Below, one piece after another: positions 1-5,386 of a stretch of 5,386 nucleotides of DNA (positions within the stretch are counted from its first letter, which is position 1; each line of letters begins with the position of its first letter). Position numbers and translations under genes: made by a program. This DNA comes from Escherichia phage phiX174. The notes under the pieces were generated by a model that did not search any database, had not been told where the DNA came from, and saw only the letters and a program-made list of their open reading frames with translations. The DNA is taken from sequence record NC_001422.1; one strand, 5' to 3'.

Positions 1-51
1 GAGTTTTATCGCTTCCATGACGCAGAAGTTAACACTTTCGGATATTTCTGA
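1..51 (+). CDS. B: Internal scaffolding protein B, C-terminal segment (continues from window end across the circular junction)
   Basis: The B frame from ATG 5075 to 5386 is exactly 104 codons, then continues at 1: gag ttt tat cgc ttc cat gac gca gaa gtt aac act ttc gga tat ttc tga ([16 protein letters not shown]), stop TGA 49-51. Total 120 aa, matching phiX174 gpB. Confidence 0.93.
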
Positions 52-136
52 TGAGTCGAAAAATTATCTTGATAAAGCAGGAATTACTACTGCTTGTTTA
101 CGAATTAAATCGAAGTGGACTGCTGGCGGAAAATGA
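1..136 (+). CDS. A: Replication initiator protein A / A*, C-terminal segment (continues from window end across the circular junction)
   Basis: The reading frame open from ATG 3981 runs without a stop to 5386 (1406 nt, leaving 2 nt of a split codon). Bases 5385-5386 plus base 1 give CAG, and the frame continues 2..136 to TGA at 134-136. Joined translation ends ...[52 protein letters not shown]. Total 1542 nt = 513 aa, the known gpA length. Confidence 0.93.
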
Positions 137-221
137 GAAAATTCGACCTATCCTTGCGCAGCTCGAGAAGCTCTTACTTTGCGACCTTTCGCCATCAACT
201 AACGATTCTGTCAAAAACTGA
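51..221 (+). CDS. K: Protein K (small nonessential membrane-associated protein, modulates burst size)
   Basis: ATG at 51-53 shares its A with the B stop (TGATG at 49-53); ORF ends TGA 219-221; 56 aa. It overlaps the end of A and the start of C in a third frame. The translation begins [20 protein letters not shown], which I recognise as phiX174 K. It is absent from the ORF track, probably because it is under that track's size cut-off. Confidence 0.85.
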
Positions 222-393
222 CGCGTTGGATGAGGAGAAGTGGCTTAATATGCTTGGCACGTTCGTCAAGGACTGGTTTAGATATGAGTCACATTTTGTT
301 CATGGTAGAGATTCTCTTGTTGACATTTTAAAAGAGCGTGGATTACTATCTGAGTCCGATGCTGTTCAACCACTAATAGGTAAGAAATCATGA
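133..393 (+). CDS. C: Protein C (DNA maturation; switch from RF replication to ssDNA synthesis/packaging)
   Basis: ORF track 115..393; canonical start is the second Met at 133 ([11 protein letters not shown]...), whose ATG overlaps the A stop as ATGA (133-136). GGCGGA lies 3-8 nt upstream as a weak Shine-Dalgarno. Stop TGA 391-393 overlaps the D start. 86 aa. Confidence 0.9.
320..358 (+). promoter_or_regulatory. Promoter pD (inside gene C): -35 TTGACA 320-325, -10 TACTAT 344-349, transcript start near G358
   Basis: Perfect -35 hexamer TTGACA at 320-325, an 18-bp spacer, then TACTAT (4/6 to TATAAT) at 344-349. The sequence GATGC at 358-362 matches my recollection of the 5' end of the D mRNA. 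Spacing and start are consistent with a sigma70 promoter. Confidence 0.6.
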
Positions 394-848
394 GTCAAGT
401 TACTGAACAATCCGTACGTTTCCAGACCGCTTTGGCCTCTATTAAGCTCATTCAGGCTTCTGCCGTTTTGGATTTAACCGAAGATGATTTCGATTTTCTG
501 ACGAGTAACAAAGTTTGGATTGCTACTGACCGCTCTCGTGCTCGTCGCTGCGTTGAGGCTTGCGTTTATGGTACGCTGGACTTTGTGGGATACCCTCGCT
601 TTCCTGCTCCTGTTGAGTTTATTGCTGCCGTCATTGCTTATTATGTTCATCCCGTCAACATTCAAACGGCCTGTCTCATCATGGAAGGCGCTGAATTTAC
701 GGAAAACATTATTAATGGCGTCGAGCGTCCGGTTAAAGCCGCTGAATTGTTCGCGTTTACCTTGCGTGTACGCGCAGGAAACACTGACGTTCTTACTGAC
801 GCAGAAGAAAACGTGCGTCAAAAATTACGTGCGGAAGGAGTGATGTAA
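390..848 (+). CDS. D: External scaffolding protein D
   Basis: ORF track 390..848, 152 aa, [22 protein letters not shown]... recognised as phiX174 gpD. ATG 390-392 overlaps the C stop (ATGA); stop TAA 846-848 overlaps the J start (TAATG). Confidence 0.96.
   Translation: MSQVTEQSVRFQTALASIKLIQASAVLDLTEDDFDFLTSNKVWIATDRSRARRCVEACVYGTLDFVGYPRFPAPVEFIAAVIAYYVHPVNIQTACLIMEGAEFTENIINGVERPVKAAELFAFTLRVRAGNTDVLTDAEENVRQKLRAEGVM
568..843 (+). CDS. E: Lysis protein E (single-gene lysis; MraY inhibitor), embedded in gene D in the +1 frame
   Basis: ORF track 520..843; canonical start is the internal Met at 568 (MVRWTLWDTLAFLLLLSLLLPSLLIMFIPSTFKRP...), 91 aa. It has a hydrophobic N-terminal transmembrane segment and a basic C-terminus. 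GAGG at 555-558 is a Shine-Dalgarno 9 nt upstream. Stop TGA 841-843. Confidence 0.93.
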   Translation: MVRWTLWDTLAFLLLLSLLLPSLLIMFIPSTFKRPVSSWKALNLRKTLLMASSVRLKPLNCSRLPCVYAQETLTFLLTQKKTCVKNYVRKE

Positions 849-964
849 TGTCTAAAGGTAAAAAACGTTCTGGCGCTCGCCCTGGTCGTCCGCAGCCGTT
901 GCGAGGTACTAAAGGCAAGCGTAAAGGCGCTCGTCTTTGGTATGTAGGTGGTCAACAATTTTAA
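848..964 (+). CDS. J: Small basic DNA-binding/packaging protein J
   Basis: ATG 848-850 to TAA 962-964; translation MSKGKKRSGARPGRPQPLRGTKGKRKGARLWYVGGQQF (38 aa, about one third Lys/Arg). GAAGGAG at 833-839 is a Shine-Dalgarno. It is absent from the ORF track, probably because it is under that track's size cut-off. Confidence 0.92.
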   Translation: MSKGKKRSGARPGRPQPLRGTKGKRKGARLWYVGGQQF

Positions 965-968
965 TTGC

Positions 969-984
969 AGGGGCTTCGGCCCCT
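969..984 (+). terminator. J-F intergenic hairpin (TJ, inefficient transcription terminator / mRNA-stabilising stem-loop)
   Basis: AGGGGC (969-974) / TTCG loop (975-978) / GCCCCT (979-984): a 6-bp GC-rich stem with a UUCG-type tetraloop, directly after the J stop. The downstream tract (TTACTTG) is only weakly U-rich, so any termination would be partial. This fits the known attenuated read-through into F. Confidence 0.55.
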
Positions 985-1000
985 TACTTGAGGATAAATT

Positions 1001-2284
1001 ATGTCTAATATTCAAACTGGCGCCGAGCGTATGCCGCATGACCTTTCCCATCTTGGCTTCCTTGCTGGTCAGATTGGTCGTCTTATTACCATTTCAACTA
1101 CTCCGGTTATCGCTGGCGACTCCTTCGAGATGGACGCCGTTGGCGCTCTCCGTCTTTCTCCATTGCGTCGTGGCCTTGCTATTGACTCTACTGTAGACAT
1201 TTTTACTTTTTATGTCCCTCATCGTCACGTTTATGGTGAACAGTGGATTAAGTTCATGAAGGATGGTGTTAATGCCACTCCTCTCCCGACTGTTAACACT
1301 ACTGGTTATATTGACCATGCCGCTTTTCTTGGCACGATTAACCCTGATACCAATAAAATCCCTAAGCATTTGTTTCAGGGTTATTTGAATATCTATAACA
1401 ACTATTTTAAAGCGCCGTGGATGCCTGACCGTACCGAGGCTAACCCTAATGAGCTTAATCAAGATGATGCTCGTTATGGTTTCCGTTGCTGCCATCTCAA
1501 AAACATTTGGACTGCTCCGCTTCCTCCTGAGACTGAGCTTTCTCGCCAAATGACGACTTCTACCACATCTATTGACATTATGGGTCTGCAAGCTGCTTAT
1601 GCTAATTTGCATACTGACCAAGAACGTGATTACTTCATGCAGCGTTACCATGATGTTATTTCTTCATTTGGAGGTAAAACCTCTTATGACGCTGACAACC
1701 GTCCTTTACTTGTCATGCGCTCTAATCTCTGGGCATCTGGCTATGATGTTGATGGAACTGACCAAACGTCGTTAGGCCAGTTTTCTGGTCGTGTTCAACA
1801 GACCTATAAACATTCTGTGCCGCGTTTCTTTGTTCCTGAGCATGGCACTATGTTTACTCTTGCGCTTGTTCGTTTTCCGCCTACTGCGACTAAAGAGATT
1901 CAGTACCTTAACGCTAAAGGTGCTTTGACTTATACCGATATTGCTGGCGACCCTGTTTTGTATGGCAACTTGCCGCCGCGTGAAATTTCTATGAAGGATG
2001 TTTTCCGTTCTGGTGATTCGTCTAAGAAGTTTAAGATTGCTGAGGGTCAGTGGTATCGTTATGCGCCTTCGTATGTTTCTCCTGCTTATCACCTTCTTGA
2101 AGGCTTCCCATTCATTCAGGAACCGCCTTCTGGTGATTTGCAAGAACGCGTACTTATTCGCCACCATGATTATGACCAGTGTTTCCAGTCCGTTCAGTTG
2201 TTGCAGTGGAATAGTCAGGTTAAATTTAATGTGACCGTTTATCGCAATCTGCCGACCACTCGCGATTCAATCATGACTTCGTGA
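1001..2284 (+). CDS. F: Major capsid protein F
   Basis: ORF track 1001..2284, 427 aa, MSNIQTGAERMPHDLSHLGFLAGQIGRLITIS... recognised as phiX174 gpF. GAGG at 990-993 is a Shine-Dalgarno. Stop TGA 2282-2284. Confidence 0.97.
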   Translation: MSNIQTGAERMPHDLSHLGFLAGQIGRLITISTTPVIAGDSFEMDAVGALRLSPLRRGLAIDSTVDIFTFYVPHRHVYGEQWIKFMKDGVNATPLPTVNTTGYIDHAAFLGTINPDTNKIPKHLFQGYLNIYNNYFKAPWMPDRTEANPNELNQDDARYGFRCCHLKNIWTAPLPPETELSRQMTTSTTSIDIMGLQAAYANLHTDQERDYFMQRYHDVISSFGGKTSYDADNRPLLVMRSNLWASGYDVDGTDQTSLGQFSGRVQQTYKHSVPRFFVPEHGTMFTLALVRFPPTATKEIQYLNAKGALTYTDIAGDPVLYGNLPPREISMKDVFRSGDSSKKFKIAEGQWYRYAPSYVSPAYHLLEGFPFIQEPPSGDLQERVLIRHHDYDQCFQSVQLLQWNSQVKFNVTVYRNLPTTRDSIMTS

Positions 2285-2300
2285 TAAAAGATTGAGTGTG

Positions 2301-2360
2301 AGGTTATAACGCCGAAGCGGTAAAAATTTTAATTTTTGCCGCTGAGGGGTTGACCAAGCG
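2301..2360 (+). other. F-G intergenic structured region: long A/T-rich hairpin (2317-2342); site of the primosome assembly (PriA / n-prime recognition) signal used for complementary-strand synthesis; may also act as terminator TF
   Basis: Inverted repeat GCGGTAAAAATT (2317-2328) / TT / AATTTTTGCCGC (2331-2342) with a single T opposite G (a G-U wobble pair if folded as RNA). From memory the phiX174 PriA (factor Y) recognition hairpin maps to the F-G intergenic region. Exact boundaries are approximate. Confidence 0.6.
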
Positions 2361-2394
2361 AAGCGCGGTAGGTTTTCTGCTTAGGAGTTTAATC

Positions 2395-2922
2395 ATGTTT
2401 CAGACTTTTATTTCTCGCCATAATTCAAACTTTTTTTCTGATAAGCTGGTTCTCACTTCTGTTACTCCAGCTTCTTCGGCACCTGTTTTACAGACACCTA
2501 AAGCTACATCGTCAACGTTATATTTTGATAGTTTGACGGTTAATGCTGGTAATGGTGGTTTTCTTCATTGCATTCAGATGGATACATCTGTCAACGCCGC
2601 TAATCAGGTTGTTTCTGTTGGTGCTGATATTGCTTTTGATGCCGACCCTAAATTTTTTGCCTGTTTGGTTCGCTTTGAGTCTTCTTCGGTTCCGACTACC
2701 CTCCCGACTGCCTATGATGTTTATCCTTTGAATGGTCGCCATGATGGTGGTTATTATACCGTCAAGGACTGTGTGACTATTGACGTCCTTCCCCGTACGC
2801 CGGGCAATAACGTTTATGTTGGTTTCATGGTTTGGTCTAACTTTACCGCTACTAAATGCCGCGGATTGGTTTCGCTGAATCAGGTTATTAAAGAGATTAT
2901 TTGTCTCCAGCCACTTAAGTGA
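2395..2922 (+). CDS. G: Major spike protein G
   Basis: ORF track 2350..2922; canonical start is the Met at 2395 ([23 protein letters not shown]...), preceded by AGGAG at 2383-2387. 175 aa. Stop TGA 2920-2922. Confidence 0.95.
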
Positions 2923-2930
2923 GGTGATTT

Positions 2931-3917
2931 ATGTTTGGTGCTATTGCTGGCGGTATTGCTTCTGCTCTTGCTGGTGGCGCCATGTCTAAATTGTTTGGAG
3001 GCGGTCAAAAAGCCGCCTCCGGTGGCATTCAAGGTGATGTGCTTGCTACCGATAACAATACTGTAGGCATGGGTGATGCTGGTATTAAATCTGCCATTCA
3101 AGGCTCTAATGTTCCTAACCCTGATGAGGCCGCCCCTAGTTTTGTTTCTGGTGCTATGGCTAAAGCTGGTAAAGGACTTCTTGAAGGTACGTTGCAGGCT
3201 GGCACTTCTGCCGTTTCTGATAAGTTGCTTGATTTGGTTGGACTTGGTGGCAAGTCTGCCGCTGATAAAGGAAAGGATACTCGTGATTATCTTGCTGCTG
3301 CATTTCCTGAGCTTAATGCTTGGGAGCGTGCTGGTGCTGATGCTTCCTCTGCTGGTATGGTTGACGCCGGATTTGAGAATCAAAAAGAGCTTACTAAAAT
3401 GCAACTGGACAATCAGAAAGAGATTGCCGAGATGCAAAATGAGACTCAAAAAGAGATTGCTGGCATTCAGTCGGCGACTTCACGCCAGAATACGAAAGAC
3501 CAGGTATATGCACAAAATGAGATGCTTGCTTATCAACAGAAGGAGTCTACTGCTCGCGTTGCGTCTATTATGGAAAACACCAATCTTTCCAAGCAACAGC
3601 AGGTTTCCGAGATTATGCGCCAAATGCTTACTCAAGCTCAAACGGCTGGTCAGTATTTTACCAATGACCAAATCAAAGAAATGACTCGCAAGGTTAGTGC
3701 TGAGGTTGACTTAGTTCATCAGCAAACGCAGAATCAGCGGTATGGCTCTTCTCATATTGGCGCTACTGCAAAGGATATTTCTAATGTCGTCACTGATGCT
3801 GCTTCTGGTGTGGTTGATATTTTTCATGGTATTGATAAAGCTGTTGCCGATACTTGGAACAATTTCTGGAAAGACGGTAAAGCTGATGGTATTGGCTCTA
3901 ATTTGTCTAGGAAATAA
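2931..3917 (+). CDS. H: Minor spike / DNA pilot protein H
   Basis: ORF track 2931..3917, 328 aa. GAGGTGA at 2920-2926 is a Shine-Dalgarno overlapping the G stop. The N-terminus is Gly/Ala-rich ([25 protein letters not shown]...) and the middle is Gln/Glu-rich, as in phiX174 gpH. Confidence 0.96.
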
Positions 3918-3926
3918 CCGTCAGGA

Positions 3927-3962
3927 TTGACACCCTCCCAATTGTATGTTTTCATGCCTCCA
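3927..3962 (+). promoter_or_regulatory. Promoter pA (H-A intergenic): -35 TTGACA 3927-3932; transcript start near A3962
   Basis: Perfect TTGACA at 3927-3932. AAATCTTGG at 3962-3970 matches my recollection of the 5' end of the A mRNA. The -10 element is not a clean consensus (TATGTT 3945-3950 or TTTTCA 3950-3955), so the exact hexamer assignment is uncertain. Confidence 0.55.
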
Positions 3963-3980
3963 AATCTTGGAGGCTTTTTT
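3956..3980 (+). terminator. Rho-independent terminator TH (after gene H, immediately before gene A)
   Basis: GCCTCCAA (3956-3963) / ATC loop / TTGGAGGC (3967-3974): a perfect 8-bp stem followed by TTTTTT (3975-3980). The GGAGG in the 3' arm doubles as the gene A Shine-Dalgarno. Confidence 0.75.
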
Positions 3981-5386
3981 ATGGTTCGTTCTTATTACCC
4001 TTCTGAATGTCACGCTGATTATTTTGACTTTGAGCGTATCGAGGCTCTTAAACCTGCTATTGAGGCTTGTGGCATTTCTACTCTTTCTCAATCCCCAATG
4101 CTTGGCTTCCATAAGCAGATGGATAACCGCATCAAGCTCTTGGAAGAGATTCTGTCTTTTCGTATGCAGGGCGTTGAGTTCGATAATGGTGATATGTATG
4201 TTGACGGCCATAAGGCTGCTTCTGACGTTCGTGATGAGTTTGTATCTGTTACTGAGAAGTTAATGGATGAATTGGCACAATGCTACAATGTGCTCCCCCA
4301 ACTTGATATTAATAACACTATAGACCACCGCCCCGAAGGGGACGAAAAATGGTTTTTAGAGAACGAGAAGACGGTTACGCAGTTTTGCCGCAAGCTGGCT
4401 GCTGAACGCCCTCTTAAGGATATTCGCGATGAGTATAATTACCCCAAAAAGAAAGGTATTAAGGATGAGTGTTCAAGATTGCTGGAGGCCTCCACTATGA
4501 AATCGCGTAGAGGCTTTGCTATTCAGCGTTTGATGAATGCAATGCGACAGGCTCATGCTGATGGTTGGTTTATCGTTTTTGACACTCTCACGTTGGCTGA
4601 CGACCGATTAGAGGCGTTTTATGATAATCCCAATGCTTTGCGTGACTATTTTCGTGATATTGGTCGTATGGTTCTTGCTGCCGAGGGTCGCAAGGCTAAT
4701 GATTCACACGCCGACTGCTATCAGTATTTTTGTGTGCCTGAGTATGGTACAGCTAATGGCCGTCTTCATTTCCATGCGGTGCACTTTATGCGGACACTTC
4801 CTACAGGTAGCGTTGACCCTAATTTTGGTCGTCGGGTACGCAATCGCCGCCAGTTAAATAGCTTGCAAAATACGTGGCCTTATGGTTACAGTATGCCCAT
4901 CGCAGTTCGCTACACGCAGGACGCTTTTTCACGTTCTGGTTGGTTGTGGCCTGTTGATGCTAAAGGTGAGCCGCTTAAAGCTACCAGTTATATGGCTGTT
5001 GGTTTCTATGTGGCTAAATACGTTAACAAAAAGTCAGATATGGACCTTGCTGCTAAAGGTCTAGGAGCTAAAGAATGGAACAACTCACTAAAAACCAAGC
5101 TGTCGCTACTTCCCAAGAAGCTGTTCAGAATCAGAATGAGCCGCAACTTCGGGATGAAAATGCTCACAATGACAAATCTGTCCACGGAGTGCTTAATCCA
5201 ACTTACCAAGCTGGGTTACGACGCGACGCCGTTCAACCAGATATTGAAGCAGAACGCAAAAAGAGAGATGAGATTGAGGCTGGGAAAAGTTACTGTAGCC
5301 GACGTTTTGGCGGCGCAACCTGTGACGACAAATCTGCTCAAATTTATGCGCGCTTCGATAAAAATGATTGGCGTATCCAACCTGCA
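3981..5386 (+). CDS. A: Replication initiator protein A (HUH rolling-circle endonuclease), N-terminal 468 codons; continues at window positions 1..136
   Basis: ATG 3981 (MVRSYYPSECHADYFDFERIEALKP...) preceded by GGAGG. The frame stays open to the window end. HUH motif HFHAVHF is encoded at 4767-4787. Codons 343 and 347 are both Tyr (TAT 5007-5009, TAC 5019-5021) in VGFYVAKYVNKK, matching the known catalytic Tyr343/Tyr347 of gpA. The supplied ORF track omits this frame, probably because there is no in-window stop. Confidence 0.95.
   Translation, partial: MVRSYYPSECHADYFDFERIEALKPAIEACGISTLSQSPMLGFHKQMDNRIKLLEEILSFRMQGVEFDNGDMYVDGHKAASDVRDEFVSVTEKLMDELAQCYNVLPQLDINNTIDHRPEGDEKWFLENEKTVTQFCRKLAAERPLKDIRDEYNYPKKKGIKDECSRLLEASTMKSRRGFAIQRLMNAMRQAHADGWFIVFDTLTLADDRLEAFYDNPNALRDYFRDIGRMVLAAEGRKANDSHADCYQYFCVPEYGTANGRLHFHAVHFMRTLPTGSVDPNFGRRVRNRRQLNSLQNTWPYGYSMPIAVRYTQDAFSRSGWLWPVDAKGEPLKATSYMAVGFYVAKYVNKKSDMDLAAKGLGAKEWNNSLKTKLSLLPKKLFRIRMSRNFGMKMLTMTNLSTECLIQLTKLGYDATPFNQILKQNAKREMRLRLGKVTVADVLAAQPVTTNLLKFMRASIKMIGVSNL
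4299..4328 (+). other. Viral (+) strand origin of rolling-circle replication; gpA nick site between G4305 and A4306
   Basis: The 30-nt sequence CAACTTGATATTAATAACACTATAGACCAC is present at 4299-4328, inside the gene A coding region. This is the phiX174 origin core recognised and cleaved by gpA. Confidence 0.88.
4497..5386 (+). CDS. A*: Protein A* (in-frame internal translation start within gene A); continues at window positions 1..136
   Basis: ATG at 4497-4499 is in frame with A ((4497-3981) = 516 = 172 codons) and is preceded by GGAGG at 4484-4488 with 8-nt spacing. The product would be 341 aa, matching known A*. Confidence 0.8.
   Translation, partial: MKSRRGFAIQRLMNAMRQAHADGWFIVFDTLTLADDRLEAFYDNPNALRDYFRDIGRMVLAAEGRKANDSHADCYQYFCVPEYGTANGRLHFHAVHFMRTLPTGSVDPNFGRRVRNRRQLNSLQNTWPYGYSMPIAVRYTQDAFSRSGWLWPVDAKGEPLKATSYMAVGFYVAKYVNKKSDMDLAAKGLGAKEWNNSLKTKLSLLPKKLFRIRMSRNFGMKMLTMTNLSTECLIQLTKLGYDATPFNQILKQNAKREMRLRLGKVTVADVLAAQPVTTNLLKFMRASIKMIGVSNL
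4863..4899 (+). promoter_or_regulatory. Promoter pB (inside gene A): -35 TTGCAA 4863-4868, -10 TACAGT 4887-4892, start near A4899
   Basis: TTGCAA (5/6 to TTGACA), an 18-bp spacer, then TACAGT (4/6 to TATAAT). ATCGC at 4899-4903 fits my recollection of the B mRNA 5' end. The assignment is less certain than pD. Confidence 0.5.
5075..5386 (+). CDS. B: Internal scaffolding protein B, N-terminal 104 codons (nested in gene A in a different frame); continues at window positions 1..51
   Basis: ATG 5075-5077 preceded by AGGAG at 5063-5067. Translation MEQLTKNQAVATSQEAVQNQNEPQLRDENAHNDKSVHGVLNPTYQAGLRR... recognised as phiX174 gpB. It is missing from the ORF track, probably because there is no stop within the window. 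Confidence 0.93.
   Translation, partial: MEQLTKNQAVATSQEAVQNQNEPQLRDENAHNDKSVHGVLNPTYQAGLRRDAVQPDIEAERKKRDEIEAGKSYCSRRFGGATCDDKSAQIYARFDKNDWRIQPA

Follow-up and report, generated by a model that had tools for sequence, protein, structure and literature searches.

Start/stop overlaps at four gene junctions of phiX174: probably a mixed set rather than one coupled chain

The DNA analysed here (the window, 5386 nt) is the complete genome of phiX174 in its standard numbering. In megablast searches it is at least 99% identical to 126 phage records, and 159 records cover at least 80% of it; near-identity extends across the entire 5386-nt circle, as expected of phiX174 itself (Sinsheimervirus, Bullavirinae). 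The gene order, A/A*-B-K-C-D-E-J-F-G-H, and the gene coordinates are those published, and the derived open reading frames (ORFs) agree with the HM753665 annotation. All genes considered here lie on the + strand. Gene A (3981..136) and gene B (5075..51; ATG at 5075, stop TGA at 49-51, frame 1) span the window origin and were translated on the circle; gene A* occupies 4497..136. Further along are found K (51..221; 56 aa, non-essential; ATG at 51-53, frame 0), C (133..393; 86 aa; ATG at 133-135, frame 1), D (390..848; 152 aa, the external scaffolding protein; ATG at 390-392, frame 0), E (568..843) and J (848..964; 38 aa, a DNA-binding core protein; ATG at 848-850, frame 2).

Four junctions between these genes share nucleotides between an upstream stop and a downstream start. 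At B/K, the pentamer TGATG (49..53, + strand) joins the B stop TGA (49-51) to the K ATG (51-53), with a 1-nt overlap at the shared base A51. At A/C, ATGA (133..136, + strand) combines the C ATG (133-135) with the stop TGA of A and A* (134-136, frame 2) in a 4-nt overlap, and the same tetramer is found at C/D (390..393, + strand), where the D ATG (390-392) and the C stop TGA (391-393) again overlap by 4 nt. Finally, TAATG at D/J (846..850, + strand) contains the D stop TAA (846-848) and the J ATG (848-850), which share the single base A848. The first-pass annotation had listed these four motifs, and direct reading and circular re-translation place all of them exactly where it had put them, with every motif and every frame upheld. 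It had omitted a third frame that ends at D/J, namely that of gene E, whose stop TGA (841..843, + strand) lies 5 nt upstream of the J ATG.

The motifs as such occur often in the 5386 nt (39 ATGA, 19 TGATG and 14 TAATG) and one by itself thus means nothing. When the count is restricted to overlaps of 1 or 4 nt between a stop and an ATG, in which the stop ends an ORF of 38 aa or more and the ATG opens 38 aa or more, six cases are found on the + strand; in dinucleotide-preserving shuffles the mean number of such overlaps was 0.07 + 0.15 (about 0.2), and 0/300 shuffles reached four. Two of the six, ATGA at 3681 and TAATG at 4261, were set aside as coincidences, in which an internal Met codon of H or A stands beside the stop of an unannotated ORF. 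The four gene junctions are long-known phiX174 overlaps and their detection restates a known feature; as a discovery it carries little weight, being ordinary known biology and a classic trait of a thoroughly studied genome. The original phiX174 sequence papers of 1977-78 are said to have remarked on these junctions already. The same start/stop overlaps are also named in the genome-modularization study of Wright et al. 2020 (bioRxiv 10.1101/2020.06.10.143693).

That the overlaps reflect extreme compaction, as had been stated, is correct. Their description as four consecutive junctions forming a single chain is not: B to K and A to C are parallel frames on the same DNA, and only C to D to J is serial. 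As for translational coupling, which had been proposed for the whole set, all four junctions have the -4 or -1 nt spacing between co-directional genes that characterizes coupled pairs, and these geometries are the classes that support termination-reinitiation in E. coli (PMC6728339). They are also the commonest gene spacings across all prokaryotes (PMC12548453, PMC10666635).

The initiation signals at the four downstream starts were compared in two ways. The strength of the Shine-Dalgarno (SD) sequence was taken as the duplex dG with the 3' end of 16S rRNA, ranked against all genome positions, and accessibility as the predicted cost of opening the region -18..+12 around the start, compared with a sampled genome background; both measures predict translation only roughly: the E. 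coli bioBF pair, for instance, initiates de novo although its SD is very weak. Pairing upstream of K is at background level (-3.3 kcal/mol, 39th percentile of genome positions), that upstream of C (-4.8 kcal/mol) has a 2-nt spacing that makes it unusable, and D has only an AGGT (-3.7 kcal/mol, 31st percentile). J, on the other hand, is preceded by AAGGAG at a spacing of 6, with a dG of -8.3 kcal/mol that falls in the 3rd percentile, i.e., among the top 3% of genome positions. In terms of predicted structure, the D start is the cheapest to open relative to the sampled genome background (4.6 kcal/mol, and 3.5 kcal/mol on mRNA initiated at the pD promoter described below), followed by K (7.7), J (9.7), and C (9.9), versus a background mean of 12.0 kcal/mol; the four starts span the 0th to 29th percentile of that background. 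The sole strongly occluded start among eleven gene starts is that of E (17.3 kcal/mol, 93rd percentile), which lies outside these junctions. A coupled downstream gene is expected to lack efficient de novo initiation, and this is not what is seen for D and J; the SDs of K and C are weak or mis-spaced, yet the start regions of both are predicted to be unoccluded.

These energies bear on one possible form of coupling, in which the downstream start is buried in a hairpin that the upstream ribosome opens. Examples are the coat-lysis pair of MS2 and genes VII-IX of f1; in these phages, small like phiX174, expression of a downstream gene requires translation of the one before it. RNA unfolding is one of two accepted models of coupling (PMC12548453), and the K and J start regions are partly within short helices in minimum free energy (MFE) folds. 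However, each of the four starts is predicted to cost less to open than the genome mean, and folding predicts at none of the four a stable structure that would hide the downstream ribosome-binding site (RBS) in the manner of MS2 coat-lysis. The MS2 and f1 junctions differ further in having a stable inhibitory hairpin and/or larger offsets, e.g., -50 nt. Coupling by unfolding was rejected at these junctions on the predicted opening energies, and we regard it as improbable.

At C/D, the position of a promoter is informative. A consensus scan places pD inside gene C (320..349, + strand), with a -35 element TTGACA (320-325), an 18-nt spacer and a -10 element TACTAT (344-349), for a 10/12 match; it has been published as 320..358 (PMC11527146, Table 1). 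Transcripts from pD begin some 30 nt upstream of the D ATG; they do not contain the C start codon, and no other C-frame start codon is present between about 357 and 390. pD transcripts can therefore not bring C-terminating ribosomes to the D start: on these mRNAs, the upstream ORF is not translated. The position of pD also agrees with the detrimental effect of synonymous changes at C V63-S75 in a complete mutagenesis of the phage (bioRxiv 10.64898/2026.07.25.740675). That D does not depend on C follows directly from the location of pD within C; in quantitative terms, since transcript flux increases 2.0-2.5-fold at pD in the published transcription map, a large share of D-encoding mRNA would be of the pD type.

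Upstream of the D start lies the weak SD-like element ATAGGT (376..381, + strand; AGGT at 378-381; dG -3.7), which also forms C codons I82-G83. Synonymous changes at I82/G83 were likewise detrimental and were assigned to the D RBS (bioRxiv 10.64898/2026.07.25.740675). The overlap at C/D would be essentially a matter of packing, with D made mainly by de novo initiation at an unstructured, A-rich leader carrying a weak but functional SD, and with much of this initiation taking place on pD transcripts unable to carry C-translating ribosomes.

The D/J junction differs in that D is, by position, translated on the same mRNAs as J. The J Shine-Dalgarno AAGGAG (835..840, + strand) is embedded within the last D codons, with 6 nt between the duplex and the ATG, and J could initiate independently from it. 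Reinitiation by the many ribosomes finishing D at the stop 846-848 may contribute to J synthesis but would be dispensable, given the strength of this SD and the natural 42-nt gap that separates D from J in phage G4.

An obligatory relay has to be weighed against these data, in which ribosomes pass from each gene to the next (B to K, and A to C to D to J) and protein ratios are thereby fixed. It would make sense of the optimal -4/-1 spacing found at all four junctions, and most such pairs in E. coli are tightly coupled. For C to D, however, it is contradicted by the pD position, as D is translated on mRNAs devoid of the C start. Stoichiometry also argues against it: C is a low-abundance regulator, and reinitiation cannot exceed the upstream product per mRNA. 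D, in contrast, is required at 240 copies per procapsid (sequence-record note). In addition, no site in the genome is predicted to be more accessible than the D start, whose SD is sensitive to mutation, while J has its own top-ranking SD and is expressed in G4 from a position 42 nt downstream of D. Finally, in the decompressed phage, a phiX174 derivative from which all overlaps have been engineered away, D, J, and K were quantified and found not to be significantly changed, J and K being measured by one peptide each (bioRxiv 10.1101/2020.06.10.143693). Such a relay is thus highly improbable in our estimation.

At the two remaining junctions, coupling is plausible. B/K lies in a triple-coding region, read in the A, B and K frames, and no gene start follows the K stop (219-221). 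The promoter pB (4863..4899) precedes B, so that, by position, B would be translated on the mRNAs that supply K. K, which has no usable SD, would receive a low level of translation from ribosomes that finish B and then step back one base to restart. Termination-reinitiation after B is most likely how K is made, and for a gene that is without an SD, expressed at low level and non-essential, coupling is the most economical account of translation; K nonsense variants are tolerated in the complete mutagenesis (bioRxiv 10.64898/2026.07.25.740675). From the coordinates given in PMC11527146, B and K are about 14 nt apart in the decompressed phage, and the unchanged K level after this separation speaks against K strictly requiring the 1-nt overlap. 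The conserved TGATG at this junction was also considered as a possible sign of selection for coupling and was rejected, owing to triple coding and codon usage. Across the motif the A frame reads D-I-S-D-E and the B frame its C-terminus G-Y-F*, and Asp is encoded more often by GAT (59%), the codon that contributes the AT of the K ATG.

At A/C, the position of pB imposes a restriction. It lies downstream of both the A start (3981) and the A* start (4497), and the A-frame ATG/GTG codons that come after it all have poor SDs, so A-to-C coupling is possible only on mRNAs beginning upstream of pB. There, a substantial part of C translation would come from ribosomes terminating A or A*. The decompressed phage provides relevant data in this respect, as protein C was about 6-fold lower in it and A* was higher (bioRxiv 10.1101/2020.06.10.143693). 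The authors attribute the change in C to loss of the A/C overlap and/or to the rewritten 5' region (bioRxiv 10.1101/2020.06.10.143693), and this rewriting confounds the decrease. Overall, A*, B, C, E, F, and H were significantly changed in this phage, which is viable but less fit, with a smaller burst and plaque size (bioRxiv 10.1101/2020.06.10.143693); of these proteins, B also fell, and its start is not among the junctions considered here. Current expression models in which only promoters and terminators vary fail to account for the effects of decompression (PMC11527146). Literature searches, including classical work on ribosome-binding sites, returned no direct test of translational coupling and no ribosome profiling in phiX174. 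The C start also lies within a putative promoter, btss49 (129..155), which was judged weak or negligible by later modelling and was set aside as a factor at this start. The drop in C, even if confounded, and the SD contrast with alpha3-like phages described below together make A/C coupling plausible, and we infer that C translation is probably owed in substantial part to termination of A and A*, in agreement with this one engineering experiment.

The same junctions were followed in relatives, in a set of 29 loci made up of the window, G4, NC13, WA14, ID2, ID62, NC3, phiK, a Vibrio microvirus (L009) and 20 IMG/VR contigs found via alignment of protein D, among which the L029 lineage is only 56% identical in D. 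Junctions were annotated by tblastn and then refined to real start and stop codons; those of L029 (where an N and a frame error occur near 2040) and of L009 (weak C and A matches) were read from the sequence by eye. G4-like and alpha3-like Bullavirinae resemble phiX174 in having the same gene order and TGATG at B/K throughout, with ATGA at A/C in the G4-likes, and ID2 has all four phiX174 junction geometries. Differences are nonetheless found at the other junctions: G4 has C/D at +1 and D/J at +42, WA14 has C/D at -14 and D/J at -8, and the alpha3-likes have A/C at +26, C/D at +26 to +233 and D/J at +1, SD strength shifting in step.

B/K is the most constant of these junctions, the 1-nt overlap being found in every lineage with a K homolog (SD dG -3.1 to -5.5). 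It is retained in L018 and L022 although the stop has changed from TGA to TAA, and it is lost only where K itself is lost, i.e., in L029 (TGAAG) and L009 (TAACG), in neither of which a K homolog was detected. At A/C, phiX-like phages, G4-like phages and L029 have ATGA preceded by an SD of -4.8/-4.9 at spacing 2, whereas all alpha3-likes have a 26-nt gap and an AGGAG at spacing 5-6, with a dG of -7.4 to -10.3. Similarly, C/D pairs that are close (-14 to +5 nt) have SDs of -3.7 to -5.9, and those that are far apart in alpha3-likes (+26 to +233 nt) have SDs of -6.8 to -9.3. D/J pairs at -8, -1 or +1 nt cover a wide range (-2.2 to -8.3), and the two open ones, in which J is placed 12 nt after D (the Vibrio relative) or 42 nt after D (G4), have SDs of -8.7 to -8.8.

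Across the 66 non-redundant junctions of the 29 loci, a strong SD (dG <= -6.8) was found in 27/27 junctions with a gap of at least 12 nt, versus 6/38 of those that overlap or abut (-14..+5), all six being D/J, an association that corresponds to only about four independent evolutionary transitions, so that nominal p-values overstate its support. Judging from these sequences, junctions that open up would gain strong SDs and closed ones would tolerate weak ones, a signature expected if proximity of the upstream stop can substitute for an SD.

Alternatively, the overlaps could be a pure by-product of compaction and mutation, with a T=1 capsid limiting genome size, -4 and -1 spacings arising easily by gain of a start or loss of a stop, and all downstream genes being initiated de novo. 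The geometry of A/C, C/D, and D/J indeed drifts among relatives, and both A/C and C/D are open in the alpha3-likes, whose genomes are larger (about 6.05-6.26 kb), whereas the 5.39-kb phiX174 has all four junctions closed. The viability of the decompressed phage and its unaltered D, J, and K levels fit this explanation too, as do the abundance of the motifs in the genome, the frequency of -4 and -1 spacings among prokaryotes (PMC12548453, PMC10666635) and the example of E. coli bioBF, an ATGA pair that is uncoupled (PMC6728339). On the other hand, if proximity had no translational value, the sharp division between opened and closed junctions in the occurrence of strong SDs would be unexpected. 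K and C, moreover, have no credible SD of their own, C falls on decompression although A* rises, and both burst and plaque size are reduced in the decompressed phage. Compaction as the whole explanation deserves to be taken seriously, but we consider it rather unlikely.

The reading that we favour, and hold to be probable, is that the four overlaps are a mixed set and not one coupled chain, B/K and A/C being candidate sites of reinitiation, C/D a case of packing and D/J one of independent initiation. The coupling proposed in the first-pass annotation is accordingly retained for only part of the set: it suits B/K and A/C, with their background-level or mis-spaced SDs, their widely conserved overlaps and the drop in C once the A/C overlap is removed, and suits neither C/D, with a promoter inside C and an open D start, nor D/J, where J has a strong SD. 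This division is sharper than the original proposal and testable. Coupling could set expression at B/K and A/C, while the C/D and D/J overlaps can be lost, and have been lost in nature, without loss of expression. It has some bearing on the refactoring of small phage genomes, as C is the only protein lowered in the decompressed phage whose start lies at one of these junctions.

A more speculative extension concerns the function of C in the switch from dsDNA replication to single-strand packaging. It is possible, although we put it forward tentatively, that in phiX174 C is slaved to translation of A/A*, and that genes of Bullavirinae have repeatedly switched between coupled and independent initiation. 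If so, the C:A ratio would be set by the efficiency of reinitiation rather than by a promoter or an RBS. Switching would operate in both directions: when a junction opens, through an insertion, a tandem duplication of the junction or a shift of the stop or start, a strong SD would appear, and when a junction closes, the SD would decay.

Coupled pairs of E. coli offer the closest comparison. The hyfHI, astDB, ydbH/ynbE, menDH, and trpB-trpA pairs are served by the same translation machinery as the phiX174 genes and have the same -4/-1 nt geometries. Coupling was demonstrated in these pairs with premature-stop reporters and mRNA controls, whereas the phiX174 junctions are judged from sequence and expression data. 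Among native E. coli ATGA pairs, 4/5 are coupled, the exception being a pair whose initiation region is unstructured (PMC6728339); once the genes are separated by about 20 nt, hardly any coupling is left (PMC10666635). The tightly coupled pairs have structured initiation regions, in contrast to the phiX174 junctions, at which such structure is not predicted. B/K and A/C nevertheless resemble coupled E. coli pairs in their weak independent initiation signals, while C/D is closer to the uncoupled bioBF pair, with which it shares a weak SD, an open structure and de novo initiation.

At the D/J junction, where phiX174 carries the TAATG overlap at 846-850, the genes of G4 (L008 in the 29-locus junction comparison) are separated by a 42-nt spacer. 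Comparison of G4 (2420-2480) with L011 (2425-2445), a close relative in which D and J still overlap through TAATG, shows that this spacer corresponds to a 43-nt insertion. The old D/J junction is present in two copies around the insertion (AAGGTGCCATGTAA ... AAGGAGTTATGTAATG), and a Shine-Dalgarno sequence, and even TAATG, are retained ahead of J after the duplication. The G4 spacer is a natural "decompression" through duplication.

The C/D junction, which is an ATGA overlap in phiX174 (390-393), is a hotspot of length change in alpha3-like phages. In NC3 (L005), the C/D spacer is a perfect tandem repeat of 3.1 copies (2468-2513), whose 15-nt unit, TACATTTGAGCTCTC, includes the C stop codon, while the spacer reaches 233 nt in another locus of the comparison, L021.

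Two divergent microviruses have lost the K start codon that overlaps the stop of B in phiX174 (TGATG at 49-53), namely L029, a lineage with 56% identity in D, where the junction reads TGAAG (region 2161-2255), and the Vibrio microvirus L009, where it reads TAACG (3368-3375). No K homolog was detected when looked for in these two genomes. The sole ORF remaining in the K frame of L029 is Leu-rich, spans 24 codons from a TTG at 2181 or an ATG at 2184, and may be a K remnant.

Two further records contain phiX174 itself. MZ417522.1, deposited as "Mycolicibacterium phage J1" (24,953 bp), carries the whole phiX174 genome on its minus strand (169-5631, 99.9% identity), and the 5883-nt IMG/VR contig of L010 is also phiX174, its B, K, C, D, and J proteins and the C-terminal 150 aa of A each being 100% identical to their phiX174 counterparts. 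Both look like contamination by the PhiX spike-in sequencing control or chimeric assembly, and not biology.

Relative to dinucleotide-preserving shuffles of the window, the overlap motifs are in excess genome-wide: ATGA occurs 39 times (28.2+/-4.6 in shuffles), TGATG 19 times (10.5+/-3.0), and TAATG 14 times (8.4+/-2.9). ORFs of at least 38 aa on the + strand are also in excess, at about twice the number in the shuffles (20 vs 10.6), and these excesses are probably an effect of codon usage. Two additional stop/start overlaps, which join unannotated ORFs to internal Met codons of H (3681-3684; ORF from 3076, 202 aa) and of A (4261-4265; ORF from 3946, 105 aa), are mechanical coincidences and illustrate how often the motif criterion alone yields false positives.

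Regarding start-region structure, the predicted opening cost (-18 to +12) is 17.3 kcal/mol for the lysis gene E (start at 568; 93rd percentile), among the most structured of the genome, and 4.6 kcal/mol for D (start at 390; 0th percentile), the least structured. These predictions match the very low expression of E and the very high expression of D. Downstream, a simple terminator scan of the window returned a weak hairpin within gene J (918-931) and missed the GC-rich hairpin directly 3' of J (gcaggggcttcggcccct, about 967-984; region 966-985), where we presume the known terminator T_J to lie.

Follow-up and report, generated by a model that had tools for sequence, protein, structure and literature searches.

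The stretch analysed here (the window) is the complete genome of Escherichia phage phiX174 (NC_001422.1; 5,386 nt), which is 99.9% identical over all 5386 nt to GU385905 and to other phiX174 records and shares their numbering. All genes of phiX174 read in the + sense, and the + strand is also the one encapsidated in the virion. The last nucleotide of gene F is 2284 and the first of gene G is 2395, leaving an F-G spacer of 110 nt (2285-2394) that is, as an earlier note on the sequence had it, the longest non-coding stretch of the genome; the remaining spacers, J-F, G-H and H-A, measure 36, 8 and 63 nt. The spacer holds the following features:

2285..2307, + strand: 5' third of the spacer, unconserved and dispensable (laboratory deletions; missing in relatives)
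2305..2311, + strand: conserved foot TATAACG, in which AAC (2308-2310) pairs with GTT (2349-2351) and G2311 stands opposite G2348
2308..2351, + strand: hairpin I, 44 nt, supported by its predicted fold, genome-wide rank, covariation and published assignment
2317..2342, + strand: 12/12 inverted repeat, the core of hairpin I, read from the sequence
2348..2372, + strand: invariant 3' flank GGTTGACCAAGCGAAGCGCGGTAGG, with the highest sequence conservation of the element
2353..2369, + strand: putative hairpin II, in which ACC (2353-2355) pairs with GGT (2367-2369) and which encloses a mini-hairpin
2358..2364, + strand: mini-hairpin motif GCGAAGC, of the class GCGNAGC/GCGNNAGC
2373..2376, + strand: TTTT run, likely the U-tract of the weak terminator TF, found in the phiX174 clade only
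2383..2387, + strand: AGGAG, Shine-Dalgarno sequence for gene G, whose ATG lies at 2395 (read from the sequence)

All relatives carry a purine-rich AAGGA or AGGAG at the place corresponding to the last of these features. A search of Rfam (E up to 10) gave no match in the F-G spacer. Two mechanical open reading frames run across it, namely one that lengthens G in frame by 15 codons from a TTG start (2350-2922, +) and one of 30 aa on the opposite strand (2304-2396, -); neither shows any sign of conservation, and the region differs by insertions and deletions among relatives.

The inverted repeat at 2317-2342 was found as the earlier note had placed it, with arms GCGGTAAAAATT (2317-2328) and AATTTTTGCCGC (2331-2342) and a single T2321.G2338 wobble. 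Since just 2 nt lie between the arms, their innermost pair cannot form, and the predicted core stem joins 2316-2327 with 2332-2343 around the 4-nt loop TTTA (2328-2331). The core is embedded in a more extensive, imperfect inverted repeat, which pairs 2308-2328 with 2331-2351 (21-nt arms, 81% complementary) and gives a 44-nt hairpin, in which G2314/A2315 stand opposite A2345/G2344; GCCGAAGCGG (2311-2320), previously described as a separate, smaller GC element, turned out to belong to the 5' arm of this hairpin. The 44 nt found here agree with the original footprint paper, which reportedly described a protected fragment of 55 nt with a 44-nt hairpin inside it.

Folded as single-stranded DNA, the 44-mer reaches -13.1 kcal/mol (z = -4.9; 0/200 shuffles as stable) and the spacer as a whole z = -3.7 (again 0/200), so that the folding check proposed in the earlier note returned strong predicted secondary structure rather than none. 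When all 5386 sliding windows of the circular genome were folded at 50 nt and at 70 nt, 2303-2352 ranked first among the former (-13.6, compared with a mean of -3.3 and an sd of 2.1) and 2306-2375 first among the latter; hairpin I is thus predicted to be the most stable local single-stranded fold of the genome. The second most stable one (2979-3028, -12.3 kcal/mol, GGAGGCGGTCAAAAAGCCGCCTCC) lies within gene H. Hairpin I folds much better on the + strand (-13.1 kcal/mol) than on the - strand (-8.3 kcal/mol), because G.T wobbles at several pairs become A.C mismatches on the opposite strand, and this difference argues against a cruciform in duplex DNA. Two properties of a primosome assembly site (PAS) are hence present: an intrastrand hairpin that is stable in silico (z = -4.9, first-ranking window) and a location on the strand that is single-stranded in vivo, where this hairpin is the stronger.

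DNA alignment of the spacer itself was possible only within the phiX174 clade, and the matches of G4-like and alpha3-like phages stop at the end of F. A homologous spacer was nevertheless recovered from a second set of coliphages whose coding flanks are just 55-69% identical to those of phiX174 (Lilleput, ID2, ID204, FL68, ID18, WA14, EMCL318, Salmonella phage PJNS002 and two metagenome contigs). The hairpins of this set fall into four types, across which the foot AAC(G) (2308-2311), the apex AAATTTTAATTT and the 3' flank (2348-2371, GGTTGA[C/A]CAAGCG[-/C][A/T]AGCGCG[G/T]TAG) are invariant or nearly so, while the mid-stem sequence differs in every type yet keeps its complementarity without a shift in register; at one apex pair, A-T, C-G and T-A are all found. 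Among eight distinct phage sequences 97.9% of the cells are paired, compared with 31-51% when the partners are slid, and the sole unpaired cells are phiX174's own G2314/A2315 and A2345/G2344. Ten pairs are altered on both sides, giving a covariation score of 0.408 as against at most 0.065 for slid partners and exceeded in 0/500 shuffles. Judged by these alignments, four phage lineages have remade the stem of hairpin I through compensatory changes, and the conservation across phiX174-like phages that the earlier note had asked for extends to pairing as well as to sequence. With plasmid sites included (see below), 95.1% of the cells in twelve sites are paired and 19/24 pairs are altered on both sides, with a score of 0.686 as against at most 0.169 for slid partners; this alignment was fitted to the model and leans towards structure. 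The AAC/GTT pairing of the foot is invariant in all twelve sites.

The earlier note could not place the functional boundaries, and the comparison now sets them at approximately 2305-2372. Laboratory-evolved phiX174 lines lack 2288-2307 (AF299303; 20 nt) or 2291-2305 (AF299306/7/8; 15 nt), both deletions ending at the foot of hairpin I; the 5' third of the spacer is missing in Lilleput, ID18, ID2 and PJNS002-type phages; and the local BLAST alignment of PJNS002 with phiX174 covers exactly 2308-2372. From these limits we define the functional block as the foot TATAACG, hairpin I and the 3' flank with hairpin II. We also considered as a determinant the AAGCGG hexamer in the 5' arm (2315-2320), a proposed n'-site consensus, and rejected it since this copy is not conserved in relatives. 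A metagenome scan with the flank motif returned two true relatives and 11 further, chance matches, nine of which are soil-bacterial copies of one locus and two are others. The soil locus (nine contigs) follows closely behind a tRNA gene and is conserved; GGTTGAACAAGCGGAAGCGCG lies within it, and a small, very basic open reading frame apparently starts there. The locus is unrelated to the phage element, and the copy scored (L018) reaches 11 bits and fails the covariance model described below.

The GC-rich sequence that the earlier note had seen downstream of the hairpin is indeed there, and to this we add that 2348-2372 is a second module that has likewise been conserved, the element being bipartite and not a single A/T-rich hairpin. 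All but three positions of the 3' flank are alike across the four phage hairpin types, and the flank is identical in pIGMS31-type plasmids and nearly identical in IncX3, IncFII-like and ColE2-like plasmids and in pCTU2. The invariant flank, GGTTGAnCAAGCGAAGCGCGnTAG, can be folded into the small hairpin II (2353-2369) around GCGAAGC. In its outer stem (2353-2355 with 2367-2369) C2354:G2368 is replaced by A:T in other phages, the outer A:T pair is replaced by G:C in plasmids, and altogether three of the five pairs covary. A nearest-neighbour model that includes no mini-hairpin bonus does not favour this helix (z = -0.08); since energies alone speak weakly for it, the putative hairpin II rests on the comparison, that is, on covariation at three pairs, and on the mini-hairpin literature.

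According to a 2026 review (PMC13037366), GCGNAGC/GCGNNAGC sequences form extraordinarily stable DNA mini-hairpins, which occur in the primase-type origins of G4 (GCGAAAGC) and St-1/alpha3 (GCGTTAGC), bind SSB poorly and, as synthetic oligonucleotides, show extraordinary thermal and nuclease stability. GCGAAGC at 2358-2364 matches the motif of this class, and natural variation in phiX-type spacers is confined to its N positions (GCGTAGC in WA4, GCGCAAGC in the Lilleput type). Hairpin II overlaps a shorter hairpin (2353-2373) that a 2026 saturation-mutagenesis preprint (10.64898/2026.07.25.740675) places upstream of a poly-U tract and reports to hold 16 detrimental mutations. The register implied there (2353-2355 with 2371-2373) fits the comparative data less well than 2353-2355 with 2367-2369, as judged by eye from alignment columns 52, 67 and 71, the formal count having been made for the inner register only.

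Homologous sites are found in plasmids. In a BLAST search with 2300-2380, pIGMS31-type MOBV plasmids matched at 84-89% identity over 2305-2372 (E down to 3e-11), and over 1,400 additional records, the majority of them from Escherichia, Klebsiella, Enterobacter, Salmonella and Citrobacter, matched the flank at 80-90%. One pIGMS31-type copy (L153) has the identical foot TATAACG, of which pIGMS31 (L154) retains the AACG core; the stem of this type represents a fifth compensated form, in which the T.G wobble has stayed in place. The same architecture occurs next to rep in Erwinia pEB102, in an IncFII-like Salmonella plasmid between repA and the gene of a regulator, and in Cronobacter pCTU2, a ColE2-like colicin plasmid and IncX3 plasmids. 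The IncX3 plasmid pIncX-SHV carries two opposed PAS-like sites, 1461-1529 (+) and 2766-2834 (-), which lie ~1.3 kb apart and flank thermonuclease and TrbM genes; the second has CCGCAGG for GCGAAGC, a compensatory change of the closing pair that keeps the G-N-A loop.

A covariance model built from seven phage sequences alone recognised nine plasmid sites, all full-length (31-81 bits; E 1e-16 to 4e-5), and a single site in phiX174 (2305-2372; 91 bits), while chance motif matches scored at most 18.5 bits. A viral scan with the A/T apex and GGTTGA was unspecific, yielding 120 chance loci, and the model gave no match at E <= 0.1 in the 100 of these that were searched (956 kb of unrelated contigs). 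In a scan of genomes phiX174 spike-in contigs dominated, and the matches in long chromosomal contigs failed the covariance model. As side products of these searches we came across complete phiX174 genomes entered as 'plasmids' of Vibrio, Cellulomonas and Edwardsiella, 5.4-kb phiX174 contigs in genome assemblies from some hundred unrelated species, a phiX174 genome inside the 24.9-kb record 'Mycolicibacterium phage J1' and another named 'Protaetiibacter phage SSC1'; these misnamed records, among them NZ_AP024892 and MZ417522, are almost certainly sequencing spike-in contamination.

With regard to class, the block resembles other members in sequence and structure (nine plasmid sites; 84-89% BLAST identity) in a comparison that left out the ColE1/pBR322 sites. 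In the pHW126 family of plasmids the corresponding element is called 'ssi'; it is dispensable in pIGRK, where its loss leads to higher copy number, multimerisation and lower stability (PMC6854812). The architecture and motifs of the PriA-dependent, phiX174-like ssi class (Nomura et al., 1991, cited in PMC6854812), which includes the pHW126/pIGRK ssi, match those of phiX174: an AAC...GTT foot, a long hairpin with an A/T-rich apex, and then G-RN-CAAGCGAAGCGCG-NNAG. The plasmid copies differ in that they lie within regions for rep or transfer functions, in some cases as an opposed pair (IncX3), and have neither the T-run nor a gene-G ribosome site downstream. By sequence the plasmid sites appear to be clear homologues of the phiX174 block and are candidate PriA-dependent ssi.

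We regard it as very probable that ~2305-2372 on the viral (+) strand is the phiX174 complementary-strand origin, i.e., the primosome assembly site (n'-pas). The hairpin is real and the interpretation given in the earlier note is supported, although what it identifies is already known, the classical phiX174 primosome assembly site overlapping TF. That the F-G spacer holds the PriA (n-prime) hairpin for complementary-strand priming is in agreement with published assignments (PMC9865509 and the preprint). PMC9865509, citing Shlomai and Kornberg (1980), has the primosome recognise a hairpin that precedes gene G; on phiX174 ssDNA the PAS bound by PriA is a hairpin resembling an abandoned fork (PMC8246471, PMC5778457); and the preprint (10.64898/2026.07.25.740675) labels the hairpin as TF overlapping ori(-) and the PriA binding site, with a 5' stem at nt 2308-2326, so that the published coordinates fall here and not elsewhere in the genome. 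Neither of the outcomes that the earlier note had held against its own reading was thus encountered, since the single-stranded structure is strong and is conserved with covariation. With respect to the n' (PriA) site of phiX174 (Shlomai and Kornberg, 1980; Arai and Kornberg, 1981), the genome, spacer and hairpin are the same and there is no difference in kind. The assignment of the block to PriA, with binding of the protein and activation of its ATPase, is drawn from this literature, and priming with PriA, PriB, DnaT, DnaC/DnaB and DnaG is established for phiX174 ssDNA as a whole (PMC5778457).

How the bipartite block might serve such an origin can be outlined as follows. Upon infection the circular single-stranded DNA is coated by SSB, with hairpins I and II, which fold in silico, presumably surviving under the coat. 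As established in the literature, PriA recognises the folded, fork-like site, PriB and DnaT join, DnaC loads DnaB, and DnaG primes, after which Pol III makes the minus strand. We only infer that the two helices, one nucleotide (G2352) apart, mimic an abandoned fork together with the single-stranded DNA on the 5' side. Hairpin I would then represent the parental duplex of the fork, hairpin II on the 3' side a double-stranded 'leading arm', and the unconserved 5' flank (2285-2307), which may merely be single-stranded DNA beside hairpin I, the single-stranded 'lagging arm', where DnaB would be loaded before travelling through the hairpin in the 5' to 3' direction. Since its sequence is free to vary, hairpin I would supply shape, and the invariant foot and 3' flank would supply sequence-specific or special-structure contacts. 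The fork-mimic reading fits the dispensable 5' flank, the variable stem of hairpin I and the invariant foot and 3' module.

Of the other explanations, the one that survives best, which we nonetheless consider improbable, holds that the conserved structure acts primarily as RNA, as the rho-independent terminator TF and/or as a 3' stabiliser of F-containing mRNAs, the DNA role being incidental. The literature does place TF in this spacer, as the earlier note had stated: it is counted among the four canonical intrinsic terminators, all of them weak, and reduces transcript abundance, passing 0.59-0.80 of the transcriptional current or, by another measure, terminating at about 40-60% efficiency. 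The RNA fold is strong too (-34.7 kcal/mol, z = -3.4), the preprint (10.64898/2026.07.25.740675) labels hairpin I as TF and sets a poly-U tract after 2353-2373, and, since mRNA and viral DNA are the same strand, covariation cannot separate an RNA role from a DNA role. However, hairpin I is followed by no T-run and was left unflagged by a consensus promoter/terminator scan, which called no terminator in the spacer. What intrinsic-terminator features there are consist of the weak hairpin II (z = -0.08) followed by TTTT at 2373-2376, the sole run of four or more T residues 3' of hairpin II, and this run is missing in all other PAS-type phages that keep the block; termination therefore cannot explain the conservation. 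Moreover, the plasmid homologues lie beside rep genes and in both orientations and are described as single-strand initiation sites, and the invariant motif is of a kind reported for DNA mini-hairpins where priming takes place.

Given this, a role at the DNA level is favoured as the reason for conservation. TF overlaps the same nucleotides, but it forms no canonical stem-plus-U-tract at hairpin I, its U-run coming after hairpin II; it is best seen as a weak secondary function, gained in phiX174 by a U-run placed behind hairpin II, whereby the + sense sequence present in mRNA, together with TTTT 2373-2376, would act as a weak intrinsic terminator. The evolved lines AF299306-8 bear on this point, as they carry T2375A, which falls in the U-run and breaks TTTT, as well as T2382C, which adjoins the gene-G Shine-Dalgarno sequence. 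These changes suggest selection for less termination or for more G/H expression, and the first of them also counts in favour of an RNA role.

One published result sits awkwardly with the comparative data. In the preprint (10.64898/2026.07.25.740675), 39 substitutions in the 5' arm raise fitness, whereas the loop and the 3' arm either tolerate change without effect or are sensitive to it; fitness gains in the 5' arm (2308-2326) only conflict with the natural, compensated pairing of both arms (2332-2351 being the partner). Possibly, transitions in the A/G-rich 5' arm lead to tolerated G.T wobbles and a mild weakening of the stem, and those in the T/G-rich 3' arm to A.C mismatches, which would be severe.

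A second alternative, that the spacer is a G4-type origin at which DnaG recognises SSB-coated DNA directly and without PriA, we consider highly implausible. The G4-type oric (G4, St-1, alpha3) likewise serves to start minus-strand synthesis on viral DNA coated with SSB, in G4 at the same map position in the F-G spacer, and phiX174 shares a GCG(N)NAGC mini-hairpin motif with the G4, St-1 and alpha3 origins; we saw both the G4 and the St-1/alpha3 motif in NC2 and Lilleven. Nonetheless, sequence and fold are unrelated, the G4 type having three G+C-rich hairpins recognised by DnaG and not via PriA. The NC2 spacer (136 nt, three G+C hairpins) is unalignable with that of phiX174 (39-46% identity), no DNA alignment with the three-hairpin G4/St-1/alpha3 origin extends past the end of F, and the covariance model found no match in G4-type or alpha3-type loci. 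The literature, furthermore, treats phiX174 as the PriA-dependent paradigm (PMC5778457, PMC8246471), with the classic requirement for PriA, PriB and DnaT, which refutes this alternative. The two kinds of origin do replace one another in nature: the Gequatrovirus phages WA14 and NC2 share 80% identity where F ends but only 41% in the spacer, which in WA14 is a phiX-type PAS of 92 nt and in NC2 a G4-type primase origin of 136 nt. Complementary-strand origins thus behave as exchangeable modules between otherwise similar phages.

Finally, A/T-rich palindromes are common and single substitutions in non-coding DNA are mostly tolerated (19% detrimental in the preprint, 10.64898/2026.07.25.740675), but a functionless chance palindrome in relaxed non-coding DNA is refuted by covariation and conservation, with pairing restored by compensatory changes in plasmids as well as in four lineages of phages, the top-ranking fold of the genome, a flank kept invariant where coding flanks are 55-69% identical and laboratory deletions that leave the hairpin intact, and we give it practically no credence.

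Returning to the PriA site, a more far-reaching proposal, which we put forward tentatively and regard as possible rather than probable, is that the recognition determinant is not the long hairpin but the foot and the 3' module (GTTGRNCAAGCGAAGCGCG and the GNA mini-hairpin), that the two helices together mimic a stalled fork, and that the ~68-nt block is a horizontally exchanged 'PriA-loading cassette', spread through the Bullavirinae and well over a thousand enterobacterial plasmids and interchangeable with the G4-type primase cassette. The phiX174 PriA site is the historical paradigm behind the discovery of PriA and of the replication-restart primosome, and confirming the element for this reason changes nothing. 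What our analysis adds, namely the boundaries, the bipartite architecture with its mini-hairpin, the covariation in four lineages, the interchange with the G4 type and the homology to plasmid ssi, is modest and was partly anticipated in older work. It does provide a compact definition (~68 nt, two helices, an invariant motif) with which plasmids and ssDNA phages may be searched for lagging-strand and complementary-strand origins, and the refinements predict nucleotides important for PriA loading, which can be compared with the saturation-mutagenesis data. More broadly, ssDNA phages and plasmids would seem to draw on a common pool of origin cassettes.

Two further phages differ in the layout of this region. 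In the alpha3-like Lilleven the F-G spacer (1033-1065) is only 33 nt long and holds a GGGCCTTCGGGCCC hairpin, the long structured spacer, which contains GCGTTAGC, being located between G and H instead (1630-1764). In Lilleen (MK629526, a linear record of 5342 nt) the F and G coding sequences are annotated as overlapping by 113 nt; its spacer is seemingly missing or rearranged, which may be an artefact of assembly or annotation.

What the first reader, a model, noticed from the sequence alone, without database searches (positions are those of the whole stretch)
3927..3980. H-A intergenic region packs promoter, terminator and ribosome-binding site into about 55 nt
A perfect -35 TTGACA (3927-3932) is followed by an 8-bp GC-rich hairpin plus T6 tract (3956-3980). 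The likely pA transcript start (about 3962) lies inside the 5' arm of that hairpin, and the 3' arm contains the GGAGG used as the gene A Shine-Dalgarno. Upstream read-through transcripts would therefore form the full terminator hairpin, while pA-initiated transcripts carry only the 3' arm, which could leave the gene A ribosome-binding site more accessible on pA-initiated mRNA than on read-through transcripts.
Basis: inference. Interest (0 to 1): 0.35.

Follow-up and report, generated by a model that had tools for sequence, protein, structure and literature searches.

The report
phiX174 pA promoter / T_H terminator / gene A RBS
This is the long-known control region between genes H and A of phage phiX174, where one short hairpin acts as terminator for incoming transcripts and mask for the gene A ribosome site, while the gene's own promoter starts transcription inside that hairpin and so escapes both; the anatomy is textbook, but I show the design is conserved, co-varies and is even duplicated in related phages.

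Summary
The window is phiX174 in Sanger numbering.
- -35 TTGACA at 3927-3932
- TRTG extension TATG at 3945-3948
- weak -10 TTTCAT at 3950-3955
- 8-bp hairpin 3956-3963/3967-3974 with loop ATC
- T6 at 3975-3980
- SD GGAGG at 3969-3973 in the 3' arm
- gene A ATG at 3981

The overlap of pA, T_H, the transcript start and the gene A RBS is published (Godson 1978 via Logel & Jaschke 2020; Wei et al. 2026), so it is already known.

Opening the SD costs about 2-3 kcal/mol on RNA starting at 3962, against about 6.5-13 on read-through RNA. Gene A has the most occluded RBS of all 11 phiX174 starts on long transcripts and one of the most open on pA RNA.

Across G4-like, alpha3-like and one unnamed clade, the 5' arm always begins 0-1 nt after the -10. 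The anti-SD arm co-varies with the SD (GCCTCC/GGAGGC versus GCCCTC/GAGGGC). Alpha3-like phages carry two copies, one of them in front of a conserved, mostly unannotated 122-codon ORF.

Differential translation has not been measured. Interest is low to moderate.

The parts
3915..3917 (+). Gene H stop codon (TAA); the H-A intergenic gap is 3918-3980 (63 nt)
   Evidence: ORF 2931..3917; relatives' records annotate H as 2931..3917
3927..3932 (+). pA -35 hexamer TTGACA (6/6 consensus)
   Evidence: 15 detrimental substitutions map here in published saturation mutagenesis; invariant in phiX-like isolates and TTGACw in G4-like and alpha3-like phages
3945..3948 (+). TRTG (extended -10) motif TATG; TG at 3947-3948 lies one base upstream of the -10
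   Evidence: 9 of 10 substitutions detrimental, only A3946G (still TRTG) tolerated; TATG/TGTG also present in phiX-like isolates, L023 and the alpha3-like H-proximal copy
3950..3955 (+). pA -10 hexamer TTTCAT (4/6), 17-nt spacer from the -35
   Evidence: 11 of 18 substitutions detrimental; BPROM prediction bprom-16
3956..3963 (+). 5' arm of the T_H hairpin, GCCTCCAA. It is the anti-SD arm and starts immediately after the -10, so it also forms the pA discriminator and start region
   Evidence: phasing of 0-1 nt after the -10 conserved in all clades; co-varies with the SD arm; only 13% of its substitutions are detrimental
3962..3962 (+). Probable pA transcription start (A), the 7th base after the -10 and 2 nt before the end of the 5' arm
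   Evidence: Published annotation pA = 3927..3962; TSS stated to lie in the stem-loop; geometry. Not re-mapped here. My recollection that the in vitro A mRNA begins pppAAAUCUUGG (Sanger 1977) could not be checked in the held library
3964..3966 (+). Hairpin loop ATC (ACT in several wild isolates); site of recurrent insertions in laboratory-evolved lines
3967..3974 (+). 3' arm of the T_H hairpin, TTGGAGGC
   Evidence: 63% of substitutions detrimental
3969..3973 (+). Gene A Shine-Dalgarno GGAGG, 7 nt before the ATG, inside the 3' arm
   Evidence: one of only four GGAGG on the + strand; the only one preceded by CCTCC within 3-12 nt
3975..3980 (+). T6 tract: terminator U-tract and, at the same time, the SD-to-ATG spacer
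3981..3983 (+). Gene A start codon ATG (gene A runs 3981..5386 and on to 136)
   Evidence: annotations
3983..4061 (+). Context only: published predicted Rho-utilisation site RUT-1 at the 5' end of gene A. It could act on untranslated read-through RNA (my inference)
   Evidence: [quoted passage not shown] Prediction only

Best explanation
The region is the phiX174 pA / T_H / gene-A-RBS composite. It works as a self-insulating expression switch built from a single hairpin.

(1) RNA polymerase arriving from pB/pD through gene H transcribes both arms. The 8-bp hairpin plus U6 forms, and most complexes terminate. This step is shown in the literature.

(2) On the transcripts that do read through, the same hairpin holds the gene A Shine-Dalgarno in its 3' arm, so ribosomes initiate poorly. 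This step is inferred from energies. Such untranslated RNA may also be exposed to Rho at the predicted rut site just inside gene A, which is speculative.

(3) The weak extended -10 promoter pA ends exactly where the 5' arm begins, so its transcripts start at about 3962 and lack the anti-SD arm. They cannot form the terminator, so pA does not terminate itself. Their SD is open, so A is translated. The geometry is shown; the consequence is inferred.

The net effect is that production of protein A is set by pA alone and is decoupled from the heavy late-gene transcription that runs into it. Protein A is needed in small amounts and is reported harmful in excess. The unstructured 5' end of the pA RNA may also contribute to the reported instability of pA transcripts; this is my inference.
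For: Anatomy.

Published function:
- pA elements are fitness-critical, and 43% of promoter substitutions are detrimental although read-through RNA also covers gene A.
- T_H blocks about 70% of current, a net 0.29-fold change, or about 90%.
- The TSS and the RBS lie inside the stem-loop; pA is annotated 3927..3962.
- A/A* are needed at low level, and overexpression is deleterious.
- pA transcripts are low, largely through instability.

Energetics:
- The hairpin is -12.8 kcal/mol for 3950-3985, against -0.2 for 3962-3985.
- SD opening cost is 1.9-3.4 kcal/mol on pA-initiated RNA and 6.5-10.6 on read-through RNA.

Internal control: on long RNA the gene A SD window costs 10.7 kcal/mol to open, the highest of 11 starts. 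F, G and H must be translated from terminator read-through and cost 3.5-3.8. On pA RNA gene A drops to 2.7.

Comparative evidence:
- The same layout occurs in phiX-like, G4-like, alpha3-like phages and clade L023, with the 5' arm starting 0-1 nt after the -10.
- The same energy contrast holds in each: 1.7-5.0 against 8.6-15.9 kcal/mol.
- In the stem, 89% of cells are paired, 5 of 10 pairs have changes on both sides, and 0/500 shuffles reach the covariation score. Slid controls give 34-56% paired.
- U.G pairs in the stems place the structure on the + sense strand.
- An alpha3-like genome (L033) lost the -10 and the 5' arm together in one deletion.
- Laboratory-evolved lines mutate the loop and +1 region repeatedly but keep the hairpin at -9.3 to -12.4 kcal/mol.
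Against: - No measurement here or in the held literature separates translation of A from pA-initiated and read-through RNA. RNA-seq could not even separate pA initiation from T_H termination.
- Substitutions in the 5' arm are mostly tolerated, with 13% detrimental. Neither termination nor masking is therefore strongly required in that laboratory assay. This is a weak test, because single substitutions still leave the SD costing 4.8-10.0 kcal/mol to open, median 7.3.
- The covariation rests on few independent events, essentially clade-level switches, and related sequences can beat shuffles without any structure.
- The equilibrium folding used here ignores co-transcriptional kinetics and ribosome standby binding.
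- The exact +1 was not re-mapped here, and the primary mapping papers are not in the held library.
Confidence: 0.75

Rival explanations
1. The element is only compression. The hairpin is simply the T_H terminator and a 3'-end stabiliser for transcripts ending after H. The SD sits in its 3' arm because 63 nt must hold three signals. Under this reading, masking of the RBS on read-through RNA has no biological weight: either read-through RNA is too rare to matter, or ribosomes open the hairpin anyway.
For: Overlap of terminators with RBSs or the (-) origin is general in phiX174 non-coding regions. The 5' arm tolerates most single substitutions. Terminator hairpins are known mRNA stabilisers in this phage. 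T_H already removes 70-90% of incoming transcription.
Against: F, G and H also follow terminators, yet their SDs are not locked in stable stems: 3.5-3.8 kcal/mol against 10.7 for A. The 0-1 nt phasing between the -10 and the 5' arm is conserved in four clades whose flanking sequence cannot be aligned. The anti-SD arm tracks SD changes. pA is fitness-critical even though read-through RNA covers gene A.
Confidence: 0.17
2. The conserved 5' arm is constrained as promoter DNA rather than by pairing. It would act as a G+C-rich discriminator and initial transcribed sequence that tunes pA open-complex lifetime or start-site choice, and its complementarity to the SD would be a side effect.
For: The arm occupies exactly the discriminator and +1 positions. 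Laboratory-evolved lines change the +1/loop region together with a -10 change, T3951C. The 7th base after the -10 is A in 8 of 10 modules.
Against: The arm changes from GCCTCC to GCCCTC/GCCTTC/GCTCTC precisely where the SD arm changes from GGAGGC to GAGGGC, keeping pairs; 18 cells show changes on both sides. Inner stem pairs beyond the likely start also compensate, for example AU to UA and AU to GC. Single substitutions there are mostly neutral, whereas -35, -10 and TRTG substitutions are not.
Confidence: 0.05
3. The hairpin acts at the level of single-stranded viral DNA, for example in packaging, complementary-strand synthesis or protein A action in cis, and its RNA roles are secondary.
For: The + strand DNA also folds into the hairpin, at -8.4 kcal/mol with z = -4.8. 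Another phiX174 terminator hairpin, T_F, doubles as the PriA site of the (-) origin. Covariation cannot distinguish + strand DNA from RNA.
Against: The stem is always followed by a T-run and an ATG and always contains an SD, which has meaning only in RNA. U.G (G.T) pairs are tolerated. No replication or packaging signal is annotated here in the literature read.
Confidence: 0.03

Closest known systems
The published phiX174 pA-T_H element (Sanger 1977; Godson et al. 1978; Logel & Jaschke 2020, doi 10.1101/2020.03.05.979765; Wei, Li & Lehner 2026, doi 10.64898/2026.07.25.740675)
   Same: It is the same object. The promoter hexamers, TRTG extension, terminator stem-loop, TSS inside the stem-loop and RBS in the 3' stem are all described at these coordinates.
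   Different: The papers I could read describe the overlap and the measurement problem it causes. They do not state or test that read-through RNA has a masked RBS while pA RNA does not. They also give no cross-genus covariation, phasing or duplication analysis. Older primary papers that may say more are not in the held library.
[quoted passage not shown]
   Same: The logic is the same. Transcripts entering from outside contain a segment upstream of the element's own start that pairs with the RBS, and the element's own transcripts lack it. IS200 has one stem-loop that terminates impinging transcripts and another that occludes the RBS. Sequestered translation signals in IS10 and IS3 are cited.
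   Different: In phiX174 a single hairpin does both jobs, termination and RBS masking. The 'outside' transcription is the phage's own late operon on a circular genome. There is no homology, and the IS10 details rest on my own knowledge plus the citations.
Quantitative RBS-hairpin control of translation (de Smit & van Duin 1990, MS2 coat gene; cited)
   Same: An SD inside a stable local hairpin lowers initiation in proportion to the hairpin's stability. A 6-9 kcal/mol difference, as computed here, is far beyond the range where that effect saturates (established knowledge).
   Different: That system varies stability by mutation. Here the two stability states are produced by two transcript 5' ends from one DNA sequence.
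Riboswitch expression platforms in which one helix is both intrinsic terminator and SD sequestrator
   Same: One stem followed by a U-tract contains the SD, so the folded state blocks both transcription and translation (general knowledge; review hits).
   Different: There is no ligand or aptamer. The switch is set by which promoter made the RNA, not by a metabolite. No Rfam family matches.

Membership tests
Sigma-70 promoter, extended -10 (TRTGn) class | -35 hexamer close to TTGACA | tested here: met
   TTGACA 6/6 at 3927-3932
Sigma-70 promoter, extended -10 (TRTGn) class | Spacer of 17 +/- 1 bp between the hexamers | tested here: met
   17 nt, 3933-3949; relatives have 17-18 nt, and one has 15
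Sigma-70 promoter, extended -10 (TRTGn) class | -10 hexamer close to TATAAT, including A at position 2 and T at position 6 | tested here: inconclusive
   TTTCAT matches 4/6 and has T6 but lacks A2, so the consensus scan did not list it. Relatives have better -10s: TAATAT, TATCAT, TATATT
Sigma-70 promoter, extended -10 (TRTGn) class | TG one base upstream of the -10 (TRTGn) | tested here: met
   TATG at 3945-3948, then T3949, then TTTCAT; 9 of 10 substitutions detrimental in published mutagenesis
Sigma-70 promoter, extended -10 (TRTGn) class | Demonstrated initiation with a mapped start | not testable with these tools
   Literature only: pA is among the three canonical promoters, the TSS lies in the stem-loop, and pA is annotated 3927..3962. 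Primary mapping papers are not held
Rho-independent (intrinsic) terminator | G+C-rich stem with a short loop | tested here: met
   8 perfect pairs, 5 G-C, loop of 3; best site in the genome; -12.8 kcal/mol, z = -3.0
Rho-independent (intrinsic) terminator | U-tract immediately after the stem | tested here: met
   T6 at 3975-3980, directly after C3974; such a site arises by chance in 10/1000 genome shuffles
Rho-independent (intrinsic) terminator | Measured termination in vivo | not testable with these tools
   Literature: about 70% block, net 0.29-fold by RNA-seq; about 90% cited; 0.7-fold by qPCR
Transcript-origin-dependent RBS masking (IS10/IS200-type protection from impinging transcription) | SD lies inside a stable stem | tested here: met
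   GGAGG 3969-3973 lies within the 3' arm 3967-3974
Transcript-origin-dependent RBS masking (IS10/IS200-type protection from impinging transcription) | The complementary arm lies upstream of the gene's own transcription start | tested here: met
   The 5' arm starts directly after the -10, and the 7th base after the -10 is A3962, in agreement with the published annotation. The phasing is conserved in all clades. The start itself was not mapped here
Transcript-origin-dependent RBS masking (IS10/IS200-type protection from impinging transcription) | Large predicted difference in RBS accessibility between the two transcript classes | tested here: met
   1.9-3.4 against 6.5-10.6 kcal/mol; 2.7 against 10.7 kcal/mol, with gene A the extreme of 11 starts; the same in relatives
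Transcript-origin-dependent RBS masking (IS10/IS200-type protection from impinging transcription) | Evolutionary selection for the pairing | tested here: met
   5 of 10 pairs changed on both sides, 89% paired, 0/500 shuffles reach the score, slid controls 34-56%. Caveat: few independent events. The alpha3-like H-proximal copies alone show no double changes
Transcript-origin-dependent RBS masking (IS10/IS200-type protection from impinging transcription) | Measured difference in translation between own-promoter and read-through RNA | not testable with these tools
   No such measurement was found in the held literature
Any curated Rfam RNA family | Covariance-model match | tested here: not met
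   0 matches at E <= 1 over the whole window, both strands

The most novel reading that the evidence does not exclude
The element may be more than a phiX174 curiosity. It could be a portable 'split-hairpin' expression cassette of the Bullavirinae, in which a promoter's +1 bisects a combined terminator and anti-SD hairpin. Any gene placed behind it would then be transcribed and translated only from its own promoter and would be blind to upstream read-through. Evolution has kept the phasing and pairing across at least four clades. In alpha3-like phages it has duplicated the design, so that one copy heads a conserved, largely unannotated three-ORF block in the 'intergenic' H-A spacer and the second copy heads gene A.
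Probability: 0.45. Interest if true: 0.5.

Novelty: already known. Interest (0 to 1): 0.3.

Why it matters
For phiX174 itself this changes little, because the anatomy has been in the literature since the genome was first sequenced.

The value lies in the consequence. If read-through RNA is translationally silent for gene A, then protein A output depends on pA alone. That would explain three published observations:
- pA is fitness-critical although gene A is also covered by read-through RNA.
- RNA-level models cannot identify pA and T_H strengths separately.
- Refactored or 'decompressed' phiX174 genomes that separate these signals could mis-express A/A*.

The conserved split-hairpin design is also a compact part of about 55 nt for synthetic biology. 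It insulates a gene from upstream transcription at both the RNA-synthesis and translation levels.

The side observation of conserved unannotated ORFs behind a second copy in alpha3-like phages bears on claims that microvirus gene annotation is complete.

Tried and rejected
- Per-nucleotide fitness values for 3918-3980 from Wei et al. 2026: the stored supplementary table is truncated before this region, and my coordinate search hit only atom numbers in structure files. This was a dead end and cost two supplement look-ups.
- Primary transcript-mapping and stability papers (Hayashi 1981, PMC171140 and PMC171030) and promoter compilations (PMC340638, PMC325881): not held.
- GenBank J02482 and NC_001422, for annotated mRNA starts: not in the phage collection.
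- Text search for the 5' sequence AAAUCUUGG of the A mRNA: only unrelated primer hits.
- Rfam at permissive E-value: nothing.
- The consensus promoter scan did not list pA. I judged this a limitation of its A2 rule, not evidence against the promoter.
- Most distant gene-A relatives: in L022 and L037 the gene A start lies outside the held stretch, and L038 and L039 show no such module. I therefore do not claim the design beyond the Bullavirinae-like clades sampled.
- Covariation within the alpha3-like H-proximal copies alone: well paired (94%) but no double changes, so uninformative on its own.
- I considered reading TATGAT (3945-3950 in wild isolates) as the -10. I rejected it because the spacer would be only 12 nt.
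- I considered the laboratory-evolved insertions as evidence that the hairpin is selected against. I rejected this because they change its stability by at most about 2.3 kcal/mol.

Full report
IDENTITY AND OBSERVATION

The 5386-base window is bacteriophage phiX174 in standard Sanger numbering. Bases 3700-4300 are 100% identical to phiX174 records at the same coordinates. The ORF list reproduces the known genes, including H at 2931..3917.

- H stop TAA at 3915-3917
- TTGACA at 3927-3932
- GCCTCCAA at 3956-3963, loop ATC at 3964-3966, TTGGAGGC at 3967-3974
- T6 at 3975-3980, and the gene A ATG at 3981
- GGAGG at 3969-3973, inside the 3' arm

The hexamer TTGACA alone is not unusual in this genome: 6 copies against 3.55 expected. 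The hairpin is. It is the best terminator-like site found on either strand. It folds at -12.8 kcal/mol, z = -3.0. A perfect 8-bp stem followed by at least 6 T in 8 nt appears anywhere in the genome in 10 of 1000 dinucleotide shuffles, and CCTCC within 3-12 nt upstream of GGAGG in 18 of 1000.

WHAT IS ALREADY PUBLISHED

[quoted passage not shown] Their Fig. S2 legend, adapted from Godson et al. [quoted passage not shown] By RNA-seq the combined element gives a net 0.29-fold change in transcription. T_H is the strongest of the four terminators, blocking about 70%. A modelling paper cites about 90% and annotates pA as 3927..3962.

Wei, Li & Lehner (bioRxiv 10.64898/2026.07.25.740675) mutated every base. 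The -35 (3927-3932), the degenerate -10 TTTCAT (3950-3955) and a TRTG extension TATG (3945-3948) are fitness-critical. In the T_H hairpin, 63% of substitutions in the 3' stem, which holds the RBS, are detrimental, against 13% in the 5' stem.

Neither is met. The anatomy is therefore already known. My recollection that Sanger et al. 1977 reported the in vitro A mRNA as starting pppAAAUCUUGG, which would begin at 3962, could not be checked: the old primary papers are not in the held library.

TESTING THE FUNCTIONAL INFERENCE

I computed the free energy needed to make GGAGG single-stranded in the whole ensemble:
- 1.9-3.4 kcal/mol for 5' ends at 3960-3963
- 6.5-10.6 kcal/mol for 5' ends at 3918, 3850 or 3750
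- 11.4-13 kcal/mol for RNA beginning exactly at the stem

The short fragments behave the same way: -12.8 kcal/mol for 3950-3985, against -0.2 kcal/mol for 3962-3985, no better than shuffles.

An internal control is informative. Genes F, G and H also sit just downstream of terminators but have no promoter of their own, so they must be translated from read-through RNA. On long transcripts their SD windows cost 3.5-3.8 kcal/mol to open. Gene A's costs 10.7, the highest of all 11 phiX174 starts; next is the notoriously poorly translated lysis gene E at 8.4. On pA-initiated RNA gene A falls to 2.7.

By the established relation between RBS-hairpin stability and initiation (de Smit & van Duin 1990, cited), a 6-9 kcal/mol difference implies that read-through RNA contributes very little protein A. 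This is an inference. No measurement of it was found.

COMPARATIVE EVIDENCE

I fetched eight phiX-like isolates, G4-like genomes, alpha3-like genomes and 23 viral contigs encoding gene A relatives.

In phiX-like isolates the spacer and loop vary, while both arms, the T6 and the hexamers are fixed. In G4-like phages the intergenic sequence is otherwise unalignable, but the layout is the same: TTGACw, 15-18 nt, TAATAT/TAACAT/TATCAT, then directly GCCTCC, an 8-nt loop, GGAGGC, a T-run and ATG. An unnamed clade (L023, 57% gene A identity) has TAGACA, 17 nt ending in TGTG-A, TTGAAT, one base, then GCCTCCA-ATTA-TGGAGGC, T6 and ATG.

Alpha3-like phages have TTGACA, 18 nt and TATATT, followed by GCCCTCATAG-loop-CTACGAGGGC, T5 and the gene A ATG. 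Variants are GCCTTCAAAG/CTTTGAGGGC, GCTCTCATAG/CTATGAGGGC and GCCCTCGCAG.

In every clade the 5' arm begins 0-1 nt after the -10 hexamer. A start 6-8 nt downstream, which is an A in 8 of 10 modules, therefore always excludes the G+C-rich anti-SD segment. The predicted accessibility contrast holds everywhere: 1.7-5.0 against 8.6-15.9 kcal/mol.

On an alignment of 14 distinct modules:
- 89% of cells are paired.
- 5 of 10 pairs show changes on both sides (18 cells).
- No shuffle of 500 reaches the observed covariation score.
- Sliding the partner by 1-3 columns drops pairing to 34-56%.

In particular, stem pairs 4 and 5 switch from U-A/C-G with SD GGAGG to C-G/U-A with SD GAGGG. The anti-SD arm follows the SD. 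The caveat is that these are few independent events, and relatedness inflates shuffle tests. U.G pairs in the stems place the structure on the + sense strand.

One alpha3-like genome (L033, 6039 nt) has a deletion that removes the -10 and the 5' arm together and leaves the SD arm. The model predicts that co-loss is tolerable: without a private promoter, the mask must also go.

LABORATORY EVOLUTION

Deposited evolved phiX174 genomes carry changes inside this element:
- A TG insertion (TTG[TG]GAGG) occurs in 11 records from two studies (AF176033 and the HM7537xx series).
- An A insertion in the loop/+1 run, together with T3951C in the -10, occurs in 15 records of the HM7536xx series. Two further records match the 42-nt query with one mismatch (HM753683 and, from another study, AF299308); which position differs was not checked.
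- C3961T, which turns a C-G pair into U.G, occurs in EF380026.

None of these destroys the hairpin: -10.9, -12.4 and -9.3 kcal/mol, against -11.6 for the wild type computed the same way. The element is thus a recurrent target for tuning, not for loss.

THE MAIN COUNTER-EVIDENCE

Tolerance of the 5' arm to single substitutions argues that neither termination nor masking is strongly needed in that assay. But each of the 24 possible single substitutions still leaves the SD costing 4.8-10.0 kcal/mol to open on read-through RNA, median 7.3. This is well above the pA-RNA value, so single substitutions are a weak test.

Conversely, 43% of promoter substitutions are detrimental although read-through RNA also covers gene A. 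That is what one expects if only pA RNA is a good template for A.

MECHANISM, WITH SHOWN AND INFERRED STEPS MARKED

Shown, from sequence or the literature:
- the promoter elements
- the hairpin and U-tract
- substantial termination at T_H
- the start site and the RBS lying inside the stem-loop

Inferred from computation and comparison:
- pA transcripts cannot form the hairpin and so escape T_H.
- Their SD is open.
- Read-through RNA has a masked SD.
- Selection maintains both the pairing and the phasing.

Speculative:
- Untranslated read-through RNA is cleared by Rho at the predicted rut site that begins at 3983.
- The unstructured 5' end of pA RNA contributes to its reported instability.

The purpose fits the biology: A/A* are needed in small amounts and are reported harmful in excess.

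RIVAL EXPLANATIONS

- Compression only, with masking irrelevant. Disfavoured by the F/G/H control, the conserved phasing and the covariation.
- The 5' arm is constrained as promoter discriminator DNA. Disfavoured by the compensatory changes and its mutational tolerance.
- A role as a hairpin in single-stranded viral DNA. The DNA does fold, at -8.4 kcal/mol. But the invariable SD, T-run and ATG context has meaning only in RNA.

COMPARISON WITH KNOWN SYSTEMS

The object is the published pA-T_H element. Functionally it works like the protection of insertion sequences against impinging transcription. IS200 has one stem-loop that terminates incoming transcripts and another that occludes the RBS. 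IS10 is cited for sequestered translation signals and for 'protection at two levels from external promoters'. The difference is that phiX174 uses one hairpin for both levels.

It also resembles riboswitch expression platforms whose terminator helix contains the SD, but it has no ligand. The 'input' is which promoter made the RNA. No Rfam family matches.

VERDICT

- Novelty is 'already known' for the element itself. The cross-genus phasing, covariation and duplication, and the RBS-outlier analysis, are modest additions.
- Interest is 0.3.

SIDE FINDING

In alpha3-like phages the H-A 'intergenic' spacer of about 760 nt opens with a second copy of the module, directly after the H stop: TTGACw, TATG-A, a 13-bp hairpin whose 3' arm holds AGGAG, a T-run and ATG.

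That ATG starts a 122-codon ORF with these properties:
- It is intact in 13 of 15 loci examined.
- Its variable columns by codon position are 44/31/92.
- It is found in all 27 alpha3-like records by tblastn, but carries a gene-like annotation in only 2.
- It has no Pfam or PHROG match.
- It is followed by compact 29- and 58-codon ORFs.

An old alpha3 record marks the corresponding SD as a ribosome-binding site without calling a gene.

Noticed in passing
L014 (phage NC28) 1-760; ORFs 65..433, 437..526, 523..699. Same region in L015, L016, L024-L036: The ~760-nt H-A 'intergenic' spacer of alpha3-like phages holds a conserved 122-codon ORF. It is intact in 13/15 loci, with variable columns by codon position 44/31/92. 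It is present in all 27 alpha3-like records but annotated as a gene-like feature in 2, and has no Pfam or PHROG hit. Tightly packed 29-aa (hydrophobic) and 58-aa ORFs follow it. It starts at the ATG behind a second copy of the promoter/hairpin/SD module. The ORFs are probably real, mostly unannotated genes.
   Followed up: partly
L014-L016, L024-L036: about 4-75 nt after the H stop, and about 70 nt before gene A: Alpha3-like phages carry the split-hairpin module twice, with unrelated stem sequences: GACTCTTGCTTCA.../...TGAAGTAGGAGTC after H, and GCCCTCATAG/CTACGAGGGC before A. This suggests the design was re-created or duplicated when the spacer genes were acquired.
   Followed up: partly
L033 (6039-nt alpha3-like contig, same length as phage NC35), about 70 nt before gene A: A deletion of roughly 29 nt removes the spacer, the -10 and the 5' arm of the gene-A-proximal module, and keeps the SD arm, T-run and ATG (TTGACAGATAGTTTTACTACGAGGACTTTTTCGTATG). 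It is a natural variant in which the promoter and the anti-SD mask were lost together.
   Followed up: no
window 3951, 3961, 3964-3969 (records AF176033, HM753707-18, HM753680-702, AF299308, EF380026): Laboratory-evolved phiX174 lines repeatedly acquire small changes inside the element. A TG insertion before GGAGG is in 11 records from two studies. An A insertion in the loop/+1 run plus -10 T3951C is in 15 records of one series. Two further records (HM753683, AF299308) match that 42-nt query with one unidentified mismatch. A C3961T change converts C-G to U.G. This looks like parallel evolution tuning pA or the 5' UTR without destroying the hairpin.
   Followed up: partly
window 4484-4493: The SD of the internal start A* (GGAGG 4484-4488) directly abuts its own complement (CCTCC 4489-4493), giving the palindrome GGAGGCCTCC 3 nt before the ATG at 4497. 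On long RNA this RBS costs 6.1 kcal/mol to open. The possible pairing partners of this segment were not examined.
   Followed up: no
window 3983-4061: [quoted passage not shown] If read-through RNA is untranslated, Rho could act there. This link is my inference and is untested.
   Followed up: no
Public records seen: A 24,953-nt record named Mycolicibacterium phage J1 (MZ417522.1) contains a stretch 100% identical to phiX174 bases 3700-4300, most likely spike-in contamination or a chimeric assembly. Salmonella phage SP14 (PP501405.1), a 5.5-kb microvirus, is filed under Caudoviricetes.
   Followed up: no
L009-L013, L018-L020, record positions about 29-34: In G4-like phages the ATG formed by the -10 / 5'-arm junction (..ATATGCCTCC.. 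or ..TCATGCCTCC..) is in frame with gene A, 9-10 codons upstream of the annotated start. It lies upstream of the likely transcript start and has no SD, so it is probably unused. It does explain inconsistent gene A start calls.
   Followed up: no
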